Shown: positions 1 to 64,000 of the stretch, one piece after another | Layout of the letters: the number at the start of each line of letters is the position of its first letter | Numbering within the stretch: position 1 is the stretch's first letter | From: Escherichia virus TH42 | Reading direction: 5' to 3' (one strand) | Sequence record: MT446413.1 | Length of the DNA stretch: 64,000 nt | Notes under the pieces: model-generated | Told to the model about the DNA's origin: nothing | What the model saw: only the letters and a program-made list of their open reading frames with translations | Database searches by the model: none | Position numbers and translations under genes: made by a program

Positions 1-672
1 ATCTCTGTTATCGTCAATACCAAATACATTCTGAACCCATACGTTTTCAGAAAATTCATCAGTTGAACAGACCAGTGGCAAGAATGCGATTGCACTCATA
101 TCGCCAGTAAAATAGGTCGCTGCTGATTCATCATCAGTGTCTACATCATTTGAATAAGACCAACGACCAAAGAAGTTACGACTCAAACCGGCTAAACGTA
201 AAGCTAAGCTGATTCGTTGTCGCTTGAGTAACTCTTCCTTGTCTTGAACGCCTTCCTGAAGGAACTCCATTCCCATAAAATCTCCATCCAGATAACTCCG
301 GAGGGTCATTAATCCAGTAAACACCTTGTCTGCTGGGTGGTCTCGAAGGTTCACGGCAACTGAGTTCACCGAAGTGACAGAGAACATGTTTTTATAGCAA
401 GACATTGAGTTAAAAATGTCTGTTGCTTCAACTAAAGCTCTTTCGATATCTTTAGCTGGTACGCCATAAAAATTGTGAGGCCAGAAGTTAATAACTCCAA
501 TTTCTGAAGTTCTATCACGAAGGCTTGAGAGATTGATACTGTCGCCATTAATGTCTGTAACAGAATACATATGCTGACAGTTGAAAGTACCAAAACAAGC
601 TCGCCCTCTGAACACTGACTCACCAAAGTCCCCTGATGGTGTTACCGGAGCAGTCGATGCGGAGATTGACAT
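1..672 (-). CDS. hypothetical protein, 3' end truncated by window edge
   Basis: Hand translation of minus strand: ATG at 672-670 (MSISASTAPV...), frame open for 224 codons to position 1; absent from track because no stop lies inside the window. Confidence 0.5.
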   Translation of the reverse strand, partial: MSISASTAPVTPSGDFGESVFRGRACFGTFNCQHMYSVTDINGDSINLSSLRDRTSEIGVINFWPHNFYGVPAKDIERALVEATDIFNSMSCYKNMFSVTSVNSVAVNLRDHPADKVFTGLMTLRSYLDGDFMGMEFLQEGVQDKEELLKRQRISLALRLAGLSRNFFGRWSYSNDVDTDDESAATYFTGDMSAIAFLPLVCSTDEFSENVWVQNVFGIDDNRD

Positions 673-680
673 ATTCGCCT

Positions 681-1898
681 CTATTTATTGAAGAATAATT
701 TTTCCAAAATGTTTTCCCACTCTTCTGAGGGACGTACTGTATAATTACTACCTGTCAGTCCATTGGACATACTACTGATAATGTTATACATGTTGTAGCT
801 TCGAGCTGAAGCTGTTTCATTGTTCCAGTTATAACCGAACACAATTTTAGCAAAAGATGTTTCAGATTCAGCCACCTCTCGGATAAATTCAACCAAGAGT
901 GACTTTTCTGTGATGATTGGTCGGGTATCTTCCGACAGATGGCAATATTGAGGCAAAAGGATTGGCAAGAACATCGAATTGTTCACTCGACAATCACGAA
1001 CACCTTCACTGCGATAGATCAGACTGGAGAAGTCTTCATCACGCAGGTGGCCTTCACCTTCAGTGTATTCACACTGTCGCCATTTGGTCTGGCGAGGCTC
1101 AACCATTGTACTACCAACACCCACTGTATACAGAGATGCTTGGAAGATACAGGAATCGTAATCATTCCCTGTTAAAGCAACACGTTCGTTACCGAACACA
1201 TCCACTGAAGAGTTGATCAGTCGGCTGAATGCAAGAGAGGCTAAAGGAGACCAGCCCTTCTTATACATCTTGTTCAACATTTCATACACAGCAGATTTTT
1301 CATCATCTGTATAGAATGTGCGATTCAACATCAGATAGAACAGAGCACGATCAGCGGGACAGCCATCAGTACAAACACCCATGAACCCTACTTCATGCCA
1401 TACCAGACATGAGTCAAGGTCTTTATCCATGAATGCTGCAAAGGTTTCCATAACAACACGATCAGTGATATCAGGACGGTTGTTTTCTTCTGCCCATGTT
1501 TCCACATGAGAAGGAGGACGAGGGTCTTCATTTTCTAACCCTTCACGGAAATACTGAGTAGCGATATATTCAGTATCACCATAACATCTTACACCGTGAG
1601 CTGGAAGATGTGTTCCGGAGTTCCAGATATACTTGATTTCAGACATAGGCAACATATTCTCAAGAACGTTCTCTTCAGCAGTGCCTTGACGAACCATCAT
1701 ATTTCCACTCCACACCTTGATGCGGATATTCCAGCCGAAATTACTATCGTATGTATTATAGTAATCAGGATCACCATCTTCATCTTCGTCATAATCACCA
1801 CCCTGATAGTAACCTGCTTTCAGGAAACCATAACAAGGGGGCCAGACGGTTACAACGTCTTCTGATTCTTTCCAGCTTTGAAGTGTTACAGGGAACAT
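681..1898 (-). CDS. hypothetical protein (405 aa)
   Basis: Long track ORF on the dominant strand of this block, tightly packed with neighbours; no motif recognised. Confidence 0.6.
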   Translation of the reverse strand: MFPVTLQSWKESEDVVTVWPPCYGFLKAGYYQGGDYDEDEDGDPDYYNTYDSNFGWNIRIKVWSGNMMVRQGTAEENVLENMLPMSEIKYIWNSGTHLPAHGVRCYGDTEYIATQYFREGLENEDPRPPSHVETWAEENNRPDITDRVVMETFAAFMDKDLDSCLVWHEVGFMGVCTDGCPADRALFYLMLNRTFYTDDEKSAVYEMLNKMYKKGWSPLASLAFSRLINSSVDVFGNERVALTGNDYDSCIFQASLYTVGVGSTMVEPRQTKWRQCEYTEGEGHLRDEDFSSLIYRSEGVRDCRVNNSMFLPILLPQYCHLSEDTRPIITEKSLLVEFIREVAESETSFAKIVFGYNWNNETASARSYNMYNIISSMSNGLTGSNYTVRPSEEWENILEKLFFNK

Positions 1899-1909
1899 CT
1901 TTTACCTCT

Positions 1910-2272
1910 TTACTCTGCTACCAAAAGGCTCAGAGATTTACGAATGTAGGCAATGCTACGGAAGTTTCGATAGTTCTCTTGGAAGCGCATCTTTTCAAAT
2001 TCTGCTTCCTGAAGTTCTACCTCTGCTGCATTGTATCCTGCCACAGCCAAACTCACCACATCCTGAGGTAAGGTATTACGACGACGAATAAGATATTTAT
2101 TCGCCTTTAGTTTGCTTTGTGCACGAGCCATTTTGGCCTTTGCCGCCTTAATGCCATGAGCAATCCAGAGCAGTTGCTGCTCCAAATCATTCTCGTCCAT
2201 GCCACCCAAATCATTTGCTACTTTATGCAGCGTAGACAGGTTCACATGGCCTTTGATGGGGCGTAGGTTCAT
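1910..2272 (-). CDS. hypothetical protein (120 aa)
   Basis: Track ORF; its ATG overlaps the stop of the upstream small ORF (ATGA-type coupling). Confidence 0.5.
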   Translation of the reverse strand: MNLRPIKGHVNLSTLHKVANDLGGMDENDLEQQLLWIAHGIKAAKAKMARAQSKLKANKYLIRRRNTLPQDVVSLAVAGYNAAEVELQEAEFEKMRFQENYRNFRSIAYIRKSLSLLVAE

Positions 2273-2436
2273 AACTTCTCCTGTTTATCACATTGATTGG
2301 TCAGCCAGTTGTAAGCCCCTCTGTTGTTCTTGCTTAACTCACAAGATGCAAAAGAATAGGTTCTGACAAACCCCACGGTGGCTAAGCAAATAAAGATTGC
2401 TGCCAATAAGAACTTAACTTTCAACTTATTATCCAT
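2269..2436 (-). CDS. small putative membrane protein (55 aa)
   Basis: Hand-translated ORF below track size cut-off: MDNKLKVKFLLAAIFICLATVGFVRTYSF...; hydrophobic N-terminal segment; stop overlaps next start. Confidence 0.4.
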   Translation of the reverse strand: MDNKLKVKFLLAAIFICLATVGFVRTYSFASCELSKNNRGAYNWLTNQCDKQEKL

Positions 2437-2639
2437 ACAACCTCTTCTTTGAACTTAAAAAAGGACTCTCCTAAGAGAGCCAAGCTTTAAGGCCAATTAA
2501 ATAGATATCACCCAATATCTGTGGATAACCTGCTCTTAAAATATTCTATCCGACGGATGTTCGAGGACTATTCCTCTCCCTAGCATCGGCCCCATACGGG
2601 TAAGATTAAATTAAGTTTAGGTTAGTTGAGCCAGAATAG

Positions 2640-2673
2640 CTCACATAGCCCTCTGATACTCACAAGGGCTATA
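2640..2673. repeat. conserved hairpin element, copy 1 (second copy at 8363-8396)
   Basis: CTCACATAGCCCTCTGATACTCACAAGGGCTATA; 8-bp inverted repeat ATAGCCCT/AGGGCTAT; lies directly 3' of the stop of gene 2678..2926. Confidence 0.6.
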
Positions 2674-2677
2674 GATG

Positions 2678-2926
2678 TTACTCTGTGGCTCCGTCAAAGC
2701 GAAGGATTGCTGTTGGAACAGGGATTACAACCATATCAAAATCTAAGCGGAAGAGGTGTCCTGTGCTCAGTTGAACTGCTGTTACAGGCTTAGCAATTCC
2801 TGAGACTTCTGCGGAAGGGATTCTGATAAAGAATTCTCCCGGATACTCAGGTGAATGAAACACTTCTCCCGCTGTCATATTTACCAACTTAATGTCGGGT
2901 ACGGGTTGTTTATTTTCAATTTGCAT
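2678..2926 (-). CDS. hypothetical protein, member of a small paralogous family (82 aa)
   Basis: Track ORF; N-terminal pattern (L..(L/M)..GEVF) shared with 4317..4571, 8404..8628 and 8629..8859. Confidence 0.5.
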   Translation of the reverse strand: MQIENKQPVPDIKLVNMTAGEVFHSPEYPGEFFIRIPSAEVSGIAKPVTAVQLSTGHLFRLDFDMVVIPVPTAILRFDGATE

Positions 2927-3159
2927 TACAGACCCTTCTTGGCACGATCTTTGGCAGTTTTGCCAGTGCGGATACGATGGGAAACATTAACCAGCTCACC
3001 ACCTTCGACGATAGTTACGCTTTTGTTTTTCGCAATATCAAACACAGACTTCTCTGTTCCGCCTAGACGAATCTGACGCGGTTCACTTTGGGTCTGAGTT
3101 GACTTGGACTGGAACTGGAACGGCTGACGGATGGCATCAATTGCGCTAACTTTAGACAT
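2926..3159 (-). CDS. hypothetical protein (77 aa)
   Basis: Track ORF on block strand; start/stop abut neighbours. Confidence 0.45.
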   Translation of the reverse strand: MSKVSAIDAIRQPFQFQSKSTQTQSEPRQIRLGGTEKSVFDIAKNKSVTIVEGGELVNVSHRIRTGKTAKDRAKKGL

Positions 3160-3187
3160 GTTTTTATTACCTTAAATTAAAGAGAGA

Positions 3188-3601
3188 TTAAACAACGAAT
3201 TGGAACGCTTCGTATCCAAACTTATAAGAGAAGTCATGCTTGAATTTCACTACACGACCACGGTCACGGAAAGATTTCAGACGAGTGATGAACCCAGCCA
3301 TCGGCTCAAGGTCAATAGGGCTACGAATCTTCATAGCTACAGAGTGCAGCTTGAAGCGCTTACCAGTGCTACAGGCCATCATCACATACTCCATACGAGT
3401 AGTCCAGATGTTGAGCACCATGCTTGTTTTCTCCGCTGACCAACCAGTCTTACGGGCGATTTCCTTATGGATGTTAAGCTCCAAAGGAAGAGGGAATTGC
3501 TTGTTGAATGAAGCCGGATAAAGTTTGACCAGAAGATCAATGTTTTCTTTATACGTGAGGTAGGCCAATTTTTTGCTTACGTTGGGGAATTTCCCAGCCA
3601 T
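3188..3601 (-). CDS. hypothetical protein (137 aa)
   Basis: Track ORF on block strand. Confidence 0.55.
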   Translation of the reverse strand: MAGKFPNVSKKLAYLTYKENIDLLVKLYPASFNKQFPLPLELNIHKEIARKTGWSAEKTSMVLNIWTTRMEYVMMACSTGKRFKLHSVAMKIRSPIDLEPMAGFITRLKSFRDRGRVVKFKHDFSYKFGYEAFQFVV

Positions 3602-3799
3602 TTTTGAAGCTCCAAAACAGCGCCGAAAAGAGAGGCGTCATAGTAGCTAAAGGGAGGAGAGAAGAGGGCTTATTTACTTGCCTTTTTCTGTCCGTTAATG
3701 TACCAGATAACTGAGCCATCAGGCTGTCGCTGACCAAAGCCTTTCAGGTTAACCATTTCTTCTTCAGAGTAGGCACGTTTTCTCACTGATTTTCTCCTG

Positions 3800-4057
3800 T
3801 CAATAGAAGGTGTGTGTAGAGTCGTCGTTCATAGATAACCAAACGAAGAAGACAATCACACAGAAAGCAATAATACCGAGAATTGCAAGGATTATAGTGT
3901 TAGCTAATGTGATATCTAACACGCTTTGCAGATACATAAAGAACTGTACGACACCACATATCATTAGCACGACACCAACAACAATGAGGAGCCAATATGT
4001 GCAGAGAAGGGCTGCATCCAATAGTGACACATATTTTGGATGATCTTTACGTTTCAC
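3800..4057 (-). CDS. putative membrane protein (85 aa)
   Basis: Track ORF with two long hydrophobic segments (LLCTYWLLIVVGVVLMICGVV; ILAILGIIAFCVIVFFVWL). Confidence 0.5.
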   Translation of the reverse strand: MKRKDHPKYVSLLDAALLCTYWLLIVVGVVLMICGVVQFFMYLQSVLDITLANTIILAILGIIAFCVIVFFVWLSMNDDSTHTFY

Positions 4058-4313
4058 TAACCTTCTCCACTAAATCCAGAGTTGCTGATTCAAATACAAC
4101 ACCAACTGGCATATTAGGTGCCATATTACGAACGTACCCACTCTGCATAGACACGGCTCGAGAGTATTCAGAACCGTTAGAGCTTTTGTTTACTTTCATG
4201 TAAAGGGTTTGTTCTTTATCTTCTTTAAGGGTAAAGAAAGAACCGGGAAGAAGTCCCTGAACGGTTACAGGGATATCTGCAACACGAGTCTTATTGATAG
4301 TAAGGACTGTCAT
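4047..4313 (-). CDS. hypothetical protein (88 aa)
   Basis: Track ORF on block strand, short overlap with neighbours. Confidence 0.5.
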   Translation of the reverse strand: MTVLTINKTRVADIPVTVQGLLPGSFFTLKEDKEQTLYMKVNKSSNGSEYSRAVSMQSGYVRNMAPNMPVGVVFESATLDLVEKVSET

Positions 4314-4316
4314 TAT

Positions 4317-4571
4317 TTATTCCTTAATAATTGCTTCAGCTTTAATAGGAATAACAGCAACATCTTTACGAGGCGCTGTCGCTCGGCCTGTGTTAAGACA
4401 GGCTACAAGTCTATGCTCGTCCGCACCCTTAATGCACAAGCGAGTGGAGAACTCTGTAGAGAGTAAGATGTATAAATCACCATCTTCACTGTTAGGGTAC
4501 ATGAAGCAATCCCCAAGTCGCAAAGCACTGAGGGGTATTGAATTTTTACCTGCTGGCATGTTAACTTTCAT
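4317..4571 (-). CDS. hypothetical protein, small paralogous family (84 aa)
   Basis: Track ORF; LSALRLGDCF motif resembles the 8404/8629 paralogs. Confidence 0.5.
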   Translation of the reverse strand: MKVNMPAGKNSIPLSALRLGDCFMYPNSEDGDLYILLSTEFSTRLCIKGADEHRLVACLNTGRATAPRKDVAVIPIKAEAIIKE

Positions 4572-4848
4572 TTAACCACCTTTAGTTATGGACCAATTTA
4601 TGAGAGAACTCTCGGAAGAATGCTTTCATAAATAGGGGGGAGGGGACGAATCCTCCCATATCCTATTAATTAATGTTGCATGTAAGACCTAACAATCCGA
4701 TGCTGTAGTGGATAGCGTAAAACGCTTACCGGCATTAAACCCAGCCCATGAGGGGCTTATGTGATTAAAATGCTCAACATTGAGCGGTTAGTTGATAGGA
4801 GATCTGAAGTCCTATCTCAAAGGACTCTCGTAAGAATCCTTCACGATA

Positions 4849-5115
4849 TTACTTAGTAATAAAGACTGTCACCTTATCCATTACCCAGCCTATCAACATA
4901 AGTAAAGGTAAGAAGAGGATAAAGATCAGCATAAAAGGCCAGAAGAATATCACCGTCCAAATAGAGTATTCATCAGGCTTACCACTCCATGAGGAATGGA
5001 AGAAGTTGTAGAGTGTATTGGTTTTAAAGCACCATTTAACTACAATGGCTGCCAACCACCAACCAATAACATAAATCAGGAGGACATACGCTGCTGTAAC
5101 CATTGACCGTTCCAT
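4849..5115 (-). CDS. putative membrane protein (88 aa)
   Basis: Track ORF with three hydrophobic segments. Confidence 0.5.
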   Translation of the reverse strand: MERSMVTAAYVLLIYVIGWWLAAIVVKWCFKTNTLYNFFHSSWSGKPDEYSIWTVIFFWPFMLIFILFLPLLMLIGWVMDKVTVFITK

Positions 5116-5330
5116 TGATAGTTGCGAGTTACCACGTTTCCGTGGATAAGGAAGTGCTGGCGGCGAAGGATATCTTTAACGTTGTAGTAGGCAGCGTTAC
5201 CGAGATGGCCTTCTTTGATAAGCCAGCGCAGATTACGAATATCAACCAACAACATGCTTACTTGTTGCTTGCATGAAGTCTGAGCCGCTGTTTCAATCAG
5301 AGATTTCGTATCAGAATAATGACCAGACAT
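5076..5330 (-). CDS. hypothetical protein (84 aa)
   Basis: Track ORF on block strand; 40-nt overlap with downstream gene. Confidence 0.4.
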   Translation of the reverse strand: MSGHYSDTKSLIETAAQTSCKQQVSMLLVDIRNLRWLIKEGHLGNAAYYNVKDILRRQHFLIHGNVVTRNYQWNGQWLQQRMSS

Positions 5331-5331
5331 A

Positions 5332-5631
5332 TCACCACTCCTTACCTGTTGTTGTCACAGAACCACCACACCACAATGCCGTATCAATCACAACCTTGTC
5401 TGGTGTAGACTTCTCTTCGTTGATAGACGGGTTGGCATTAGAACAGGTTGCCCCGTTGTAGCGCATATCAATCTCACCACTAGGAACCTTGTTCCCTGAA
5501 TGCCAGCGAGATACGCACACACCTTCTACCGATAATGCACACCATCCATCAGGACGATGCTGTACACAGCCTGTAAGAGCTACACAGGCGATAAAGATAC
5601 AGGTTAAGGTAATTACACCACCCCAGCTCAT
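5332..5631 (-). CDS. putative lipoprotein, Cys-rich (99 aa)
   Basis: N-terminal signal-like sequence with lipobox-like LTGC, followed by a Cys-rich domain. Confidence 0.45.
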
Positions 5632-5786
5632 GATCCCTCCTGAAGCGCCTTACGGCGGCTATCTCGCCAAGCCATCCATAGGTAGGTTTTAAGTTCTTCT
5701 CTTTCTTCTTCGCTGAACAAAGGAGAAGTAAAGATATCATCGAACCACTCATTAAACTCAGGGGTCATAAACCCTCCTATTTGATT

Positions 5787-5813
5787 TGGTGGACTATCTG
5801 GAATCGAACCAGA
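5787..5813 (-). tRNA. tRNA-like 3' fragment (T-arm, acceptor-like strand, CCA)
   Basis: Minus-sense TCTGG-TTCGATT-CCAGA then TAGTCC-A-CCA; no 5' acceptor partner found by hand within 120 nt. Confidence 0.3.
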
Positions 5814-5911
5814 AGCTCACTAAGAAAGCAATTCCCACTGTTATAAAAGCACTTGCCTCAACAGGGATACACTAACTCTGGTGCCGTACCCATACTAGCC
5901 CTTGTTTAAAA

Positions 5912-5940
5912 TTGGTCGGGACGGAAGGATTCGAACCCTC
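5912..5940 (-). tRNA. tRNA-like 3' fragment (T-arm, 7-nt acceptor strand, A, CCA)
   Basis: Minus-sense GAGGG-TTCGAAT-CCTTC then CGTCCCG-A-CCA; only about 25 nt separate it from the preceding element, so it cannot be a full tRNA. Confidence 0.3.
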
Positions 5941-5964
5941 TTACGTTGATTTAAAAGCTCTTAG

Positions 5965-6043
<79 letters not shown>

Positions 6044-6066
6044 ATTAAGAGCTTTCAATATTTTGT

Positions 6067-6318
6067 TTAACTGAAAATACGCAAGGCCACATCATGACCG
6101 ATATGACCGGGAACTTTGTGCTGCTCTATTTTCAAACAGAGTTTACAAACACGAGACACACGAGACTCTTTCGCTTCGACTGGAGTGTCTTTAGCGTGAG
6201 TGATGTGTAGGTTTTCAGTGATCACCCACTCGTGTTTACATCCAGAATCTTCGGGCTTTTTCTTACGAAAGAACATAATACCCCTTAGATCAGATCTGTT
6301 TTCTTGTGCAGACCACAC
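6067..6318 (-). CDS. small zinc-ribbon-like protein, paralog 1 (83 aa)
   Basis: Track ORF; CKHEW...CKLC pattern shared with the 6285..6449 and 6459..6644 ORFs. Confidence 0.45.
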   Translation of the reverse strand: MWSAQENRSDLRGIMFFRKKKPEDSGCKHEWVITENLHITHAKDTPVEAKESRVSRVCKLCLKIEQHKVPGHIGHDVALRIFS

Positions 6319-6449
6319 ACTTTACAGCGAGAGTAGATACGCAACCCTTGTCGCTCTCTGTCAGTAAGTTTATTTGTGATCGTCAGTTCATAAGTATGAA
6401 GATCTTCCCACTCATGGAAATGAAAGAAACGTTTGAACCATTTAATCAT
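6285..6449 (-). CDS. small zinc-ribbon-like protein, paralog 2 (54 aa)
   Basis: Hand-translated: MIKWFKRFFHFHEWEDLHTYELTITNKLTDRERQGLRIYSRCKVCGLHKKTDLI; below track cut-off. Confidence 0.4.
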   Translation of the reverse strand: MIKWFKRFFHFHEWEDLHTYELTITNKLTDRERQGLRIYSRCKVCGLHKKTDLI

Positions 6450-6458
6450 AATGATTCC

Positions 6459-6644
6459 TTAGATTACATCACGATGACTAACATCACCACACACCTTACA
6501 CTGAATAACGTAACGTGTGCCCTTGTCATTGTTCCCATCTGAATCTGTATAGACCAGAGGACGGGTGTTAATAATCTTCCAATCATGACAATGGAAGACA
6601 CGCTTTAGCCATTTAATCATACTAAGCACACGCCGGTAATTCAA
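6459..6644 (-). CDS. small zinc-ribbon-like protein, paralog 3 (61 aa)
   Basis: Track ORF; MIKWLKRVFHCHDW...CKVCG matches paralog 2. Confidence 0.45.
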   Translation of the reverse strand: MNYRRVLSMIKWLKRVFHCHDWKIINTRPLVYTDSDGNNDKGTRYVIQCKVCGDVSHRDVI

Positions 6645-6912
6645 TTAACTGAGGAGTACGACAAGGGCCATCCTCATACACACCTACTAGTGTTGGCATG
6701 TAAGGCCCAGCGCACTGGTATTCATCGAACAGTTCGTTATAGGTAGGCTTCCACTTCCAAGCCCACACATAGCCCATTCGATCAATGGCAATGTAACGAG
6801 TGTTCAGAGGAACCTGCATCATCACATCACCAACTGCTATTACTTTCGTAATAACTGCTGCTCGGAAGTTTGTCTTCATAGTCTCACCGCTTAACCATAA
6901 ATTGATACTCAC
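6622..6912 (-). CDS. hypothetical protein (96 aa)
   Basis: Track ORF on block strand. Confidence 0.5.
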   Translation of the reverse strand: MSINLWLSGETMKTNFRAAVITKVIAVGDVMMQVPLNTRYIAIDRMGYVWAWKWKPTYNELFDEYQCAGPYMPTLVGVYEDGPCRTPQLIELPACA

Positions 6913-7075
6913 GGATCGAGTCTACGTACTCCAACACCGCAGACTCTAACGTTTCCCACACCGAAGCCGCCCCCTCGCCTACGAGAACCTCCCATAACTC
7001 CGGTGATATCTGCGTTAGTTTTATCGTCGGTTTACCCGCAGCCTTACTCACCCCTAAAATAATTTCTTCCTGCAT
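6884..7075 (-). CDS. hypothetical protein (63 aa)
   Basis: Track ORF on block strand. Confidence 0.4.
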   Translation of the reverse strand: MQEEIILGVSKAAGKPTIKLTQISPELWEVLVGEGAASVWETLESAVLEYVDSIREYQFMVKR

Positions 7076-7101
7076 AGTCTCACCTCTATTATATTCACCA
7101 G

Positions 7102-7410
7102 TTAATCCGACAATGCCGCCATCATTTTATTCATTTTAGCCACACCTTTACGGATAAGTGGCATGAACTCATCGGCCAGTTCAGTGGATAAAAGTTTAAG
7201 ACCACCTGATTTAATTCCATTCACTGCCTTCTCAACCTCATCCGACAGCAATGTCATTGTTAACAATGGGGATTTTATTACCACAGTAAAGCCCGGTTCG
7301 TACCGTGAGTGACTGTAGGTGAACTCTAAGTGAGTGACACCGGGCATCTTAGACATTTGAGCACGGATATCTACATTAGGGTTACAGTGGGTTGAAGATG
7401 AAATTGTCAT
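7102..7410 (-). CDS. hypothetical protein (102 aa)
   Basis: Track ORF on block strand. Confidence 0.5.
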   Translation of the reverse strand: MTISSSTHCNPNVDIRAQMSKMPGVTHLEFTYSHSRYEPGFTVVIKSPLLTMTLLSDEVEKAVNGIKSGGLKLLSTELADEFMPLIRKGVAKMNKMMAALSD

Positions 7411-7658
7411 GGCTTTTTAATCTCAATCTGGACGTTGACAACAAATACAGTATGGTTTGCACTGTACACCGAAGTGCCTATGATTGGTTTGTCATCACTG
7501 AGGATTTCAACAGCGTGCTCAAGGTTAATCTTCAGATGAAGTCGACCTGATTCCATGAAGAAGTCACCAGCACGAATCTCACCAAACTTGGATGGCACAC
7601 CGATAGAGGGTATCAGTATGTCAGTACGACCTTTACGGTCAAATAAACGATTGAACAT
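7407..7658 (-). CDS. hypothetical protein (83 aa)
   Basis: Track ORF; 4-nt overlap with downstream gene. Confidence 0.5.
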   Translation of the reverse strand: MFNRLFDRKGRTDILIPSIGVPSKFGEIRAGDFFMESGRLHLKINLEHAVEILSDDKPIIGTSVYSANHTVFVVNVQIEIKKP

Positions 7659-7667
7659 ATCAACCCC

Positions 7668-7877
7668 TTATGTGATATCAACCTCAAACCAACAGGTAAG
7701 AGCTTTTTCATTGTTGCGCTTTGGTTCAAAGGATTTAGTAACTGATAACACCCGTCGCTGTTGTCCATCAAACCAGATAGTTTCATTTCTTTCAGGAAGT
7801 AGGTTGTGTGCAGCACAAACGATTTCACCTAGCACAACCTGTCTGCCATCTTGTTTACGAACTAAATGAATGTTCAT
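7668..7877 (-). CDS. hypothetical protein (69 aa)
   Basis: Track ORF on block strand. Confidence 0.45.
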   Translation of the reverse strand: MNIHLVRKQDGRQVVLGEIVCAAHNLLPERNETIWFDGQQRRVLSVTKSFEPKRNNEKALTCWFEVDIT

Positions 7878-7920
7878 ATCAACCTCTCTTATTAGTTTAA
7901 GTAAGAGTTATCCCTTAATT

Positions 7921-7952
7921 AAAACAACAAAGGCCACCCCGAAGGGCAGCCT
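7921..7952 (-). terminator. rho-independent terminator-like hairpin
   Basis: Minus-sense GGCUGCCC-UUCG-GGGUGGCC (two G-U pairs) followed by U-rich tract; near-identical hairpin on plus strand at 26184-26213. Confidence 0.45.
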
Positions 7953-7963
7953 CTTATTAATTA

Positions 7964-8101
7964 TCCACCGTAAAACCAATCACCTTGACGTTTACGGATG
8001 TTAGTTGTCAGACGAAGCATGGCAGACTCAATCTTCAGAGCACCATTTGCTACTGCATCCATACGTTCAGGACGGTTCATACGCTTGGTTGACTTCTTCA
8101 T
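7964..8101 (-). CDS. small basic hypothetical protein (46 aa)
   Basis: Hand-translated MKKSTKRMNRPERMDAVANGALKIESAMLRLTTNIRKRQGDWFYGG; followed by terminator hairpin. Confidence 0.3.
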
Positions 8102-8362
8102 AACGTTCTCTCTTTGTTAGTGGAGGCAGGATTGCCAGTTAATATAAAGGGAAGCCCTACACGTTAAGGCTTCCGCTTGTACAAACTGTCGAGAACTCTC
8201 TACCCCTAGATTGTTCTCTATCCCAAACCGATACATACCCCTACATATCGGAATGCCATTCGAAAATTAACAGGTTTTAGTCTATCACCGGATGTTTGAG
8301 ACAAGTCTCGCCCTAGCGGTGAGCCATATGGCACTGAGATTATGGTTAATTGAGGAACACCC

Positions 8363-8396
8363 TCACATAGCCCTCTGATAATCACAAGAGCTATAA
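8363..8396. repeat. conserved hairpin element, copy 2 (first copy at 2640-2673)
   Basis: CTCACATAGCCCTCTGATAATCACAAGAGCTATA, 31/34 identical to copy 1; directly 3' of stop of gene 8404..8628. Confidence 0.6.
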
Positions 8397-8403
8397 GTCG
8401 ATG

Positions 8404-8628
8404 TTACTTGTTGGTCAGTCTAACATTAGGTACACGATATACCTCTGTTGGTTTACGATCAGAGGAACGTTTACCAGTGTAGAGGTTAACAAAATAGGTT
8501 TTGTGTTCCCCATAACACGAAGTACACATGTAGTATTGGGTTTCAGCAGTATTAAACTGGAAGACTTCACCCGGCTCTAAATCACCGAGAGTTACAACCG
8601 CTGGTGTATTGTCGATATCAATCTTCAT
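8404..8628 (-). CDS. hypothetical protein, small paralogous family (74 aa)
   Basis: MKIDIDN...LGDLEPGEVFQF; tandem with paralog 8629..8859. Confidence 0.55.
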   Translation of the reverse strand: MKIDIDNTPAVVTLGDLEPGEVFQFNTAETQYYMCTSCYGEHKTYFVNLYTGKRSSDRKPTEVYRVPNVRLTNK

Positions 8629-8859
8629 TTAACCACCAATATTCGTTACTTGTACATTAGGTACAGAGATAACTTCATGATCTTCAGGTATCTGGAACAA
8701 AGTCCCCTGACCAAGACCAACGACACGGTGCATACCCTGCACATAGGTGTCTGTCTTTAGGTAGAGGTGTTCAGTGTTATTTTGTAATCGGAATACGTCA
8801 CCCGGACGTAACTCACTAAGCTTTTTAGTAACAACTTCAGAGGAGAGATTGATTTTCAT
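8629..8859 (-). CDS. hypothetical protein, small paralogous family (76 aa)
   Basis: MKINLSS...LSELRPGDVFRL; tandem duplicate of 8404..8628. Confidence 0.55.
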   Translation of the reverse strand: MKINLSSEVVTKKLSELRPGDVFRLQNNTEHLYLKTDTYVQGMHRVVGLGQGTLFQIPEDHEVISVPNVQVTNIGG

Positions 8860-9035
8860 TTGATTAACACCAAATCAGTACGACGTTCGAAGGAAGGAGA
8901 GGATTCACCATTCCACTGAACAAGATAACAGAGAACACCATCAATCGTTGTTCTCCGACGAATAACACCTGTTTGAGTACCGCCAACAAGGCGAACAGTG
9001 TGACCAGTGGTAAACTTAACCTTTGAGCGCATCCT
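8856..9035 (-). CDS. hypothetical protein (about 60 aa; start moved to internal Met)
   Basis: Track ORF 8856..9218 overlaps 9016..9321 in another frame; only the C-terminal part from MRSKVKF looks protein-like. Confidence 0.35.
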   Translation of the reverse strand, partial: RMRSKVKFTTGHTVRLVGGTQTGVIRRRTTIDGVLCYLVQWNGESSPSFERRTDLVLIK

Positions 9036-9321
9036 CTGTTTCCTCATTCTGGCGTTTAATTTCTTCAGTGAGTTGCTTATTGAGATCTTGAATACGCTTA
9101 ATCTCCCAACCCAAAGAAGCCAAACGATCATTACGTGCTTCAATTTGCTCCTGCATCTTAACCAATTTGGAACGAACATCAGCATTAAAGACTTCCTCTT
9201 GCTTAAGAAGGAACTCATAACGACGCTTCCAGCTTGCTGACTTATTACTTAAAGCAATAAATCCCAGAGTAGAAATCGTTACAGTGAGTACGAGAAGGAA
9301 CTTATAAACCTCTAAAGACAT
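9016..9321 (-). CDS. membrane-anchored coiled-coil protein (101 aa)
   Basis: N-terminal hydrophobic segment FLLVLTVTISTLGFIAL followed by charged helical sequence. Confidence 0.5.
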   Translation of the reverse strand: MSLEVYKFLLVLTVTISTLGFIALSNKSASWKRRYEFLLKQEEVFNADVRSKLVKMQEQIEARNDRLASLGWEIKRIQDLNKQLTEEIKRQNEETEDALKG

Positions 9322-9384
9322 ATCTTTATCCTCTTAAAGTAAGATATTATAAGAAATATTATTTAGAATTTATTATTTCTAAAC

Positions 9385-9909
9385 TTAATTTCTATCAATA
9401 ATTTTCAGAGGTCTATATACAGTCATTACCTCTGGTTCCGAATCACTACCACTTTTTGCAGAGAAAATCATAAGTAGGTGATTTATAAGGGAATTTAGTT
9501 TGTCAATCTTGGCACCTATGAACCAGTCACGGGCACTATTATTGAACACTAAATCACCACAATACATTGGATTGGTATACCACTTTGGCACCCCTTCGCT
9601 CTTACTCTGAAAGTATGTACCGCTATACAAAGGCACATAGCTTTTCTTCAGTGCACGTCTTGCAAGCTGCTCGCTCTCCCTGATTGACTTCTTTGTCAGA
9701 GGATTATCATCACGAATTAGCTTTACATAACGTTTAAAAGGCTTCTCCTTCTTTAATAAGACGGGTATCCACTCGAACTGGTTTCGTTGTTTTATAACCT
9801 GCTCGGCAGTCAGTTTTCGTTGTGACATTCTGTTTATTACGGTATCCGCTACTAATGCTTTGCAAGCGGTTGGCTGATTCCCTGCCTCATAATAAATAGT
9901 CAATGTCAA
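9385..9909 (-). CDS. cell wall hydrolase, SleB/Hydrolase_2-like
   Basis: N-terminal IYYEAGNQPTACKALVADTVINRM...QFEW resembles the SleB-family signature (..YAEAGNE....K.AVA.VI.NR....QF); recalled consensus, not searched. Confidence 0.5.
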   Translation of the reverse strand: MTLTIYYEAGNQPTACKALVADTVINRMSQRKLTAEQVIKQRNQFEWIPVLLKKEKPFKRYVKLIRDDNPLTKKSIRESEQLARRALKKSYVPLYSGTYFQSKSEGVPKWYTNPMYCGDLVFNNSARDWFIGAKIDKLNSLINHLLMIFSAKSGSDSEPEVMTVYRPLKIIDRN

Positions 9910-9961
9910 AAGTAGCTGGGCTGTCGTTATCAGAACTTACTACCCCCTTGTTTTACGGGCA

Positions 9962-9988
9962 TAAAAAAGCCCCATCCGAAGACGGGGC
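9962..9988 (-). terminator. terminator-like hairpin (1 of 3 in tandem)
   Basis: GCCCC...GGGGC stem preceded on plus strand by A6 (U-tract after hairpin in minus sense). Confidence 0.4.
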
Positions 9989-10041
9989 GACCTGAAAAGT
10001 GAACATGACCTCACTCGTTTAAGAACCCTCTCAAAGACTCT

Positions 10042-10066
10042 TAAAAAAGCGGCCTCATTAGAGGCC
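10042..10066 (-). terminator. terminator-like hairpin (2 of 3)
   Basis: GGCCTC-ATTA-GAGGCC with A6 on plus strand. Confidence 0.4.
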
Positions 10067-10146
10067 CGGTCAAATGACCATCCAATAGGGATTGAACCAT
10101 GCCAATGATTCACAAAGGGCTTTCCCTTTAGGCATCACTAGCTACG

Positions 10147-10168
10147 CAAAAAGCCGCACAAAGGCGGC
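10147..10168 (-). terminator. terminator-like hairpin (3 of 3)
   Basis: GCCGC-ACAAAG-GCGGC with A5 on plus strand. Confidence 0.35.
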
Positions 10169-10228
10169 AGGCACAAAGACGCCCTAGAAGAGCGTCATAG
10201 TAGTTGACTACAGGTGTAGAGAAGAGGC

Positions 10229-10672
10229 TTACTTTACTCTCGCTTCCTTGATAGGGTCTATGTATTTTTCGACTCCCCATTTATGCTGACTATCAGCGTA
10301 GAAAACATCCGGTGCACATTGGCTGGTAGTAGGGAAAGCTTTCGGTGGCTTAGTGCTACCTTTATTCTTCTGCTTACCCTTAGTGCGGCCGTTACAATAG
10401 ATTTCTAAACGTTTCTCTTCTTCTGTTTTCGCTGCACCGTTGGTTAACAAGGAACGTTTATGATCAGCAAGAAGAAGTGCATCAGCACGGTGAACACGAC
10501 GCCCTAACACCTTTGCTACGGTAGACGGTTTATGTTCTTGAGCGGCTTGTTTGATAGCTCTACGTTTAAGGCTACGTTTGCTAACGTGGTTAGTAGCGAC
10601 TGGCTTATCTTTTTCCAGTTCACTCATCGAGAACACACGCCCGCCTTTCATGCTGATTTTAGATTTAGCCAT
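10229..10672 (-). CDS. hypothetical basic protein (147 aa)
   Basis: Track ORF, Lys/Arg-rich. Confidence 0.5.
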   Translation of the reverse strand: MAKSKISMKGGRVFSMSELEKDKPVATNHVSKRSLKRRAIKQAAQEHKPSTVAKVLGRRVHRADALLLADHKRSLLTNGAAKTEEEKRLEIYCNGRTKGKQKNKGSTKPPKAFPTTSQCAPDVFYADSQHKWGVEKYIDPIKEARVK

Positions 10673-10742
10673 TGCTTTATTCCTTTCGCTGATAAATTAT
10701 ATCGTGCAAGCCTTACCACATAGCAAGGCTTAACCAAATAAC

Positions 10743-10952
10743 TTAATCAATCAAACTAAACGACTTCCAGCTACGCGTAATTGCTACCCGTTCGCCATCA
10801 AAGAGAACACTTACAGAGATTAGCTTACCGCGACAACTGGATACCGTGGTAATACGTCCGGTTAGTGCCTTACCTTTATTCAGATAGTGATAGCGGACAC
10901 GACGCCCTAGTAGTCGAGTAGCTTTCTTCTCTAATGTGCTTAAGCTGGTCAT
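10743..10952 (-). CDS. hypothetical protein (69 aa)
   Basis: Track ORF on block strand. Confidence 0.45.
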   Translation of the reverse strand: MTSLSTLEKKATRLLGRRVRYHYLNKGKALTGRITTVSSCRGKLISVSVLFDGERVAITRSWKSFSLID

Positions 10953-11173
10953 TAAACAACCTCTTTATATTGGAGTGATCTTACACGACGATACATTACA
11001 GAAGATGCATTAATCGCCGCTTGTTTTCTTTCGTGCTCATGCTGGTTTTTGTGTATCTTATCCATCTCGGCATCATTACGACGACGCTGTAAGATTCTGC
11101 TACACTTGCGATGGTTATTGTTAGCACGTGCTTTCTTACAGATAGGGCACAAGTGAGATTGAGTTAAGATCAT
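10952..11173 (-). CDS. small zinc-finger-like protein (73 aa)
   Basis: CPIC...H..C pattern near N-terminus; basic. Confidence 0.45.
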   Translation of the reverse strand: MILTQSHLCPICKKARANNNHRKCSRILQRRRNDAEMDKIHKNQHEHERKQAAINASSVMYRRVRSLQYKEVV

Positions 11174-11394
11174 TTTCGCAGTCCTAACTTACGAAGGAAT
11201 CGGCCTAGCTTAGTTTCCTGCGTGATAGTGTAAGTAACAGAGTTTTCAATTAATGCTTGTTCTTGAATCGGTGACGGATACCATTCACCGGTAAGGATGC
11301 ATTTACACTCGATTCCATACTTATCGGTTTTACGATAGGTCATGTTGTTTAAGATATTACGATACATCTTAACTTCTGTTTTCAATTTTGGCAT
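11170..11394 (-). CDS. hypothetical protein (74 aa)
   Basis: Track ORF; 4-nt overlap with downstream gene. Confidence 0.45.
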   Translation of the reverse strand: MPKLKTEVKMYRNILNNMTYRKTDKYGIECKCILTGEWYPSPIQEQALIENSVTYTITQETKLGRFLRKLGLRK

Positions 11395-11449
11395 GGTGTT
11401 TATCTCTTTTTAGTTTCTTTGATTAGTACACTGAATCAATGCACTAGTA

Positions 11450-11482
11450 AAAGAAAAGGCGCTACCCTTTCGAATAGCGCCT
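11450..11482 (-). terminator. rho-independent terminator
   Basis: Perfect 8-bp stem AGGCGCTA/TAGCGCCT with A-tract on plus strand; directly downstream of gene 11503..12405. Confidence 0.6.
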
Positions 11483-11502
11483 TATATGTTCTTTATTGTA
11501 GG

Positions 11503-12405
11503 TTATGCAGCTTGTTGGCGTGCTGCCATGATCTCGGCAGCTTTACGCAATACTTCTTCCTCGTCTGCCGCCGCTTTCTCGTTCGCTTTGACAGTAGAAG
11601 CTGTAGAGATACGACCGCGAAGGTTAGACAATTTTTCAGTCATTTCGTTGATCGCTTTTTCCATTTCATCAGCGTATGAGTCCAGCGATTCAAGCTCTTT
11701 AACTGAGGCATTGATCAGATAGTCATCGCTGATAGATACAGTTGATGCGGTTACTTTCTTAAGGAGTGAATCAAAAGTTTTCTTAACTTTGCCTACTTCT
11801 TCACTCAATGCGATAGTGTTATCAGAAGATGCACCGTTGCGCTCGTCTGCCAACAAGGCCGCTTCAATACGGATGGCAGCTAAACGATCAGTTAGAGCGT
11901 AAATATCCTGATTAAAGTTTTCGTTAACCTTCTGGTTAATCTGATTTGCTACCGGAACGTTGTCGTTGCAGCCTTTATAGAAAGCTGGATTATCGACCTG
12001 TACATCTTCACCTTTAGCAAAGCGTTCGAAGGAGTTAGACCAGCGGGCACGGTTTTGCTCCATTTTGGTTTTAACCTGTTCCGGTTTAGCATCTTCTTTC
12101 GCTTTCGCTTCACCTTCCAGATTAATCCATTTCTTTTTACCGTTCGCCCCGTCGCTGTTGTACTTGATAGGAGTGAGGAAAGAGATTGCAACCGCAATCA
12201 CATCTAAATCACGGTAACGCTCAGTCAGTAAGAAATCTACCGCCCCCTGCAATACATCCAGCTTCTTACCGTTAGCACGGAAGTGCTGCAAATGACCTAA
12301 CAGGAAGTTAGAAACATCTTGCTTAATCGCTGCGTTGTTGCTACGGATATTGTTAGCCAGTGCGTTAAAGCCAGATTCGTTAACCAGATTGAAAGATTTA
12401 GCCAT
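11503..12405 (-). CDS. hypothetical protein (300 aa)
   Basis: Long track ORF with own terminator; first gene downstream of the ORF-poor region. Confidence 0.6.
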   Translation of the reverse strand: MAKSFNLVNESGFNALANNIRSNNAAIKQDVSNFLLGHLQHFRANGKKLDVLQGAVDFLLTERYRDLDVIAVAISFLTPIKYNSDGANGKKKWINLEGEAKAKEDAKPEQVKTKMEQNRARWSNSFERFAKGEDVQVDNPAFYKGCNDNVPVANQINQKVNENFNQDIYALTDRLAAIRIEAALLADERNGASSDNTIALSEEVGKVKKTFDSLLKKVTASTVSISDDYLINASVKELESLDSYADEMEKAINEMTEKLSNLRGRISTASTVKANEKAAADEEEVLRKAAEIMAARQQAA

Positions 12406-13224
12406 GATAATTTACCTTTTAATTAAAACGCTCTATGCGCCGCTCTCTATGAGCTATTCAAGTCACAATGACTTAACACTAATCACTAACTATTAGTAAC
12501 CAGTGGTAAATCAGGCGGACTTATCAGGAGTTAACCTTGCCGCCTAACTTTCCATGATGTTTCATCCGGTGGATTCTATTAATCGCTATAAACGAAGCCG
12601 ATTTGCCAGCGATGATTAATCATCATAATAAGGCAGTGTGCCCATCTCTAATTAGCTAACGTTCTAGCCGATGGTAATGCTGTTTACTTTACGTTCGCTC
12701 CGCGATACCCTTTTATATTAACTCTCTAAGCCGACTTATCACCTACTACGGGAAAGTATATGGCAAAGAGTCACTAACCGCCTGATAGATTGGCGTTTGA
12801 TTATCTCTCTCGCGATTTACTACAGTGCATTGTTATGTACTCACATCTTATTGACGTGTTTCAAACAACTTGCTTAGTAAACACTCACACTTAAACCTTA
12901 TTATTAAATAGCAATTTGCTACTCTTTAACCTTCACACCGTCGCTCGCTATTGAGCGTTAATTCGTCGGGATTGACTACCCTGATTAACGTCTATTACCG
13001 TAGCACTTTACTAGCACCGCCGCCGCTACCCTTTAACCGTAGGTGATTAGCTTAAGCCTTGCATGTACTCGATAACTTCGTTTATCAGTGGCATCGTTTC
13101 CAGTAAGGGAATGTAAAGCGGTTTTCTCTGATATTTTAGAGCGCCTTACATCGTTTTATCTGGCATAACTTGCAATGGTTATTATTGCTCGTTATGTTCA
13201 ACCGATATAGGAAGAAGTTTAAAT

Positions 13225-14393
13225 TGTTAAAGAGCGGTAAATCTATCGAAGTGCTTTCTCACTTCCCGCCACCGTTCGCCGTGGTTTCGCGTTTCACTAG
13301 TTGCCTAGTGAGTGCTCATTATGAATCATCCCGTTTAGCGTGTCAACCACTTTTTTTAAATCTTTTTCTCGTCTATTCTTTCGAATGACCAGTTAATCAC
13401 ACATTGGATTAACAAGATTGTAAGCGGTTGCGCTTAACTTTCTGATTCATATTTTTAAAGAGCGGTGCGGTTTTCATGACTCCGCAAACATTTTCATTTT
13501 GAAGTCTACTTATGCACTAACGGGGCGACTACACCCGACCTACACGCTGCACTATGTGCCACCTTTCCCGCGCTACGTCACTTAGGGGAACTGTTTAGCA
13601 AGTTGCCTTGCTTAGTGAACATTCTAACAGAGTGTTTCACCTTGTCAACTCTTTTTATCATCTTCTTTTATTCTATTCCCTTATCTCGCGTGAATCTTTG
13701 CGAAAGGGCAAGATGATAATTTGTTAAAGAGCGTTAAATCTGTCGCCGTCTTCCTCGGCTTCGTGCCTTGAGTGTTCCCACTCCTTCCAGTTTAAGCCTT
13801 TTTACATGATGCTAATCATCTATCTGGAAGTGTTCTGTACTGCTGAGATCACATCTTATCATAGTGATTCGACGTGTCAACAACTATTTTTCGATTAATG
13901 CATCTTGATAAACTAGCGACCATTGAGGCCGCTAACCTACCTTAGTTCATACGTTTAAAGGTTAAATCTTTATCCGTACTTACCAGCGATAACACCGCGA
14001 TAGATTTGCCATTGTCGGCATCAGCTATCATTTCTTTCGCTTGCTGTAACGTGCTACCGACTATTCTCATAATCATGTTAGTAACGTTAATGCTAGTGCA
14101 AGTGATTTGCGTGTCTTTGCTTGAGAAGGTGTAAATGTTCATGGATAAATCCTCATTATGGCATGGTTGGGAGTTTATCAAGATACACTAATCGAATTTT
14201 TAAAGAGCTAGTAAACAAAGTTTGCCTTGAGAGAATCTAGTACACTGTTAAACGCTGATTTCTTTGAAGTATCGACCTTATAGGCCGCCAAATCCACGCA
14301 TGAAAGAGGAATCGACTAGGATAATCAACTAAGTGCCTTATAGTAATGACGCTTGTTAGCACCACTCCTAAGCAAACCTTGTTTTTAAAGAGC
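13225..14393 (+). repeat. array of six same-orientation TTTAAAGAGC-type motifs in an ORF-poor region
   Basis: Copies at 13225-13248, 13454-13465, 13721-13745, 13954-13976, 14197-14208, 14384-14393; two are near-identical 24-25-mers (TTGTTAAAGAGCGGTAAATCTATCG vs TTGTTAAAGAGCGTTAAATCTGTCG). Confidence 0.6.
13942..14181 (-). CDS. hypothetical protein (79 aa), uncertain
   Basis: Only minus-strand track ORF inside the ORF-poor region. Confidence 0.3.
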   Translation of the reverse strand: MINSQPCHNEDLSMNIYTFSSKDTQITCTSINVTNMIMRIVGSTLQQAKEMIADADNGKSIAVLSLVSTDKDLTFKRMN

Positions 14394-14642
14394 AAGGCTA
14401 AAAGTCTAGCCTATCAGGCTTGTTACCGACTGCATAACTAAACCTGAGATTCAAATATAAATCTATCAAGCAAAGAAAGCAATACCTTTTTCTAAAATAA
14501 TTTCACTTTCTTTTAGGTATAGATGAGCACGCGCACGAATAACATCAGGGGAGGAAGAAAACAAGCCTTATAATCGAAAATAAGGCATACAGGAGGCGTT
14601 CTAACGAGCTAAACAGGGGCAAGATGTGCAATCACCTTAGAA

Positions 14643-14670
14643 ATGAAAAAAGCGCCTCAAAAGGGCGCTT
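14643..14670 (-). terminator. rho-independent terminator
   Basis: AGCGCC-loop-GGCGCT with A-tract on plus strand, just downstream of gene 14690..15031. Confidence 0.55.
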
Positions 14671-14689
14671 AGGAAGTCTTACGGGTTGG

Positions 14690-15031
14690 TTACGGATTGG
14701 TGCAAGTGCCGTTACCGGATGATATTTCGTTCATCGACTCATCGAACAACGTCATACTAGACCGCATCATGTGATCAATAGTAATTTGTTTGCCTGTAGC
14801 TTCGTTAACAAGCATCGCATATTTGCTATCAACAACCTTGTTGTCGTAGTCATTCAGGTCAATCAATACTACCTTGCTGGACTTCTTGCCAGTGTCGTAA
14901 TTTTCCATAAGGTAGGTACATTGCAGGCCATCGAGATTAGCCTCATTGAATACGGCAGCATAAGACACGGAAGAAACAGCGAACAAGGCAGCACATACAG
15001 CTAATTTAATTTTCATAATCCAATCCTCCAA
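14690..15031 (-). CDS. putative secreted protein (113 aa)
   Basis: N-terminal signal-peptide-like MKIKLAVCAALFAVSSVSYAA. Confidence 0.5.
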   Translation of the reverse strand: MEDWIMKIKLAVCAALFAVSSVSYAAVFNEANLDGLQCTYLMENYDTGKKSSKVVLIDLNDYDNKVVDSKYAMLVNEATGKQITIDHMMRSSMTLFDESMNEISSGNGTCTNP

Positions 15032-15143
15032 TACGATTGGGGCAATCCTTAAAAAGAACGTGCAACATAAGAAATCATGTCATAGGTAAATAACATGATA
15101 CAGAAAGCAATCAGGCAATGCAAAAAGTATTTATGAATCACCA

Positions 15144-15392
15144 TTAACGATCCTCGACGGTTAACAGTTCTTCCAGTGATAGACCGGATTTAACCAGCAA
15201 ATCACGATATTCGTTAGCATCCATCGGATCAAGGCCGGACAACCGGGCAATAGTCATGCGTGCATGTGCTGAAGACAAGGAAGCCAAAGCACGGATAGGA
15301 ATCAGTACAAGCCCATATTTACCGCTGATAACCAAATCACCATGCTGGATGCACATATGGGAGTTTATTACGGTTGCAAATGATTCGTTCAC
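15144..15392 (-). CDS. hypothetical protein (82 aa)
   Basis: Track ORF on block strand. Confidence 0.45.
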   Translation of the reverse strand: MNESFATVINSHMCIQHGDLVISGKYGLVLIPIRALASLSSAHARMTIARLSGLDPMDANEYRDLLVKSGLSLEELLTVEDR

Positions 15393-16285
15393 TGGATAGC
15401 CTCACAATTAGCAAAGTTAATAAAGGTTGTATAAACTGCTACACCGTCATTGTAAGCAGTGGTAGCGAGTACAGTTTCACTAACATCACCATAGCTAACG
15501 AGATTAGTCACGAACTGTAATTTCTCTTTCTCAACCTTCTGATATAGAGAGTATGTAACCATGTCATGATCACTATCAGCACGCTTTAAATTAATAACCG
15601 ACTGAATGCCTGATTTCTCACTTAACGGGGTAAGAGTGACACGCACATCTTTTACGGTTACAGAGTTAAAATGCACCTTCCAGAATGAATCATTACCATC
15701 ACTGCCAACGTCACGGCAAGCCATATCAGGAGCATTCTTAAACGTGCTAACAAAGGATTGAAGACCTGTAGAAAGAGAGTCTTTTGCCTGCACATTGGTA
15801 GCGATAGCACTAACACTGATAGCTGCAACCAGCGCATAACTTGCAAGGTTGACAGACTTCATAATCTTACTTGCAATAGAAGGCTTACTATCTTTCTTCT
15901 TCTTGTTCTGAACAGCTTCAACCATAGCAGACAAGCGGGATAATACTGCGTTAACATCGCGGCAAGATTCAGGCCAATCATTCTGAGTCCAACTATCTAA
16001 ATTAGCCTGAATGTAACAGTTGATAGCATCTTGCATATCTGTAAAACCATTCTCTTTCATTGACTGCTCATCTTCACACTGTAAGGCGTTCGCAGCGGAA
16101 TCTATGATAAGACAAGCCAGAATGACAGAGTTTTTAAAGCTGGTGCGAGCTTGCTGGTTATCCATCCATTGAGAAGGCACACCAACGGAAAGACCTAACA
16201 GAGAAAGTACATCATTTGCCTGATTCAAGTATTTAATTGCTAACTTTGACATTTCATTAATCCTTTCGGTTGATGTGAACTGCAA
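15389..16285 (-). CDS. hypothetical protein (298 aa)
   Basis: Track ORF; first gene of the minus block next to the divergent region. Confidence 0.55.
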   Translation of the reverse strand: MQFTSTERINEMSKLAIKYLNQANDVLSLLGLSVGVPSQWMDNQQARTSFKNSVILACLIIDSAANALQCEDEQSMKENGFTDMQDAINCYIQANLDSWTQNDWPESCRDVNAVLSRLSAMVEAVQNKKKKDSKPSIASKIMKSVNLASYALVAAISVSAIATNVQAKDSLSTGLQSFVSTFKNAPDMACRDVGSDGNDSFWKVHFNSVTVKDVRVTLTPLSEKSGIQSVINLKRADSDHDMVTYSLYQKVEKEKLQFVTNLVSYGDVSETVLATTAYNDGVAVYTTFINFANCEAIQ

Positions 16286-16443
16286 ACTACAGTCGCAACT
16301 ATATATTAAAGGAAAAACATGTCAACCACTTATTTTCAAACTATTTCATAACTCATTGAATCTAAAAGGAATTTAATTTACTAAACTTTCTTACTCAGAG
16401 GTACAGCTTACTAACAGAATGTTACTTTATAACGCTTATAGAA

Positions 16444-17038
16444 CGGGTAGCAGATCAACGGTAACGACAGATGGGTAGAACGTGCCGCATAGGTTAGCCA
16501 ATGGGTAAGAAGCCTAACGAGGAAGGGGAAACGGGTAGGATATAATGTAAGTTAGTTACAGGTAACAGGTCAGACCATGCGGGAGTTAATTACCAGTCAA
16601 ATAATTTACTCAAACAACAAAAGAAAAAGACCAACAGCACGCTGAAAAAGAAAAAGATTAAAAGAAAGGATTAACATAATCACTTAAGTAAACAATAACC
16701 AGTCTAAACATACATACATCAATAATCCACTCATAAATAATCACATAAGTTATTACATTCAAACTATGGGGAGTGTGTGGGTTGATATAATTGCATGGTG
16801 TTACCATGTGGGTATCATTAATGTTCTTACTATTAATACCGGTTAGTTATAGTCTTCTATTAGTATGCCTGTACAGTACATCAGAGTCTAGCCTTTCATC
16901 CCTTCTCAACATGAGTAAGAGAAATACGGGTAGGAAATCACTGGTTAGATATACATGGGTAGATTCGCATTACTAGATAATGCTCATGGGTAAATAATGC
17001 ATGTCTAATATCAATGGGTAGGGTATTTATGGGTAGGT
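16444..17038 (+). repeat. iteron-like array of (A/C)(T/C)GGGTA(G/A) motifs in the divergent intergenic region
   Basis: Copies at about 16444, 16471, 16501, 16531, 16926, 16956, 16985, 17013, 17029; more ATGGGT(G/T) copies at 17408-17520; no ORF of 60 aa or more across 16290-17230 on the block strands. Confidence 0.55.
16542..16549 (+). promoter_or_regulatory. ATAATGTA motif (candidate phage promoter element)
   Basis: One of seven (T/A)(G/A)TAATGTA occurrences lying in intergenic or gene-end DNA and oriented with downstream genes. Confidence 0.2.
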
Positions 17039-17233
17039 GTGCCACTGAACGCAGATAGGGCAAGGCTTAGAGCTTAAAGGCTGATTGATTTCCTAAAGGC
17101 GATTGCATTCCCTATAACCCTTTTTTAAATGAGGACTCCCCCTTTTACCAAAACACGCTCGGAGGGGCTAGGTCCACTCGGTCAAATCAGAATTTTAAAC
17201 CCTTATATATAACTATATGCCCCAACGTTAGTT

Positions 17234-17425
17234 GTGGATTTAAGAGTGAGGAACAACTTTATGTGGAAATTGAAGATGATTATCAGGCAGATTAAATGTA
17301 ATCACGAGTACTACCCAATCCGGATATCGAGAGGTGATGAACGGTTACATGCTTATTACAAGAGTACATGGAGGTGTGCAGATTGTGGTAAGGTTAAGAA
17401 TAGTAAATGGGTGGATAGGCCTTAA
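17234..17425 (+). CDS. small zinc-ribbon-like protein (63 aa)
   Basis: C..H....C..C pattern; first plus-strand ORF after the divergent region. Confidence 0.4.
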   Translation: MDLRVRNNFMWKLKMIIRQIKCNHEYYPIRISRGDERLHAYYKSTWRCADCGKVKNSKWVDRP

Positions 17426-17547
17426 CATGACATGGCCTTTATGAAGTCCCCTTTACATCAGCGTACATGGGTTCATACATGGGTGGGCCTTTAGATGAGT
17501 AAGCCTTTATGGGTTGATCACTCTCGTTTATCAGAGGAGATATAAAA

Positions 17548-17796
17548 ATGATTCTAGACTTTTTATCAGAGCTGCTTCCTTACTTCCGCACTGAAAGATG
17601 TGCATTTGTATTTGATGAAGGGGAGGAGGTATTGAGTTGTTTGGGTAGATTAGTAGACCTAGATGACGATGAAGATTTTGATGCTACGATGGATATTAGT
17701 TCATTGGGCTGGTTGTACATGAGATGCTTTGTAACCTACAAGGCTGAGACGTTTAAAGACTATCGTTATAACACGGAAGGAGAGAATGATGAATAA
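17548..17796 (+). CDS. hypothetical acidic protein (82 aa)
   Basis: Track ORF with GGAG-type RBS upstream. Confidence 0.45.
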   Translation: MILDFLSELLPYFRTERCAFVFDEGEEVLSCLGRLVDLDDDEDFDATMDISSLGWLYMRCFVTYKAETFKDYRYNTEGENDE

Positions 17797-18442
17797 TATG
17801 ACAGGAACTAATACACTGAATGCAATCTACGAGAACATGGGATGTAAAGGCGAGGTTGTTTACAATGGTAATCTCCGTCCCTTATCAGAGGACACTCTCT
17901 ATCTGAATCGTGTTCATGAAACCACTGGAGGTAAATCCCGAGTTGAGATGGTAAAACAATTGGCTCATGGTTCTGTGTATGGTCATGCTCCTTCAACCCG
18001 TGAACTATGGGAAAGTTTGATTCCTCGTACAGAAGCTAAAGATGTGAAAGATTATTTTACTGTAGCAAAAGAAGTTAAACGCAAGTGTCCATCCAATTTA
18101 GAAGTTGTTCCGTATGTATCTGACAAACATGCACACCTACCGGATTATGCCCGTGAGATGATTGAGATGATAGAAGAAGCTGAGTATGAAGCTCTGAATA
18201 ATTATTTAAATTCGAAAGATCAGTGGTCACGTAATGTAGTAATTGATGAAGAAGGTAATGAAGTAGTTACGTGGGTACATGCTAGTGAACAAGCTCTGGA
18301 CCCCGAGCTTGAAGAATACAAAAAATTTTTGGCGTCCTCTTCTTTTGATGTAGAGAATGACAAATCTGTTCCAGTGACTTGGGAAGGTGAAACTGTAGCT
18401 CTCCAGACTTTGTTCAACCTACACGTAGGTAATGTAGATTAA
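17786..18442 (+). CDS. hypothetical protein (218 aa)
   Basis: Track ORF on block strand. Confidence 0.55.
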   Translation: MMNNMTGTNTLNAIYENMGCKGEVVYNGNLRPLSEDTLYLNRVHETTGGKSRVEMVKQLAHGSVYGHAPSTRELWESLIPRTEAKDVKDYFTVAKEVKRKCPSNLEVVPYVSDKHAHLPDYAREMIEMIEEAEYEALNNYLNSKDQWSRNVVIDEEGNEVVTWVHASEQALDPELEEYKKFLASSSFDVENDKSVPVTWEGETVALQTLFNLHVGNVD

Positions 18443-18507
18443 TAAAAGGTGTTGCCTCCTCTAGTGGGAGGCTTTTTGTTATAACGATAATGTAGAAGGA
18501 GTATAAG

Positions 18508-18975
18508 ATGTTTGGAGAAAAAGGAGAACTCACGCCTGCACAGGTAGCTGAGGTTACAGGAAGATTACCCGGTGTAACTGATGAATTGGAAAACCGTGGT
18601 ATGGAGCCAAGCACAGGGAAGTTCCAAAAGGGAAATAAGTTCGGACGACCCAAAGGTAGTAGAGGTAAGTTGACACAGCTCATGTTGGACCGAGTTGCTT
18701 CAAGTCATCTGTCCCCTGATGAAGTGTTGATTCAAATTTATGAAGATCCAAATATTCCACCTGATCTTAGATTCAAGGCTGCAAGTAAAGTTGCAGATCT
18801 GGTATATCCGAAGGCAGCTTCTGTTGAGATTAAGATTGAGGAAGAGAATGTAATTAATGAAGATTCATTGAACGCACAAATCAAGGACTTCTTGGCTGGA
18901 GCATTAGGTGCAGATGTGCTACCTCCAGAGGACTCTGAGGACGCTGAAAAGGAGGAGGAAGCGGACGAGAGTTAA
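18508..18975 (+). CDS. putative terminase small subunit (155 aa)
   Basis: Position directly upstream of large terminase, size, acidic C-terminus; call rests on synteny only. Confidence 0.4.
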   Translation: MFGEKGELTPAQVAEVTGRLPGVTDELENRGMEPSTGKFQKGNKFGRPKGSRGKLTQLMLDRVASSHLSPDEVLIQIYEDPNIPPDLRFKAASKVADLVYPKAASVEIKIEEENVINEDSLNAQIKDFLAGALGADVLPPEDSEDAEKEEEADES

Positions 18976-19041
18976 TAGGAATAAAGGGGAGGGTTCTTTT
19001 CGCGAGGGATCTCTCCCTTTTCTATTTTAATTGGAGGAAAC

Positions 19042-20583
19042 ATGTCATTAGATAAAGAAATATATGAAGCACTAACTGGAGACAAACTATCGGTAGAGGA
19101 GAAGAAGGCTCTGCTTGAAATGCTGAAGGATAGAGATCAATGGAGAAAGTATAATAGGATTCTTTCTTTTAAAGCATACCAGTTTCAGAAAGACTTTTAT
19201 GCAGCGGGACTGAAGCATCGCTTTAGATTCCTGTGTGCAGCTAACCGTGTTGGTAAATCTTACAGCGAGGCATACGAGTTTGCTTGTCATGTCACAGGTC
19301 GCTACCCAACTTGGTGGACAGGATATAGATTTAATCGACCCATATTGGCTTGGGCAGTAGGGATTACAGGGGACTCTACAAGAAAGGTATTGCAAAAGGA
19401 ATTGTTTGGAACACCTATCGGAAAGGATACAAACTTATTAGGGACGGGTGTTATTCCTCGTGATGCTATCGTCATTGACACGATAGAACGAGATGGAAAC
19501 AAATTACAGATCGTACAAATCAAGCACCAAAATGCTAGAGGCGAATTTGATGGGCTGAGTACGTTAGAGTTTCGTTCTACCCAACAAGGTGAACACACAT
19601 TAATGGGTGCTACAGTGGATTACATTTGGCTGGATGAAGAAGATCCTTATGAAAGTATGGCAATCTTCTCTCAGTGCGTAACACGTACACTTACTACTAA
19701 AGGTTTAGTTACGATTACAGCTACACCAGAGAACGGATTAACAGAGCTGGTGGACAAGTTTATGAAAGGTGAAGGGGACGAGAACACAGGTTCTCTATAT
19801 TTCCAAAATGCTTCTTGGTGGGATGCTCATGTGGACCTAGGTGGTCACATCTCTGACCAAGATATAAAGGATATGACAGAAGGTATTCCGGCATGGCAGC
19901 TAGAGATGCGCTCTAAAGGTATGCCTCTGTTGGGTTCAGGTTTGATTTATGATGTATCTGATGATTCAATTAAGTGTGACCCGTTTGAAATTCCTGATAC
20001 GTGGAAACGTGTTTGTGCCATTGATATTGGTATTGATCACCCGACGGCAGCTGTATGGTCAGCTTATGATGCTAACACCGATACAATCTACATTTATGAC
20101 TGCTATAAAGAAAGTGGCTTTACTCCAGTGTATCATGCACCAGCTATTAATGGTCGTGGTCAGTGGATTCCAGTCATTCTTCCTCACGATGCTGATAACA
20201 TTGAGAAGGGAAGTGGTGCTTCTGTAGCACAATTCTATAAAAATGCAGGAGTAAACGTACAAAATGATACCTTCCATAACAAGATCGGAATGGATGGTAA
20301 GAAGAACTTCTTTGTGGAGCCAGGAATTACTGATATTCGTGAGCGTATGATGTCAGGTCGATTCAAAGTCTTTAATACTACCGCATGTGCTAAGCTCTTT
20401 GAAGAGAAAGCACGTTACCATCGAAAAGTTGGTAAGATTATTAAAGAACATGATGACCTTATGGACGCAATGCGATATTCAGCTTGTTCTGTTACACACA
20501 GAGGTCGGTCTAAGCATGACGCTAGCTATGGTAGCTCGTCGCTTTATCAAGAAAATATTAACAGATGGAATCAAAGCTACTAA
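19042..20583 (+). CDS. terL: terminase large subunit
   Basis: 513 aa; Walker-A-like CAANRVGKS near N-terminus, acidic nuclease-domain residues in C-terminal half; followed by portal-sized gene. Confidence 0.85.
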   Translation: MSLDKEIYEALTGDKLSVEEKKALLEMLKDRDQWRKYNRILSFKAYQFQKDFYAAGLKHRFRFLCAANRVGKSYSEAYEFACHVTGRYPTWWTGYRFNRPILAWAVGITGDSTRKVLQKELFGTPIGKDTNLLGTGVIPRDAIVIDTIERDGNKLQIVQIKHQNARGEFDGLSTLEFRSTQQGEHTLMGATVDYIWLDEEDPYESMAIFSQCVTRTLTTKGLVTITATPENGLTELVDKFMKGEGDENTGSLYFQNASWWDAHVDLGGHISDQDIKDMTEGIPAWQLEMRSKGMPLLGSGLIYDVSDDSIKCDPFEIPDTWKRVCAIDIGIDHPTAAVWSAYDANTDTIYIYDCYKESGFTPVYHAPAINGRGQWIPVILPHDADNIEKGSGASVAQFYKNAGVNVQNDTFHNKIGMDGKKNFFVEPGITDIRERMMSGRFKVFNTTACAKLFEEKARYHRKVGKIIKEHDDLMDAMRYSACSVTHRGRSKHDASYGSSSLYQENINRWNQSY

Positions 20584-20650
20584 ATATAGTGGGGAGGCTA
20601 GTCCTCCCTTTAGTAGTTTACTCCAAGCTATCAACCGAGGGAGAGATTAG

Positions 20651-22894
20651 ATGGCTAAGAAGAAATTTAGTGAAGATATTTTGGATGAATTACGCGTTGA
20701 CCTTCAACGTCGATTCAATTATGCACAAGGTTATGTAGACCTCGCTGTAAAAGGTTATTCTCGTGAAGCATGGGAATACTTCTACGGAAACTTACCAGCT
20801 CCAGTAACTGCTGGAAGCTCTAGTTGGGTAGATCGTACAGTATGGGAGTCTGTTAACGGAACTCTCCAAGATATCATTAACGTATTCTGTTCAGGCGATG
20901 AAGCGGTGACGTTTGTTGCGGACAACCAAGCAGATTCGGATGCAGCTGATGTAGCAACTAAGCTGGTAAACCAAATCTTGCTTCGTGATAATCCGGGATA
21001 TAACATCATTTCCTCAGCGGCTCAGGAATGTCTGGTTACACGTAACTCTTTTATCAAATACTATTGGGATGAACAAACCTCCACTCAAACAGAAGAGGCT
21101 GAGGGCGTACCTCCAGAAGCTTTGGCTGCATACGTACAAGGTATGGAAGCAGGCGGACTTCAAGATTTAGAAATCTTTACCACTGAAAACGATGATGGAA
21201 CAGTGGATGTTAAAGTAACTTACAAACAAACAGTAAAACGTGTTAAAGTAGAATATGTTCCTTCAGAGCAAATCTTTGTTGATGAACATGCTACCTCTTT
21301 TGCAGATGCTCAGTATTTCTGTCATCGCACACGTAAATCTAAAGATGATTTATTAGCAATGGGCTTCCCTAAAGACGAGATCGAAGCGTTTAACGACTGG
21401 ACTGATACAATGGACACCACTCAGTCTACAGTTGCTTGGTCACGTACTGACTGGAGACAGGACATTGATGCAGACATTGGTGTGGACACTGAAGATGTGG
21501 CTTGCATGGTTTGGGTTTATGAGCATTACATCCGTACAGGTGTATTGGATAATAACAAAGAATCTAAACTCTATCAAGTAATCCAAGCAGGTGAGCATAT
21601 TCTCTCTTGTGAAGAAGTAACTAGCATTCCGTTTGTTACTTTCTGTCCTTACCCTATTCCGGGTTCCTTCTATGGTCAATCCGTGTATGACATTACTAAA
21701 GATATTCAAGACCTACGTACAGCACTTGTCCGTGGTTACATTGATAACGTTAACAACGCAAACTATGGTCGATATAAAGCCATTGTAGGAGCCTATGACC
21801 GTCGTTCTTTACTAGACAACCGTCCGGGTGGTGTAGTTGAAATGGAGCGTCAGGATGCGATTGATCTCTTCCCTTACCACAACCTACCTCAAGGTATTGA
21901 TGGTCTGTTAGGAATGTCTGAAGAGTTGAAAGAAACTCGTACAGGTGTTACTAAACTTGGTATGGGTATTAACCCTGATGTATTTAAGAATGATAACGCA
22001 TATGCAACCGTAGGTTTAATGATGAATGCTGCACAGAACCGTCTCCGTATGGTCTGTCGTAACATTGCTCATAATGGTATGGTTGAATTAATGCGTGGTA
22101 TTTACAACCTTGTCAGAGAAAATGGTGAAGTTCCTTTACAGGTTCAAACCCCTCGTGGCATGGTTGAAGTAAATCCTAAACAATTACCAGCTCGTCATAA
22201 TTTACAAGTTGTTGTAGCTATCTCTCCTACTGAGAAATCAGAACGTGCACAGAAACTGATTAGCCTGAAGCAATTGATTGCTGCTGATGCTCAGCTTGCA
22301 CCTCTCTTTACTCTGGAGCAAGATCGTTATATGACTGCACAGATCTTTGAGTTGATGGGTATTAAAGACACTCATAAATATCTTATGCCTCTTGAACAGT
22401 ATCAACCTCCTCAGCCTTCTCCGATGGAAATCCTCCAGCTCGAGATGACTAAAGCTCAGGTTGAGAACGTACAGGCTTCTTCTCAGAAGATGATTGCTGA
22501 TGCATTCGACCAGCGTGAACGTACTACGTTTGAACAGCAGAAAGCTGCGGACGAGTTCAGCTTACGTCAAGAAGAATTGCAATTCAAGCAAGAGAATGCT
22601 GCTGATCAGATGACTCTTGAAAATCGTAAGGAAGATAACTCAGCTACTCTTGAACAAGCTAAGCATAAGCTTTCTCTCCTTCAGCAACAGGTTCGTCAAT
22701 ATGAATCTATACTGAAAGAACTTCAGATGACTATGAATCATCAGGTTGATCTTGAGAAGGTAGACCAGCAAGCTAAAATTCAAGATAAGACTTTGGAACT
22801 CCAAAAGAAAGAAGCAAATGAAACTAAGAAAGAACAACAAAGTTCTCTCAAAGATTCTAGGATTCCTAATAGAAAGCTTGGTAGTAGAAAATAA
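20651..22894 (+). CDS. portal protein (putative)
   Basis: 747 aa between terminase and scaffold/capsid genes; C-terminal coiled-coil. Confidence 0.65.
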   Translation: MAKKKFSEDILDELRVDLQRRFNYAQGYVDLAVKGYSREAWEYFYGNLPAPVTAGSSSWVDRTVWESVNGTLQDIINVFCSGDEAVTFVADNQADSDAADVATKLVNQILLRDNPGYNIISSAAQECLVTRNSFIKYYWDEQTSTQTEEAEGVPPEALAAYVQGMEAGGLQDLEIFTTENDDGTVDVKVTYKQTVKRVKVEYVPSEQIFVDEHATSFADAQYFCHRTRKSKDDLLAMGFPKDEIEAFNDWTDTMDTTQSTVAWSRTDWRQDIDADIGVDTEDVACMVWVYEHYIRTGVLDNNKESKLYQVIQAGEHILSCEEVTSIPFVTFCPYPIPGSFYGQSVYDITKDIQDLRTALVRGYIDNVNNANYGRYKAIVGAYDRRSLLDNRPGGVVEMERQDAIDLFPYHNLPQGIDGLLGMSEELKETRTGVTKLGMGINPDVFKNDNAYATVGLMMNAAQNRLRMVCRNIAHNGMVELMRGIYNLVRENGEVPLQVQTPRGMVEVNPKQLPARHNLQVVVAISPTEKSERAQKLISLKQLIAADAQLAPLFTLEQDRYMTAQIFELMGIKDTHKYLMPLEQYQPPQPSPMEILQLEMTKAQVENVQASSQKMIADAFDQRERTTFEQQKAADEFSLRQEELQFKQENAADQMTLENRKEDNSATLEQAKHKLSLLQQQVRQYESILKELQMTMNHQVDLEKVDQQAKIQDKTLELQKKEANETKKEQQSSLKDSRIPNRKLGSRK

Positions 22895-22903
22895 GGACAC
22901 TAA

Positions 22904-23140
22904 ATGAATACTAGACAACAATTCAATAAAGAGCATGCCGCCGCTTTGGCGGCTCTCAATCATAACGGCATTCTTGACGCAGCATTAGAGGCATTAAAAG
23001 AAACCCTCATGAAAGACATAGTTTTAACTGATGTGCATGAGTCAAAGAAACGCGAAGAGTGTTATCAAAAGTATAAAATGGTTGGTAGCTTAAAAGAGGT
23101 CATAAAAGCTGCTATCAATAGTGCAGGAGATAATTCCTAA
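22904..23140 (+). CDS. hypothetical protein (78 aa)
   Basis: Track ORF between portal and scaffold genes. Confidence 0.4.
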   Translation: MNTRQQFNKEHAAALAALNHNGILDAALEALKETLMKDIVLTDVHESKKREECYQKYKMVGSLKEVIKAAINSAGDNS

Positions 23141-24219
23141 TGGCAAATGAATTTTTAGACCCAAACGATTTTAAATCATTCCTCCAACTTGATGACTTGA
23201 AAGGATCTTTTAAAGAAGACCTAAGTCGATTAGAATCTGAACAAGAACCAGAAGTGGACATTGACAGTGAGTTTCCAGAAGATACTGGAGATAACTTTGA
23301 CTTTGATTCCGACCTTCTCGGTAAGGGTGATGAACTCACGTTCGAAGATGAAGAAGGATGGGATGATTCAGAAGAGGAAGGAGAAGACGATGAAGGTGAT
23401 TCAGACGACGACTCTGATGAAGTTGTTGAAGATGAAGAACCAAGTGATGTAGATCACGATGATTCTACTGACAGTGAATACGAAGAAGGTGACGCTTTCG
23501 ACGTAGATTATGAAACTGTTATCACCCTTCCTGATGGTCGTGAGATGACTATTGAAGAGTTATCAAATGGCTATGTTACTGGCTCCGATATGACTGAACG
23601 GGAAGCTGTTCTTCAGCGTCATGTTGAAGCTTTTGAAGAGCGTGTAGGTGGTTTAGCGGATGTATTAGAATTAGCGTCCTTAGAAGCAGACCGAGTAATT
23701 GAAGATTATAACGGTTTTGATTGGGACAAGCTAGCAGTTGAAGATCCACAAGCCTATGTTGAAAACAAACGCTTTTTAGAGAAGTACACTGCTCGTCGTC
23801 AGCAGCTTGAACAAGCGCAAGTTAAGATCAAGCAAGATGCAGCAGCAAAAGAACAGCAAGCCTTCCAAGCTAAATGTACCGAATGTGTTAATGTATTGAA
23901 ACGTGAAATTCCTAATTGGGATGACAGTGTTTATCAGAATCTGATGCAATATGCAATTGATCTCGGTGCTACAGAAGAAGAAGTCTTGAAAGAGAATCGT
24001 CCGTCTATTTTCCTAGCTTTGCACAAAGCATACCAATTCGATAAAGGTAAGCAACAAGTAATGGCTAAGATTAAACGTCCGGGTTCTCCACGTAAGGTTG
24101 TGAAGTCCGACTCTTCTAAGTCTCGTACTTCCAATACGCCAGACAACGCTAAGGTTGCCAAGGCATTTTCAGAGGGTCGAATTCGTCACGAAGATGCATT
24201 TAAGTATCTCGTAGATTAA
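23140..24219 (+). CDS. scaffolding protein (putative)
   Basis: 359 aa, long D/E-rich acidic tract plus helical C-terminus, directly upstream of capsid gene. Confidence 0.6.
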   Translation: MANEFLDPNDFKSFLQLDDLKGSFKEDLSRLESEQEPEVDIDSEFPEDTGDNFDFDSDLLGKGDELTFEDEEGWDDSEEEGEDDEGDSDDDSDEVVEDEEPSDVDHDDSTDSEYEEGDAFDVDYETVITLPDGREMTIEELSNGYVTGSDMTEREAVLQRHVEAFEERVGGLADVLELASLEADRVIEDYNGFDWDKLAVEDPQAYVENKRFLEKYTARRQQLEQAQVKIKQDAAAKEQQAFQAKCTECVNVLKREIPNWDDSVYQNLMQYAIDLGATEEEVLKENRPSIFLALHKAYQFDKGKQQVMAKIKRPGSPRKVVKSDSSKSRTSNTPDNAKVAKAFSEGRIRHEDAFKYLVD

Positions 24220-24259
24220 TCGACAAATTATTTTTAAATAGTATAGGAGCTAACATAAC

Positions 24260-25318
24260 ATGGCAAATCCAACTTTATTTGTATCTTACGACCAGAACGG
24301 TAAAAAACTTTCTTTTGCTAACTGGATTTCTGTCCTCTCTCCGCAAGATACTCCGTTTGTGTCTATGACTGGTAAAGAGTCTATCAACCAGACTATTTTC
24401 AGCTGGCAGACCGATGCACTGGCAAGTGTTGATGCTAACAACGCACACGTTGAAGGCTCTCGCGCTGATGACGGTGAAATGCAACCGACTGTTATCAAAT
24501 CTAACGTAACTCAGATCCTGCGTAAAGTAGTTCGTGTTTCTGATACTGCTAACACCACCGCTAACTACGGTCGTGGTCGTGAACTGATGTATCAGCTGGA
24601 GAAGAAAGGTAAAGAGATTAAACGTGACCTCGAGAAAATCTTGCTGTCCGGTCAGGCTCGTACCGACGTTCTGGCTGACCAGTATCTGACTAACTCAGCA
24701 GCTGATCCTGCTCTGGCTGGTCTGAATGACACTCATGCAGCTCGTAAGACTGGTGCTTTCCAGTTCCTGTGTGCCCATGGTGGTCTGTCTGGTAGCGTTG
24801 TTGATAAGACTAAGAACGGTCCTGCTGACCCGGATACCGGTGCAGTAACTGTTAAAGTTGCACAGAACGCATCTAACCCTACCACTAACGTAGGTTTTGA
24901 TGAAGCAGATATCTTTGATATGACCCTTCAGCTGTATACCGCAGGTTCTGAAGCTGATATCATCATGATTAACCCTGCTCACGCTAGCGTTTTCGCTAAG
25001 CTGCAGGAAAACTCTGTTGGTTCTCGTCAGCGTATCTTTGAGAACACTAAACAATTCATCTACGAAGTTAATAGCATCACCGACCCGCTGGGTCAGAGTT
25101 ATAAAATCATCGTTAACCGTTGGATGCCTACTGATGCAGTTTACTTCTTCCGTAGCTCTGATTGGACGCAGATGGTTCTTCGTGCACCGAAGCGTACTGA
25201 ACTGGCTAAAGACGGTTCTTACGAGAAGTGGATGATCGAGATGGAAGTTGGTCTGCGTCACCGCAACCCGTATGCTTCCGGTGTTCTGTTCACTGCTGCG
25301 GGAAAGGTAGCGGCGTAA
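24260..25318 (+). CDS. major capsid protein
   Basis: 352 aa, strong RBS, head-module position, frameshift signal at 3' end. Confidence 0.75.
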   Translation: MANPTLFVSYDQNGKKLSFANWISVLSPQDTPFVSMTGKESINQTIFSWQTDALASVDANNAHVEGSRADDGEMQPTVIKSNVTQILRKVVRVSDTANTTANYGRGRELMYQLEKKGKEIKRDLEKILLSGQARTDVLADQYLTNSAADPALAGLNDTHAARKTGAFQFLCAHGGLSGSVVDKTKNGPADPDTGAVTVKVAQNASNPTTNVGFDEADIFDMTLQLYTAGSEADIIMINPAHASVFAKLQENSVGSRQRIFENTKQFIYEVNSITDPLGQSYKIIVNRWMPTDAVYFFRSSDWTQMVLRAPKRTELAKDGSYEKWMIEMEVGLRHRNPYASGVLFTAAGKVAA

Positions 25319-25339
25319 CAGTTGACAGCGTAACTGTTA
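25300..25339 (+). promoter_or_regulatory. programmed -1 ribosomal frameshift signal
   Basis: Slippery heptamer G_GGA_AAG (X_XXY_YYZ in capsid frame) at 25300-25306, 10 nt before capsid stop; 7-bp hairpin AACAGTT/AACTGTT at 25318-25339. Confidence 0.55.
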
Positions 25340-26121
25340 GCCCTGCGTCAGTGGCAAGTCTACTGACCGGGGCTACCCAACAGTTTACAGCTCAAGCAGA
25401 ACTAAGCGACGGCTCCACATCAACTACTGGCTTTGATTGGTCAGTATCCGGTGGTGGGGCTATTTCTGCTTCTGGACTGTTCACTGCTCCGGGTTCGCCT
25501 CAAACCGCTGATATCACAGTGACTGCTACGCTTAAAGGTGTATCAAGTACTGCCGTTATTTCGGAAATTAAAGCTCCAATCCCTGACCCAGCTTCCATTG
25601 CTGTAACTGGGGGTGGTCTAACTGGTGATACTCTCACCATAACTGTTCCAGATGCTACCAGCCTGACTGCTTCTGTATCTCCTGCTGGTGCACCTCAAGG
25701 TGTTACTTGGGAAATTGCAGATCCGACTAAGGCTACGGTAACAACTGCTGGTCGTGTAACTGCTGTTGCAGCAGGTAGCACTACCCTTACAGTTAAATCT
25801 TCTACTAAACCTTCTGTCACTAAAGTGATTAATGTTGTTGTCAACCCCCAGCCTCCAACTATCGCGGCTAAAGCTGCTATTACTGGAAAATCTGGTGGAG
25901 ACAGTGTCGCTTTTACAGACATGTTTACTGTTCAACGCTCAGCTGCTAGTGACTATAATTTTGTAGTAACTCCATCTGCTGCTGGTACAGTGAATGCTGC
26001 TGGTCAGCTCACTTTAGCTGGTACGGCTAGCGGTAACGTAACTGTTAAAGCTACTCATAAAACTCAGACCTCAGTAACTGCAACTTCTACTATCACTGTT
26101 GTGGAATCAGGGTTACCCTGA
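25300..26121 (+). CDS. Ig-like domain C-terminal extension of capsid protein (-1 frameshift product)
   Basis: -1 frame is open from the slippery site to 26121; Thr/Ser/Val/Ala-rich beta-strand-like sequence typical of Ig-like decoration domains; the Met at 25228 lies inside the capsid gene and is unlikely to be an independent start. Confidence 0.55.
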   Translation, partial: GKGSGVTVDSVTVSPASVASLLTGATQQFTAQAELSDGSTSTTGFDWSVSGGGAISASGLFTAPGSPQTADITVTATLKGVSSTAVISEIKAPIPDPASIAVTGGGLTGDTLTITVPDATSLTASVSPAGAPQGVTWEIADPTKATVTTAGRVTAVAAGSTTLTVKSSTKPSVTKVINVVVNPQPPTIAAKAAITGKSGGDSVAFTDMFTVQRSAASDYNFVVTPSAAGTVNAAGQLTLAGTASGNVTVKATHKTQTSVTATSTITVVESGLP

Positions 26122-26183
26122 GAACTGACCTAGGTTCTACAGTGTTCAAAACTTACACCATTAAATCTGGTGCTTAAAACTAA

Positions 26184-26213
26184 GGCTGCCTTCGGGTGGC
26201 CTTTTCTCATTTT
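26184..26213 (+). terminator. rho-independent terminator after capsid/Ig gene
   Basis: GGCUGCC-UUCG-GGUGGCC followed by UUUUCUCAUUUU. Confidence 0.6.
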
Positions 26214-26234
26214 AAGACCCTTATAAGGAGATAT

Positions 26235-26242
26235 GTAATGTA
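26235..26242 (+). promoter_or_regulatory. GTAATGTA motif (candidate promoter element)
   Basis: 43 nt upstream of ATG of 26278..27024, between terminator and RBS. Confidence 0.25.
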
Positions 26243-26277
26243 TTCTCTTTGTCTATACATAACTAGGAGGACACACT

Positions 26278-27024
26278 ATGGCAATGCCTGAAGTTCAGTA
26301 TCCTATCAATACCTATGGCTGGCTTAAAAAGGCTGTGTCACTCTGGGCCGATAGGGATGATGGTGAATTTGTAGATCAAATTCCAAACTTTATTAACTTT
26401 GCAGAGAAAGAAATCTATCGTAACTTACGAATCCCTCCTCTGGAAAAAGAAGTATATTTAGATATCAAGGATGGTATTGCTTTTATCCCTCCTGACTTTT
26501 TAGAAGCACAGTGGATTATGAGAGCTTCAAATGGAATGATGTTCAGAGTAACCTCTCCTGAAGAACTTGACTGGTTGAAGAGAAATAACTCAGTCAACCC
26601 ATCCAATTGGAATCAAGGGGAAGTTGTTTTTGCTCGTTTAGGTAGTCGGTTTATGTTCTACCCTCTAATTGATGCAGATACTCCTGTTTATCCTGATGAT
26701 GGAGCACCTGAAATCCCTGCTGAGAATGCTGTAGTTTTAAGTTATTATGCAGACCCACCGGAGTTCCACTCTGATGAAGATACCAGTGCTATTCTAACTA
26801 TTGCTCCTGAGCTGCTTCTATATTTTACTCTGCGTCATGCTTCTTTATTCGTTCAAGATGATAATGGAGTTCAAAAGTGGTCAGCACTTGGTAAAGCAAT
26901 CCTTGACGAGATTGTGGAGCAGAGTAAGAAAGCAGAATACTCAGGTTCCCCTCTAGTAATCCCTAATACTATTAGCCGTCTTAATAGCTCACGAGAAGTG
27001 TACGGCATTCGTAGATACAGATAA
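26278..27024 (+). CDS. virion structural protein (248 aa)
   Basis: Position between capsid and tail-fibre genes; strong RBS. Confidence 0.5.
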   Translation: MAMPEVQYPINTYGWLKKAVSLWADRDDGEFVDQIPNFINFAEKEIYRNLRIPPLEKEVYLDIKDGIAFIPPDFLEAQWIMRASNGMMFRVTSPEELDWLKRNNSVNPSNWNQGEVVFARLGSRFMFYPLIDADTPVYPDDGAPEIPAENAVVLSYYADPPEFHSDEDTSAILTIAPELLLYFTLRHASLFVQDDNGVQKWSALGKAILDEIVEQSKKAEYSGSPLVIPNTISRLNSSREVYGIRRYR

Positions 27025-27033
27025 GGAGAACAT

Positions 27034-29667
27034 ATGATCGTTTATAACAACCAAGAACCTACTACAGTAAATAATGTAGGCCAATTTGGTGCAACAGAAG
27101 GCTCTATCGGAGCCTATAAACAAGCAGCTGAGTATGCTGCTGATTCTAAATATTGGGCACTTTTAGCTGAGTCTAAGTTTGGTACAGTTGATGATCTTAT
27201 TGCTGAAGTAGAGAAACTTTATAAGCAAGGTATTCTATTACAGCAAGATATTGAAGATCTGAAACAGGACTTTAAAGATCAAGATGCTCGACTGATGCAA
27301 CTGATTGCACAGACTAACGCAGCTGTTGCTAATGCTAACAACTCTATTGCTTTGATTAACCAAAAACTGATTGAAGTCGATCAGCAACTTGATATCCTGT
27401 TGGCTATGAAAGTTACAGTGACCACTCTTCCTCCGGGTTCTGAAGCTACTGGTTCTTTCAATAACCAAACTGGTGAAATCAAGCTAGGTATTCCTGAAGG
27501 TGAGCCGGGTCGTGATGGTTCTGTAACCGACTTAAACACTGCCCCAACGGGGGTTCCAGAAGCAGGGGATATTGGTTTTTATGTTGACCCTGATGACAAC
27601 AAAGTGTATAAAACCAGCCTCAGTAATATCGCTAACTTAATCCCTTCTGTTCGTTCTATCAAAGTTAATGATGGTCCAGAACAAACTGGAGATGTAGCCC
27701 TTACTCTTGATAAGAACGTTGTTGGCCTAGGTAACGTTCTGAACGTTGCTCAATATAGTCGTCAAGAGATTAATGACAAATTCGATAAACCTATTAAAAT
27801 ATATCAAACTAAAGCTGATGCTGATGCAAATGCTCAATATCGTCAAACAGGCGAATCTGTTATGGTTTGGGAAAACACTCAATATGTTTTCTACACCGTT
27901 TCAGCTAATAAAACACTAATTCCAGCTAAAACCGAAGGTCGTATTATTACAGTTAACTCACGATCTCCTGACTCATCTGGCAACATTGATATTACTATTC
28001 CTACAGGGAACCCTTCTTTGTATCTCGGTGAGATGGTTATGTTCCCATATGACCCAGCTAAGAATATCTCTTACCCCGGTGTACTACCTGCTGATGGTCG
28101 CTTGGTTTCTAAGGAAAGTGCTTTAGATTTAGGTCCATCTTTGGTCAGTGGCCAATTACCAGTAGTTAGTGAAACTGAATGGCAGTCCGGTGCTAAGCAG
28201 TATTTCTCTTGGGGTAAACTGGCTGATGGTTTTACTGATGCAGACTCTAGCAACTTCATCAGCATCCGACTTCCAGATTGGACTGGTGGGGAAGCTATTC
28301 GTGCTCCAGACGCTGACAAAGATTCTCAATATGACGGGTCTGTTCAATCTCAGAAACCTTATGTGGTTACTGTTAACAATCAAGCTCCTGATGAAGCTAC
28401 AGGTAATGTTACTATTTCTAGAACTACTCTAGGAGCTGCTTCTTCTGGTGCAAACTCAGACATAACCTCTATTACAGGACTTACGACTGCTCTCTCTGTT
28501 TCTCAGGGTGGTACAGGTGGTAAGACAGCAACCGAAGCCCGTGGAAATTTAGGGTTGGATAAGATTGATCAACAGGAATCTGAAACTAAGATTTTATCCC
28601 CTGACAAAAGTACTTACATGTTTGTAGATAATGCCGGCTGGGGTTGTTATAATAACACAACAGGAACAGTTGCACTTACTGTAGAACGTGGAGGCACTGG
28701 AGCTACTGATGCTGCTATCGCTAGAACAAATTTAGGCCTTGGCTCAATTTCTACCTTAAGCAACGTCCCTGTTGCTAGTGGTGGTACAGGTGCAACTAAT
28801 GCAGCTGGAGCAAGAACTAATCTTGGATTAGGGAACATCTCTACACTAAATAACGTCCCTGTTGCTAGTGGTGGTACAGGTGCAACTAATGCAGCTGGAG
28901 CAAGAACTAATCTTGGATTAGGCAACTCAGCCACAATGAACACTGGAACAAATAGTGATAACGTTCTTAAGGTAGGTGATTTTGGTATTGGGAGACCTGA
29001 TGGTGCTTTAGTTTTTGATACAACGTCCCAAGACGCCCTTCTTGCATCACTTGGCAACTACGGTCTTAGTGTCTTTAGAAATAACCAACAAATTCCAGCT
29101 CCTTGGGACATATGGAATTATTCCTCAAACCTTTTCTTTAAGGCAGGTGATACGTACAGTATGATAAGTATCCCATTTGAGAGTGCTGGCAAGATAAAAG
29201 TTTTTGGTGGTGCTGAGGGGCAGGGATGGAAAACTTCGAGGACGGTATACGATACCGTAAATACAACTGTTGACGTCAATGGTTTTATTAAAGCAGCGTC
29301 ACCAATAGTAAAAGTGTTTCATGATGGAAGTTTTGAAACAAATGAACAATCAGATGGAGTTAGTGTTAAAAGAATTTCAGCTGGAGTGTATTTAGTTTCA
29401 GGATGCCTAGGTCTCAATTCAGATGCAGGGTGGGGTGGGGTTAATGGTGGTTTTGAGATACCGTGTGATATTAACAAACAAGCGAAAGTATGGCTTGATT
29501 ACGAAGTGAAAGAAGATGGTTCTATTCTGGTAAAAACTTACCACAGAACACATCCTACTTCTCCCGTCTTTGCTCGTAATGAGATTGAAGGATATTCTGA
29601 TGGGGACCCTATTGACATACCGAAAGATACTTTCATCTCTGTTCGTATTGAAATGCCATCTAAGTAA
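27034..29667 (+). CDS. tail fibre/tail protein with internal tandem repeat (877 aa)
   Basis: Repeated peptide VPVASGGTGATNAAGARTNLGLG encoded by a 90-bp tandem duplication; own terminator. Confidence 0.6.
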   Translation: MIVYNNQEPTTVNNVGQFGATEGSIGAYKQAAEYAADSKYWALLAESKFGTVDDLIAEVEKLYKQGILLQQDIEDLKQDFKDQDARLMQLIAQTNAAVANANNSIALINQKLIEVDQQLDILLAMKVTVTTLPPGSEATGSFNNQTGEIKLGIPEGEPGRDGSVTDLNTAPTGVPEAGDIGFYVDPDDNKVYKTSLSNIANLIPSVRSIKVNDGPEQTGDVALTLDKNVVGLGNVLNVAQYSRQEINDKFDKPIKIYQTKADADANAQYRQTGESVMVWENTQYVFYTVSANKTLIPAKTEGRIITVNSRSPDSSGNIDITIPTGNPSLYLGEMVMFPYDPAKNISYPGVLPADGRLVSKESALDLGPSLVSGQLPVVSETEWQSGAKQYFSWGKLADGFTDADSSNFISIRLPDWTGGEAIRAPDADKDSQYDGSVQSQKPYVVTVNNQAPDEATGNVTISRTTLGAASSGANSDITSITGLTTALSVSQGGTGGKTATEARGNLGLDKIDQQESETKILSPDKSTYMFVDNAGWGCYNNTTGTVALTVERGGTGATDAAIARTNLGLGSISTLSNVPVASGGTGATNAAGARTNLGLGNISTLNNVPVASGGTGATNAAGARTNLGLGNSATMNTGTNSDNVLKVGDFGIGRPDGALVFDTTSQDALLASLGNYGLSVFRNNQQIPAPWDIWNYSSNLFFKAGDTYSMISIPFESAGKIKVFGGAEGQGWKTSRTVYDTVNTTVDVNGFIKAASPIVKVFHDGSFETNEQSDGVSVKRISAGVYLVSGCLGLNSDAGWGGVNGGFEIPCDINKQAKVWLDYEVKEDGSILVKTYHRTHPTSPVFARNEIEGYSDGDPIDIPKDTFISVRIEMPSK
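28741..28920 (+). repeat. 2 x 90-bp tandem direct repeat inside tail-fibre gene
   Basis: 69-nt core AACGTCCCTGTTGCTAGTGGTGGTACAGGTGCAACTAATGCAGCTGGAGCAAGAACTAATCTTGGATTA identical at 28762-28830 and 28852-28920. Confidence 0.85.
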
Positions 29668-29677
29668 AACTAAGAAT

Positions 29678-29700
29678 GCCCTCTCTTCAGAGGGCTTTAT
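29678..29700 (+). terminator. rho-independent terminator
   Basis: GCCCTCT-CTTC-AGAGGGC followed by TTTAT. Confidence 0.6.
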
Positions 29701-29712
29701 GGAGGATTATAA

Positions 29713-31890
29713 ATGTCTAGAGAGTTAATGCCCAAGTCTGGGATAATGATGCCTCATGTTGTAGTATCACGAGATGCTGCTGTTGTCGGTGTATCTACTG
29801 TTGATGGTGCCGCTGGCGCTATCGACCTAACTAATAAATATTTACAGAAGACTGCAGCTGAAAACACCTATATGACAAAAACTGAAGGTGCTACTAAGGT
29901 TTATGTTTCAGACTCTATTGCCCCTATTATGGAAGGTGCTCTGTTTAAATCTGATCCTTTTGTAGCTAATGATGTACCATTCCGTGCTGCTGGGGCTAAT
30001 GGTGTAGAGTCTGTCGATATGATTAAAGTTACACCAGAGAACACTATCAAAATCGGTAGCTACGCTTCTTCTGTTCAGGGTGTAGAAGTTCACACTGCTG
30101 GTCGTCTTCAGGTTGTGGATTTGAATGACGGTGGTGTAGAAACTAAATATCCTGTCTACTCAAAACGGTATCGTCCTGAGATTGATGAACTTCCTTTTGC
30201 AGCGATCGGTTCATATGTCAAGGATTCTAAAGGACGCACTATTGGTGTAACTCGTACTGGTATCAACTCTGATATAACTCAGATGACTCAGAAAGTAACC
30301 TTCACACAACCAGTAACTGTTGCAGATGCTGTAGGAGATTATGATGCAGTTACCTACCGTCAACTTAAGAATCAGGGTGGTGGTTCTGGTGGTCCTACCA
30401 TGAGTGGTATCTCCAACTTTGGTATTGGTGATTTCCATCTTCGTGATAGTCGTGCTTTCATTCCTGCATTCGAAGTTGTATCCGATGGTCAGCTACTGAA
30501 TCGTGCTGATTACCCTGATCTTTGGGCTTATGCCCAGCTGTTAACTCCTATCACAGATGCTGCTTGGTTGGCTGATGCACAGCAACGAGGTAAATATTCA
30601 ACTGGTGATGGTTCTACTACCTTCCGTGTTCCTGATAGGAATGGTGTTCAGAGTGGCTCTCTGAAAGAACTCTTTGCTCGTGGTGATGGTGGTAATAGTA
30701 GTAATAATGGAATGGCTTATGATGCGGCACTTCCTAACATCGTAGGTTACACTGCCCACACTCTTTTAACTGCTGCGAGTAATCAAGGACAGGTTGCTAC
30801 CGATGGAGCTTTTACCTCTACAACCTCAACCTCAGGTGTTTGGCCTTTGTCTGGCGGCGGCGGTCTTTATACCAACATTCAGCTTAACGCTAACAACAGT
30901 GATGCTACTTATGGTCGCTACGGAATCACAGCGAATGCTATCCCTCGTAACTTCATTGGTGTTTGGACTATCCGTGCTCATGGTGGGTTTGTAGCAGCTA
31001 ATACTTCTTGGGCTGTTATTAACAGTGATACCTCTCGACCTTCAGCTGGTTCAAAAGCGACTGGTGGTTCTATCTTATCTCAGTATAAAATAGGCTCTGA
31101 TGTAGAAGCTGAGACTTACTTGAAAACTGATGCTTATATCAACGGAACTTACTACGGAGTTATTGGTGTTATTAACAAAACCAAAGGAGTGACTTCTGAG
31201 CTAACCTTTGGTGATGATGGCATCCTAAACTCTAACAAATACAGAGCAAGGCAAGTCTCGGGTTTGAGTTGGAATAATACAGGAGTTGAGAAGGGTACTT
31301 ATGCAATTGAAGATGTTAACATAGGAACTAACTATAACTTCAACAGTATAATCAGTGCTGCACAATCTTCTAATTCTGGTTACAGAACTTCTACTCATAT
31401 CGGTCAAATTCATAATGACGGTGGCTCTTTTGCTCAATCCTGCTGGCATGTATCAGGAGATGAAACTAACCAATATGGTGTTCGTCTTGCCATCCAACCT
31501 AACTATGAAGATATTTATTACTACTTCTGGGCACCAGATGTTTCTCGAACCTACACTCTTCAGAAGAATGCTGTCTCTGATGAACGTCTTAAGCGTGACA
31601 TTTACGATCTTGATGCGTCTAGGCCTATTGAAATTTTGAAAGGTTTGACTTTCCGTTCCTTTGTCTATAAGGATGATGAAAAGCAGAGAACTCGTCGTGG
31701 TGTTATTGCACAGGAGGCAGAGAAGGTAGAACCTCTGTATGTTAAGACGATTAACTTCTATGACCCTGATGGTAGCAAGAAAGATCAGAAACAGCTGGAT
31801 ACAACTCCTATGCTTCTTGATACAATGGCGGTAGTTCAAGACCTCCTAAAACGTGTTGAAGAGTTAGAAGCTAAACTGGCTGCTAAGTAA
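29713..31890 (+). CDS. tail fibre/tailspike with C-terminal intramolecular chaperone domain
   Basis: 725 aa; C-terminal SDERLKRDIYDL...GLTFRSF...RRGVIAQE resembles the self-cleaving chaperone domain of endosialidase-type fibres (recalled, not searched). Confidence 0.6.
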   Translation: MSRELMPKSGIMMPHVVVSRDAAVVGVSTVDGAAGAIDLTNKYLQKTAAENTYMTKTEGATKVYVSDSIAPIMEGALFKSDPFVANDVPFRAAGANGVESVDMIKVTPENTIKIGSYASSVQGVEVHTAGRLQVVDLNDGGVETKYPVYSKRYRPEIDELPFAAIGSYVKDSKGRTIGVTRTGINSDITQMTQKVTFTQPVTVADAVGDYDAVTYRQLKNQGGGSGGPTMSGISNFGIGDFHLRDSRAFIPAFEVVSDGQLLNRADYPDLWAYAQLLTPITDAAWLADAQQRGKYSTGDGSTTFRVPDRNGVQSGSLKELFARGDGGNSSNNGMAYDAALPNIVGYTAHTLLTAASNQGQVATDGAFTSTTSTSGVWPLSGGGGLYTNIQLNANNSDATYGRYGITANAIPRNFIGVWTIRAHGGFVAANTSWAVINSDTSRPSAGSKATGGSILSQYKIGSDVEAETYLKTDAYINGTYYGVIGVINKTKGVTSELTFGDDGILNSNKYRARQVSGLSWNNTGVEKGTYAIEDVNIGTNYNFNSIISAAQSSNSGYRTSTHIGQIHNDGGSFAQSCWHVSGDETNQYGVRLAIQPNYEDIYYYFWAPDVSRTYTLQKNAVSDERLKRDIYDLDASRPIEILKGLTFRSFVYKDDEKQRTRRGVIAQEAEKVEPLYVKTINFYDPDGSKKDQKQLDTTPMLLDTMAVVQDLLKRVEELEAKLAAK

Positions 31891-31896
31891 AGGACT

Positions 31897-31914
31897 GCCC
31901 CTTCGGGGGCTTTT
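31897..31914 (+). terminator. rho-independent terminator
   Basis: GCCCC-TTCG-GGGGC followed by TTTT. Confidence 0.7.
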
Positions 31915-31983
31915 AGAAGTTAAATTAGTGAATAGGTAATGAAACTAATATATCTAAAAGGATAAACACATAGGAGAAAGAAG

Positions 31984-32202
31984 ATGAAATTAATGAAACA
32001 AATCACATATGGACTGGCTTGCTTAGGTACCGGTTTTGTAGTATCTACAGCAATCCCTGTTAGTGCTGTCAGCTCCCATTCAGTTATTGAAGCTCCAGTA
32101 GAAAAACTTAGCGCTGAATGTAAGCAAAGAACTATCCAGAATAATCTCGTAGTTATTTGTCCAGATGCCCAATCTTCAGCGTTGAGAAAAGTTCTACCTT
32201 GA
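31984..32202 (+). CDS. small membrane protein, holin candidate (72 aa)
   Basis: Strong RBS, one hydrophobic segment, immediately upstream of lysozyme gene. Confidence 0.35.
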   Translation: MKLMKQITYGLACLGTGFVVSTAIPVSAVSSHSVIEAPVEKLSAECKQRTIQNNLVVICPDAQSSALRKVLP

Positions 32203-32230
32203 TACAATAATAAAAATAGAGGAGGTCAAG

Positions 32231-32722
32231 ATGGACGCTATCGCATTGCCACCTGTACAGCATAATTTAAGTCCTGAGGGTTTGGAGTTCATTATGAAGC
32301 ATGAAGGTATGAGAACCCGTGCTTATCAAGACTCCGCTGGCATATGGACTATATGTGTCGGAGCAACGCGCGATATGAATGGGTATCCAGTCAGAAAAGG
32401 ATTAACGTATTCTATAGAGGATTGTTTGATATTACTAGATCGTGACACTCAAGACTCTGTTCGTGCTACTCAGAAAAATATAAGGGTTCCTTTGTTTACT
32501 AATGAGTTTGATGCTTTAACCTCTTTCAACTTTAATGTTGGTGGTACAGCTCTCGCTACTTCTAAACTAAGGAAAGTGATCAACGGAGATGTTAGAGGTG
32601 ATGTTTACTCTGAGTTTTTGCGTTGGGATAAAATAACAGTCAGAGGTGTAAAACAACAGAGTCCGGGACTTCACAACCGAAGGGTTGCAGAAGCAGACCT
32701 ATACACCACAGGTAAATACTAA
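32231..32722 (+). CDS. lysozyme (GH24, T4-lysozyme-like)
   Basis: HEGMRTRAYQDSAGIWTICVGAT matches the E...D...T catalytic-region pattern of lambda R / T4 e-type lysozymes. Confidence 0.8.
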   Translation: MDAIALPPVQHNLSPEGLEFIMKHEGMRTRAYQDSAGIWTICVGATRDMNGYPVRKGLTYSIEDCLILLDRDTQDSVRATQKNIRVPLFTNEFDALTSFNFNVGGTALATSKLRKVINGDVRGDVYSEFLRWDKITVRGVKQQSPGLHNRRVAEADLYTTGKY

Positions 32723-32734
32723 TGGAGGTGCCTT

Positions 32735-33538
32735 TTGGCTATTGAAACTACAGCGGTAGTAACTACCGATTTAAACCCCCTGTACCCTCGTGACAGGGAT
32801 TATATTTATGAAGGGGCGGCTCAACTCCGCCTTATCAAACAAGTCTTGATTAACACATTCCCTAACATCACTGAACCAGTGAACCTTTCTTCTGAATCCT
32901 TTAAGGCTTTGTCAGAGAAAATCACTTTTACTGGTGATGCTATGGATGTTGGTAATCTGATGATTAAAAACCTGACTCCGGGCACTGGTGATAAAGATGC
33001 TGTAACCAAAGGTCAGATGGAAGCTTTCATGTTGAATTGGATGCAGAATAAACTATATCGTATTGGTGCTTACTACATCACTGAAGAAGATATTAACCCC
33101 GGTGATTCTAGCTCTCTCGGCTTTGGCTCTTGGGCTAAAGTTACTGGTGTTGTTATGGGTACTGGTGTTGTCAACCCCGATGGGTCTGTTCCTAACGCCC
33201 AACGTGTTGAGTTCCAAGCAGGCGGTACAGGTGGTCGTGTGTTTAATACAGTTCGTACTGAGAATATGCCTCTAACTACAATCAATGGTTCTAGTTTCCA
33301 AGTTAGCTCCTACTCTCACGCACACAACATTACGATGGGCCGAGGGGATGCTAGTGGTCATAACAGCAGCCCTAACTGGTATAGTCCGGGTGGTGGTTAT
33401 ACTCAAGTAACTGACACAAACACTCACTCACACTCAATCTCAGGTTCTGTTAGTTTTGGTTATGATGACATTTCTCGTCAACCTATCAACACATTACCGC
33501 CATTCCGAGCAGCACATATTTGGAGACGTATTAGCTAA
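32735..33538 (+). CDS. putative tail protein (267 aa)
   Basis: TTG start 6 nt after GGAGG; located in tail module. Confidence 0.45.
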   Translation: MAIETTAVVTTDLNPLYPRDRDYIYEGAAQLRLIKQVLINTFPNITEPVNLSSESFKALSEKITFTGDAMDVGNLMIKNLTPGTGDKDAVTKGQMEAFMLNWMQNKLYRIGAYYITEEDINPGDSSSLGFGSWAKVTGVVMGTGVVNPDGSVPNAQRVEFQAGGTGGRVFNTVRTENMPLTTINGSSFQVSSYSHAHNITMGRGDASGHNSSPNWYSPGGGYTQVTDTNTHSHSISGSVSFGYDDISRQPINTLPPFRAAHIWRRIS

Positions 33539-33547
33539 GGAGGTAGC

Positions 33548-36500
33548 ATGGCTCTCTATCCAATTAAATCACTAGGCGCAGTTGGGGTTATCGCTGACCA
33601 AGCACCTACTGACTTAGCACCAAATGCTTTCACTAACGCTATTAATGCTCGGTTTGTTGAGCAGAGGGTCTTTAAGACGGGGGGCAATGCCCCTCTTTCT
33701 TATGTAGACGAAGATAAAGATCTGACTCCTCTCTCATTCCTTTCAATGCCTTTCGACTATTATAGCGCAGGTAATAGCTTTCTTGTGGTAGGTACAGATA
33801 AGAAACTGTATAAACTTACCGACGAGAGTTTAACTGATATCAGCCGTAAGGTTGCTACAGCGACAAAGAAAGCATCAGCGACAATTAAGATTTATCCAGT
33901 AGTCTCAAATATTGTTCCTAAAGAGACTTCTGTATCTATGAATTTTAACCAGACCAAGATTCTCGAAGTTGAAGTCACCCCTACAGATGCTCAAAATGCT
34001 AATCTAGTTTGGGAAGTAAGCAACTCTTCTTACGGCAGTATTGAAGTTGACCCTACTGACTCCAAGAAGGCTACCCTAACTTCTAAGTCTGTTGAAGGTA
34101 ATTTAGTTGTGACAGTGAGCACATCTGATGAATCTATCTCAGCTCAGATTGCAGTTAATATCATTGATGGTGATTCAGGTATCTATTTGAGCCAAGACAC
34201 TTTGACTATGCGTAAAGGTGGTACATCAACCCTTACAGCAATTACAGGCAAACCGTCTGTAACTTGGTCTTCCTCTAACCCATCGTTAGTTTCTGTTTCT
34301 CCTAATGCTAATACAAAGACAGTTGTTCTTACAGCTCTTGGAGAAGGACAGGTAACTATAACTGCTGATAATGAGACAAAGACTGCATCTTGTATAGTAA
34401 CAGCAATACCTCAAATTGATAGCATCACATTAAGTCAGACAGATATTCAAATGAGCCGTGGTACTCAGTACATCCTAACTGCAACAGTTAGTCCAGCTAA
34501 CGCACCCAACCAAACAATCACTTGGACTTCTTCTAATACCAACATTGCTACAGTAAGTGGTACAGGTACAGAAGCTACAATAACTGGATTGCTTGCAGGG
34601 TATACAGAGATTACAGCAGTTACAGCGGAAGGAGGTCGTTCAGCAGTTTGTACTGTACGTGTTGATTTATCTTCTCGTCTGGCAAGTAGGGCTATGTCAG
34701 CAATGACTATCACTACAGAAGCTCCTGTAGAAGAACCAATGGTTGGCTCAGAAGAGGTAACATACTTCGACACTGATAACATTGGTATTGATACGACAGG
34801 AATGGCAGAAGGGAATAACTTCTACGACTACTCTAACGTCATGGACTTGGAAGGTTTTGGTAGAGCAGCAATGCTTGCTAATGATCCACCTTTGACTGGA
34901 GTTACTCTTGATGTTATTGATGCCTCTCTTGATGTAGGTGAAGAGATTGTTATCACAGCTACAGCATCTCCTACTGGAAGCTATACTTACAAGTGGACAG
35001 TTGATAAGAGTGGTTATGTTTCTACTACTTCTACAACTGACTCAACTTTGAAACTTACTGCTATTCGTAAGGGTGAGGTTAAAGTGACTTGTACTGTAAG
35101 CCAGATGGTTCAGAAAGACTATGATGCGTTTGAAGATTATCCTTGGTATCATGCGATCATCTCTAACTGTGCAGTAGCAACTACTCACTACGAAACTCCT
35201 CAGGTTAAGGAATTCGATTCTGAATACTTCACTGATCTTCCGGGATGGGGTGAGCAGACGGTTGTTGATGCAGATGGTAATCCTTCTGTTAAGAAGTATA
35301 ACTGGAAATGTGAACGAGTGAGAGCTTTTAACAATAGACTGTTTGCTCTGAATATGAGAGAGTCTAATGCCTCTGGTGTTACTACTCACTACCCTCTTCG
35401 TTTGCGTTGGTCTAACTTTGCAGAGGAAAACAAAGCCCCTCAGCTTTGGGATGATTATGCATATGACCGAGCAGTGAGTTCTGACCTAGCAGCTAACATC
35501 GTAGGACAGACAGAAGCTCTTGAGAATGGTTATGCAGGATATATTGATTTGGCTGACTCTAATGGTAGTTTGTTAGATGTTCTTCCTCTGAAAGATTATC
35601 TGTTCGTTTACACTGAGTTTGAAACTTATATCGGCTCTCCTACCAACAACACCTATCAGCCTTTGATGTTTAAAAAGCTGTTTAACGATTCAGGAATACT
35701 TGCTCCTGAGTGTGTGGTGGAAGTTGAAGGTGGTCACTTTGTGGTAACTCAGAACGACGTCATTCTACACAATGGTGCTTCTAAGAAATCTATTGCTTCT
35801 AACCGAGTGAAGAACATGCTCATTAATGAGATTTGTCTGGTGAACCCAATTGCTACACGAGTTCATCTTCATCAGGATAAGAAAGAAGTATGGGTTCTTT
35901 ATGTAGGTCCGGGTGAGCCTAAGGAAAGTTTTGCCTGTACTAAAGCAGCAGTATGGAATTATGAGTTCGACACTTGGTCTTTCCGTACGATTCCTTATTC
36001 TTATTGTATCGGTCTTGTTGATCCTCCGGTTCTGGAACGCGGTCCTATCTGGGCTGATTTCCAAGAGATCACTTGGGATGACCCTTCGATTGACAAACTG
36101 GTGTGGAGAAAAGATGCAACTAACTTCCGTCAGCGAGTTACAATCATAGGTTCTTTCTTGAAAGGATTCTACCAAGTTGATATAGGAGCTTTGGATTATA
36201 TCTATGACAGAACAAACGATGTGGTTATAGAGAAGCCTCTGGAAATGAGACTAGAGAGAACGGGGATTGATTTTGATAACGTCACTAATGAATGGAATCA
36301 GAAACACATTAACCGATTTAGACCTCAAGTAACAGGAACGGGGACTTATACTTTTGAAGCAGGTGGTAGTCAATTCTCTAATGAGTATGGACACAACCAC
36401 TCTACTAAAGAGTTTAGGGTTGGTGTGGATCGTCACGTAGCAGTCAGACTGAACCATCCATACCTATTCTATAATGTTATAGATAATGATGTTAACAGTA

Positions 36501-36553
36501 ATGCGTCTATGAATGGTTTAACCATAGAGTTTGCTGTTGGCGGTCGAAGATAA
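33548..36553 (+). CDS. large tail/structural protein with Ig-like repeats (1001 aa)
   Basis: Several Thr/Ser/Val-rich beta-strand repeats in N-terminal third; own terminator. Confidence 0.6.
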   Translation: MALYPIKSLGAVGVIADQAPTDLAPNAFTNAINARFVEQRVFKTGGNAPLSYVDEDKDLTPLSFLSMPFDYYSAGNSFLVVGTDKKLYKLTDESLTDISRKVATATKKASATIKIYPVVSNIVPKETSVSMNFNQTKILEVEVTPTDAQNANLVWEVSNSSYGSIEVDPTDSKKATLTSKSVEGNLVVTVSTSDESISAQIAVNIIDGDSGIYLSQDTLTMRKGGTSTLTAITGKPSVTWSSSNPSLVSVSPNANTKTVVLTALGEGQVTITADNETKTASCIVTAIPQIDSITLSQTDIQMSRGTQYILTATVSPANAPNQTITWTSSNTNIATVSGTGTEATITGLLAGYTEITAVTAEGGRSAVCTVRVDLSSRLASRAMSAMTITTEAPVEEPMVGSEEVTYFDTDNIGIDTTGMAEGNNFYDYSNVMDLEGFGRAAMLANDPPLTGVTLDVIDASLDVGEEIVITATASPTGSYTYKWTVDKSGYVSTTSTTDSTLKLTAIRKGEVKVTCTVSQMVQKDYDAFEDYPWYHAIISNCAVATTHYETPQVKEFDSEYFTDLPGWGEQTVVDADGNPSVKKYNWKCERVRAFNNRLFALNMRESNASGVTTHYPLRLRWSNFAEENKAPQLWDDYAYDRAVSSDLAANIVGQTEALENGYAGYIDLADSNGSLLDVLPLKDYLFVYTEFETYIGSPTNNTYQPLMFKKLFNDSGILAPECVVEVEGGHFVVTQNDVILHNGASKKSIASNRVKNMLINEICLVNPIATRVHLHQDKKEVWVLYVGPGEPKESFACTKAAVWNYEFDTWSFRTIPYSYCIGLVDPPVLERGPIWADFQEITWDDPSIDKLVWRKDATNFRQRVTIIGSFLKGFYQVDIGALDYIYDRTNDVVIEKPLEMRLERTGIDFDNVTNEWNQKHINRFRPQVTGTGTYTFEAGGSQFSNEYGHNHSTKEFRVGVDRHVAVRLNHPYLFYNVIDNDVNSNASMNGLTIEFAVGGRR

Positions 36554-36559
36554 CAACTA

Positions 36560-36580
36560 GGGAGCTTCGGCTCCCTTTTA
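36560..36580 (+). terminator. rho-independent terminator
   Basis: GGGAGC-TTCG-GCTCCC followed by TTTTATTGTTT. Confidence 0.7.
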
Positions 36581-36590
36581 TTGTTTATAA

Positions 36591-37613
36591 TTGGAGGTAC
36601 TTATGGGTGCTGGAGGTTTTCGTAAGAATACTGGAAGAAACAACACCACACTTCCCTACAACGTTGGGTTTTTAAACAATGTAGAGGATACGGATAAATA
36701 TAACGTTGCAGTTTATGATGAATTGCAGAAAGTCAGTACAGCAACTAACCAGATGTTCCAAGCAATCGACGAGATTCATGAAGAAATAGATGTTCGTATT
36801 AAAGCTCTTAATGCAATGAACCTACAGTTTGATGAACTTGAGAACCGAATTACTACAGAGATTGAAACAGCTATTGCTGATATTCAAACACAGATGGGTA
36901 ATCTTTCTACTGAAGACATTTGGGATAGAAGCACTAACCCTCCGACTAAACTGGATGGTACAGTTGCAGGTTTCAAAACTTCTATTGAAGGTAATGATTT
37001 AAAGATTCAGACAGTACAAGGTATTGTGAATGAACAAGGACAAGAGATTGCTTTAGTTCAGACAGAACTTACTGCTCAAGGTACTCAGATTGCTGAAGTG
37101 GATGGTAAGGTTACTACTGTACAGAATTCTCTTTCTCAATACATGAGACTAGATAGTTACGAAGCTACATGGGGTGTCAACTCTTCTATTAATGGTCAGT
37201 ACGCTGGTGTTAAACTAACTAACAACGGCACGAACAGCCAATTCCAAGTAACGGCTAATAAATTTATTGTTGGTGATGGCAACTCTGGTAATACTCCTTT
37301 TGTTTTTGAAGGTGGTAGAGCTAGAATGGAATTCGCTGATATCAAGAATGTCAACATTACAACTGCTCAGATTGCTAATGCTCGAATCCAATTTGCTCAG
37401 ATTGATAACGTATGGATTCAAGATGGACAGATTGCTAACCTTACTGCTAACAAGATTACTGCTGGCTCTATGAGTGGTTCAAACTGGAGACTTACTGTTG
37501 GCGGGGATTTTGTGATGGGTGGTACAGGCGGTTCTCAGTTGTGGATGAACGGTAATAGAATAGATTTTTATGATGGGAGTGGAACTCTTCGTATAAGAAT
37601 AGGGAGTTGGTAA
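36591..37613 (+). CDS. putative tail fibre-like protein (340 aa)
   Basis: Short repeats (QIANARIQFAQIDNVWIQDGQIANL) typical of fibre shafts. Confidence 0.5.
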   Translation: MEVLMGAGGFRKNTGRNNTTLPYNVGFLNNVEDTDKYNVAVYDELQKVSTATNQMFQAIDEIHEEIDVRIKALNAMNLQFDELENRITTEIETAIADIQTQMGNLSTEDIWDRSTNPPTKLDGTVAGFKTSIEGNDLKIQTVQGIVNEQGQEIALVQTELTAQGTQIAEVDGKVTTVQNSLSQYMRLDSYEATWGVNSSINGQYAGVKLTNNGTNSQFQVTANKFIVGDGNSGNTPFVFEGGRARMEFADIKNVNITTAQIANARIQFAQIDNVWIQDGQIANLTANKITAGSMSGSNWRLTVGGDFVMGGTGGSQLWMNGNRIDFYDGSGTLRIRIGSW

Positions 37614-37614
37614 T

Positions 37615-38649
37615 ATGGCATATGGAATATGGACAAGCCCTGTTGGTCCGGGTCCGGCGGCACCTGCTGATATTTACATCGATAGTGGTAGCACGTTTCC
37701 TCAACTCAAGAATAGAGTTAGCGGTAACTTTGCATTTAGTGGAAACATTTGTGACCTCCCTATAAACGGGTGGGATGGAAGTGGTCAAATAGTTATTGTC
37801 CCAACAGGCTCTGTGGTATGGGAAAGATACATACCGCCTAATGTGACCTCGGACGTATACTGGATAGACAACATCTCAGTTATTAATAACTCTACTTTTC
37901 GAGTTACTATGGATTATAATGTTAATGGGTGGGTATTTGATATGGCTTTTAATGTGTATCAGATATGGCCTAGAGCTAATAGAAACTACGGAATTACTTT
38001 TTCTAACACAGCTGATTACTTCTCTATTTCTGACTCTGGCACTGTTGGTCAGTGTATCTGGGCTTGGGAAGGTGACATAAACGGCTCTCTTCAGATACCA
38101 GATATTGGAGGTTTTGATATGAGCCGGGCAACTGTTTATGCAAACTGGAGTCACGGAGGGGCGGGGTTGTTGTATAACCCATCTAACAGGGTTGTTTATG
38201 TGTACCAAAACAGGTCTCACGATAACAGTAACACAAACCAAACAGGATCTATTGGTGGTGTTAGGATTGCTGTTTTCTGCGATGGTTCTGGGGTACCAAC
38301 CCACAACGGTGGCCTAAACATCTTTTCCCCAAATGGGTCTCAGTGCGTATTCTCTACCTATAGAACCCCTTTTAGTGTTGAAGGGTTTATGCCTATGAGT
38401 GGAGGTAATACATCTCTGGCCTATCCAATGATACCACTGTCTTATGGGGCTGGGGCTATACGAGGAAGTGCTAGTGGTTGGTACTTTCAACACACAAGAT
38501 CTCATATGATGAATGGATCTTCTTTTGGGACAGGGTATGGAAGAATGATATACTCTTGGTCAAATCAGTATGATCTCGGTGGTGGGGGTGCTCTAGGATT
38601 AAGTATTCCGGTATTAGACGCCAAGAAGATTTTTAGAAGCATACAATAA
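37615..38649 (+). CDS. virion structural protein (344 aa)
   Basis: Start overlaps preceding stop; module position. Confidence 0.5.
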   Translation: MAYGIWTSPVGPGPAAPADIYIDSGSTFPQLKNRVSGNFAFSGNICDLPINGWDGSGQIVIVPTGSVVWERYIPPNVTSDVYWIDNISVINNSTFRVTMDYNVNGWVFDMAFNVYQIWPRANRNYGITFSNTADYFSISDSGTVGQCIWAWEGDINGSLQIPDIGGFDMSRATVYANWSHGGAGLLYNPSNRVVYVYQNRSHDNSNTNQTGSIGGVRIAVFCDGSGVPTHNGGLNIFSPNGSQCVFSTYRTPFSVEGFMPMSGGNTSLAYPMIPLSYGAGAIRGSASGWYFQHTRSHMMNGSSFGTGYGRMIYSWSNQYDLGGGGALGLSIPVLDAKKIFRSIQ

Positions 38650-38658
38650 GGAGAGGAT

Positions 38659-39453
38659 ATGGATAGGATTTTAGGAGTTTCAGAACTAGATCCACTGGTT
38701 CAACAAGCTGCTAAGAAGTATGGTATTCCTGCTGCTCTTGTTCATGCGGTCATTCAGAGGGAGTCTAGTGGTAAGCCCTCTGCCGCTTCAGGAACAGGGC
38801 CAGTAGGATTGATGCAGATTAGTAAAGGTTTGGCTAAAGATTATGGTTACAAATTAGAAGATCGTCTAGACCCAGCTAAGAATATCGACATGGGTGCTAG
38901 ATATATCAGGGACAACCTAAAAGCGTTTAATGGTGATGTAAGAAAGGCAATGGTAGGTTATTCAGAAGGGACTGGTGGAGCAAAACAAATGTTCGCTGGT
39001 AAGAGAGGGTTTACACCTCAAGCTCTCGATTCTATGAATAATAAAAACTTCCTCCCTTTCTATACAGCCAATGATGCTGCTGGTCAGGTAGCTAATCCGG
39101 TTGGGGCTTTACAGTCAGCACAGCCAGTGAACCAGTTCTCTCCTGAATTGGTTACTAAAGAAGGTGCTGCTAATTCCCCTACTCAAGCTGAGATTGCTGC
39201 TGCTAAGACAGGTGCTCTAGGTGGTTCTCCTGCTGAGTTCTATTCCGATGCTGTAGCAGAGACTGGGGAAGATCAGAAACCACAACAGAACTTCGGTAAT
39301 GCTGCACTAGCTGCTGCTGCGATGTTAGCAGGGAAGGCTCCTAAGTCTCAAACAGTTCAGAGAGCACATGCACCAACTCAAGCAGGTTCTCAATACAGCC
39401 CACAGACACAAGCCGTTCTTAGACGTTTGGCAAGTGTTGGTGTTATTAAATAA
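38659..39453 (+). CDS. lytic transglycosylase domain protein (putative internal virion protein)
   Basis: QRESSGKPSAASGTGPVGLMQI matches the SLT catalytic motif (E-S....A.S..GA.GLMQ). Confidence 0.7.
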   Translation: MDRILGVSELDPLVQQAAKKYGIPAALVHAVIQRESSGKPSAASGTGPVGLMQISKGLAKDYGYKLEDRLDPAKNIDMGARYIRDNLKAFNGDVRKAMVGYSEGTGGAKQMFAGKRGFTPQALDSMNNKNFLPFYTANDAAGQVANPVGALQSAQPVNQFSPELVTKEGAANSPTQAEIAAAKTGALGGSPAEFYSDAVAETGEDQKPQQNFGNAALAAAAMLAGKAPKSQTVQRAHAPTQAGSQYSPQTQAVLRRLASVGVIK

Positions 39454-39465
39454 TAAGGAGGACGT

Positions 39466-40515
39466 ATGTCTTTATTCGGGTCTGCTTCTAAGACTAAAAC
39501 TACAGTGGCTCCATCCTCTCAGGTTGATGCTCTGTTAAAACAGATTGTGGCTAATGCTCAGAATATGAACAGCAATGATGCTGGATTTATTTCTCAGCAA
39601 CTAGCTGGCCTTAACCCTAACCAACAAGCTGCTCTATCTAACTTAGCTAACTCTTCCACCTTGAATCAACTGAGTAATATGTACACTCCTCGGACACAAC
39701 AAGGTCTGGATCAGATGAACACTTTGGCTCAGAGATATCAAGACTTGGCTAATAGTTCAATCAGTGCTAGTGATGTTAACAAGTTCAGTTCTGGTCTAAA
39801 CAATTCTGCACTGGCTCAGGCAACAGGAAAGGCTGCATCTAACGTATCTCTTGGTAATGGTTCTGATTCAGGATCTCTTCGTAGGGCTGCTGCTCAGGGT
39901 GCTGCTTTGAATTCTGCTAATACCAACCTGTCTCGTACTATCTCTGGTAAGAACTTAGGTGTTGACGCTTTAAGATCTAACAGTTCCTTCCAGCAAGGCC
40001 TTCTGAACGCACAAACAGGGTTGGCTGGACAAAACCTTAACCTCGGCTCTCAAGGCACTCAGGCAGCTCAACAGGCTATCCAGAATCAACTTACTGCTGG
40101 TAACTTACAACAGCAGCAAGATCAGACTCAAGCTGACCTTAATTGGCAGAATGCTATTGGTAGTCAACAGTACGGATGGAATCAACTCAACAACCAATTA
40201 AATGTATTAAACTCAGTAAGCCCTATGGCTGGTTATACAATTACTAATAAAGGAGCCTCTCCTAACACATCCCAGCAAATTCTTGGTGCTGGAGTGACTG
40301 GTCTAGGTATTGCTGGTAGATTGGGTGCTTTCACTCCTAGTCAACAAACTCAGAATGCTTGGAACTCTTATAATGCTTCGGGTGGTCAATCTGGTATGGC
40401 TGGTCCTATGATCGGTGGGTCTAACCTATCCAATCAGAGTAATCAGAATAACTGGTTGTCTACAGCTGGGAGTAATATTTTGGGTGGTGTTCTAGGTGCC
40501 TTCGGGGCAAACTAA
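39466..40515 (+). CDS. Q/N/S/G-rich low-complexity virion protein (349 aa)
   Basis: Strong RBS; extreme low complexity; module position. Confidence 0.5.
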   Translation: MSLFGSASKTKTTVAPSSQVDALLKQIVANAQNMNSNDAGFISQQLAGLNPNQQAALSNLANSSTLNQLSNMYTPRTQQGLDQMNTLAQRYQDLANSSISASDVNKFSSGLNNSALAQATGKAASNVSLGNGSDSGSLRRAAAQGAALNSANTNLSRTISGKNLGVDALRSNSSFQQGLLNAQTGLAGQNLNLGSQGTQAAQQAIQNQLTAGNLQQQQDQTQADLNWQNAIGSQQYGWNQLNNQLNVLNSVSPMAGYTITNKGASPNTSQQILGAGVTGLGIAGRLGAFTPSQQTQNAWNSYNASGGQSGMAGPMIGGSNLSNQSNQNNWLSTAGSNILGGVLGAFGAN

Positions 40516-40526
40516 GGAGGTAAATA

Positions 40527-41498
40527 ATGGCAGGTTTATTCGGTGGAGGGGGTAGCTCTTCTACTTCCAAAATGACAAGACCTGAATATATTCAATCCTA
40601 TATTGACCAACTGGTTAATCAGGTGAATAACACAAGTTCAGGCGATTATGTTTATAGAGATAATGTAGGTTTCAATCAGAACCAAACTGAGGCTCTGAAT
40701 AACCTTTCTCAATCAGGAGCACTTGGTGCTCTGTCTTCTCAATATATGGATGCTGCTCAATCTGGTCTGGGATATCTCGACCAAGCCAATTCAGGCTATA
40801 ACAACCTATCTAACTCTGGTCAAATTACTGGTGAACAGATTGGTGCCTTGGCTGGTCAGCTCTATGACGATGAAGCTGTTCAGGCTGCTATTACAGCTAA
40901 CAATGAACAGACACAACAGGATTTGGCTCGTAATGCTCTACCTCAGTTGGCTCAGCAATATGCTGGACAGCAAGGTTCAGGTGCTAGAATGGCTAAATCT
41001 TTTGCTCAAGGTGATGCTCTTAATCAGATGCAGAACACAGCAACCAATATTACCAACAGTGCTTATGATTCAGCTCTTAATCAAGCTCAAAGCATTCTGT
41101 CAGGTAATAGACAATCTCAAGCTTCTGCTCTAAGTGGACTCTCTGGAATTGGTAGTTCTTTATCTAATTTAGGAACCCAAGCAGGTCAACTATCCCAGCA
41201 GCAGATGCAGAATCAGTGGGCAGCAGGTTTGCAGCAACAGCAACAGCAACAAGCTGGTCTGGATAATGCTTATACAAACGCTCAGAATGCAGCCAATTGG
41301 GGCTGGCAAGACATTAACAACCAACTCGGTGCAGCTGGTGTTCTCAACGGTGCTTTAGGTACTACAACTACTAATAAGGTTTCAGGTGGTGGGAGTGGTT
41401 TCTTAGGTGGTGCTATGAGTGGCGCAGCAGCAGGCTCTTCCTTCGGACCTTGGGGTGCATTAGCAGGTGGGGTTATCGGTGGGTTGGCTAGTTCTTAA
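40527..41498 (+). CDS. Q/N/S/G-rich low-complexity virion protein (323 aa)
   Basis: Strong RBS; compositionally similar to preceding gene; Gly-rich C-terminus. Confidence 0.5.
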   Translation: MAGLFGGGGSSSTSKMTRPEYIQSYIDQLVNQVNNTSSGDYVYRDNVGFNQNQTEALNNLSQSGALGALSSQYMDAAQSGLGYLDQANSGYNNLSNSGQITGEQIGALAGQLYDDEAVQAAITANNEQTQQDLARNALPQLAQQYAGQQGSGARMAKSFAQGDALNQMQNTATNITNSAYDSALNQAQSILSGNRQSQASALSGLSGIGSSLSNLGTQAGQLSQQQMQNQWAAGLQQQQQQQAGLDNAYTNAQNAANWGWQDINNQLGAAGVLNGALGTTTTNKVSGGGSGFLGGAMSGAAAGSSFGPWGALAGGVIGGLASS

Positions 41499-41512
41499 TT
41501 AGGAGATTAATT

Positions 41513-43144
41513 ATGCAACAAACATCTTACGCGTATCTTCGTAGTCAAGACCCGCGAAATCAGATTTATGGTGATCGTCAGAGAGGGGTTACGGCCTCTC
41601 CTTACATGTCCAGACCTGCTGGTCCAGCAGCTGACTTATCTATGTATCAGCGTCCAGCTCTTCCTGCTGTCTTAGGAGCTACAGTTGAACAAGCACAGGC
41701 TGACCAAGAAGCTATGATGAATCCGGGATTCAAGCAACGTCTTTATGAACAGCAGGGTATTTCCACTCCTACTAGTTTGGCTGGTATTGATGCTGGCATT
41801 AATCCGGGTGATGAAGGCTCTATGATGCCTGCTGATGTAGCTCCTGCTTCTAGCCCTCTTCCGGTTACAGCTCCTGCTAAACCAATTGAAGAGTCGGATA
41901 AAGAGTTTGCCCCTGAACAAGTACAACAGGCACAAGGTGTCATGAATACTATCGCTTCTGGTGTTCCTCAGGGTGAAGGTATGAGTGGTGCTACTCGTGC
42001 TGCTGACCAAGAACGTGTGAATCAGGATATTCTTAAAGTTGCACAATCTAAGAACCCGGCAGATGCGTGGAAGACTATGCAGAAACAGCCTTTCTATCAA
42101 AACTCTAGTTTCTATACAGGATTGATGGGTGTGGGTCTTTCTATTATGTCTGGTAAATCTCCGATTGAAGCATTCCAGATTGGCTCTGGTATGGCATCTC
42201 AGGATGAAGCTAAACAACAATTAGAACTGAACCGTGATAACCTGATCGAACAAGGTTACTCTCAGGATTCTGTAGCTGCTGCTGTAGCTGCTGGTGACCC
42301 TTCTCTTCTGAAGATGCGTCAGATTAGTCCTCAAGAGAAGATGGCTCTAGCCGCTCAAGATGAAGCTCGTGCTAATCAAGAGTGGGATAGACGTCAACAG
42401 ATTCAAGAGAATTCGATGCGGGAACGTGCTGCTGAAACCCGTCGTGCTGCTGAACAACGTGCTGATGCTCAGTTTGAGAAGCAGAAAGAGTTGATTGGTT
42501 ATCGTGATCAAGTTAAGGCAGACCGTGCAGAACAAGCTGCTCAAAGTTTTAACTTTAACCCGAAAGAAGTTCGTCTTGCTCAGAACACTGCTGAAGGTAC
42601 GGTTGCTAAGCAATGGGCAGAGAAGGCAGGACTGTTTAACCAGTCTCATAAAGACTTGGATTTGGCAGACAAAGCAGTTAAGGATGGTGATTATCAGACT
42701 GCTCGTTCTGCGTACATGCAGGCTATCATGAACTCCGCGAGAGCTGAGATTGGTGCTAACCGTTCTCTGCAAGCTGATGACTTGTCACACTTCGCAGAAG
42801 ACCCATCCATTCTTGTTAAGGTAGGTAACACTTGGTCTCTTAAAGCTGGTTATCGTCCATCCGATGCCGCTCTTTCCTATGCCCGTAAGCAAGCAACTGT
42901 TGGTGCTTCTTCTGCTGAGAAAGGTGTTAAGGATTCTAAGAAAGCAACTATTGAAGCTTATGTTGGTTCTGGTATGGACAAGAAACGTGCAACTGCTCTT
43001 GTTAACCGAGCTATTCCTTCTGCTGGTTTCTATGACCCTCTCGGTGTATTCGAAGCAGAGTCTGAAGCAGCTGTTGGTGGTTCAGCAACCAATCCTAAAC
43101 TTAATGGTGCTTTGTCTTCTAACACTGATTGGATGACTCAGTAA
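41513..43144 (+). CDS. virion protein (543 aa)
   Basis: Track ORF with RBS, module position. Confidence 0.5.
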   Translation: MQQTSYAYLRSQDPRNQIYGDRQRGVTASPYMSRPAGPAADLSMYQRPALPAVLGATVEQAQADQEAMMNPGFKQRLYEQQGISTPTSLAGIDAGINPGDEGSMMPADVAPASSPLPVTAPAKPIEESDKEFAPEQVQQAQGVMNTIASGVPQGEGMSGATRAADQERVNQDILKVAQSKNPADAWKTMQKQPFYQNSSFYTGLMGVGLSIMSGKSPIEAFQIGSGMASQDEAKQQLELNRDNLIEQGYSQDSVAAAVAAGDPSLLKMRQISPQEKMALAAQDEARANQEWDRRQQIQENSMRERAAETRRAAEQRADAQFEKQKELIGYRDQVKADRAEQAAQSFNFNPKEVRLAQNTAEGTVAKQWAEKAGLFNQSHKDLDLADKAVKDGDYQTARSAYMQAIMNSARAEIGANRSLQADDLSHFAEDPSILVKVGNTWSLKAGYRPSDAALSYARKQATVGASSAEKGVKDSKKATIEAYVGSGMDKKRATALVNRAIPSAGFYDPLGVFEAESEAAVGGSATNPKLNGALSSNTDWMTQ

Positions 43145-43164
43145 GACCTAAGTCCTATCTCTTA

Positions 43165-43172
43165 TAATGTAT
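43165..43172 (+). promoter_or_regulatory. ATAATGTA motif (candidate promoter element)
   Basis: 45 nt upstream of ATG of the 1472-aa gene. Confidence 0.25.
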
Positions 43173-43209
43173 ATAGGAGGTAGGACATTTTTATTTATAA
43201 GGAGAAATT

Positions 43210-46200
43210 ATGGCTAACTTAAAACCGTGGGAAGAAGCTTCTAAAAGCCCTGCGTATTTGAATGCCTCCCCTGAGCAACAGTCTCAGATGCGAGAACAGT
43301 ATAAAGCAGCGGGTGGAACGATTCCTGAGGCTGCTCCAGCTCCTAAACAAGAAGAGCAACCGGGGTTGGTTGGTGATTTTGCCCAAGGTGTGTCCAACGC
43401 TATTCAATCAGGTGGTGCAAACATTGCAGCTAGTGCTGCTAGAGGTATTGGTGGATTAGTTGAGATTGGAGAAAATCTAGCTGGTACACAGACAAGTTAT
43501 GGTAAGCGTATTCAAGACAACTCTAAAAACTTACTAGAAGAACGTCTTTCTCAAATCGAAGATGGTGTAGGTAAATCTGTAGGTCAGTATGCTGGCGTTG
43601 CCGCTGATATCGGTCTTACGGTCGCTAACCCAGCTGTAGCTGCTGCTGTTATTGCAGCTCGTGAAACAGGTAGGGCTTATGCGGACCAAACTCCAGAAGA
43701 GGGTGAAGAGAAGTCTGTTCTTGATGCTGGTCTAGTTGGTGGTGCTAACTTTGCAGCTCAGAAGATTCTTCCGGGGATGACAGGAACTGCTTCTACTACT
43801 CTAGGTCGTGTTGGTCAGAGTGTAGCATCTAACGCAGTGGCTGGTGCTAAAGGTGGTGCTCTTGTAGGTGCTGCTGAAGCACAGAACAAATATGGTGATG
43901 ACACTACTCTTGCTAACATTATTGAAGGTGCTGTAGAAGAAGGTGCGATGGGTGCTGCTTACGGTGGGGCTATCGGTGGGGTTCATGGATTGATAAGTCG
44001 TCCTAGTCCTCAAGTCTTTGACCGTACTCCAGAACACGTTAAGACTGACATTGCCGCTGAAGATGAAGCTATTCGCTCAGCTAAAAATGCAGACGAACTA
44101 AGAGAGGCTTACTCTAAAGCTGATAACGCTAACACAGCTTCCGCTCTTAACCTCCTCGATGAGAACGGTTTCCGTGTTACTGATGCTGTGGCTATGGACT
44201 CCCCTGCTGCTCAGCGTATCCTTAATACTGATCAAAGTCGTGCTGAGAAGGCTGCTACTATTCTGGAAGATCGTTCTAATGTTCCGGGTTTAAATCCTCT
44301 TGCTGCTCCTAATAAAAAGCAAGGTAAAGCTAACGCAGACAACGAACATAACCAGAAACAAGCTGTGGCAATGAAAGATGCAATGGCTGATTATACAAAA
44401 GACAACACTAAATCTCTGTCTGATGTTCTGGATAATCTTGATCGTGAATTAACAGCTGCTCGTGCCAGTGGTGATTTTACTGGTAGTGCTATGGACATTA
44501 AGAATCGTACCCAAGCAGATCGTGATTTCATTGATGCTTATAAAACTTTCTATAACGAAGCTAATCGATTCAAAGCTCGTGATGGTGAAGACTTTAATAA
44601 CTTCATAGAGAAAGCTACAGAGCTTCAGAAACTGGCTGATAATGTATCTCCAGAAATGAAAACTGCTATTGGTGGTTTGAAGAAACTTAAAGGAATGCCT
44701 GAAGGTTTCAACCCAATCCAAGATGCTTTCACTCTGAATAATACAGCTAAGTTAATGAGTAATCAAGACCGTGGTTGGACTTCTCTGACTGCTGATGGTT
44801 TTAAAGAAGCTGCTCCTCCAGTTCTGATTAAGAATCCTCTTGGTGCTGCTAAGCATGTTCTTAACCGTTTCCGTTCTGACCGTGCTCGCTCTCAACGCGA
44901 AAGCCAGCAGGCTGCTAACAGTGAAGCTATTCGTTCTCTTGCTCGTAGTGATATGGAAGTAACTCGTGCTCGTGCTCAGGCTGATGAAGCCCGTGCTGCG
45001 ATGGAGAAAGAACCTGAAGTTGATGACATTAAATTTAAGACTCAAAATGACACGGAAATCGAACCGGTTCGGGAGCCTTCTGCTACTACTGTGACGGAAG
45101 AAATTTCCTCTCCAGAAACCTCTCCTTTAACTGCTCGTGATTTGGTCGCACAGAGACGTGCTTTGAAGGAAGCTGAAGCTAGACGTCAAGAAGCCGAAGC
45201 TAATAAGGTTCAGGAAGAACCAACTCCAGAGCCAGTTCCACAAGAACCAGTTACTACCGCAAGGGATTTAGTTGCCCAGCGTCGTGCTGTTGCAGAAGCT
45301 CGTAAACGTCAAGAAGCAGAAGAGGCTAGCAAGGCTGCTGAGAGCGTTCCTGAGGAGCCTACCGTTCAAGCCGAGCCATTACCTACCCGTGCTCCTAAAG
45401 CTCCTGAGATTGAGCCTGAGCCTGTTAAACCAGCTACTGGAATAGAACGTCTAGCTGCTATGTCAAGTGCTGCCCGTCAAGCTACTAAAGATCGTGCAGA
45501 TCGCTTTGCTCGTTCCCTGTATACGGCAGGTGCTAAGGCTAAAGCCACAGCGGAGAATTTCCTTTCTTATAAAGGTGACCCGAAAGAGTTGATGCGTCGT
45601 ATCCGTCAGGAAGACCAAGCTAACAACGCTGAACGTCATGCTGAGATGGCTCGTAACCAGCTTGCTTCTCAACAGGGTATTGCTGCTGCTAAGTCACAAC
45701 GTGTTCGTTCTTCGTTTGCTGATTGGGTTAAGGAACGTGGTCTACCTTCTGATATTGCTACCAAGGCATTACGTGCTGAGGAGAAAGGTATTGGTGGGAA
45801 CGTGACTAGTCTGGATTCACTGAAGCGTAGGTCTGAACGTCTGTATCAGAAACAGCGCGATGATGAATTTAACAAGATGTATGAAGAAGCTCTTGCAGAG
45901 AATAAGAAGCTTGATAAAGCTGATGCTCCTAAACTGGTTGACCAGAAGAAAGAGTTACACAGCGAAATCAATTTACTTCTTGATGCAGAGCCATTACGTC
46001 CAGCTCAAAAAGATGCTATGCGTAAGTTGATGGAAGACTTTGTAGATGGGAAGTTTAAAGCTTCAGAGAAGGCTGGAAGGGAAGATGCTTTGGAAGTGGG
46101 ACAGATGAAGGATATATGGGATGGATTCATTAACACATATAACCGTGAAGTTAACATGTTCAACAAAGCTAATAAGAACTCTCAGTACGAAGCAGCAGCT

Positions 46201-47628
46201 AAACATTTGCAAGCACGTCAAGAACGTCTTGAGACGCTCCGTAACAGAGCTAAAGCTCGTAGTGATGCCAAGGCAGCAATAGAGACAGAAAGACAGTCTC
46301 TCGAGGCTATAGCGGCTCAGAAATCGGAGATGGAGAACCTGTTGAAAGATTTACCAGAGTCGGTACGTGAGTCTCAGGAAGGTCGTACACTGAAACAGTT
46401 AGCAGCTCACCACGATAAGAACTCTCCTGTACCACCGGAGCGTTTCCGTAGTATTATCGAACGTATCCACAACGCAGAAAGTGATTACATTGACCGTAAG
46501 CGTCGTCTCACTGAAGCGGAAGAAGATGCTCGAGAAGCTAAGTGGAATAAGATGTATGAACAGGCGGAAGAGATGAACCGTAAATACGACATTGATTCCC
46601 GTGTACAACGTGACAAGAAGCTCAAAGAAGCTCAGGAAGCAGAGAACGATCGCATGGCAATACAACGCCAACGTGATGACATTCATAAGCGCCTGATGCG
46701 TTCTATGGAGGATAAAGGGATTCCTAAAGAAGATGCAGAAATCTTTGCAGGTTCTTATATGGATAACCGTTACTCTCTTCTGGAGAAACCTATGACTCCT
46801 ACTGAGCACCAGAATGCTCGTTCTCGTATTGAATCGGATATTTCAAAGTTTGCTAAGGATTTTGAGAAGATGACACCAATCGAGAAAGATATTGCTAAGG
46901 CAACTGGTGATATGGATGGGAAGGTAGAGGTGGATGCAGACACTTCGAAAGCTATCGAAGATGCGAAGAAGGTAGATTCTGAGTTGAAGAAACTTCAGGA
47001 TGAGGAGTTGGAAATGGAGAAAGTTCGTTCGGCATTGCCAGAAGATGAAAGATCTCAAGCCTCCTCTGATATACTGGAAAGCATTAAGAAGCAGGAAGAT
47101 GACTTTGCTAACAAAGCAGAGAAAGCTTTTATCGAAGGTAAAGACTTGCAGGAACTGGCTAGTGTAGCAGAGGTTCTAGATAGAGTTCATGGTGCTGACA
47201 AGGCTGGTAACAACCGTCGCTTTGTACGTGCATTACAAACTGCTGCGGAGAACAAGAAACAGTATGGGGATAATCCAGTGGCTTGGTTTAGTGCTGATGA
47301 CTATTCTGCTATTGCTAAACTTGGGGCTGCTTCAGCGGGTGGTAACAAATCTAGAGCACTGGAGAAAATCTTTGGTTCTACTGCTGAACAAGCTAAAGGG
47401 AAACTTTTAGGGCGGGATGATGTAGCGAAGATTAGACGTGTGATTGAAGAGAATCCTGATGTTAAGATCCCTTCTTACAAGACAACTACTCGACAAGAGT
47501 ATTTACAGTTCTTGGAGAAGTATAATGACGAGGGAGAGTTGAAAGTCAAACGTGGTTCTCTGTCTGACAAGTTGGAGAGAAGTAAGCGTCAAGCTAAACT
47601 CCGTGTTAGAGTTCGAGCTAAGGAGTAA
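43210..47628 (+). CDS. very large helical virion protein (1472 aa)
   Basis: Longest ORF in window; Gly/Ala-rich N-terminus then E/K/R/A-rich helical sequence; internal peptide repeat TARDLVAQRRA(L/V) twice. Confidence 0.6.
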   Translation: MANLKPWEEASKSPAYLNASPEQQSQMREQYKAAGGTIPEAAPAPKQEEQPGLVGDFAQGVSNAIQSGGANIAASAARGIGGLVEIGENLAGTQTSYGKRIQDNSKNLLEERLSQIEDGVGKSVGQYAGVAADIGLTVANPAVAAAVIAARETGRAYADQTPEEGEEKSVLDAGLVGGANFAAQKILPGMTGTASTTLGRVGQSVASNAVAGAKGGALVGAAEAQNKYGDDTTLANIIEGAVEEGAMGAAYGGAIGGVHGLISRPSPQVFDRTPEHVKTDIAAEDEAIRSAKNADELREAYSKADNANTASALNLLDENGFRVTDAVAMDSPAAQRILNTDQSRAEKAATILEDRSNVPGLNPLAAPNKKQGKANADNEHNQKQAVAMKDAMADYTKDNTKSLSDVLDNLDRELTAARASGDFTGSAMDIKNRTQADRDFIDAYKTFYNEANRFKARDGEDFNNFIEKATELQKLADNVSPEMKTAIGGLKKLKGMPEGFNPIQDAFTLNNTAKLMSNQDRGWTSLTADGFKEAAPPVLIKNPLGAAKHVLNRFRSDRARSQRESQQAANSEAIRSLARSDMEVTRARAQADEARAAMEKEPEVDDIKFKTQNDTEIEPVREPSATTVTEEISSPETSPLTARDLVAQRRALKEAEARRQEAEANKVQEEPTPEPVPQEPVTTARDLVAQRRAVAEARKRQEAEEASKAAESVPEEPTVQAEPLPTRAPKAPEIEPEPVKPATGIERLAAMSSAARQATKDRADRFARSLYTAGAKAKATAENFLSYKGDPKELMRRIRQEDQANNAERHAEMARNQLASQQGIAAAKSQRVRSSFADWVKERGLPSDIATKALRAEEKGIGGNVTSLDSLKRRSERLYQKQRDDEFNKMYEEALAENKKLDKADAPKLVDQKKELHSEINLLLDAEPLRPAQKDAMRKLMEDFVDGKFKASEKAGREDALEVGQMKDIWDGFINTYNREVNMFNKANKNSQYEAAAKHLQARQERLETLRNRAKARSDAKAAIETERQSLEAIAAQKSEMENLLKDLPESVRESQEGRTLKQLAAHHDKNSPVPPERFRSIIERIHNAESDYIDRKRRLTEAEEDAREAKWNKMYEQAEEMNRKYDIDSRVQRDKKLKEAQEAENDRMAIQRQRDDIHKRLMRSMEDKGIPKEDAEIFAGSYMDNRYSLLEKPMTPTEHQNARSRIESDISKFAKDFEKMTPIEKDIAKATGDMDGKVEVDADTSKAIEDAKKVDSELKKLQDEELEMEKVRSALPEDERSQASSDILESIKKQEDDFANKAEKAFIEGKDLQELASVAEVLDRVHGADKAGNNRRFVRALQTAAENKKQYGDNPVAWFSADDYSAIAKLGAASAGGNKSRALEKIFGSTAEQAKGKLLGRDDVAKIRRVIEENPDVKIPSYKTTTRQEYLQFLEKYNDEGELKVKRGSLSDKLERSKRQAKLRVRVRAKE

Positions 47629-47633
47629 ATGAG

Positions 47634-47672
47634 AAAAGCCCCCAACCTGAAAAGGAAGGGGGCTTCTTTATT
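47634..47672. terminator. bidirectional terminator between convergent blocks
   Basis: AGCCCCC...GGGGGCT stem flanked by A-tract upstream and T-tract downstream. Confidence 0.6.
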
Positions 47673-47786
47673 TCTAGATGTTAGAATCCATCGAATTCAT
47701 CATACATCCCAATTTTCTTCTTGATGAAGGAGGTCTGGACGTTCATCAAACACTCCCCCAATCTTCTTCTTCGATCATAAGACCTC

Positions 47787-48146
47787 CTAGATTAAATCAT
47801 AATACTTAATAATATCAGAGAGCTTAAACTCTCGAATGTCATTCTTGTCATTGTCCCAAGCGGTCATTATCCAACAAGGTTTGCCCCCATTATGATAACG
47901 GGAAGAAGCAACTGAGGTTCGTATAGGAACAACGGAGCGGTCTGCAATTTCACCTCTCCAATTACGATAGCTAAAGCGAAGAACTTGTTTCGTAGATACT
48001 TGATCATAGGTGTTTTCCTTGTTCATAGATTCAAAGACTTCTCTTTCTTCAGGAGTCTCTAGATTTTTTAAATTCTCGTCTTGCATCATTCTCTTCCTTA
48101 GTTTTAATCTTATGACAAGGCTCTTTACACAAGACTTGAAAGCCAT
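47787..48146 (-). CDS. hypothetical protein (start uncertain)
   Basis: Track ORF overlaps the 3' end of the HNH gene; likely starts at an internal Met (MMQDENL, about 48089). Confidence 0.4.
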   Translation of the reverse strand: MAFKSCVKSLVIRLKLRKRMMQDENLKNLETPEEREVFESMNKENTYDQVSTKQVLRFSYRNWRGEIADRSVVPIRTSVASSRYHNGGKPCWIMTAWDNDKNDIREFKLSDIIKYYDLI

Positions 48147-48453
48147 CTACTTCAACCAAAGCTCTCTCGATGATTTCATCCCAAGAAGCTTCATGGTCCA
48201 CTGGAACAATAGGGTTGATATGGTCAACAGCTACCTCTTTGAGAGGAGAGTCATTACCGCACATGGCACACTCATAGTGCATTGCCAGTTTACCAGTTTT
48301 GGGGTTGATCTTACGCTCTGTCTGAGCCTCTTTAAGAGAGTCAAACATAGGCTTCCACTTTCTAGTGAGAGAACGAATCCCTGACTTGATGAAGGAATTA
48401 TATCGTGCTTCAGTCCACTGACCAGAGCATCTAGTTTTCTCAGCTTTCGCCAT
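48049..48453 (-). CDS. HNH endonuclease
   Basis: YECAMCGNDSPLKEVAVDHINPIVP...LCKEPCHKIK = zinc-ribbon plus HNH motif; start moved to internal MAKAEK because the N-terminal 56 residues of the track ORF look non-coding. Confidence 0.6.
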   Translation of the reverse strand: MAKAEKTRCSGQWTEARYNSFIKSGIRSLTRKWKPMFDSLKEAQTERKINPKTGKLAMHYECAMCGNDSPLKEVAVDHINPIVPVDHEASWDEIIERALVEVDGFQVLCKEPCHKIKTKEENDARREFKKSRDS

Positions 48454-48631
48454 AACCCACATCCATGTCAGCATCTTCCCAAATACGTTTGTTAATACGA
48501 TGTGATTCTTTTTCAGCACGAGGGATACGTCCTGTACGACGATCAAATGCTTGGTGTTTAATCTTCTGGTCTTTACGAGACTCACGATTAGAGGAATTTT
48601 CATCATACGAACGATAGTCAAATTTACCCAT
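48440..48631 (-). CDS. hypothetical basic protein (63 aa), uncertain
   Basis: Track ORF between exonuclease and HNH genes. Confidence 0.3.
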   Translation of the reverse strand: MGKFDYRSYDENSSNRESRKDQKIKHQAFDRRTGRIPRAEKESHRINKRIWEDADMDVGYGES

Positions 48632-48641
48632 TATAATATCC

Positions 48642-49487
48642 TTATTCCCAAGATTTATCTAACCACGACCAATCAAAGAGGTCGCCTTCAGCTTGTCCAA
48701 CGAAGAGCAATCGAGCATTTTCTAACATCTTAGCTTCTGCTTCTTCCTCGAACCTCTTATAGTATTCCATTCGTATAATATGATAAAGAGTCCACTTATC
48801 GAATACCTTCTCAATAAGTTTGATAGCAGCTTTGCTACCAATACCCTTACGACGCATAACTAAGTTACCGCCCCACATCATTTCAACTTTCTCACCACAT
48901 CCGGGGATGTTATCTGTACTGTCTCCAATCAACATCTGATAGAAGAAGTTCTGCCATGCTACTTCCTCTGATACGTAATGAGGGGGTACTTCTTTCTGTC
49001 GTTCACCGCAAGCCCAGCGGTAATGCCATCCGGGAGTGATTAACAAATCCTTATCACGAGTACAGATGATTGTGTTCTTTTCTATACGCTGTCGTTCAGC
49101 GAGTGCATCATCTGCTTCTCTACCAAACACCTCAACGTACTGATAATGTTCTTTGATGTAATCACTAACGTTCTGCCAGTGATGTGGTCTTTCTCCCGGA
49201 GGTCGGTTAGCTTTGTAACCTTGTTGCTGAGCAATATCAAATCGGAAGTTACCACCTTCACTAAAATAGAAGACAGTTCTTTCACAACCAGCTCTTGAGA
49301 TGATTACATCAATCTTATGTTGGAGACGTTCAATCAAGAATCCATAATCAACTGGAACACGACCTGTGTCTAGGAAAGGATGCTCTTGTGTAAGAGCACC
49401 AACTTCATACCTAAGAACATCTGCATCCACAATTGCTACTTCAGGATAGATTACATCAGGCATAGAGATCTCTCCGTGTCTGTGCAA
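48642..49487 (-). CDS. 5'-3' exonuclease / flap endonuclease
   Basis: GREADDALAERQ, TRDKDL and GDSTDNIPG motifs typical of the Pol I 5'-exonuclease/FEN family. Confidence 0.75.
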   Translation of the reverse strand: MHRHGEISMPDVIYPEVAIVDADVLRYEVGALTQEHPFLDTGRVPVDYGFLIERLQHKIDVIISRAGCERTVFYFSEGGNFRFDIAQQQGYKANRPPGERPHHWQNVSDYIKEHYQYVEVFGREADDALAERQRIEKNTIICTRDKDLLITPGWHYRWACGERQKEVPPHYVSEEVAWQNFFYQMLIGDSTDNIPGCGEKVEMMWGGNLVMRRKGIGSKAAIKLIEKVFDKWTLYHIIRMEYYKRFEEEAEAKMLENARLLFVGQAEGDLFDWSWLDKSWE

Positions 49488-50052
49488 TACTGTATTCTAA
49501 ATACTCCACCGCCTCTTCTACAGAACAATCATTAAAGAGAAGGTAGGTTGAAAGGTTCGCGCCTTCAATATAGGAACGAGAGTCTCCTTCAAAAGTACAG
49601 CCATCACGATGAATCTGAATTACTCGAACATGGAAATGTTTTTCCAGTTCTTCAACTTCTGCTTTAAATCCACCATCAGAGAATACAATAACATCATTCT
49701 GTGTTGGGATGCGTTGTTGAATACTGCTAACAGCAAGCTTACCCATGCAGGTGTCACCAAACATTGGTTTCAGGTAGTTCTCACTAGTCGCAATCATTAA
49801 ATCTCGAACTGTCTTACCGCCCCATTCAGGACGGCTATATTCTTTCCACTCACGGTCGTTGTATAGCTCCATGAACTCATAAAGAGGAAGTCCTAATGCA
49901 GCAGCAGCCACTCGATACATAGGCTCCTTAAAAGCCTTTACATGCGGTCTAAACTCAGTGTTACCGACGGTCTTCTCTAACCAAGCATTAGCGATTGTAT
50001 CTTTACCACAACCCGGTGGTCCATTCAGAATTACTACTAACGGTTTACTCAT
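49456..50052 (-). CDS. P-loop kinase, putative (deoxy)nucleotide kinase
   Basis: Walker A GPPGCGKDT at residues 11-19; about 200 aa. Confidence 0.5.
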   Translation of the reverse strand: MSKPLVVILNGPPGCGKDTIANAWLEKTVGNTEFRPHVKAFKEPMYRVAAAALGLPLYEFMELYNDREWKEYSRPEWGGKTVRDLMIATSENYLKPMFGDTCMGKLAVSSIQQRIPTQNDVIVFSDGGFKAEVEELEKHFHVRVIQIHRDGCTFEGDSRSYIEGANLSTYLLFNDCSVEEAVEYLEYSIAQTRRDLYA

Positions 50053-50702
50053 TATTGAATCATCCCTTGAAGATCTTCTTTATCAAAGTGCTTCTCTACT
50101 ACAGCTTCATACAGATCACGATTCTCTGCATAACGGCGATAGAAGGTTCCGTGTGAAATTCCTAACTGCTGCTGAATATGATCATGAGGAATTCCAAGGA
50201 AGAGCATAGAGAACATGCTTGCCATTTTCTTGGTATCCATAATATCACTTAAGTCTTGGAAGAAGAAAAAGATTCTAGATTCCAAGAAGGGGTCTCCAGT
50301 AGAGTCATGCTTATCCATCGCAATCTCTAAAGGACTTTCCCATGAGTTCATCTCAGGAGGTCTAAACATATCAGCCTCTGGAATAGAGTAGATACGTCGA
50401 TCTCCAACTGTCTGACGGTTAGAACGAATAGACCAGATGATATTCTTAACACGATAAGTCATGTGTTCAATATCTTTTTCATCAGTGAGCAGAAGTTCTT
50501 CTTGCTTTGCAAACACAAAACGCCAAGCGTTCAGTAACACTTCCTGAGCAACATCCTCTGCTTCGTGATAATCTTTAATGTCATACATGAAATAGCGATG
50601 CACAACTTTCCAGTTCTCTCGATAGAATTCATCGAAGGTTGGATAATATTTAATAGGAATGCCATGAATACGATAGCGTGTGGGTGTTGTCTTCTTCTTC
50701 AT
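50052..50702 (-). CDS. ECF-like RNA polymerase sigma factor (putative)
   Basis: [13 protein letters not shown] resembles sigma region 2; C-terminal [23 protein letters not shown] resembles region 4 HTH. Confidence 0.5.
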
Positions 50703-50726
50703 AAGTCGTCCTTAACTTACTTTGTA

Positions 50727-50951
50727 TTAAACTACACAGAACAAATACATTGCTGTGTCAGGACAAGGGATGGCTGTCTGAATACCACTTACCTTAATCC
50801 ACATATCTTCTTCAGGGTCGTAATAGGCCCAATAGGATTGATCTCCATCTACAAAGAATTTAAAAGTTCGTCCCCAAACCTGATTATTATATTCCCATAC
50901 TGCATGAAGTTGAGTAACACCTTCTGGTATTGTAAGTTCCGCTCTGATCAT
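50727..50951 (-). CDS. hypothetical protein (74 aa)
   Basis: Track ORF; 4-nt overlap with upstream gene. Confidence 0.4.
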   Translation of the reverse strand: MIRAELTIPEGVTQLHAVWEYNNQVWGRTFKFFVDGDQSYWAYYDPEEDMWIKVSGIQTAIPCPDTAMYLFCVV

Positions 50952-51208
50952 TGTATTCCTCTCTCCTTGAGAGCTTTCAGTAAACCATTATGGTTAGCAG
51001 CACAGGTTGTGTAGTTGTCCTGATACCACTCTAATGTTGTTGCAAATGCCGCTCCCTGTGCACTCTGAAGCAAAGGGAGATCAACATCACACTCAGCTTT
51101 TAGGTTTGTTGGTAAGGGCATTAGCTGCCTGCTGTTGTCGCTCGTTGAACAAGCTGACATACTCATCGCTAGCGCACACATTGTAAAAAACTGGCTTAGT
51201 CTTCTCAT
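50948..51208 (-). CDS. outer-membrane spanin (Rz1-like lipoprotein), putative
   Basis: ATG at 51208; signal peptide with Cys at position 20 (MSAC), Pro-rich mature part; start lies inside the i-spanin gene in another frame. Confidence 0.45.
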   Translation of the reverse strand: MRRLSQFFTMCALAMSMSACSTSDNSRQLMPLPTNLKAECDVDLPLLQSAQGAAFATTLEWYQDNYTTCAANHNGLLKALKERGIQ

Positions 51209-51440
51209 AATGCATCTCTTTGTAAACAGTTTCCGTGTTCTTCTTCCAGTTAGTTAAACTGGTTAGAACTTTCTTAGCTACTTCATCAGCAGCCTTAGCT
51301 CTCTCAATCTCAATCTCTTGTTGTTTCTTCTCTTGGTCAAGAGTGTTACTATCATTTCGATATTGTTCAAACTTCATTCCGCCAAAGAATACAAGAGCTG
51401 TAAAGACTAAGAAGCCGATATTGTTTTGAAGCTTTTCCAT
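51093..51440 (-). CDS. inner-membrane spanin (Rz-like), putative
   Basis: Track ORF starts at a GTG (51464) inside the upstream terminator; the ATG at 51440 with GGAG RBS is the likely start; N-terminal TM segment then coiled-coil. Confidence 0.5.
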   Translation of the reverse strand: MEKLQNNIGFLVFTALVFFGGMKFEQYRNDSNTLDQEKKQQEIEIERAKAADEVAKKVLTSLTNWKKNTETVYKEMHYEKTKPVFYNVCASDEYVSLFNERQQQAANALTNKPKS

Positions 51441-51452
51441 TTTAACTCCAAC

Positions 51453-51476
51453 GAAAAAAGCCACCCGAAGGTGGCT
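51453..51476 (-). terminator. rho-independent terminator
   Basis: Perfect AGCCACC-CGAA-GGTGGCT hairpin with A6 on plus strand; between SSB-like gene and i-spanin. Confidence 0.7.
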
Positions 51477-51499
51477 AAGCTATTACAAGGAGAGATTCA

Positions 51500-52240
51500 T
51501 TAGAAAGGGCTGTCATCTTCTTCAAAGGTAGATTGAGGCTCTTCATTAATAGTAGGGATACTTGGAGTCGCGTCTTTCTGTTCAGTGTCAGAAGCGCGAG
51601 TAACTTCACGACCAGCCAGAGGGATGTTTTTAGCATCATTAGCTTGGGTCAGAAGGTTACGTTGGAATGGAAACATAGCTTGATAAGCAGCCAAGTTAGC
51701 GTCAGTTTCAGCATACGGTTCGAAGAAGATCAACTCACTACGAGGAGCACCTACAGCATCACGATACTTAGTTGGGATTGGAGTGATGCTCTTGATAGAG
51801 TTTTTCTTCTCACCAGCTTTGTTGGTGTAAGAGTTAACCAGAATGTTGACAGGCTGACCAAGCAGCATATCTTTGAACCAACCCAAATCACCTTTCAGTG
51901 CTTGAACACTTGGGTCGATCATTTTAATTAGGTTCAGAATACCAGAGTTCTTAGCTCGTGGGTTTACATCGAAGGATTTAAACTGACAAGCAGGACGTGG
52001 GTCCAATGCCTTACCATCATTATCTGTACCAGTTGCGTCAACACCAATCAGTTCAAATGCCAAGTCCATACGGAAAGCTGGGTTCTTAGGAGTAACTGCT
52101 TTGGTCTTAGGGTCAATCCAAGGGTCACGATTGTGAACACCTAAACCTACTACACGAACAATGCGTGCTTCGTACTCGCCATCAGGGATTACATCGTAGT
52201 TGGATTTACGGGATACAGACAGTTCAGGGATCATAGACAT
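51500..52240 (-). CDS. single-stranded DNA-binding protein (putative)
   Basis: 246 aa ending in acidic tail EEDDSPF, like the SSB C-terminal motif DDDIPF; call rests mainly on this tail. Confidence 0.45.
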   Translation of the reverse strand: MSMIPELSVSRKSNYDVIPDGEYEARIVRVVGLGVHNRDPWIDPKTKAVTPKNPAFRMDLAFELIGVDATGTDNDGKALDPRPACQFKSFDVNPRAKNSGILNLIKMIDPSVQALKGDLGWFKDMLLGQPVNILVNSYTNKAGEKKNSIKSITPIPTKYRDAVGAPRSELIFFEPYAETDANLAAYQAMFPFQRNLLTQANDAKNIPLAGREVTRASDTEQKDATPSIPTINEEPQSTFEEDDSPF

Positions 52241-52301
52241 ATTAATATTTCCTTATATAAATTTAAGATTGTTGCTCTCTTTGAGCGGTTGGTATACTAT
52301 A

Positions 52302-52309
52302 TACATTAC
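52302..52309 (-). promoter_or_regulatory. GTAATGTA motif (candidate promoter element)
   Basis: Minus-sense motif 62 nt upstream of the SSB-like gene ATG; same 10-mer ATACATTACA at 10991-11000. Confidence 0.25.
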
Positions 52310-52561
52310 ACCTATACAGATAAGGTTCTATTATACTATAACCTTTTTGGTAGTAGATAACAGTAAGTAGTAATGTATATATTGTATAGCTAGTAAAGCT
52401 ATTGCAGGCTTGTATATTGGGCAATCATCGTAACCCTTGCAAGTACCGAAGGGCAGGAGACACCTGCGAGATAAAAATAGAGAATTAAGGAAACCCTTGA
52501 TTTAGGTTGAGGACTCCTAGGACTTTGATTCTCTATTAAAATCAAAAGAAAACTAATTAAC

Positions 52562-53140
52562 TTACCATTCAATAAACTGATTTAGATTAGTATACTTAAC
52601 TTCTCTCTGAAATTGAAGATTAGATTCTCTCTGTTTAGCAAGAAGGTTAAGTTCTTCTTCCTTTCTTTTCTCAAACTCTTTTCTAATCTCTTGCAGAGAT
52701 ACAGCTCTATAATCAATTTGTTCCATAGAAGTACAAAAATATCTCCAATCTCTGATAGTAGAATTATGAGTATGAGCATAGATATTATATCTTCCTCTCA
52801 TTTCATCAGAGTGAATAGGAATATGAGTTACCCAAAACTCTTTGTATTTATAATCACCACTGATGTGTCTAAAGATTTTCATCATATCAGGGAGAAGTTC
52901 TAATCTGTCATGGTTTCCTAGGACAAGATGTTTCTCTCCTTTTACTTCAGCGATAATATCAAGTGCGTATTTCTCAAACACCCAATCACCTGTAAAGAAA
53001 GTTTTATCGCGTTTAGTAACATGGTCAAAAGCTGCTAGGATAGCTTTGTCGTGTTCTTCAATACTGCTAAACTTCTTTCTAAAATTACAGATGTTACGAT
53101 GGCCTAGGTGACCATCACCTGCAAAATAAACTTCAGCCAT
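52562..53140 (-). CDS. calcineurin-like metallophosphoesterase
   Basis: GDGHLGH, GDWV, LGNHD and AHTHN motifs in canonical order. Confidence 0.7.
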   Translation of the reverse strand: MAEVYFAGDGHLGHRNICNFRKKFSSIEEHDKAILAAFDHVTKRDKTFFTGDWVFEKYALDIIAEVKGEKHLVLGNHDRLELLPDMMKIFRHISGDYKYKEFWVTHIPIHSDEMRGRYNIYAHTHNSTIRDWRYFCTSMEQIDYRAVSLQEIRKEFEKRKEEELNLLAKQRESNLQFQREVKYTNLNQFIEW

Positions 53141-53300
53141 TCTCGTACGTGTCCTCGTAATATGAGTAGTTGAAGGATTCAGCTTTCGTTTCAGCCTCCT
53201 CCCTATCGTCTGTTTCCAGAATCACTCTCCAGCCAGAACCTTCAGGATATTCAGCCCCTTCGTCTAGCCAGACTTTAAACCTTTTAGATAGTACAACCAT
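53133..53300 (-). CDS. hypothetical acidic protein
   Basis: Track ORF 53133..53369 trimmed to internal Met to reduce overlap with 53284..53484. Confidence 0.35.
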   Translation of the reverse strand: MVVLSKRFKVWLDEGAEYPEGSGWRVILETDDREEAETKAESFNYSYYEDTYENG

Positions 53301-53484
53301 CGCAGATATAATCTTCGCTGAGAGACTCTTGTAAGAGTCGGGATTGTTCATCTGACACCAGCTTATCAACCTCTTCTTTCAGAGCCATAAGGTCAACAAA
53401 AGTTAGTAGCTCATTCCGGTCAGCAATCACTTGGTATTTGTAATCACTTTGGGATGCATTCTTTATGATATAGTTATTAGTCAT
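53284..53484 (-). CDS. hypothetical protein (66 aa)
   Basis: Track ORF on block strand. Confidence 0.4.
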   Translation of the reverse strand: MTNNYIIKNASQSDYKYQVIADRNELLTFVDLMALKEEVDKLVSDEQSRLLQESLSEDYICDGCTI

Positions 53485-53744
53485 TACAACAATTCTCTCT
53501 GTTTATTATTGATGACAGTCATCGCTGTGACTGGATTATTTGTTCCGAGATACTCTAGAACAGGTGGGCTACTAGCTGGTTTACCAGCCTCTACATAATT
53601 TTTAACCTTGCCACCTAGAACCGCTAAAGAAGCCTGAGCTTCGGCTTCATCAGTATGAACTCGGTCAACTGTCTTCTTTCCAATCGTGTAAGTGTGAACG
53701 TAAATCATTTTAATCCTTAATAACGAGTGTTGGTACGACTCCAA
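53484..53744 (-). CDS. hypothetical protein (86 aa)
   Basis: Track ORF on block strand. Confidence 0.45.
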   Translation of the reverse strand: MESYQHSLLRIKMIYVHTYTIGKKTVDRVHTDEAEAQASLAVLGGKVKNYVEAGKPASSPPVLEYLGTNNPVTAMTVINNKQRELL

Positions 53745-53902
53745 CCCTCAACGTAACAGCGACCACCTACAAACTTAGTAGGTGCATTAAACTCTTTTGA
53801 GATTCGAGTCTCGCAATCTTCTTTACTATAATCTCCAAGAGCATCCATCACCCAAAGAAATAGAGCAATGACAATAGACCAGATTAGGAACTTTTTCATC
53901 AT
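53717..53902 (-). CDS. small signal-anchored protein (61 aa)
   Basis: N-terminal hydrophobic segment FLIWSIVIALFLWVMDAL. Confidence 0.4.
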   Translation of the reverse strand: MMKKFLIWSIVIALFLWVMDALGDYSKEDCETRISKEFNAPTKFVGGRCYVEGWSRTNTRY

Positions 53903-54132
53903 TTACTTCCTAAAGGAGTTTTAGTGTCTATACCTAAAAATATTTCATATAAACCTGAACTCCTGCCTTTTTTAGAATATGCTTCTTTTTTGAGAGCTTT
54001 GTACCATTTGATTTCATCATCGTGGTGATATCTTCTCCTTTCAATAAGAGCTAGGGATAGAGGAAAGCCTTTTACTTCTTTTCTAACTCTCTCTATGTTT
54101 TTTATATAATTCTGCTTAACTTTTTTCTTCAT
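53899..54132 (-). CDS. hypothetical basic protein (77 aa)
   Basis: Track ORF; 4-nt overlaps on both sides. Confidence 0.45.
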   Translation of the reverse strand: MKKKVKQNYIKNIERVRKEVKGFPLSLALIERRRYHHDDEIKWYKALKKEAYSKKGRSSGLYEIFLGIDTKTPLGSK

Positions 54133-54521
54133 CGTATCACCAGAGGCTCTTCAGAGTACACAGGAGAAGCTATTTCTACTGGAGGTGCTGCTCTAAGATC
54201 GTTAAGTCTTACGCCCTTCAGCATCCCTTCTAGGTGGTCCATTTTAGGAATACCAACAGGGAAGTCATCAATCCAAACATCCACAAAGAAACCTAAGCTC
54301 TGAGTAACAGAATCCTTCTGAACACCATTGCAAAAGATAACCGGGATATCTAGACTAGCAGCATCTGCCAGTAGTTCTTCATTTGTATACCCATTAGGTT
54401 CAGCGAATCGGTAAGTCACGATACGAACATCATGACCACGGGACTTCATAAGTCCTACGATGTGTGTCCACATCTCTTTGTCCGCTGTAAAAGTGTCGTC
54501 ATAATCTAAGCCAATCTTCAT
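54129..54521 (-). CDS. HAD-like phosphatase (putative nucleotidase)
   Basis: N-terminal GLDYDDT matches the HAD DxDxT catalytic motif. Confidence 0.45.
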   Translation of the reverse strand: MKIGLDYDDTFTADKEMWTHIVGLMKSRGHDVRIVTYRFAEPNGYTNEELLADAASLDIPVIFCNGVQKDSVTQSLGFFVDVWIDDFPVGIPKMDHLEGMLKGVRLNDLRAAPPVEIASPVYSEEPLVIR

Positions 54522-54534
54522 ACCAGCTCCTTAG

Positions 54535-54560
54535 ACAAGAAAAGCCACCCGAAGGTAGCT
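54535..54560 (-). terminator. terminator-like hairpin
   Basis: AGCCACC-CGAA-GGTAGCT (one mismatch) with A-rich tract on plus strand. Confidence 0.45.
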
Positions 54561-54802
54561 TATTTATTTTGTGTTTCCAGCTCGATAATACGAACCTTCA
54601 ATCCATTGATTTCTGCATTAGCAGCTTCTAACTTAATCAAACTTTCTTCAGCGTTAGCTTCAATCTGGATAACAGCAGTAGTCAGTTCATACAAAGCTTG
54701 ACGTAAGGTATCCTTACCCATAGAGTGAATCTGTGCAAGGAGATGTTGTTTACCTTCGGTTGTTTCCAGAGTTTCTTTTAATTCTTTAGAGGTTAGAGTC
54801 AC
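54560..54802 (-). CDS. coiled-coil protein (80 aa)
   Basis: Track ORF, heptad-like charged sequence. Confidence 0.45.
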   Translation of the reverse strand: MTLTSKELKETLETTEGKQHLLAQIHSMGKDTLRQALYELTTAVIQIEANAEESLIKLEAANAEINGLKVRIIELETQNK

Positions 54803-54804
54803 TA

Positions 54805-54969
54805 TTAATTCCTTTCGTAGATTTTGAGAACTGTACCACCATCTGCTTCAATCTGAGCAACGACTTCATCGCGCTCTTCATCAGTATAAACCAGTTGGTT
54901 ATGAAATTTACCAGTGGAATCTTGGTAATAGATGTTCCACTTTGGGGCGGGTTTACGAATCAGGTCCAT
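54805..54969 (-). CDS. small hypothetical protein (54 aa)
   Basis: Hand-translated MDLIRKPAPKWNIYYQDSTGKFHNQLVYTDEERDEVVAQIEADGGTVLKIYERN; fills gap between track ORFs. Confidence 0.3.
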   Translation of the reverse strand: MDLIRKPAPKWNIYYQDSTGKFHNQLVYTDEERDEVVAQIEADGGTVLKIYERN

Positions 54970-55153
54970 CATTTAGCTTTCTCCTCTCGTTCTACCCATG
55001 TTTGAAATAATTCACCATAAGCTTTAGCGTCTTCAAAACGACCTTCATCCTGTGCGAGCTTTTGTTGCTTCAAGCACCATTCAGAACTTTTTACTTCTTC
55101 CACTTCCTTGTCTCCTTAAAAAGAACTAATCAATAAGACTAGTTCATTTTCAA

Positions 55154-57001
55154 TTAGTGCGTATGCTGCCAATTCAGTCCAATCTTACAATCTGATGCAA
55201 GAGGGCATTCCATCTTGAGGTATTCACCCGCTTTACGAACACATTCCTCAGTGAGAGTGCGAAGTTTGTTAACATCATCACGATGTACAGTGAACTGACC
55301 TTCATCATGCATGTCGATAACCTTCGCACAACGAACACCATCACGCTCAATCCATTTATTGAGGAATAGCATTGCATACTTCATAACAATCGCCCCAGCG
55401 CTCTGTAAGAGCGTATTTAAGGCTTTGTGTGTCATGACCTTTCCTGTACCGTCACGTCTCATTGTAATACGACGACCGTCAACACCGTAGATGTATCCAC
55501 TTTGTGCTTTCTCTGTCATACGTTCAATAAGGATTGCAATACAAGGGTTCTCTGCTAAGAATCTAGCTCTCATTATAGAACCTTCATCAGCCCCACCACC
55601 AACAATACTACCTAGCTTAGCATCACCAGCTCCGTAGTTGAATGCGTAGATAAACGTCTTAGCATTATCACGGGTAGGCAAGCCAGCAAGTTTCTGGTTA
55701 TGGGAGTGAATATCACCCTGTAAGAGAATATCTCTGTACAATACGGCAGATGCTAAACCGCGTTCAGCTTCTCGTTTCTTAGCTGGGTTATTCTCTTGTT
55801 CTGCCTCTGCCAACATCTCACGACACTCTTTAATAAGGTAGTGAGCCAGCATACGCAGTTCTAACCCTGAACCATCATAACCAAGAAATACTTCATGACC
55901 AGAAGGTATGTAATATTTCAGAGCACCTATCGGTTTGTCTTTCTTGCCCGGTTTTCCCACTTCGTAGATAGTGTTTGTACCTTTTCGTACGTAACACCCA
56001 TCAGGGATATGGTTGGTAATGATGATAGGATTGTGATTACTATCACTTGAGGTACAGTCAGACTGAAATAGACTGCGGCACTCGTGACCAAACAAACCGC
56101 GAGAAGGAATATTAACAACAATACGGTGTTTAAAACGAAATGTCGGAGTAGCGCAGCTATTAGCTTCGGCGGACAACTTACCATCTTCTCGTTCCTTGTC
56201 TATAAGACCATTAATCAAGCCAAGCCTGTGAGCCGCTACAACACGTCTCTTAAGCAAACCTCCCACACCCCCTAGCTCACCCCCAAGACCTTCTTCAAGC
56301 GTCTCCTCGAGGTTTGTAGGAGCTGTAGGCCACTTGTTTGACATGGCTAAAGCTTTCTTAATTTCATCAAAGGTTACAGGCTTCTTCCTGTTCGGATTCA
56401 AGCCTAAACCACTAACGTACGCTTTCATGTAATTGACAGTGTGATAACGGAAGTGTTTATCCAAGAACCGACGAATGTCAGCGTCAATCATCTCAGCTGT
56501 CTGTTTTTCTTTAGCGTTTCCCCGCATCCAAGCAGAATACCAAGCAGCATATGTGCCATACTTCTTCATCGCTTTACGGATTTCGTAAGTATTCCAAGGT
56601 TTCTTGGATGTGTTCCACTCTGGAGGAATAAAGCCTTCGTCCATCAAGGCTTCTTTGATACGTGCATCTTTCGATGGGTCGAAGTCTACATACTCAACGC
56701 AAGTAAACGCCCCACCGATATCTTCCCTTTTAAGACCAACTCTGTCACAATAGAGCTGAGGCCACTTCTGTAAAGAACCTGACTTCTTAAAAGGTTTCGA
56801 ATAAGTTGAACCATCCACCCGCATTTTGGGGAGGAGAGGAATCAGTTCTTTATCAATATTGACAATAATCTCTTTGAGAAGGTGAACAAACCACCGAGCG
56901 TTTCTTCTGTGGAAGTTGACGCCATGCTTCGCCTGCTTTGAGATTATATCAGCGACTGTCATCTCCGTTATGAAAGGTAACTTATCAGGGTTATCCATCA
57001 C
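55154..57001 (-). CDS. DNA polymerase, family A (polymerase domain)
   Basis: Motif A DGSGLELR, motif B RDNAKTFIYAFNYGAG, motif C HDEGQF; no 3'-5' exonuclease motifs seen in the N-terminal 330 aa. Confidence 0.85.
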   Translation of the reverse strand: MMDNPDKLPFITEMTVADIISKQAKHGVNFHRRNARWFVHLLKEIIVNIDKELIPLLPKMRVDGSTYSKPFKKSGSLQKWPQLYCDRVGLKREDIGGAFTCVEYVDFDPSKDARIKEALMDEGFIPPEWNTSKKPWNTYEIRKAMKKYGTYAAWYSAWMRGNAKEKQTAEMIDADIRRFLDKHFRYHTVNYMKAYVSGLGLNPNRKKPVTFDEIKKALAMSNKWPTAPTNLEETLEEGLGGELGGVGGLLKRRVVAAHRLGLINGLIDKEREDGKLSAEANSCATPTFRFKHRIVVNIPSRGLFGHECRSLFQSDCTSSDSNHNPIIITNHIPDGCYVRKGTNTIYEVGKPGKKDKPIGALKYYIPSGHEVFLGYDGSGLELRMLAHYLIKECREMLAEAEQENNPAKKREAERGLASAVLYRDILLQGDIHSHNQKLAGLPTRDNAKTFIYAFNYGAGDAKLGSIVGGGADEGSIMRARFLAENPCIAILIERMTEKAQSGYIYGVDGRRITMRRDGTGKVMTHKALNTLLQSAGAIVMKYAMLFLNKWIERDGVRCAKVIDMHDEGQFTVHRDDVNKLRTLTEECVRKAGEYLKMECPLASDCKIGLNWQHTH

Positions 57002-57014
57002 CCACTCCTTATAA

Positions 57015-57368
57015 TTATTGGTATATTAAATCAGTGAACGCTTGGTTATCCTCGACAATATCTAACTGTTCATAGGATTCCGTTAATTCATCCACATAAA
57101 AGACTGCTGGAATATCTTCTGCTCGCTGTCTACGAGTTTCTCTTCGTTCATTGCTGTTTCTCTGAACCTGTGCAAGTTTCATACCCCACACCTGCTCATA
57201 CAACTCAGGATACTTATCACTAACCACTACAAAGTTTCGAGCTGGTTGGTTTCGGTTAATCTTCGCTGTTAATTCAATAAACTGACGAAACTCTTGAATG
57301 GAGAGGTTGTCATGAATATTGTCCCATTTGAGAACGCAGTGACGTTCTAGGCGTTGAGGTACTGGCAT
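57015..57368 (-). CDS. hypothetical protein (117 aa)
   Basis: Track ORF just upstream of polymerase gene. Confidence 0.5.
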   Translation of the reverse strand: MPVPQRLERHCVLKWDNIHDNLSIQEFRQFIELTAKINRNQPARNFVVVSDKYPELYEQVWGMKLAQVQRNSNERRETRRQRAEDIPAVFYVDELTESYEQLDIVEDNQAFTDLIYQ

Positions 57369-57371
57369 AAC

Positions 57372-57641
57372 TTACTCCACTGTCGGGAAAGGTTTCAGAT
57401 TGTTCATAGCTGTACGAACATCAGCACAGATTTCAAGATCACGATAAGAAAGGAATTTACCATCCTTACCACGAATCATTACATTCGTCCGTGCTGTTTT
57501 ATTAGGTAATAGAGAAATCCCTCCAATAAGATGATTGGTAGGGTGTTGTCCTTGATTAACCTTGTAATCATGAGTCTGAGCGTCACCGTTAAAGAGATGA
57601 TCACGAATTTGGATTAAGCTAATCTTCATATTATGCACCAA
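57372..57641 (-). CDS. hypothetical protein, tandem paralog a (89 aa)
   Basis: NVMIRGKDGKFLSYRD...NNLKPFPTVE parallels the adjacent ORF. Confidence 0.5.
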   Translation of the reverse strand: MVHNMKISLIQIRDHLFNGDAQTHDYKVNQGQHPTNHLIGGISLLPNKTARTNVMIRGKDGKFLSYRDLEICADVRTAMNNLKPFPTVE

Positions 57642-57882
57642 AGTTAGGGAAAGGTTTCAGATTTTCAATAGACTTAGCAATACGCTTAGGAACAGCCTTA
57701 TCGCGGAAGGAGATGAACTTGCCATCAGGACCACGAAGAGCCACGTTAGTACGAGCTGTTGTTGGGTTAAATTGAATCATCTCAACAGAGCTTGTAACAT
57801 TGCTCACGGGGAAGGTGTAGCTTTCAGTTACATCCAGAAAAGGAAAGAAATCAGTTACAGTGATATAAGTTACTTTAGACAT
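57631..57882 (-). CDS. hypothetical protein, tandem paralog b (83 aa)
   Basis: NVALRGPDGKFISFRD...ENLKPFPNFGA. Confidence 0.5.
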   Translation of the reverse strand: MSKVTYITVTDFFPFLDVTESYTFPVSNVTSSVEMIQFNPTTARTNVALRGPDGKFISFRDKAVPKRIAKSIENLKPFPNFGA

Positions 57883-57904
57883 ATTTATTACCTTAGATTA
57901 TATA

Positions 57905-57940
57905 AAAGAAAAGGCCACCCGAAATGGGTAGCCTTATATT
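57905..57940 (-). terminator. terminator-like hairpin
   Basis: AAGGCCACCC-GAAAT-GGGTAGCCTT (one mismatch) with A-tract on plus strand. Confidence 0.4.
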
Positions 57941-58433
57941 AACTTGAGCTTAAAGCATGTCGGATAGCTGTGTGACTTACGCCAAACATCTTACCTAGTG
58001 CTCTTGTTCCATGAGTGGTAGAGCCTTTAACATATAAACTCTTGATCTTCTCCACATCCAATGTGTTGATTTTAGTCATTCCATTAGCATCCCTCTCTTT
58101 ACCAACATTAAGACCTGTTGAAAAAGCATGTTGCATATTTTCATGACCAGTGACCCACTCTAGGTTCTCTAACCTATTATCACTTTTGTTACCATTGATG
58201 TGGTTAATTTGTGGTTTATTTTCAGGGTTAGGTATGAGCACAGAAGCTATAAGTCTGTGAGCTTTCCATCTCCTCCCTTCAAAGTAAACTCTGATATACC
58301 CTTTTTCATCAACAGCCCCTGCCACTTTTCCCGGATGTGATTTATTCCATTTCTTACCTTTAGAGCTAGATTCGGTAAAAATCAATAAACCAGTATCCAG
58401 GTCGTATGACAAGTAGTCGGAAATCGGAATCAT
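57939..58433 (-). CDS. HNH endonuclease (putative homing endonuclease)
   Basis: NHINGNKSDNRLENLEWVTGHENMQHA is a canonical HNH motif. Confidence 0.6.
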   Translation of the reverse strand: MIPISDYLSYDLDTGLLIFTESSSKGKKWNKSHPGKVAGAVDEKGYIRVYFEGRRWKAHRLIASVLIPNPENKPQINHINGNKSDNRLENLEWVTGHENMQHAFSTGLNVGKERDANGMTKINTLDVEKIKSLYVKGSTTHGTRALGKMFGVSHTAIRHALSSS

Positions 58434-58753
58434 TGACTTAGAGCGCCTTTTCTCGATTTGACTCCTCCTGCTGATTTTCCAGCACGATCTCCACTTTTGC
58501 CGCCGTTCGAGCGATTTCCAGAGACTGATTCAACACGTAAGTTACTTGACGCATTAGAACCTCCCGACTTGATTGATCGTTTATGTCCAACATCTTTACC
58601 TCGGACAGCAGCTTTTCCATCGCGCTTTTCAACGATGCGACGTGCACGGTGGCGCTGAGCATCTCCGCTCTTGCTACCAACGCCGGTTTCACCCCTTGCG
58701 ATTGCAGTTCTTCGTTCTTGTGCATAATCACGTTTTGCCTTATCAGTCATCAT
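58430..58753 (-). CDS. hypothetical basic Gly/Arg/Lys-rich protein (frame ambiguous)
   Basis: Start-stop coupled to HNH gene, but 58438..58731 in another frame gives a more ordinary composition; which frame is coding cannot be decided by eye. Confidence 0.3.
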   Translation of the reverse strand: MMTDKAKRDYAQERRTAIARGETGVGSKSGDAQRHRARRIVEKRDGKAAVRGKDVGHKRSIKSGGSNASSNLRVESVSGNRSNGGKSGDRAGKSAGGVKSRKGALSQ

Positions 58754-58797
58754 AACTCCTTAATATATCAGTGTACACTAAGGAGTATACATTATGT

Positions 58798-59535
58798 TTA
58801 GGATTTTTCAGATTCCATTGCTTTAACAATAGCTTTACAGAAACCTGAACGAACAATATCATCTGACTCACCATCAACCAAAGCAGCAAACTCAAACAGG
58901 TTGTGCTTGTCAATGAAGTCAGTAGCCCATTCCAAACCACTCTCACCACGCATGTCATGCTGGTTAGTGTCACCCATACAGAACATCTGAGAGGTTTCAC
59001 CAAGACGAGTCATAATAGAATATGCTTCATCAGGAGTGGTGTTCTGAAACTCGTCAACAATCACAATAGCATCATTGAACGAACGACCACGGAGGTATTC
59101 CAGAGGTACGAACTCAATGTTACCATTACCAATTTGACACTCGTAGAAACCTTTACCGTAACGCTGAGTAATAACATCAACGATTGGCATCAGGTAAGGT
59201 TCGAACTTCTCACGCAATCCGCCGGGAAGTAATCCAAGCGAGTTGCCCATACCAACAGCAGGCCGGCTTAGGATAATCTTTTGAATCTTCCCACTTTTCA
59301 GAGCATCAATAACTGTTGTTGTGATAGCATAGGTCTTACCGCAACCAGCAGGAGCATCCGTAAAGACTACTTGTTTAGTCTTGATAGCATTGAGCAGTTC
59401 GGATTGAAACTGATTCTGAGGGACTACAGGCTTAGCAAGAACAACTTCTTGATACTCACGTTTACCTTTATTAGTCACCTGTTCACCACGACGAGCTGCT
59501 TTCCGTGCTTCTCTACGAGTTTCTCTGCGATTCAT
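58798..59535 (-). CDS. phoH: PhoH-like ATPase
   Basis: Walker A DAPAGCGKTYAITT and downstream DE/ND motifs in PhoH-like order. Confidence 0.8.
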   Translation of the reverse strand: MNRRETRREARKAARRGEQVTNKGKREYQEVVLAKPVVPQNQFQSELLNAIKTKQVVFTDAPAGCGKTYAITTTVIDALKSGKIQKIILSRPAVGMGNSLGLLPGGLREKFEPYLMPIVDVITQRYGKGFYECQIGNGNIEFVPLEYLRGRSFNDAIVIVDEFQNTTPDEAYSIMTRLGETSQMFCMGDTNQHDMRGESGLEWATDFIDKHNLFEFAALVDGESDDIVRSGFCKAIVKAMESEKS

Positions 59536-59713
59536 TTTCTACCTCCAAGTTCTTCATACGTGTAGCTACAGGATTTACACTCTGAACAATGAGTACCTAT
59601 AACCTTAACTTCGACAAATTTCTTATTCTTCCCTTTCGTCGGAGAGCCTTTAGCAAGCTCTCGTATTACTTTCGAGTCCAGATGGAGAAGAGTGGATTCA
59701 CATTTAAAACATT

Positions 59714-60034
59714 TCAGATAGATTTGTCCTTATGTAAACGATATACTTCAGTAGCCATACAAGCAATACGCTCGTCATGAGGGAGATGCATACCAGTAGA
59801 GCCATTCCACCCATTGAACTCTGAATCAAAGAATCCAATAGGCTCAGGATACATCTCTTGCAAAGTGGTTAAGTCATCAGCCACTTGTTGCCATTTATTA
59901 TCAGACCAGATTGGGTCATCCAACCAATAATACAAATAGGAGTGGATAAGCATCTGCGTTCTGTGTCGTTTAATCACTTCAGCAGGACTAATCTCGTTTC
60001 CGTTACCAGTCCTAAATGTATTATCATTAATCAT
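59714..60034 (-). CDS. hypothetical protein (106 aa)
   Basis: Track ORF on block strand. Confidence 0.5.
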   Translation of the reverse strand: MINDNTFRTGNGNEISPAEVIKRHRTQMLIHSYLYYWLDDPIWSDNKWQQVADDLTTLQEMYPEPIGFFDSEFNGWNGSTGMHLPHDERIACMATEVYRLHKDKSI

Positions 60035-60035
60035 T

Positions 60036-60248
60036 TTAAACCTTTTCGATTTTAATTAAATCAACATCAGCCCAAATACCAACAGGTATCAGCTTCTTCT
60101 TGGATTTAAGGGCAACATCATAGATGCTTTGCCAAGGCCAGATAAACACTTCAGAGATAATCTCATAAGGTTCAATCTTGGTGGGGTATGGATTCCTGTC
60201 TGAGATACGGAAAGTAAATCGATGTTTTCCTAATACTAAACCTTTCAT
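60036..60248 (-). CDS. hypothetical protein (70 aa)
   Basis: Track ORF, 1-nt spacing to neighbours. Confidence 0.45.
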   Translation of the reverse strand: MKGLVLGKHRFTFRISDRNPYPTKIEPYEIISEVFIWPWQSIYDVALKSKKKLIPVGIWADVDLIKIEKV

Positions 60249-60458
60249 TTACTTAACCTCAATAATCCCAAGTTTCCAAACATATCCGGGAGAAGAGTCC
60301 TGAACAGCTCCGTATTGAAGAACAACATCACAAGCATCACTACCCATACCATCTAGCATCAGCTGACCACGAGTAGGACGGTCTTTGTAATAAGTTGCTT
60401 TTACTTCTGTGTCGTGAGTCCATTCACTAAAGCATAGACTTAATTTGTAGATTCTCAT
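60249..60458 (-). CDS. hypothetical protein (69 aa)
   Basis: Track ORF; overlaps upstream gene by 4 nt. Confidence 0.45.
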   Translation of the reverse strand: MRIYKLSLCFSEWTHDTEVKATYYKDRPTRGQLMLDGMGSDACDVVLQYGAVQDSSPGYVWKLGIIEVK

Positions 60459-60934
60459 TCCAAAACCCTTTCTTCTAAATCATAAAAGATTTGATTTGTC
60501 CCATTATTCTCAACAAGCACTGTACCATTATCTAACAGAGTAGCAACTTGTGAATAAGGAATGTTCTTTAACATCAGAGCGTTGATGGTTGGCTTATTTT
60601 TGAAGTAAGCGACCGGTTCAACATAGAAGGAAATCCCACGACTCCCTTTGATTGGGGTACTCGAAGACAATACCCAAATTGTTTCTGGCTTGCCCACTTC
60701 TTTTTCAACACCAACCTCAACAAGTGAGTCAGCAGCAAAACCTACAGGTCGCTTAGAAGAGCCAAGCAACCGAACAAACCCCGGCAGTTTTGACATATTA
60801 GACCAACTACCAGTCTTTTCATTAAATACAGGTTTTACATCACCATATACCCAAACTTGATTATCCCAGTCACGGGCTATGTATTTGGCCCAATCAGGAA
60901 CATCATATTCTCTTCCTTCAAAAACAGCTTTCAT
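60455..60934 (-). CDS. hypothetical protein (159 aa)
   Basis: Track ORF on block strand. Confidence 0.5.
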   Translation of the reverse strand: MKAVFEGREYDVPDWAKYIARDWDNQVWVYGDVKPVFNEKTGSWSNMSKLPGFVRLLGSSKRPVGFAADSLVEVGVEKEVGKPETIWVLSSSTPIKGSRGISFYVEPVAYFKNKPTINALMLKNIPYSQVATLLDNGTVLVENNGTNQIFYDLEERVLE

Positions 60935-61129
60935 TTAGATAACCTTGTGCTTATAGATGCTAGGGTTGAAGTAGTGCAACCAGTTTATATACTGTTTCTG
61001 TTCGAGGTAGTGTCTGCAATCATGACAAAAAGCATGACCCAAACCCGTTTCCTCGTTCAGTTTGAAATTGATAAGAAGCTTATGCTTTTTGCATAAGCTA
61101 CATGCTTTAGTGATTTTCACGTAATGCAT
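60935..61129 (-). CDS. small zinc-ribbon-like protein (start moved to internal Met)
   Basis: Track ORF 60935..61243 overlaps thyX by 137 nt; MHYVKITKACSLCKK...CHDCRHY from Met at 61129 reduces overlap to 23 nt. Confidence 0.35.
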   Translation of the reverse strand: MHYVKITKACSLCKKHKLLINFKLNEETGLGHAFCHDCRHYLEQKQYINWLHYFNPSIYKHKVI

Positions 61130-61757
61130 CCCATGAGATTGGGAAAAGTTTACGAAGCTCTTCATCAATAGTTGATGCGAACAAACGCACCTCATACTGA
61201 GCATGGTCTGACAGACGTTGACGACACAACTCTGACCAACCAAATAAAGAACCTGTCCACACCCACTCAGTGATCATGCCCTGAGGCAATACGAACCGAG
61301 CTTGCTCTGGAGCGATAAACTTAATCAATTCATCATACGACTCAAGAGCTGTTTCATATGCTCGATTAATCAGAACTAGTGCAGAGTTTTGTGCTCCTGT
61401 GGTGAGGAGATTCCCCGCACCTGCATGGAGGTCCGAAGGTCTTTCAAAAATCTCTTTAGGGATGAAGAGTTCAACTGCTCCATCTTTATACCGCCGGGAC
61501 ATTTCGTTCCACGAGAATCCAACTTGATGCTTGCCCAACTGTCTCGCAATTGCGATTGGCGCTTTGCATCGGAAGCTAATTGTTGGATGACGGAATGGTG
61601 TGACATGCTTTTCTCTGGCAAGGAACTTGATAAGGCGTTCATCTCGTTCATTTAACTCTCCTTCACGAGTGACCCCAAAGGAAACTCGAGCTGCATTAAC
61701 AACAGATTTATCAGAACCCATTGCTTCGATTAGTGTTGCTTGTAATTGTTCATTCAT
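61107..61757 (-). CDS. thyX: FAD-dependent thymidylate synthase ThyX
   Basis: VVNAARVSF, HVTPFRH and RQLGKHQVGFSWNEMSRRY match the ThyX signature region, with KHQ where RHR is usual (recalled consensus). Confidence 0.65.
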   Translation of the reverse strand: MNEQLQATLIEAMGSDKSVVNAARVSFGVTREGELNERDERLIKFLAREKHVTPFRHPTISFRCKAPIAIARQLGKHQVGFSWNEMSRRYKDGAVELFIPKEIFERPSDLHAGAGNLLTTGAQNSALVLINRAYETALESYDELIKFIAPEQARFVLPQGMITEWVWTGSLFGWSELCRQRLSDHAQYEVRLFASTIDEELRKLFPISWDALRENH

Positions 61758-61771
61758 CCTTGAACTCTTCC

Positions 61772-61984
61772 TTAATAGTAAACTTTTGGTACTACCACAA
61801 AGAAACCAGTGGCTGTCATATATGCACGGTGGATTGAAATCTTCGAATCACGACCTATCTTCTTGAGAGCACGTTTGGTGCATCGTGCAGTTTTACGAGT
61901 AGCGCAAGTAAGAACCCTTGGGTACTCCATCTCTGGATATTTGGAAACAACAGCCCAGAAATACACATCTTTTCCTTGAGTCAT
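61772..61984 (-). CDS. hypothetical protein, tandem paralog (70 aa)
   Basis: FWAVV...RKTARCTKRALKKIG parallels 62000..62215. Confidence 0.45.
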   Translation of the reverse strand: MTQGKDVYFWAVVSKYPEMEYPRVLTCATRKTARCTKRALKKIGRDSKISIHRAYMTATGFFVVVPKVYY

Positions 61985-61999
61985 AACAGCACCCGTTCC

Positions 62000-62215
62000 T
62001 TAATAATGAATCTTTTTATAAATCATGTTGCTTCCACTTTCTGTTTCAATCCCTTTCTGAATTGTAATCTTAGAAGCGCCAGTGTTAGCAATTTTCAAAG
62101 CTCGCTTAAAGCGGCGAGCCTCTCTCCGTGTTGTGTATGAGGAGAAGCTAGGGATTGTGCTATCAAAATTAAACCACTTAACTACCCAAAAAGTAGTCCA
62201 AGGTTTCTTTTCCAT
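62000..62215 (-). CDS. hypothetical protein, tandem paralog (71 aa)
   Basis: FWVVK...RREARRFKRALKIAN parallels 61772..61984. Confidence 0.45.
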   Translation of the reverse strand: MEKKPWTTFWVVKWFNFDSTIPSFSSYTTRREARRFKRALKIANTGASKITIQKGIETESGSNMIYKKIHY

Positions 62216-62216
62216 A

Positions 62217-62492
62217 TTAAATACCTTTCAGAGCCGTGTCTAAAAATGCACGGAGATTAGATTCAGTTTGCATACCTGATAAACTATAATGAGCACCACT
62301 ATTCTTATCAGGGACGACAAAGGCTGGGATACTGCGAACACCATATTCAACGGCTCGCTCTCGACCATCACCTTCAGAGATATTTACTTCTTCAACTTCT
62401 ACACTGTAGTCAGCCACAACCTTCTTAAGCACAGGAGCCATAGCTGCACACGGAGCACATGAATTACTATAAAACTTAATTACTTTACTCAT
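62217..62492 (-). CDS. thioredoxin/glutaredoxin-like redoxin
   Basis: CAPC active-site dyad after first beta-strand (KVIKFYSNSCAPC); start set at ATG 62492 preceded by AAGGA RBS; track ORF extends further from a non-ATG start. Confidence 0.6.
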   Translation of the reverse strand: MSKVIKFYSNSCAPCAAMAPVLKKVVADYSVEVEEVNISEGDGRERAVEYGVRSIPAFVVPDKNSGAHYSLSGMQTESNLRAFLDTALKGI

Positions 62493-62493
62493 T

Positions 62494-62682
62494 CTATTCC
62501 TTGTTAATAAACAGGTTGATATGACGCTGGGTAGCAGGAACAACAATAAAAGATTTATACTGACCTTTTGCTAAGTCATGAGCAATCTTCTTTGTCTGAC
62601 CAAGACCCATCACACAGCCACTAACGATAATGGCATGTGCTTGTAATTCTTCAGGGAGGTTTAATTTCATTATGCAGTCCAC
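62494..62682 (-). CDS. hypothetical protein (62 aa)
   Basis: Track ORF abutting the redoxin gene. Confidence 0.4.
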   Translation of the reverse strand: MDCIMKLNLPEELQAHAIIVSGCVMGLGQTKKIAHDLAKGQYKSFIVVPATQRHINLFINKE

Positions 62683-62891
62683 AGGTGGAGAAGGAAAGGA
62701 ATAACAACAGAGAAAACTACCAGAGCAATGCTACCATGTTTAATAGGTTTGGCATCATTTGGATTTTCTTTAAGCATTTGCTTTTGAGCCAGATAAACAA
62801 TACCACCAACAAGAATTGCCCACACAGACCATACGATTGCTGAAAACATATTCACATCCTTATAAAGAAGTTCGCCCCACCTCTTAAACAA
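62670..62891 (-). CDS. small membrane protein, two TM segments (73 aa)
   Basis: Hydrophobic segments FSAIVWSVWAILVGGIVYL and IALVVFSVVIPFLLHLW. Confidence 0.45.
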   Translation of the reverse strand: MFKRWGELLYKDVNMFSAIVWSVWAILVGGIVYLAQKQMLKENPNDAKPIKHGSIALVVFSVVIPFLLHLWTA

Positions 62892-62912
62892 AGAGACAGG
62901 GCGGAGGTTTGA

Positions 62913-63479
62913 TTAGTAAGACACATCGCCACTAGAGTGGGACATGTTGCTCTTGACGAAGTAACAGAACTTGCCAAGACCTTCATTAATTTCTTGAAGC
63001 ATACTCTGGTCTACTGGATAAGTGCACAAGTCTGAATCAAACTCGTCCATCTTTTCAATGATACACATCAGAGTCATGCACATGTCGGAAAGCATACCGT
63101 CCATGTCGAGATCAGCACTACCTTCTCTGAACCAAGCACAACTAAGATAGCTACTAGCTGTTGCATCCACTTTGATACAGTGATAACGCATTCGCTCAGC
63201 TACTCGGTCTCCTGTTTCACGAGCATAGTCTTCTAATTCATCGAACATACCATGAACACCTTGGAAACCAGCTCCAGAGACGTTCCAGTGGTAATTCTTT
63301 GCTTTGATGTGTAGAAGCTCAAGGTTAGCCTGCACACCGCATAGGATGTGCTCTAGACTGTTACCGCTGATCAGTTTATTCATTCCCTCAAGACGAGAGA
63401 TAGAGGAGTCAGTTGTAGAGAATGGGTTACTAGAACCCACTCGTGTTAGTTCAGGTAAGTCGAAGACATTATTATGCAT
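62913..63479 (-). CDS. Dps/ferritin-like protein (putative)
   Basis: KNYHWNVSGAGFQGVHGMFDELEDYA resembles the Dps N-terminal helix signature (HWNV.G..F..LH...E..Y); recalled consensus. Confidence 0.45.
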   Translation of the reverse strand: MHNNVFDLPELTRVGSSNPFSTTDSSISRLEGMNKLISGNSLEHILCGVQANLELLHIKAKNYHWNVSGAGFQGVHGMFDELEDYARETGDRVAERMRYHCIKVDATASSYLSCAWFREGSADLDMDGMLSDMCMTLMCIIEKMDEFDSDLCTYPVDQSMLQEINEGLGKFCYFVKSNMSHSSGDVSY

Positions 63480-63819
63480 TAGGAGTCTCTCCTTCTAAAT
63501 TGGTTGAATTGGCTACGTTACGAGCAATGTTGTCCATGACCTGCTGGGTAATAACAATGCAATTCTGTGGGTCTACAGACTTAGAACGCCCCATTTCAGG
63601 GTCATAGACTTTGACTCGCTTGGCTGTTGAGCCAGTAACTTGCAACACTTTGAGAAGATAACCTTGATTTCCAATAGACCATGCAACAACATCACGATTC
63701 TTGATATAACGACCAAGCATATCACGATGATAGAACTGCTGCATAACTTTAGCTTTGCTAATCTCTTCAGATGGCGGGGCCACTTTACTCAAATCTAACA
63801 TAACTCTCTCCTGTTTCAT
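63472..63819 (-). CDS. hypothetical protein (115 aa)
   Basis: Track ORF; 8-nt overlap with downstream gene. Confidence 0.5.
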   Translation of the reverse strand: MKQERVMLDLSKVAPPSEEISKAKVMQQFYHRDMLGRYIKNRDVVAWSIGNQGYLLKVLQVTGSTAKRVKVYDPEMGRSKSVDPQNCIVITQQVMDNIARNVANSTNLEGETPNA

Positions 63820-63871
63820 ACAATATTCTTATACTGTATATACATTTGAGAGTTATCATATCTACTACCAA

Positions 63872-64000
63872 CTAGTAATAAACCTTGCTGGATATGAATC
63901 CAGCACTGTTCTGGATATTTTCAATCCAACGATGAATCTCCACCTTTTCAGCGATTCCTAAAGCTTTTGTAGCTTTTATAGTTTTCTTAGCAAGACGAGC
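63872..64000 (-). CDS. hypothetical protein, 5' end outside window
   Basis: Minus-strand frame open from window edge (ARLAKKTIKATKALGIAEKVEIHRWIENIQNSAGFISSKVYY) to stop at 63872-63874. Confidence 0.3.
   Translation of the reverse strand, partial: ARLAKKTIKATKALGIAEKVEIHRWIENIQNSAGFISSKVYY

Follow-up and report, generated by a model that had tools for sequence, protein, structure and literature searches.

A ThyX protein of Escherichia virus TH42 with a conserved K-H-Q triad in place of R-H-R and an apparently remodelled flavin-phosphate site

The stretch of DNA analyzed in this study, referred to below as the window, comprises 64,000 nucleotides of Escherichia virus TH42 (sequence record MT446413.1) with a G+C content of 0.41-0.45. 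With the E. coli podophages TH43, StefiGeyer_Bas88 (Bas88), and ECBP2 of the Gordonclarkvirinae (Kuravirus and relatives), the region shares 96-97% identity. The gene considered here encodes a flavin-dependent type of thymidylate synthase, ThyX, and the following features of the gene and its product are needed for the argument.

61107-61757, minus strand: thyX coding sequence, K-H-Q/SRRY subfamily, 216 amino acids plus stop codon, from the list of open reading frames
61765-61773, minus strand: Shine-Dalgarno-like sequence AAGGAAGAG, 7 nucleotides upstream of the thyX ATG, read from the sequence
61605-61607, minus strand: codon of H51, equivalent to H53 of Thermotoga maritima ThyX, histidine in 60 of 61 clade members
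61524-61532, minus strand: K76 H77 Q78 (AAG CAT CAA), at the position of the canonical R-H-R according to the alignments
61488-61532, minus strand: extended motif K76-H-Q-V-G80-F-S-W-N-E85-M-S87-R88-R89-Y90, with eight residues to the serine and not seven
61488-61499, minus strand: S87 R88 R89 Y90 (TCC CGG CGG TAT), with R88 at the position of T. maritima G89
61242-61244, minus strand: codon of F172, which the pairwise map places at the FAD-phosphate ligand R165 of T. maritima (R190 of M. tuberculosis)
61215-61298, minus strand: dUMP-binding arginine stretch with R154 and R181, the counterparts of R147 and R174 in T. maritima
61296-61298, minus strand: codon of R154 (T. maritima R147), invariant in the 61-sequence clade alignment
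61215-61217, minus strand: codon of R181 (T. maritima R174), invariant in the 61-sequence clade alignment

According to the list of open reading frames and the sequence itself, thyX starts with an ATG at 61755-61757 and ends with a stop codon at 61107-61109. In a Pfam search, residues 8 to 206 of the 216-residue product aligned with positions 1 to 190 of the 191 positions of the Thy1 profile PF02511 (E 1.1e-42), i.e., over the full length and with 146.5 bits against a cut-off of 24.8. The NCBIfam equivalog model for ThyX, TIGR02170, gave 120.9 bits with a cut-off of 87.9, and the PHROG 85 family "thymidylate synthase" matched with an E value of 3.7e-61. The closest solved structures found with phmmer among the PDB chains were the ThyX proteins of Thermus thermophilus (7e-29) and T. 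maritima (4e-26). A monomer model calculated by AlphaFold2 with 61 homologues had a mean pLDDT of 95.8 and a pTM of 0.89; the 50 best Foldseek matches of this model were exclusively T. maritima ThyX chains (TM 0.79-0.84), and the model agreed with T. maritima ThyX with a TM of 0.83 over ~210 residues. Profile matches, fold, and the substrate residues described below place the product of 61107-61757 in the ThyX family, to which an earlier inspection of the DNA (the sequence-only reading) had assigned it. The orthologues in the phages Bas88, Paul, and EP335 already carry the annotation "thymidylate synthase." The one family feature not found in the protein is the literal signature R-H-R-x7-S, which reads K-H-Q-x8-S. 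Two plus-strand open reading frames overlapping thyX (61389-61655 and 61600-61866) were without support and were taken as spurious.

On the same strand of the window, thyX is accompanied by genes for PhoH, a stand-alone Nlig-Ia domain, a thioredoxin, and a protein with weak similarity to the ferritin/Dps type. The Shine-Dalgarno-like element overlaps the stop codon of the upstream open reading frame of 70 amino acids, which indicates that the genes are tightly packed and form one minus-strand unit. In phage Paul, the annotation has a ribosome-binding site at the corresponding position before thyX. A scan around thyX for sigma-70 promoters and terminators gave none above the shuffled background, the scan being based on the sigma-70 consensus and the phages using their own sigma factor. 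Just beyond the end of the window, Bas88 carries a gene for a dCTP deaminase (TIGR02274, 104.8 bits with a cut-off of 92.8), which lies in a block with genes for an unclassified nucleotidyltransferase, a primase-helicase, and a polymerase. A dNMP kinase gene on the other side of the block, at ~49.5-50.1 kb of the window, is named as such solely in the Bas88 annotation and had no match in Pfam or NCBIfam. The annotation of the inspected 47 kb of Bas88 lists no further thymidylate synthase and neither a dUTPase nor a hydroxymethylase. The phage genome has a G+C content of 42%, whereas that of E. coli is ~51%. As side observations, phages of the Gordonclarkvirinae carry an unexplained cluster of genes for an amidoligase, a GlmS-like protein, an ATP-grasp protein, and a gamma-glutamyl cyclotransferase, and a gene near thyX in phage Paul is annotated as an anti-restriction protein.

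The position of the K-H-Q triad was determined by three independent alignments, i.e., by phmmer against the PDB chains of T. thermophilus and T. maritima ThyX, by global pairwise alignment, and with a hidden Markov model built from 121 canonical ThyX sequences. In all three, K76-H77-Q78 aligned with R78-H79-R80 of T. maritima ThyX, and one residue was inserted before S-W-N-E. The motif thus reads KHQVGFSWNEMSRRY in the phage protein and RHRIA-SYNELSGRY in T. maritima ThyX, and in the wider alignment ARQLGKHQVGfSWNEMSRRY stands opposite ARQWFRHRIA-SYNELSGRY. As K-H-Q is a deterministic feature of the sequence, chance is not at issue. The sequence-only reading had allowed for a misremembered alignment, with a normal R-H-R elsewhere in the protein. 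There is no R-H-R tripeptide in any of the 216 residues, and the sole R-H, in R56-H57-P58, aligned with E58-H59 of T. maritima; the observation of K-H-Q at the triad therefore stands.

To describe which residues are kept, lost, or gained, residues were counted in an alignment of 61 sequences of the clade and mapped to the numbering of T. maritima by pairwise alignment. The residues H53, Q75, E86, S88, R90, and Y91 of T. maritima are kept in the phage protein as H51, Q73, E85, S87, R89, and Y90, as are E144, R147, and R174, which correspond to E151, R154, and R181. All nine positions are invariant or almost so in the clade, and they contain every residue known to bind dUMP. The dUMP-binding and catalytic set Q75, E86, S88, R90, Y91, R147, and R174 is present and invariant in the 61 clade members, and the position of H53 is occupied by histidine in 60 of them.

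The residues that hold the flavin show a different pattern. According to a review, the residues of the R-H-R triad form hydrogen bonds with the AMP phosphate, the ribityl moiety, and the FMN phosphate of FAD, and only the first arginine additionally contacts the flavin ring and dUMP. The earlier assumption that the triad binds the phosphate of dUMP thus holds for the first arginine only, and the triad is chiefly an FAD-binding element. The same review names the residue equivalent to T. maritima R165 (R190 in M. tuberculosis, R165 in Helicobacter pylori) as a further ligand of the FAD phosphate. Among the positions that bind the FAD phosphates and ribityl moiety, H77 and T53 are kept in the phage protein, whereas R78, R80, and R165 are replaced by lysine, glutamine, and phenylalanine, respectively. 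In the clade, the R78 position is lysine in 52 and arginine in 9 of the 61 members, the H79 position is histidine in 55 and serine in 6, and the R80 position is glutamine in 40, threonine in 8, lysine in 5, and arginine in only 2. The R165 position is never arginine but tyrosine, alanine, leucine, phenylalanine, or another residue. E58 and N169 do not vary in the canonical set but are unconserved in the clade; the phage protein has arginine and glutamate there, and the N169 position is arginine in 39 of the 61 members. Two residues are gained throughout: the glycine at the inserted position (G80) is invariant in the 61 members, and R88 of the SRRY sequence is arginine in 61 of 61. As the dUMP residues are kept and the ligands of the FAD phosphates are changed, the clade appears to have remodelled its flavin-phosphate site and to have left the substrate site alone. 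A relocation of Arg80 to position 88 might also be considered; it would follow from the co-occurrence of the two changes at the level of the clade only and is weakened by uncoupled viral contigs, since RHR and SRRY occur together in L060, and KHV or KHR is combined with SGRY in L067 and L075.

Two sets of homologues were used to determine how widespread the variant motif is. The first comprised the 120 nearest clusters at 90% identity, whose representatives are 52-99% identical to the phage protein. The triad was KHQ in 119 of them and KSQ in one, and the spacing of eight residues as well as SRRY was found in all (120/120 in both cases). The second set consisted of the 150 best representatives of the clusters at 50% identity, which are ~40-60% identical to the phage protein. 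In 133 of these the motif was readable, the 17 others being left out of the triad count for their inteins or long inserts. KHQ was found in 64 representatives, KHK in 19, RHT in 9, KHT in 8, RHQ in 7, and other triads in the remainder, but RHR at the motif site in none of the 133. The spacing was eight residues in 122 and seven in 11 cases, and SRRY was present in 139 of 144 readable representatives. In contrast, all of 120 T. maritima-like clusters had RHR and a spacing of seven residues (120/120 each). The canonical set of 121 sequences, T. maritima included, has arginine at the R165 position in every case, and at position 89, where the clade has the new arginine, glycine in 77, glutamine in 30, leucine in 10, alanine in 2, methionine in 1, and arginine in 1. 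These counts argue that K-H-Q is how the triad normally reads in a large ThyX subfamily carried mostly by phages, and that it is neither a defect of one gene nor a sign of new activity. The signature of this subfamily would be [K/R]-[H/S]-x-[V/I]-G-x3-[N/S]-E-x-S-R-R-Y in place of R-H-R-x7-S-x-R-Y. The search for representatives returned 350 clusters at E ≤ 1e-30 and 6,892 at E ≤ 1e-3, so that the K-H-Q/SRRY clade is a visible minority of the diversity of ThyX.

The thyX genes of the Gordonclarkvirinae are under purifying selection. By the method of Nei and Gojobori, the dN/dS of thyX was 0.06 in comparison with Bas88, 0.13 with Paul, and 0.10 with EP335, with dS up to 1.6, and among the orthologues of the group the range was 0.06-0.15. 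To search for the motif in cellular genomes, 185,579 species genomes were scanned with a degenerate DNA pattern for KHxxGxxWNExSRRY in which the third codon was left free. The scan returned 45 loci, of which all read KHQ, the number expected by chance being ~0.1 by our own estimate. On a 1.79-Mb Spirochaetia chromosome, the K-H-Q thyX lies between a short-chain dehydrogenase gene and pyrD, pyrF/E, and pyrB (assigned by Pfam), and a 186-kb contig of a second spirochaete shows the identical gene order around thyX. In four genomes of Chloroflexota/Dehalococcoidia the gene follows those for pyruvate dehydrogenase E1-beta and E2, and three Poribacteria loci share another common, non-phage neighbourhood. 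The chromosomal enzymes are 42-46% identical to the phage protein, compared to 33% for T. maritima ThyX. The K-H-Q type thus seems to occupy conserved housekeeping neighbourhoods in genomes of Spirochaetia, Chloroflexota, and Poribacteria. Other loci, such as those of Hyphomicrobiales and Novosphingobium, adjoin polymerase and primase-helicase genes and are prophage-like by our reading. In phages, the K-H-Q/SRRY gene adjoins those for a primase-helicase and a polymerase in Erwinia phage Y2 and those for a nucleotide kinase, PhoH, thioredoxin, and ribonucleotide reductase in a Pseudomonas phage; thyX of Roseobacter phage CRP-4 likewise lies in a nucleotide-metabolism neighbourhood.

According to the mutagenesis literature, M. 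tuberculosis ThyX needs the ThyX motif to be active, and no characterized member of the K-H-Q/SRRY subfamily was found among the ThyX enzymes reported as functional. The alteration of three conserved cationic FAD ligands and the need for the motif in M. tuberculosis count against an active K-H-Q form, whose activity is deduced from its conservation. The conservation in the clade, the dN/dS of 0.06-0.15, the retained dUMP residues, and the bacterial chromosomal contexts all favour an active variant, which was one of the options raised in the sequence-only reading and appears to be the best supported of them.

We therefore assign a probability of about 80% to the following explanation: the protein is an active ThyX whose flavin-phosphate site has been remodelled; it converts dUMP to dTMP by methylation and supplies dTMP to an AT-rich phage. 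The substrate pocket would be unchanged and the residues holding the phosphates of FAD would differ: the first arginine of the triad is replaced by lysine, the third is lost to glutamine, a further FAD-phosphate arginine, R165, is lost to phenylalanine, and the new invariant R88 beside the dUMP-binding S87 is added together with the invariant inserted glycine. K76, H77, and R88 may take over the contacts with the flavin or nucleotide phosphates that R80 and R165 make in the canonical enzyme. In the infected cell, the phage dCTP deaminase would form dUTP (or dUMP), the host dUTPase would convert dUTP to dUMP, ThyX would methylate dUMP with methylene-tetrahydrofolate and reduced flavin, and phosphorylation toward dTTP would begin with the phage dNMP kinase. 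The net effect would be a shift of the host dNTP pool to dTTP for a genome of 42% G+C. For the phage itself, thyX would probably be an ordinary gene for the supply of dTMP.

A related explanation is that the protein is a thymidylate synthase with a different handling of the flavin, binding FMN or binding FAD loosely as a co-substrate. It is proposed because two arginine ligands of the pyrophosphate and AMP part of FAD are absent: R80 and R165 are arginine in 121 of 121 canonical sequences, but in the clade the former is arginine in 2 of 61 and the latter in 0 of 61 members, and the canonical-invariant E58 and N169 are unconserved there as well. However, H77 is retained and K76 is present, and the charge could be restored by R88 and, in 39 of 61 members, by the arginine at the N169 position. 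We consider this explanation unlikely.

Still less probable is that the enzyme uses dUMP to form another C5 product, such as 5-hydroxymethyl-dUMP, or uses another pyrimidine nucleotide, and thereby feeds a modification of DNA in the Gordonclarkvirinae. The BASEL study found these phages to be remarkably resistant to restriction-modification without a known modification pathway, and its authors speculate about a covalent modification tied to the dCTP deaminase and the nucleotidyltransferase of the group. The unexplained cluster with the amidoligase, GlmS-like, ATP-grasp, and gamma-glutamyl cyclotransferase genes would fit such a pathway, and the flavin site is remodelled in comparison with every characterized ThyX. 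In one version of this idea, which we regard as quite improbable, the exocyclic-methylene intermediate would be trapped to give 5-hydroxymethyl-dUMP or another C5 adduct, opening an entry to thymidine modification that would explain the resistance to restriction. On the other hand, every residue that contacts the uracil or the phosphate moiety of dUMP is invariant, and the altered specificity for a modified nucleotide suggested in the sequence-only reading thus found no positive support in the sequence. An exotic product is also unlikely in the housekeeping neighbourhoods in which K-H-Q/SRRY occurs in several bacterial lineages, and the type is found in many unrelated phage families beside genes for ribonucleotide reductase, kinases, and polymerases. 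The score for the equivalog model TIGR02170 is above the cut-off, and the gene annotated as anti-restriction in phage Paul offers another route to resistance. Known thymidine hypermodification begins with a hydroxymethylase of the ThyA family. The ThyA-family fold of the base-modification enzymes (dUMP/dCMP hydroxymethylases) was not found for the phage protein, which has the ThyX fold, and no partner genes for hypermodification (kinase, transferases) are annotated in the parts of Bas88 that were inspected.

It is highly improbable that the protein is a degenerate or inactive ThyX retained for a structural or regulatory role. The absence of the literal RHR, together with the mutagenesis literature that deems the motif necessary, would argue for such a role, but the dN/dS of 0.06-0.15, the invariance of the catalytic and dUMP-binding residues down to ~40% identity, the confident full-length ThyX fold, and the housekeeping contexts in bacteria argue against it. 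An alignment artefact hiding a normal RHR elsewhere can be dismissed almost with certainty, as the three alignment methods agree and none of the 216 residues leaves room for an RHR.

ThyX enzymes form homotetramers whose active sites lie at subunit interfaces, and they convert dUMP to dTMP with CH2-H4folate, NADPH, and a flavin. In comparison with known enzymes, canonical ThyX proteins (T. maritima TM0449, PDB 1O26, and T. thermophilus ThyX, 6J61) have the same fold, 33% identity, and the same dUMP residues and H53. The phage protein differs from T. maritima ThyX by R78 to lysine, R80 to glutamine, R165 to phenylalanine, G89 to arginine, E58 to arginine, N169 to glutamate, and the x8 instead of the x7 spacing. 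Gp48 of mycobacteriophage L5 and Thy of Clavibacter phage CMP1, which have been cited as functional, resemble the TH42 protein in being encoded by phages among genes for nucleotide metabolism and replication. Their motifs, however, are RHR-x7-SQRY and RHR-x7-SGRY, and each is only ~30% identical to the TH42 protein; being canonical and this distant, they provide no precedent for the K-H-Q type. The plasmid-encoded ThyX proteins of Borrelia burgdorferi and B. hermsii are also of the RHR type. The Borrelia plasmid thyX genes have been characterized, and A674R of PBCV-1 is an experimentally studied viral ThyX. All of the ThyX proteins that this analysis could tie to experiments (T. maritima, T. 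thermophilus, L5, and CMP1), as well as every close PDB match, are of the RHR type.

Other ThyX variants without RHR share part of these features. ThyX of Roseobacter phage CRP-4 reads KHK-x7-SRRY. In ThyX of Streptomyces phage BoomerJR and Bacillus phage BSTP5 the motif reads W-W-K-Y with a long insert, and the plasmid thyX of Staphylococcus and Enterococcus, located directly after the dihydrofolate reductase gene dfrE, is also of the W-W-K-Y type; like the TH42 protein, all of them have lost the third arginine and kept SRRY. These proteins are 37-43% identical to the TH42 protein and differ from it in the triad, the spacing, or the insertion. PolB, a ThyX paralogue and UMP C5-methylase of polyoxin biosynthesis (PDB 4P5A), has the Thy1 fold and exemplifies a ThyX homologue with a changed use of substrate, but it is much more distant than genuine ThyX (E 1.5e-17 versus 7e-29), does not come from a phage, and has a different gene context.

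Most accounts treat R-H-R as an invariant hallmark of ThyX that is essential for activity, and it has served as a filter for data sets. In the study by Stern et al., sequences with more than two residues dissimilar to the ThyX signature were removed, and this filter may have kept divergent variants like K-H-Q out of view. The RHR-x7-S signature is a historical consensus from early sequences, and Pfam and NCBIfam define the family otherwise. The K-H-Q/SRRY type is, by contrast, a large, strongly conserved subfamily that lacks two of three FAD-phosphate arginines and has a new invariant arginine beside the serine of the catalytic site; its carriers include many phage families and, with the gene on the chromosome, at least Spirochaetia, Chloroflexota, and Poribacteria. 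Related phages already have an annotation for the gene, but a remodelling of the flavin-phosphate site across the whole clade seems to be undescribed and uncharacterized. If confirmed biochemically, this remodelling would broaden the accepted ThyX signature, bear on annotation filters and on the design of inhibitors for the flavin/nucleotide pocket, and offer enzymology a natural experiment in the binding of the flavin.

Several homologues contain inteins, which are inserted exactly between KHQxGF and SWNE or beside H51. Insertion sites of inteins are typically functionally critical sites, which also speaks for a functional motif in this subfamily. The title of a 2004 paper by Liu and Yang on Trichodesmium ThyX mentions distinctive ThyX motifs and an intein. 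The homologues of the TH42 protein likewise bear inteins in the motif, and that paper may describe the same subfamily.

The gene for the flavin-dependent thymidylate synthase (thyX) is accompanied by three ORFs on the same strand of the window:

59714-60034, minus strand, stand-alone NAD-dependent DNA ligase domain Ia ORF, 106 aa (PF22745, E 1.2e-33)
60935-61120, minus strand, small Cys-rich ORF (CxxC ... CxxC), overlapping the thyX 3′ end by 14 nt
62913-63479, minus strand, weakly ferritin-like (Dps-like) protein, 188 aa (PF00210, E 2e-7)

According to the PF22745 match, the 106-aa ORF comprises only the N-terminal NAD+-binding domain Ia and lacks the ligase catalytic domains. Its counterpart in related phages is labelled 'DNA ligase' despite the absence of these domains. 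For the 188-aa protein, the PF00210 match was weak and limited to residues 56-99; the label in relatives is 'DNA binding protein'. A family search with the small Cys-rich ORF gave no match. In phage Paul, another relative, a small ORF labelled 'anti-restriction nuclease' lies downstream of thyX, a few hundred bases away.

Homologues of thyX were also found in spirochaete genomes and on a plasmid:

L008 3001-3657, KHQ-type thyX, Spirochaetia
L049 5976-6632, KHQ-type thyX, Spirochaetia
L082, NZ_CP113048.1 29683-30465, non-RHR thyX, Staphylococcus aureus plasmid

In both Spirochaetia genomes, thyX lies next to genes for pyrimidine biosynthesis, namely pyrD, a fused pyrF/pyrE, pyrB, and a likely pyrC. 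The motif of the plasmid-encoded protein reads W-W-K-Y-V with a long insert, together with SRRY, and its gene lies immediately downstream of dfrE, which encodes a trimethoprim-resistance DHFR. Other S. aureus plasmids and one Enterococcus faecium plasmid gave the same ThyX protein match, with 37.7% identity and an equal score.

Two intein sites were observed among the homologues of the window ThyX (P0121, P0134, P0229, and P0257; also P0176 and P0218). At one site, an intein with an HNH domain is inserted exactly within the ThyX motif, between KHQxGF and S/C-WNE, and the second site is located between the conserved histidine (H51) and TPF. Four homologues (P0141, P0178, P0228, and P0203) carry an HNH-like domain in a variable loop near residue 113.

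The BASEL study described restriction-modification resistance of the Gordonclarkvirinae phages, for which no modification pathway was known. In Bas88, a 96%-identical relative, the following genes lie outside the window:

Bas88, locus L001, 16468-18434 and 20999-27957, dCTP deaminase, nucleotidyltransferase, and ligase/amidotransferase cluster

The dCTP deaminase, whose identity was confirmed, adjoins a 478-aa 'nucleotidyltransferase' without a match in Pfam or NCBIfam. Farther along, a gene cluster encodes a gamma-glutamyl cyclotransferase, a RimK-like ATP-grasp protein, a GlmS-like amidotransferase, an amidoligase, and a COOH-NH2 ligase.

Follow-up and report, generated by a model that had tools for sequence, protein, structure and literature searches.

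Dps-family genes have been reported from several groups of phages, and the gene described here is already known, since gp67 of phiEco32 has been annotated as a Dps-family protein since 2008 (record name of phi32_67: "DNA-binding protein, member of the Dps family"). A Dps homolog was also previously described in SU10 (CDS67) and in the Proteus phage Privateer, where its function was termed putative by the authors. SU10 CDS67 was identified in mass spectrometry through 6 peptides and 35.8% coverage, thus the ortholog is expressed. For the Dps proteins of gut, Lactobacillus and other phages, protection of the infection from oxidative stress was proposed. No experimental characterisation of any phage Dps was found in the literature searched. 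We analysed a stretch of 64,000 nucleotides (hereafter the window) of Escherichia virus TH42 (MT446413.1), a Kuravirus (phiEco32-like) podophage of E. coli, whose features are collected in Table 1. A first-pass annotation of the same stretch had called a phage-encoded Dps uncommon; uncommon it is, yet it is well documented and was already annotated in phiEco32.

Table 1. Features of the Dps locus and its surroundings (positions in the window).
Feature	Position	Strand	Basis or remark
ThyX flavin-dependent thymidylate synthase homolog, phi32_64 ortholog	61107..61757	-	Pfam Thy1 1.1e-42; PDB ThyX 7e-29
Thioredoxin-like gene, 91 aa, CAPC motif, phi32_65 ortholog	62217..62492	-	Pfam Thioredoxin 1.6e-12
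13-bp G+C-rich hairpin followed by T-rich tract	62873..62903	-	10 nt past the Dps stop
Dps-family mini-ferritin gene, 188 aa	62913..63479	-	ORF, Pfam, PHROG, PDB, AF2 and Foldseek, phiEco32 annotation
Codons for residues 64-95, end of helix A through helix B	63195..63290	-	Ferroxidase ligands and W65
N-terminal extension, residues 1-45	63345..63479	-	Conserved MHNNxFDLP, variable disordered linker, helix 26-38
Gene X, 109 aa, phi32_68 / SU10 CDS68 ortholog	63472..63801	-	PHROG 10984 at 1e-62
Shine-Dalgarno AAGGAG	63489..63494	-	9 nt 5' of the Dps ATG, within the 3' end of the upstream gene
Phage-sigma promoter element AAATGTATA	63839..63847	-	Matches gp36 element tAATGTAtA; 37 nt 5' of the X start codon
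Terminator-like hairpin 5' of the promoter, end of the preceding gene	63886..63905	-	Consensus scan only

The Dps-family protein and its ferroxidase site

The open reading frame starts with ATG on the minus strand, and the earlier proposal that its 188-aa product is Dps/ferritin-like was borne out by Pfam, PHROG, PDB, AF2 and Foldseek. In the profile HMM search that the first-pass annotation had called for, the protein scored above the gathering score of Pfam PF00210 (Ferritin-like domain; 31.4 bits vs 24.5), with only residues 56-99 aligned, and PHROG 3636 was matched at 5e-53. A phmmer search of the PDB returned about 35 distinct Dps sequences at E <=1e-3, every match at that level being a Dps, and the best of them (E 1.1e-9) aligned with residues 46-177. 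The AF2 monomer model has a mean pLDDT of 83, with values above 90 across most of residues 41-180 (91-98 when averaged over blocks of 10 residues), and predicts helices A, B, BC, C and D at residues 42-66, 72-99, 108-113, 126-146 and 155-177, i.e., a four-helix bundle whose long B-C loop holds the short BC helix and which lacks a fifth E helix. When this model was compared with the PDB by Foldseek, the best 50 matches were all Dps (target TM 0.75-0.92), the closest ones, e.g., Dlp-2 and MsDps2, superimposing with an rmsd of 1.2-2.4 A. The first-pass annotation was to be abandoned if no ferritin-like fold was predicted; what the model gives is the Dps bundle. All NCBIfam Dps equivalog models were matched far below their cut-offs, which places the protein in a divergent subfamily; the equivalog of E. 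coli-type DNA-binding Dps (NF006975) gave 34.8 bits vs a cut-off of 114, and the protein falls outside that group. The sequence matches, which go far beyond chance, and the predicted structure identify the product as a genuine Dps-family mini-ferritin.

Each dimer interface of a Dps shell harbours a di-iron ferroxidase centre made up of two histidines and an aspartate, together with an aspartate and a glutamate. The corresponding ligands in the window protein are H64, H76 and D80 from one subunit and D91 and E95 from its partner, with W65 as the neighbouring tryptophan; the HWNV motif pointed out in the first-pass annotation occupies residues 64-67. These residues align with H51/W52/H63/D67/D78/E82 of E. 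coli Dps (the sequence used was verified against 1f30). All six, i.e., the five ligands and W65, are invariant in 27/27 family members, down to 40% identity, and the same six are kept in the 32-42% identical homologs of Proteus, Salmonella, Aeromonas and Cronobacter phages. In the family alignment conservation is highest in helices A, B and D, and the motif at the end of helix D (K170, F174, S177) is conserved and aligns with DKFLWFIES of E. coli Dps. A hollow dodecamer of the Dps kind, with 23 symmetry, is indirectly supported by this motif and by a ligand set that is sensible only at a dimer interface. Membership in the DPSL/bacterioferritin type, with an intrasubunit di-iron site formed by conserved Glu and ExxH motifs of helices B and D, was considered and rejected: the family alignment has no conserved ExxH in helices B and D, the sole E..H of the window protein (E54-H57) lies in helix A and is unconserved, position 57 being mostly Tyr in relatives, and the pattern of invariant residues is that of canonical Dps.

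The subunit is strongly acidic (pI 4.71, charge -13.9), which amounts to about -170 per dodecamer. Its first 45 residues contain 1 Lys, 2 Arg, 2 Asp and 3 Glu, giving a net charge of -2 and no Lys-rich tail. This extension is modelled with pLDDT 40-59, and its low-confidence helix 26-38 carries SxxRL(D/E)xM. The HNNxFDLP peptide is kept across Kuravirus-type members, while the linker that follows differs in both sequence and length. A shared cargo or targeting peptide found no support, as a search for [FYIVL]DLP in all six frames of the window placed the motif near a start codon only at the Dps N-terminus and no other ORF of the window carries it. QL[SD]LF is the clamp-binding consensus and DDDIPF that of the SSB tail; by eye HNNxFDLP fits neither, and such readings were set aside. 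The window protein contains 7 Cys and 12 Met, compared with 0 and 4 in E. coli Dps. Conservation of the individual Cys positions reaches no more than 26-70% of family members, and the number of Cys in distant homologs is 1-6; the idea that the nearby thioredoxin services a thiol or Cu(I) site was dropped because of this poor conservation.

Gene X, transcription and genomic context

The Dps gene is directly preceded by gene X, whose stop overlaps the Dps start codon (AATGCATAA). The length given for gene X is that of the start annotated in relatives, and an ORF start is also possible at 63819. Homologs of gene X occur in 130 phage records and lie directly 5' of Dps in four other phage lineages (pairwise blastp E 1e-14 to 1e-17). 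No Pfam, NCBIfam or PADLOC match was obtained for the protein. Its AF2 model has a pLDDT of 65, and the best PDB matches in Foldseek are Tudor, PWWP and SH3-like barrels with E >=4e-3 and TM of about 0.5, too weak for assignment to a family.

In phiEco32, experimental mapping has placed a gp36-dependent promoter upstream of gene 68 (PMC8948821). Gene 68 (phi32_68) is the ortholog of gene X, and the element AAATGTATA is invariant in phiEco32, Bas88, 4E8 and the window. The single tAATGTAtA-type element a short way upstream of the first gene, by which gp36-dependent middle transcription units are recognised, is thus present. The 8-mer AATGTATA occurs 5 times in the window vs 2.8 expected, which is not significant, and this count was rejected as statistical evidence for promoters; the promoter upstream of X is called on the basis of the published mapping and the sequence invariance, not of motif counts. 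The hairpin downstream of Dps has an RNA folding energy of -18.6 kcal/mol (z = -3.95), with 0/200 shuffles as stable, and is conserved in phiEco32, Bas88 and 4E8, while a metagenomic relative has a hairpin of different sequence with a T tract at the same place after Dps. It is probably an intrinsic terminator or attenuator that closes the X-Dps unit. As judged from these sequence features, X and Dps constitute a conserved bicistronic unit, which is predicted to start behind the gp36-type promoter element and to end at the hairpin.

The first-pass annotation had placed Dps in a cluster with the thioredoxin-like gene and ThyX. The coordinates and the common strand agree with this, but the surroundings are a general phage module in which small ORFs intervene, two of them between Dps and the thioredoxin gene in the window and three in Bas88. 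Dps is flanked by dCTP deaminase and primase-helicase genes on one side and by thioredoxin, ThyX and DNA polymerase genes on the other. Every NCBIfam thioredoxin match of the thioredoxin-like gene is below the equivalog cut-off, and the ThyX homolog carries the signature motif KHQ, not RHR. In distant relatives Dps adjoins ThyX, thioredoxin or the anaerobic ribonucleotide reductase genes nrdD/nrdG. The neighbourhood is the phage's general module for replication and nucleotide metabolism and no operon dedicated to redox functions.

Possible roles of the phage mini-ferritin

The most likely role of the protein is detoxification of Fe(II) and H2O2 during phage DNA replication, and the whole explanation, a Dps mini-ferritin made in mid-infection whose dodecamer removes both compounds, is held with moderate confidence. 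A Kuravirus phage would make Dps in the middle phase of infection, co-transcribed with gene X. Twelve subunits would assemble into a hollow shell; Fe(II) would be bound by it, oxidised, with H2O2 as the preferred oxidant, and kept inside as Fe(III), and both Fenton reagents would be removed while the phage DNA replicates. Host Dps is scarce and is degraded by ClpXP in growing cells. With host sigma-70 transcription shut off by gp79, the OxyR-dependent host dps could not be induced, which may be the reason why the phage supplies its own copy. Given the charge of the subunit and its lack of a Lys-rich tail, protection would probably be chemical, through removal of iron and peroxide, rather than by coating of DNA. 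Localisation or regulation of the shell may be the task of the conserved N-terminal peptide and of gene X. The shut-off argument has a weak side: phage 7-11 has no gp79 and does not shut off its host, and SE131, which represents the 7-11 group, still carries Dps, a distribution that would count against it. Moreover, plain detoxification leaves the 45-residue N-terminal extension and the tightly linked gene X unexplained.

Among the functions suggested in the first-pass annotation (iron handling, oxidative-stress handling, DNA protection), direct protection through DNA binding has the weakest support, given the strong acidity of the protein and its lack of a basic tail. That the dodecamer coats or condenses phage or host DNA, as Dps of stationary-phase E. 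coli does, seems rather improbable to us. DNA binding by E. coli Dps depends on its Lys-rich N-terminal tail, and the short basic N-termini of homologs from Proteus, Salmonella, Cronobacter and Aeromonas phages (MARDIIRSRPSLRR, MLGARPKRP, MIPTKPKSSSK, MLAPKDKNSR) do resemble its K5/K8/K10 segment; the window protein has the acidic subunit and net negative extension described above, and one of its closest structural matches is Dlp-2 of Bacillus anthracis, which is not known to bind DNA. "DNA binding protein" is the name given in PHROG 3636 and in many records, but this label is inherited from the family name. The Privateer homolog was detected in CsCl-purified virions, which would suit a DNA-coating protein. 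A shell that serves as an iron store or donor, buffering iron for enzymes of dNTP supply (host NrdB, or phage NrdG/NrdD in relatives), would need an intact ferroxidase site equally, and the conserved ligands fit it just as well; anaerobic ribonucleotide reductase genes are also neighbours of Dps, adjacent or close by, in Cronobacter A24, Aeromonas LAh_9, Proteus P59 and the metagenomic contig L006. Nevertheless, we regard this role as unlikely. Dps cores are small and Dps are generally seen as detoxifiers, not stores, while ThyX, the neighbour in the window, is flavin-dependent and not iron-dependent. No ribonucleotide reductase is annotated in the Bas88 region flanking Dps, and according to the Privateer paper the ribonucleotide reductases of that phage have no homologs in Kuravirus genomes.

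Another reading places Dps shells or subunits in or on the prolate capsid, where they would act on the packaged or injected genome, with HNNxFDLP and/or X as the targeting element. In its favour is the detection by mass spectrometry of Privateer Dps in CsCl-purified virions, from which only about 10 virion proteins were verified; in addition, a fold search of BFVD pointed to Dps-fold domains within what appear to be larger phage proteins, named "prohead protease" in UniProt (A0A6J7XDU5, A0A6J7WPK9, A0A6J7WIS1), and the HNNxFDLP peptide with its variable linker resembles a short docking motif. However, a dense iron-loaded dodecamer could band together with phage particles in CsCl, the long N-terminal extension is missing from the Privateer homolog, and the Dps gene is a middle-class gene of the replication module, away from the late structural cluster. 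The N-terminal motif is, as noted, confined to Dps among the ORFs of the window. The SU10 mass spectrometry was not accepted as a sign that the protein is virion-associated, since it had been done on a PEG precipitate and not on gradient-purified particles, and this sample also contained DNA polymerase, sigma factor and other non-structural proteins; Dps, gp67 and ferritin go unmentioned in the main text of the SU10 cryo-EM paper. Taken together, a virion cargo appears very unlikely. It is a speculative thought, to which we give a low chance, that gp68 (X, a possible small beta-barrel) and gp67 act as a conserved two-protein module and the shell is no free-floating detoxifier, its twelve flexible N-terminal peptides and/or X docking the acidic nanocage on the phage replisome and DNA, or on the assembling prolate procapsid. 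If that were true, C3-type phages would carry or position a mini-ferritin, recalling the ferritin-like cargo of HK97-fold encapsulins. An integrase, finally, is the product name in more than 12 GenBank/RefSeq records of related phages (e.g., IME267, ES17, MLP3, vB_EcoP-101114UKE3 and E20-1), and the name is all that speaks for it. No integrase or recombinase domain was detected, Ferritin being the sole Pfam hit with E <=1, and the predicted fold is the Dps helix bundle, not that of an integrase. A tyrosine or serine integrase is thus refuted by the Pfam search, the AF2 model and Foldseek, and the name is an annotation error copied between records.

The find is correct but ordinary. It has little weight as a discovery, because the Dps-family annotation dates from the publication of the phiEco32 genome. 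What is added here is the acidity set against the labels, the X-Dps unit with its promoter and hairpin, the HNNxFDLP peptide, and the lack of a close cellular relative in the scan described below. The label "DNA-binding protein", and especially "integrase", are poorly founded for an acidic subunit without a Lys-rich tail: the former is inherited and fits a very acidic protein poorly, and the latter, wrong as it is, could falsely suggest a temperate lifestyle in records of therapy-candidate phages. The strict conservation of the ferroxidase site at 32-42% identity, the partner gene and the phage-sigma promoter imply a function selected in lytic infection. Phages of this group can now be plated on E. 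coli K-12 whose O-antigen has been restored, among them Bas88 (O16 antigen), which has an identical Dps; the need of a lytic phage for iron and peroxide control of its own can thus be studied in a tractable system.

Comparison with known systems

How far does this protein depart from the Dps proteins described so far? In a scan of one genome per species (185,579 species) no close cellular relative was found; the best match, with 43% identity, lies on a scaffold of 568 bp, and the remaining matches span helices A-B only. E. coli Dps is 21% identical to the window protein (phmmer E 0.04), and the gene is thus no recent acquisition from the host. E. coli Dps (1DPS/1F30), M. smegmatis Dps2 (2Z90) and B. 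anthracis Dlp-2 (1JIG) share the bundle with the BC helix, and canonical bacterial Dps have the same inter-subunit ferroxidase ligands and Trp; compared with them the window protein is far more acidic, has no Lys-rich tail and bears a 45-residue N-terminal extension with motifs of its own. Proteins of the DPSL/PA4880 type share the Dps-like subunit fold, and presumably the 12-mer too, but differ by their bacterioferritin-type intrasubunit di-iron sites. The phage Dps-fold proteins of Gratiaviridae, LP65 (Orf120), Semele and phage G (gp346) belong to other lineages and other hosts, and identity of the window protein to the gut, Lactobacillus and other phage Dps is 14-22% in fold alignments.

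Much closer are the C3-morphotype podophages (Privateer/P59, SE131/7-11, A24 and LAh_9), whose Dps are 32-42% identical, with the same ligands and a replication-module context, mostly beside anaerobic ribonucleotide reductase genes. Gene X is present in these relatives too, directly 5' of Dps except in the 7-11/SE131 group, yet their Dps homologs measure only 146-156 aa, start with a short basic N-terminus and do not have the HNNxFDLP extension. Within Kuravirus, phiEco32 gp67, SU10 CDS67 and Bas88_0058 are orthologs with no material difference. The Dps of the SU10/NJ01-type group, to which phiEco32 belongs, is about 81-82% identical to that of the window, that of Bas88 and TH34 is 100% identical, and in phiEco32 the gene occupies the same position, between phi32_68 and phi32_66 and behind the same promoter element.

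Identity, conservation and spread of the Dps-type protein

It had been proposed in the first-pass annotation that a Dps/ferritin-like protein with an HWNV-type motif is encoded beside a thioredoxin-like protein and ThyX, and each part of this proposal holds. The product carries K-N-Y-H64-W-N-V-S-G, and both neighbours are present (see the table). The HMM search suggested there gave Pfam PF00210 above its cut-off (31.4 vs. 24.5 bits), the aligned part being residues 56–99 only, and PHROG 3636 was matched at 5e-53. With phmmer against PDB (E ≤1e-3) exclusively Dps proteins were retrieved, the best being M. smegmatis Dps2 (1e-9, residues 46–177 aligned), followed by B. anthracis Dlp-2, B. subtilis MrgA and others. 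The structure prediction, also suggested at that stage, agrees: the AlphaFold2 model, built with 27 homologs (mean pLDDT 83; 10-residue-block means 91–98 over residues 41–180), has predicted helices at 42–66, 72–99, 108–113, 126–146 and 155–177, which is the A-B-BC-C-D topology of Dps. The best 50 Foldseek matches in PDB are all Dps (target TM-scores 0.75–0.92), with rmsd of 1.2–2.4 Å for the nearest and 1.2 Å over 138 columns for Dlp-2 (1JIG).

In the family alignment, whose E. coli Dps reference was checked to be identical to 1F30, residues H64, W65, H76, D80, D91 and E95 align with H51, W52, H63, D67, D78 and E82 of E. coli Dps, i.e., the inter-subunit ferroxidase ligands with their neighbouring Trp. 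None of the six varies across 27/27 family members, at identities as low as 40%, and all are kept in 32–42% identical homologs from Proteus P59, Salmonella SE131, Aeromonas LAh_9 and Cronobacter A24. Mean identity is highest in helices A, B and D (0.79–0.82) and is 0.42 in the N-terminal 24 residues. Since matches to NCBIfam Dps equivalog models all lie far below their cut-offs, the phage protein is judged, on sequence, to be a divergent Dps subfamily orthologous to no named bacterial Dps. Recent capture from the host was ruled out, because E. coli Dps is only a weak phmmer match (E 0.04), with 21% identity in the alignment.

Megablast of 61000–64000 retrieved 98 phage records (ECBP2, TH43, Bas87/Bas88, IME267 and SU10 among them), nearly all Escherichia/Shigella phages of the Kuravirus/Gordonclarkvirinae group, which are phiEco32-like podophages with prolate C3 heads. 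StefiGeyer_Bas88 and TH34 encode exactly this Dps protein (100% identity), and the proteins of the SU10, NJ01, 172-1 group share 81–82% identity with it. The phiEco32 ortholog, phi32_67, is annotated as "DNA-binding protein; member of the Dps family". SU10 CDS67 ("contains a DPS domain") was listed among the few middle genes common to all five then-known C3 phages, and its product was seen by mass spectrometry (PMC4281155), while the report of a Dps-family protein in purified Privateer virions states that homologs exist in Kuravirus phages (PMC7881722). The identification is thus correct and already known from literature and databases.

When 1.84 billion cluster representatives were searched exhaustively with HMMER, 531 matched at E ≤1e-3, only 14 at 1e-10 and only two at 1e-30. 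A pattern scan covering 185,579 prokaryotic species, each by one genome, revealed no close cellular relative; the best match (43% identity) lies on a 568-bp scaffold, and the remaining ones cover the helix A-B region only (29–53%). In the phage collection 135 records contain a relative, namely Escherichia/Shigella (95), Aeromonas (11), Proteus (8), Salmonella (7) and Cronobacter (6) phages, with a few Streptomyces and Synechococcus phages. When viral models were searched by fold, Dps folds turned up in two Lactobacillus phages (LP65 and Semele), in Bacillus phage G, among crAss-like phages and in numerous uncultured phages. Benler et al. found Dps in Gratiaviridae as well as in 36 further gut phage genomes (PMC8008677). 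Phage-encoded Dps is therefore uncommon, as first proposed, though well documented. Separately, three larger uncultured-Caudovirales proteins with the UniProt name "prohead protease" (BFVD A0A6J7XDU5, A0A6J7WPK9, A0A6J7WIS1) contain putative Dps-fold domains; if this arrangement proves real, a mini-ferritin domain would be fused to a capsid-maturation protein in some phages.

The two-gene unit and neighbouring genes

Features of the window and compared loci of other sequences
Feature	Position	Strand	Details
Dps-family ORF	62913–63479	−	188 aa; ATG start
Gene X	63472–63801	−	PHROG 10984; = phi32_68, SU10 CDS68
Promoter element AAATGTATA	63847–63839	−	37 nt 5′ of X start codon
Membrane-type protein	62670–62849	−	~59 aa, hydrophobic; PHROG 9296 (function unknown)
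Dps–thioredoxin gap	62493–62912		~420 nt; two small ORFs
Same gap, Bas88	L001 6568–7195		~630 nt; three annotated small ORFs
Thioredoxin-like protein	62217–62492	−	91 aa; CAPC motif; Pfam Thioredoxin 1.6e-12
Small ORF	62000–62215	−	71 aa
Small ORF	61772–61984	−	70 aa
ThyX homolog	61107–61757	−	Pfam Thy1 1.1e-42
Nlig-Ia protein	59714–60034	−	106 aa; Pfam Nlig-Ia 1.2e-33
HNH_3 homing-type endonuclease	57939–58433	−	164 aa; Pfam 4e-10
Compared ThyX	L010 3926–4582
Compared ThyX	L003 3294–3959
Compared ThyX	L004 7155–7901
Compared ThyX	L006 5886–6551

The 3′ end of the upstream partner gene X falls within the Dps start codon region (AATGCATAA), with the ribosome-binding site AAGGAG 9 nt 5′ of the Dps ATG. 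Proteus P59, Aeromonas LAh_9 and Cronobacter A24 each have an X homolog that directly precedes the Dps gene and overlaps it (pairwise blastp E 1e-14 to 1e-17), and so does L006, a metagenomic phage contig of 100 kb in which X is the more conserved of the two (70% identity vs. only 50% for Dps). In Salmonella SE131 and 7-11 X adjoins the thioredoxin gene and ThyX is directly 5′ of Dps. The 130 phage records that contain X have the host distribution of Dps, except that Streptomyces and Synechococcus phages are missing. A functional link is no more than suggested by the preserved overlap, and co-inheritance inside a single phage lineage gives it weak support. No match to X was found in Pfam, NCBIfam or PADLOC; its model (pLDDT 65; helix, five-stranded small barrel, helix) gave marginal Tudor/SH3-like fold matches only and suggests a small barrel of this type with flanking helices.

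The element 5′ of X fits the single-element promoter tAATGTAtA of gp36, the phiEco32 sigma factor, and this region is invariant in the window, phiEco32, Bas88 and 4E8. According to PMC8948821, six promoters of this type have been mapped by experiment, including one 5′ of gene 68 of phiEco32; phi32_68 is X. A 13-bp hairpin with a T-rich tract behind it (−18.6 kcal/mol, z = −3.95) lies ten nt past the Dps stop and is kept in phiEco32; the metagenomic relative has a hairpin of different sequence at the equivalent position. The SU10 classification places these genes in the middle gene cluster (PMC4281155). With the gp36 element 5′ and the hairpin 3′, X-Dps looks like a discrete middle-cluster unit under the phage sigma factor, with possible read-through into the thioredoxin and ThyX genes. 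The first gene past the hairpin encodes the membrane-type protein, and the Dps–thioredoxin gap differs between the window and the otherwise near-identical Bas88 by an indel of one small gene.

Residues 1–25 of Dps are predicted disordered and 26–38 form a low-confidence helix. The N-terminal (M)HNNxFDLP is kept in relatives to about 50% identity, then comes a linker of differing sequence and length and the motif SxxRL(D/E)xM, a pattern resembling a short tethered docking peptide. The N-terminal motif was found in no other ORF of the window.

Further observations concern neighbouring genes. The ThyX signature RHRxxS (R78-H79-R80 in T. maritima) is replaced by K-H-Q-(V/A)-G-F-S with a one-residue insertion (window residues ~74–92) in every C3-type phage ThyX examined (Kuravirus, SE131, LAh_9, metagenomic contig), so that two dUMP-phosphate-binding arginines are substituted across the lineage. 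As the BASEL paper speculates on DNA modification in these phages, substrate or product of the phage ThyX may be non-standard. The 70- and 71-aa ORFs between ThyX and thioredoxin genes, both without a Pfam match, are mutually paralogous (33% identity, E 2e-7, pairwise comparison) and look like a tandem duplication of a small basic protein. The HNH_3 ORF, between the DNA polymerase region and a PhoH-like gene, is probably a mobile insertion varying between isolates, since Bas88 has no annotated gene there. The Nlig-Ia protein has nothing but the NAD+-binding Ia domain of NAD-dependent DNA ligase; in relatives it is annotated "DNA ligase", but its length is far below that of a ligase, and it may therefore modulate host LigA.

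Possible role during infection and inherited labels

On balance, Dps probably serves detoxification without direct DNA coating. A canonical Dps shell would oxidise Fe(II), preferably with H2O2, the oxidant preferred by E. coli Dps, and sequester Fe(III), which would curb Fenton damage during phage DNA replication. The constant position among dCTP deaminase, thioredoxin, ThyX and DNA polymerase genes, and in relatives oxygen-sensitive anaerobic RNR genes, fits a role protecting DNA synthesis. ThyX enzymes leak H2O2 in air, and such leakage could plausibly be a further step. In phiEco32-type phages sigma-70 transcription is shut off via gp79 (PMC8948821), so the host would plausibly be unable to induce dps; however, phage 7-11 has neither gp79 nor host shut-off (PMC8948821), and its close relative SE131 retains Dps, which counts against this step.

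That Dps acts instead as an iron donor is unlikely, and its packaging in the virion is very improbable. Although a Dps-family protein was detected in CsCl-purified Privateer virions (PMC7881722), putative Dps folds lie within "prohead protease" proteins and the Dps N-terminal peptide appears tethered, an iron-loaded shell is dense and could band together with phage in CsCl, the SU10 mass-spectrometry sample had been PEG-precipitated only, the SU10 cryo-EM paper leaves Dps unmentioned, and the gene is of the middle class, outside the late structural cluster. Residual interest attaches to the reason for ferroxidase conservation in a lytic phage, to the functions of gp68 (X) and the N-terminal peptide, and to virion association.

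The Dps ortholog is named "integrase" in more than 12 GenBank/RefSeq records (IME267, ES17, MLP3, vB_EcoP-101114UKE3, E20-1, PAS59, XT73 and others) of strictly lytic phages that are therapy candidates. The name is without any support, Pfam search giving Ferritin and Foldseek Dps, and is an annotation error propagated from record to record. There is value in correcting both this label and "DNA-binding", which fits the window protein poorly. Because the shorter homologs from Privateervirus, Moazamivirus, Crifsvirus and Lahexavirus have basic N-tails (MARDIIRSRPSLRR, MLGARPKRP, MIPTKPKSSSK, MLAPKDKNSR), DNA binding would be plausible for these and unlikely for the Kuravirus form; as the role of Dps in infection it is quite doubtful. 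In E. coli Dps the Lys-rich N-tail is required for DNA binding, whereas residues 1–45 of the window protein contain one Lys and two Arg vs. five acidic residues, and its subunit (pI 4.71, net charge about −14) is more acidic than that of E. coli Dps (pI 5.72, about −4).
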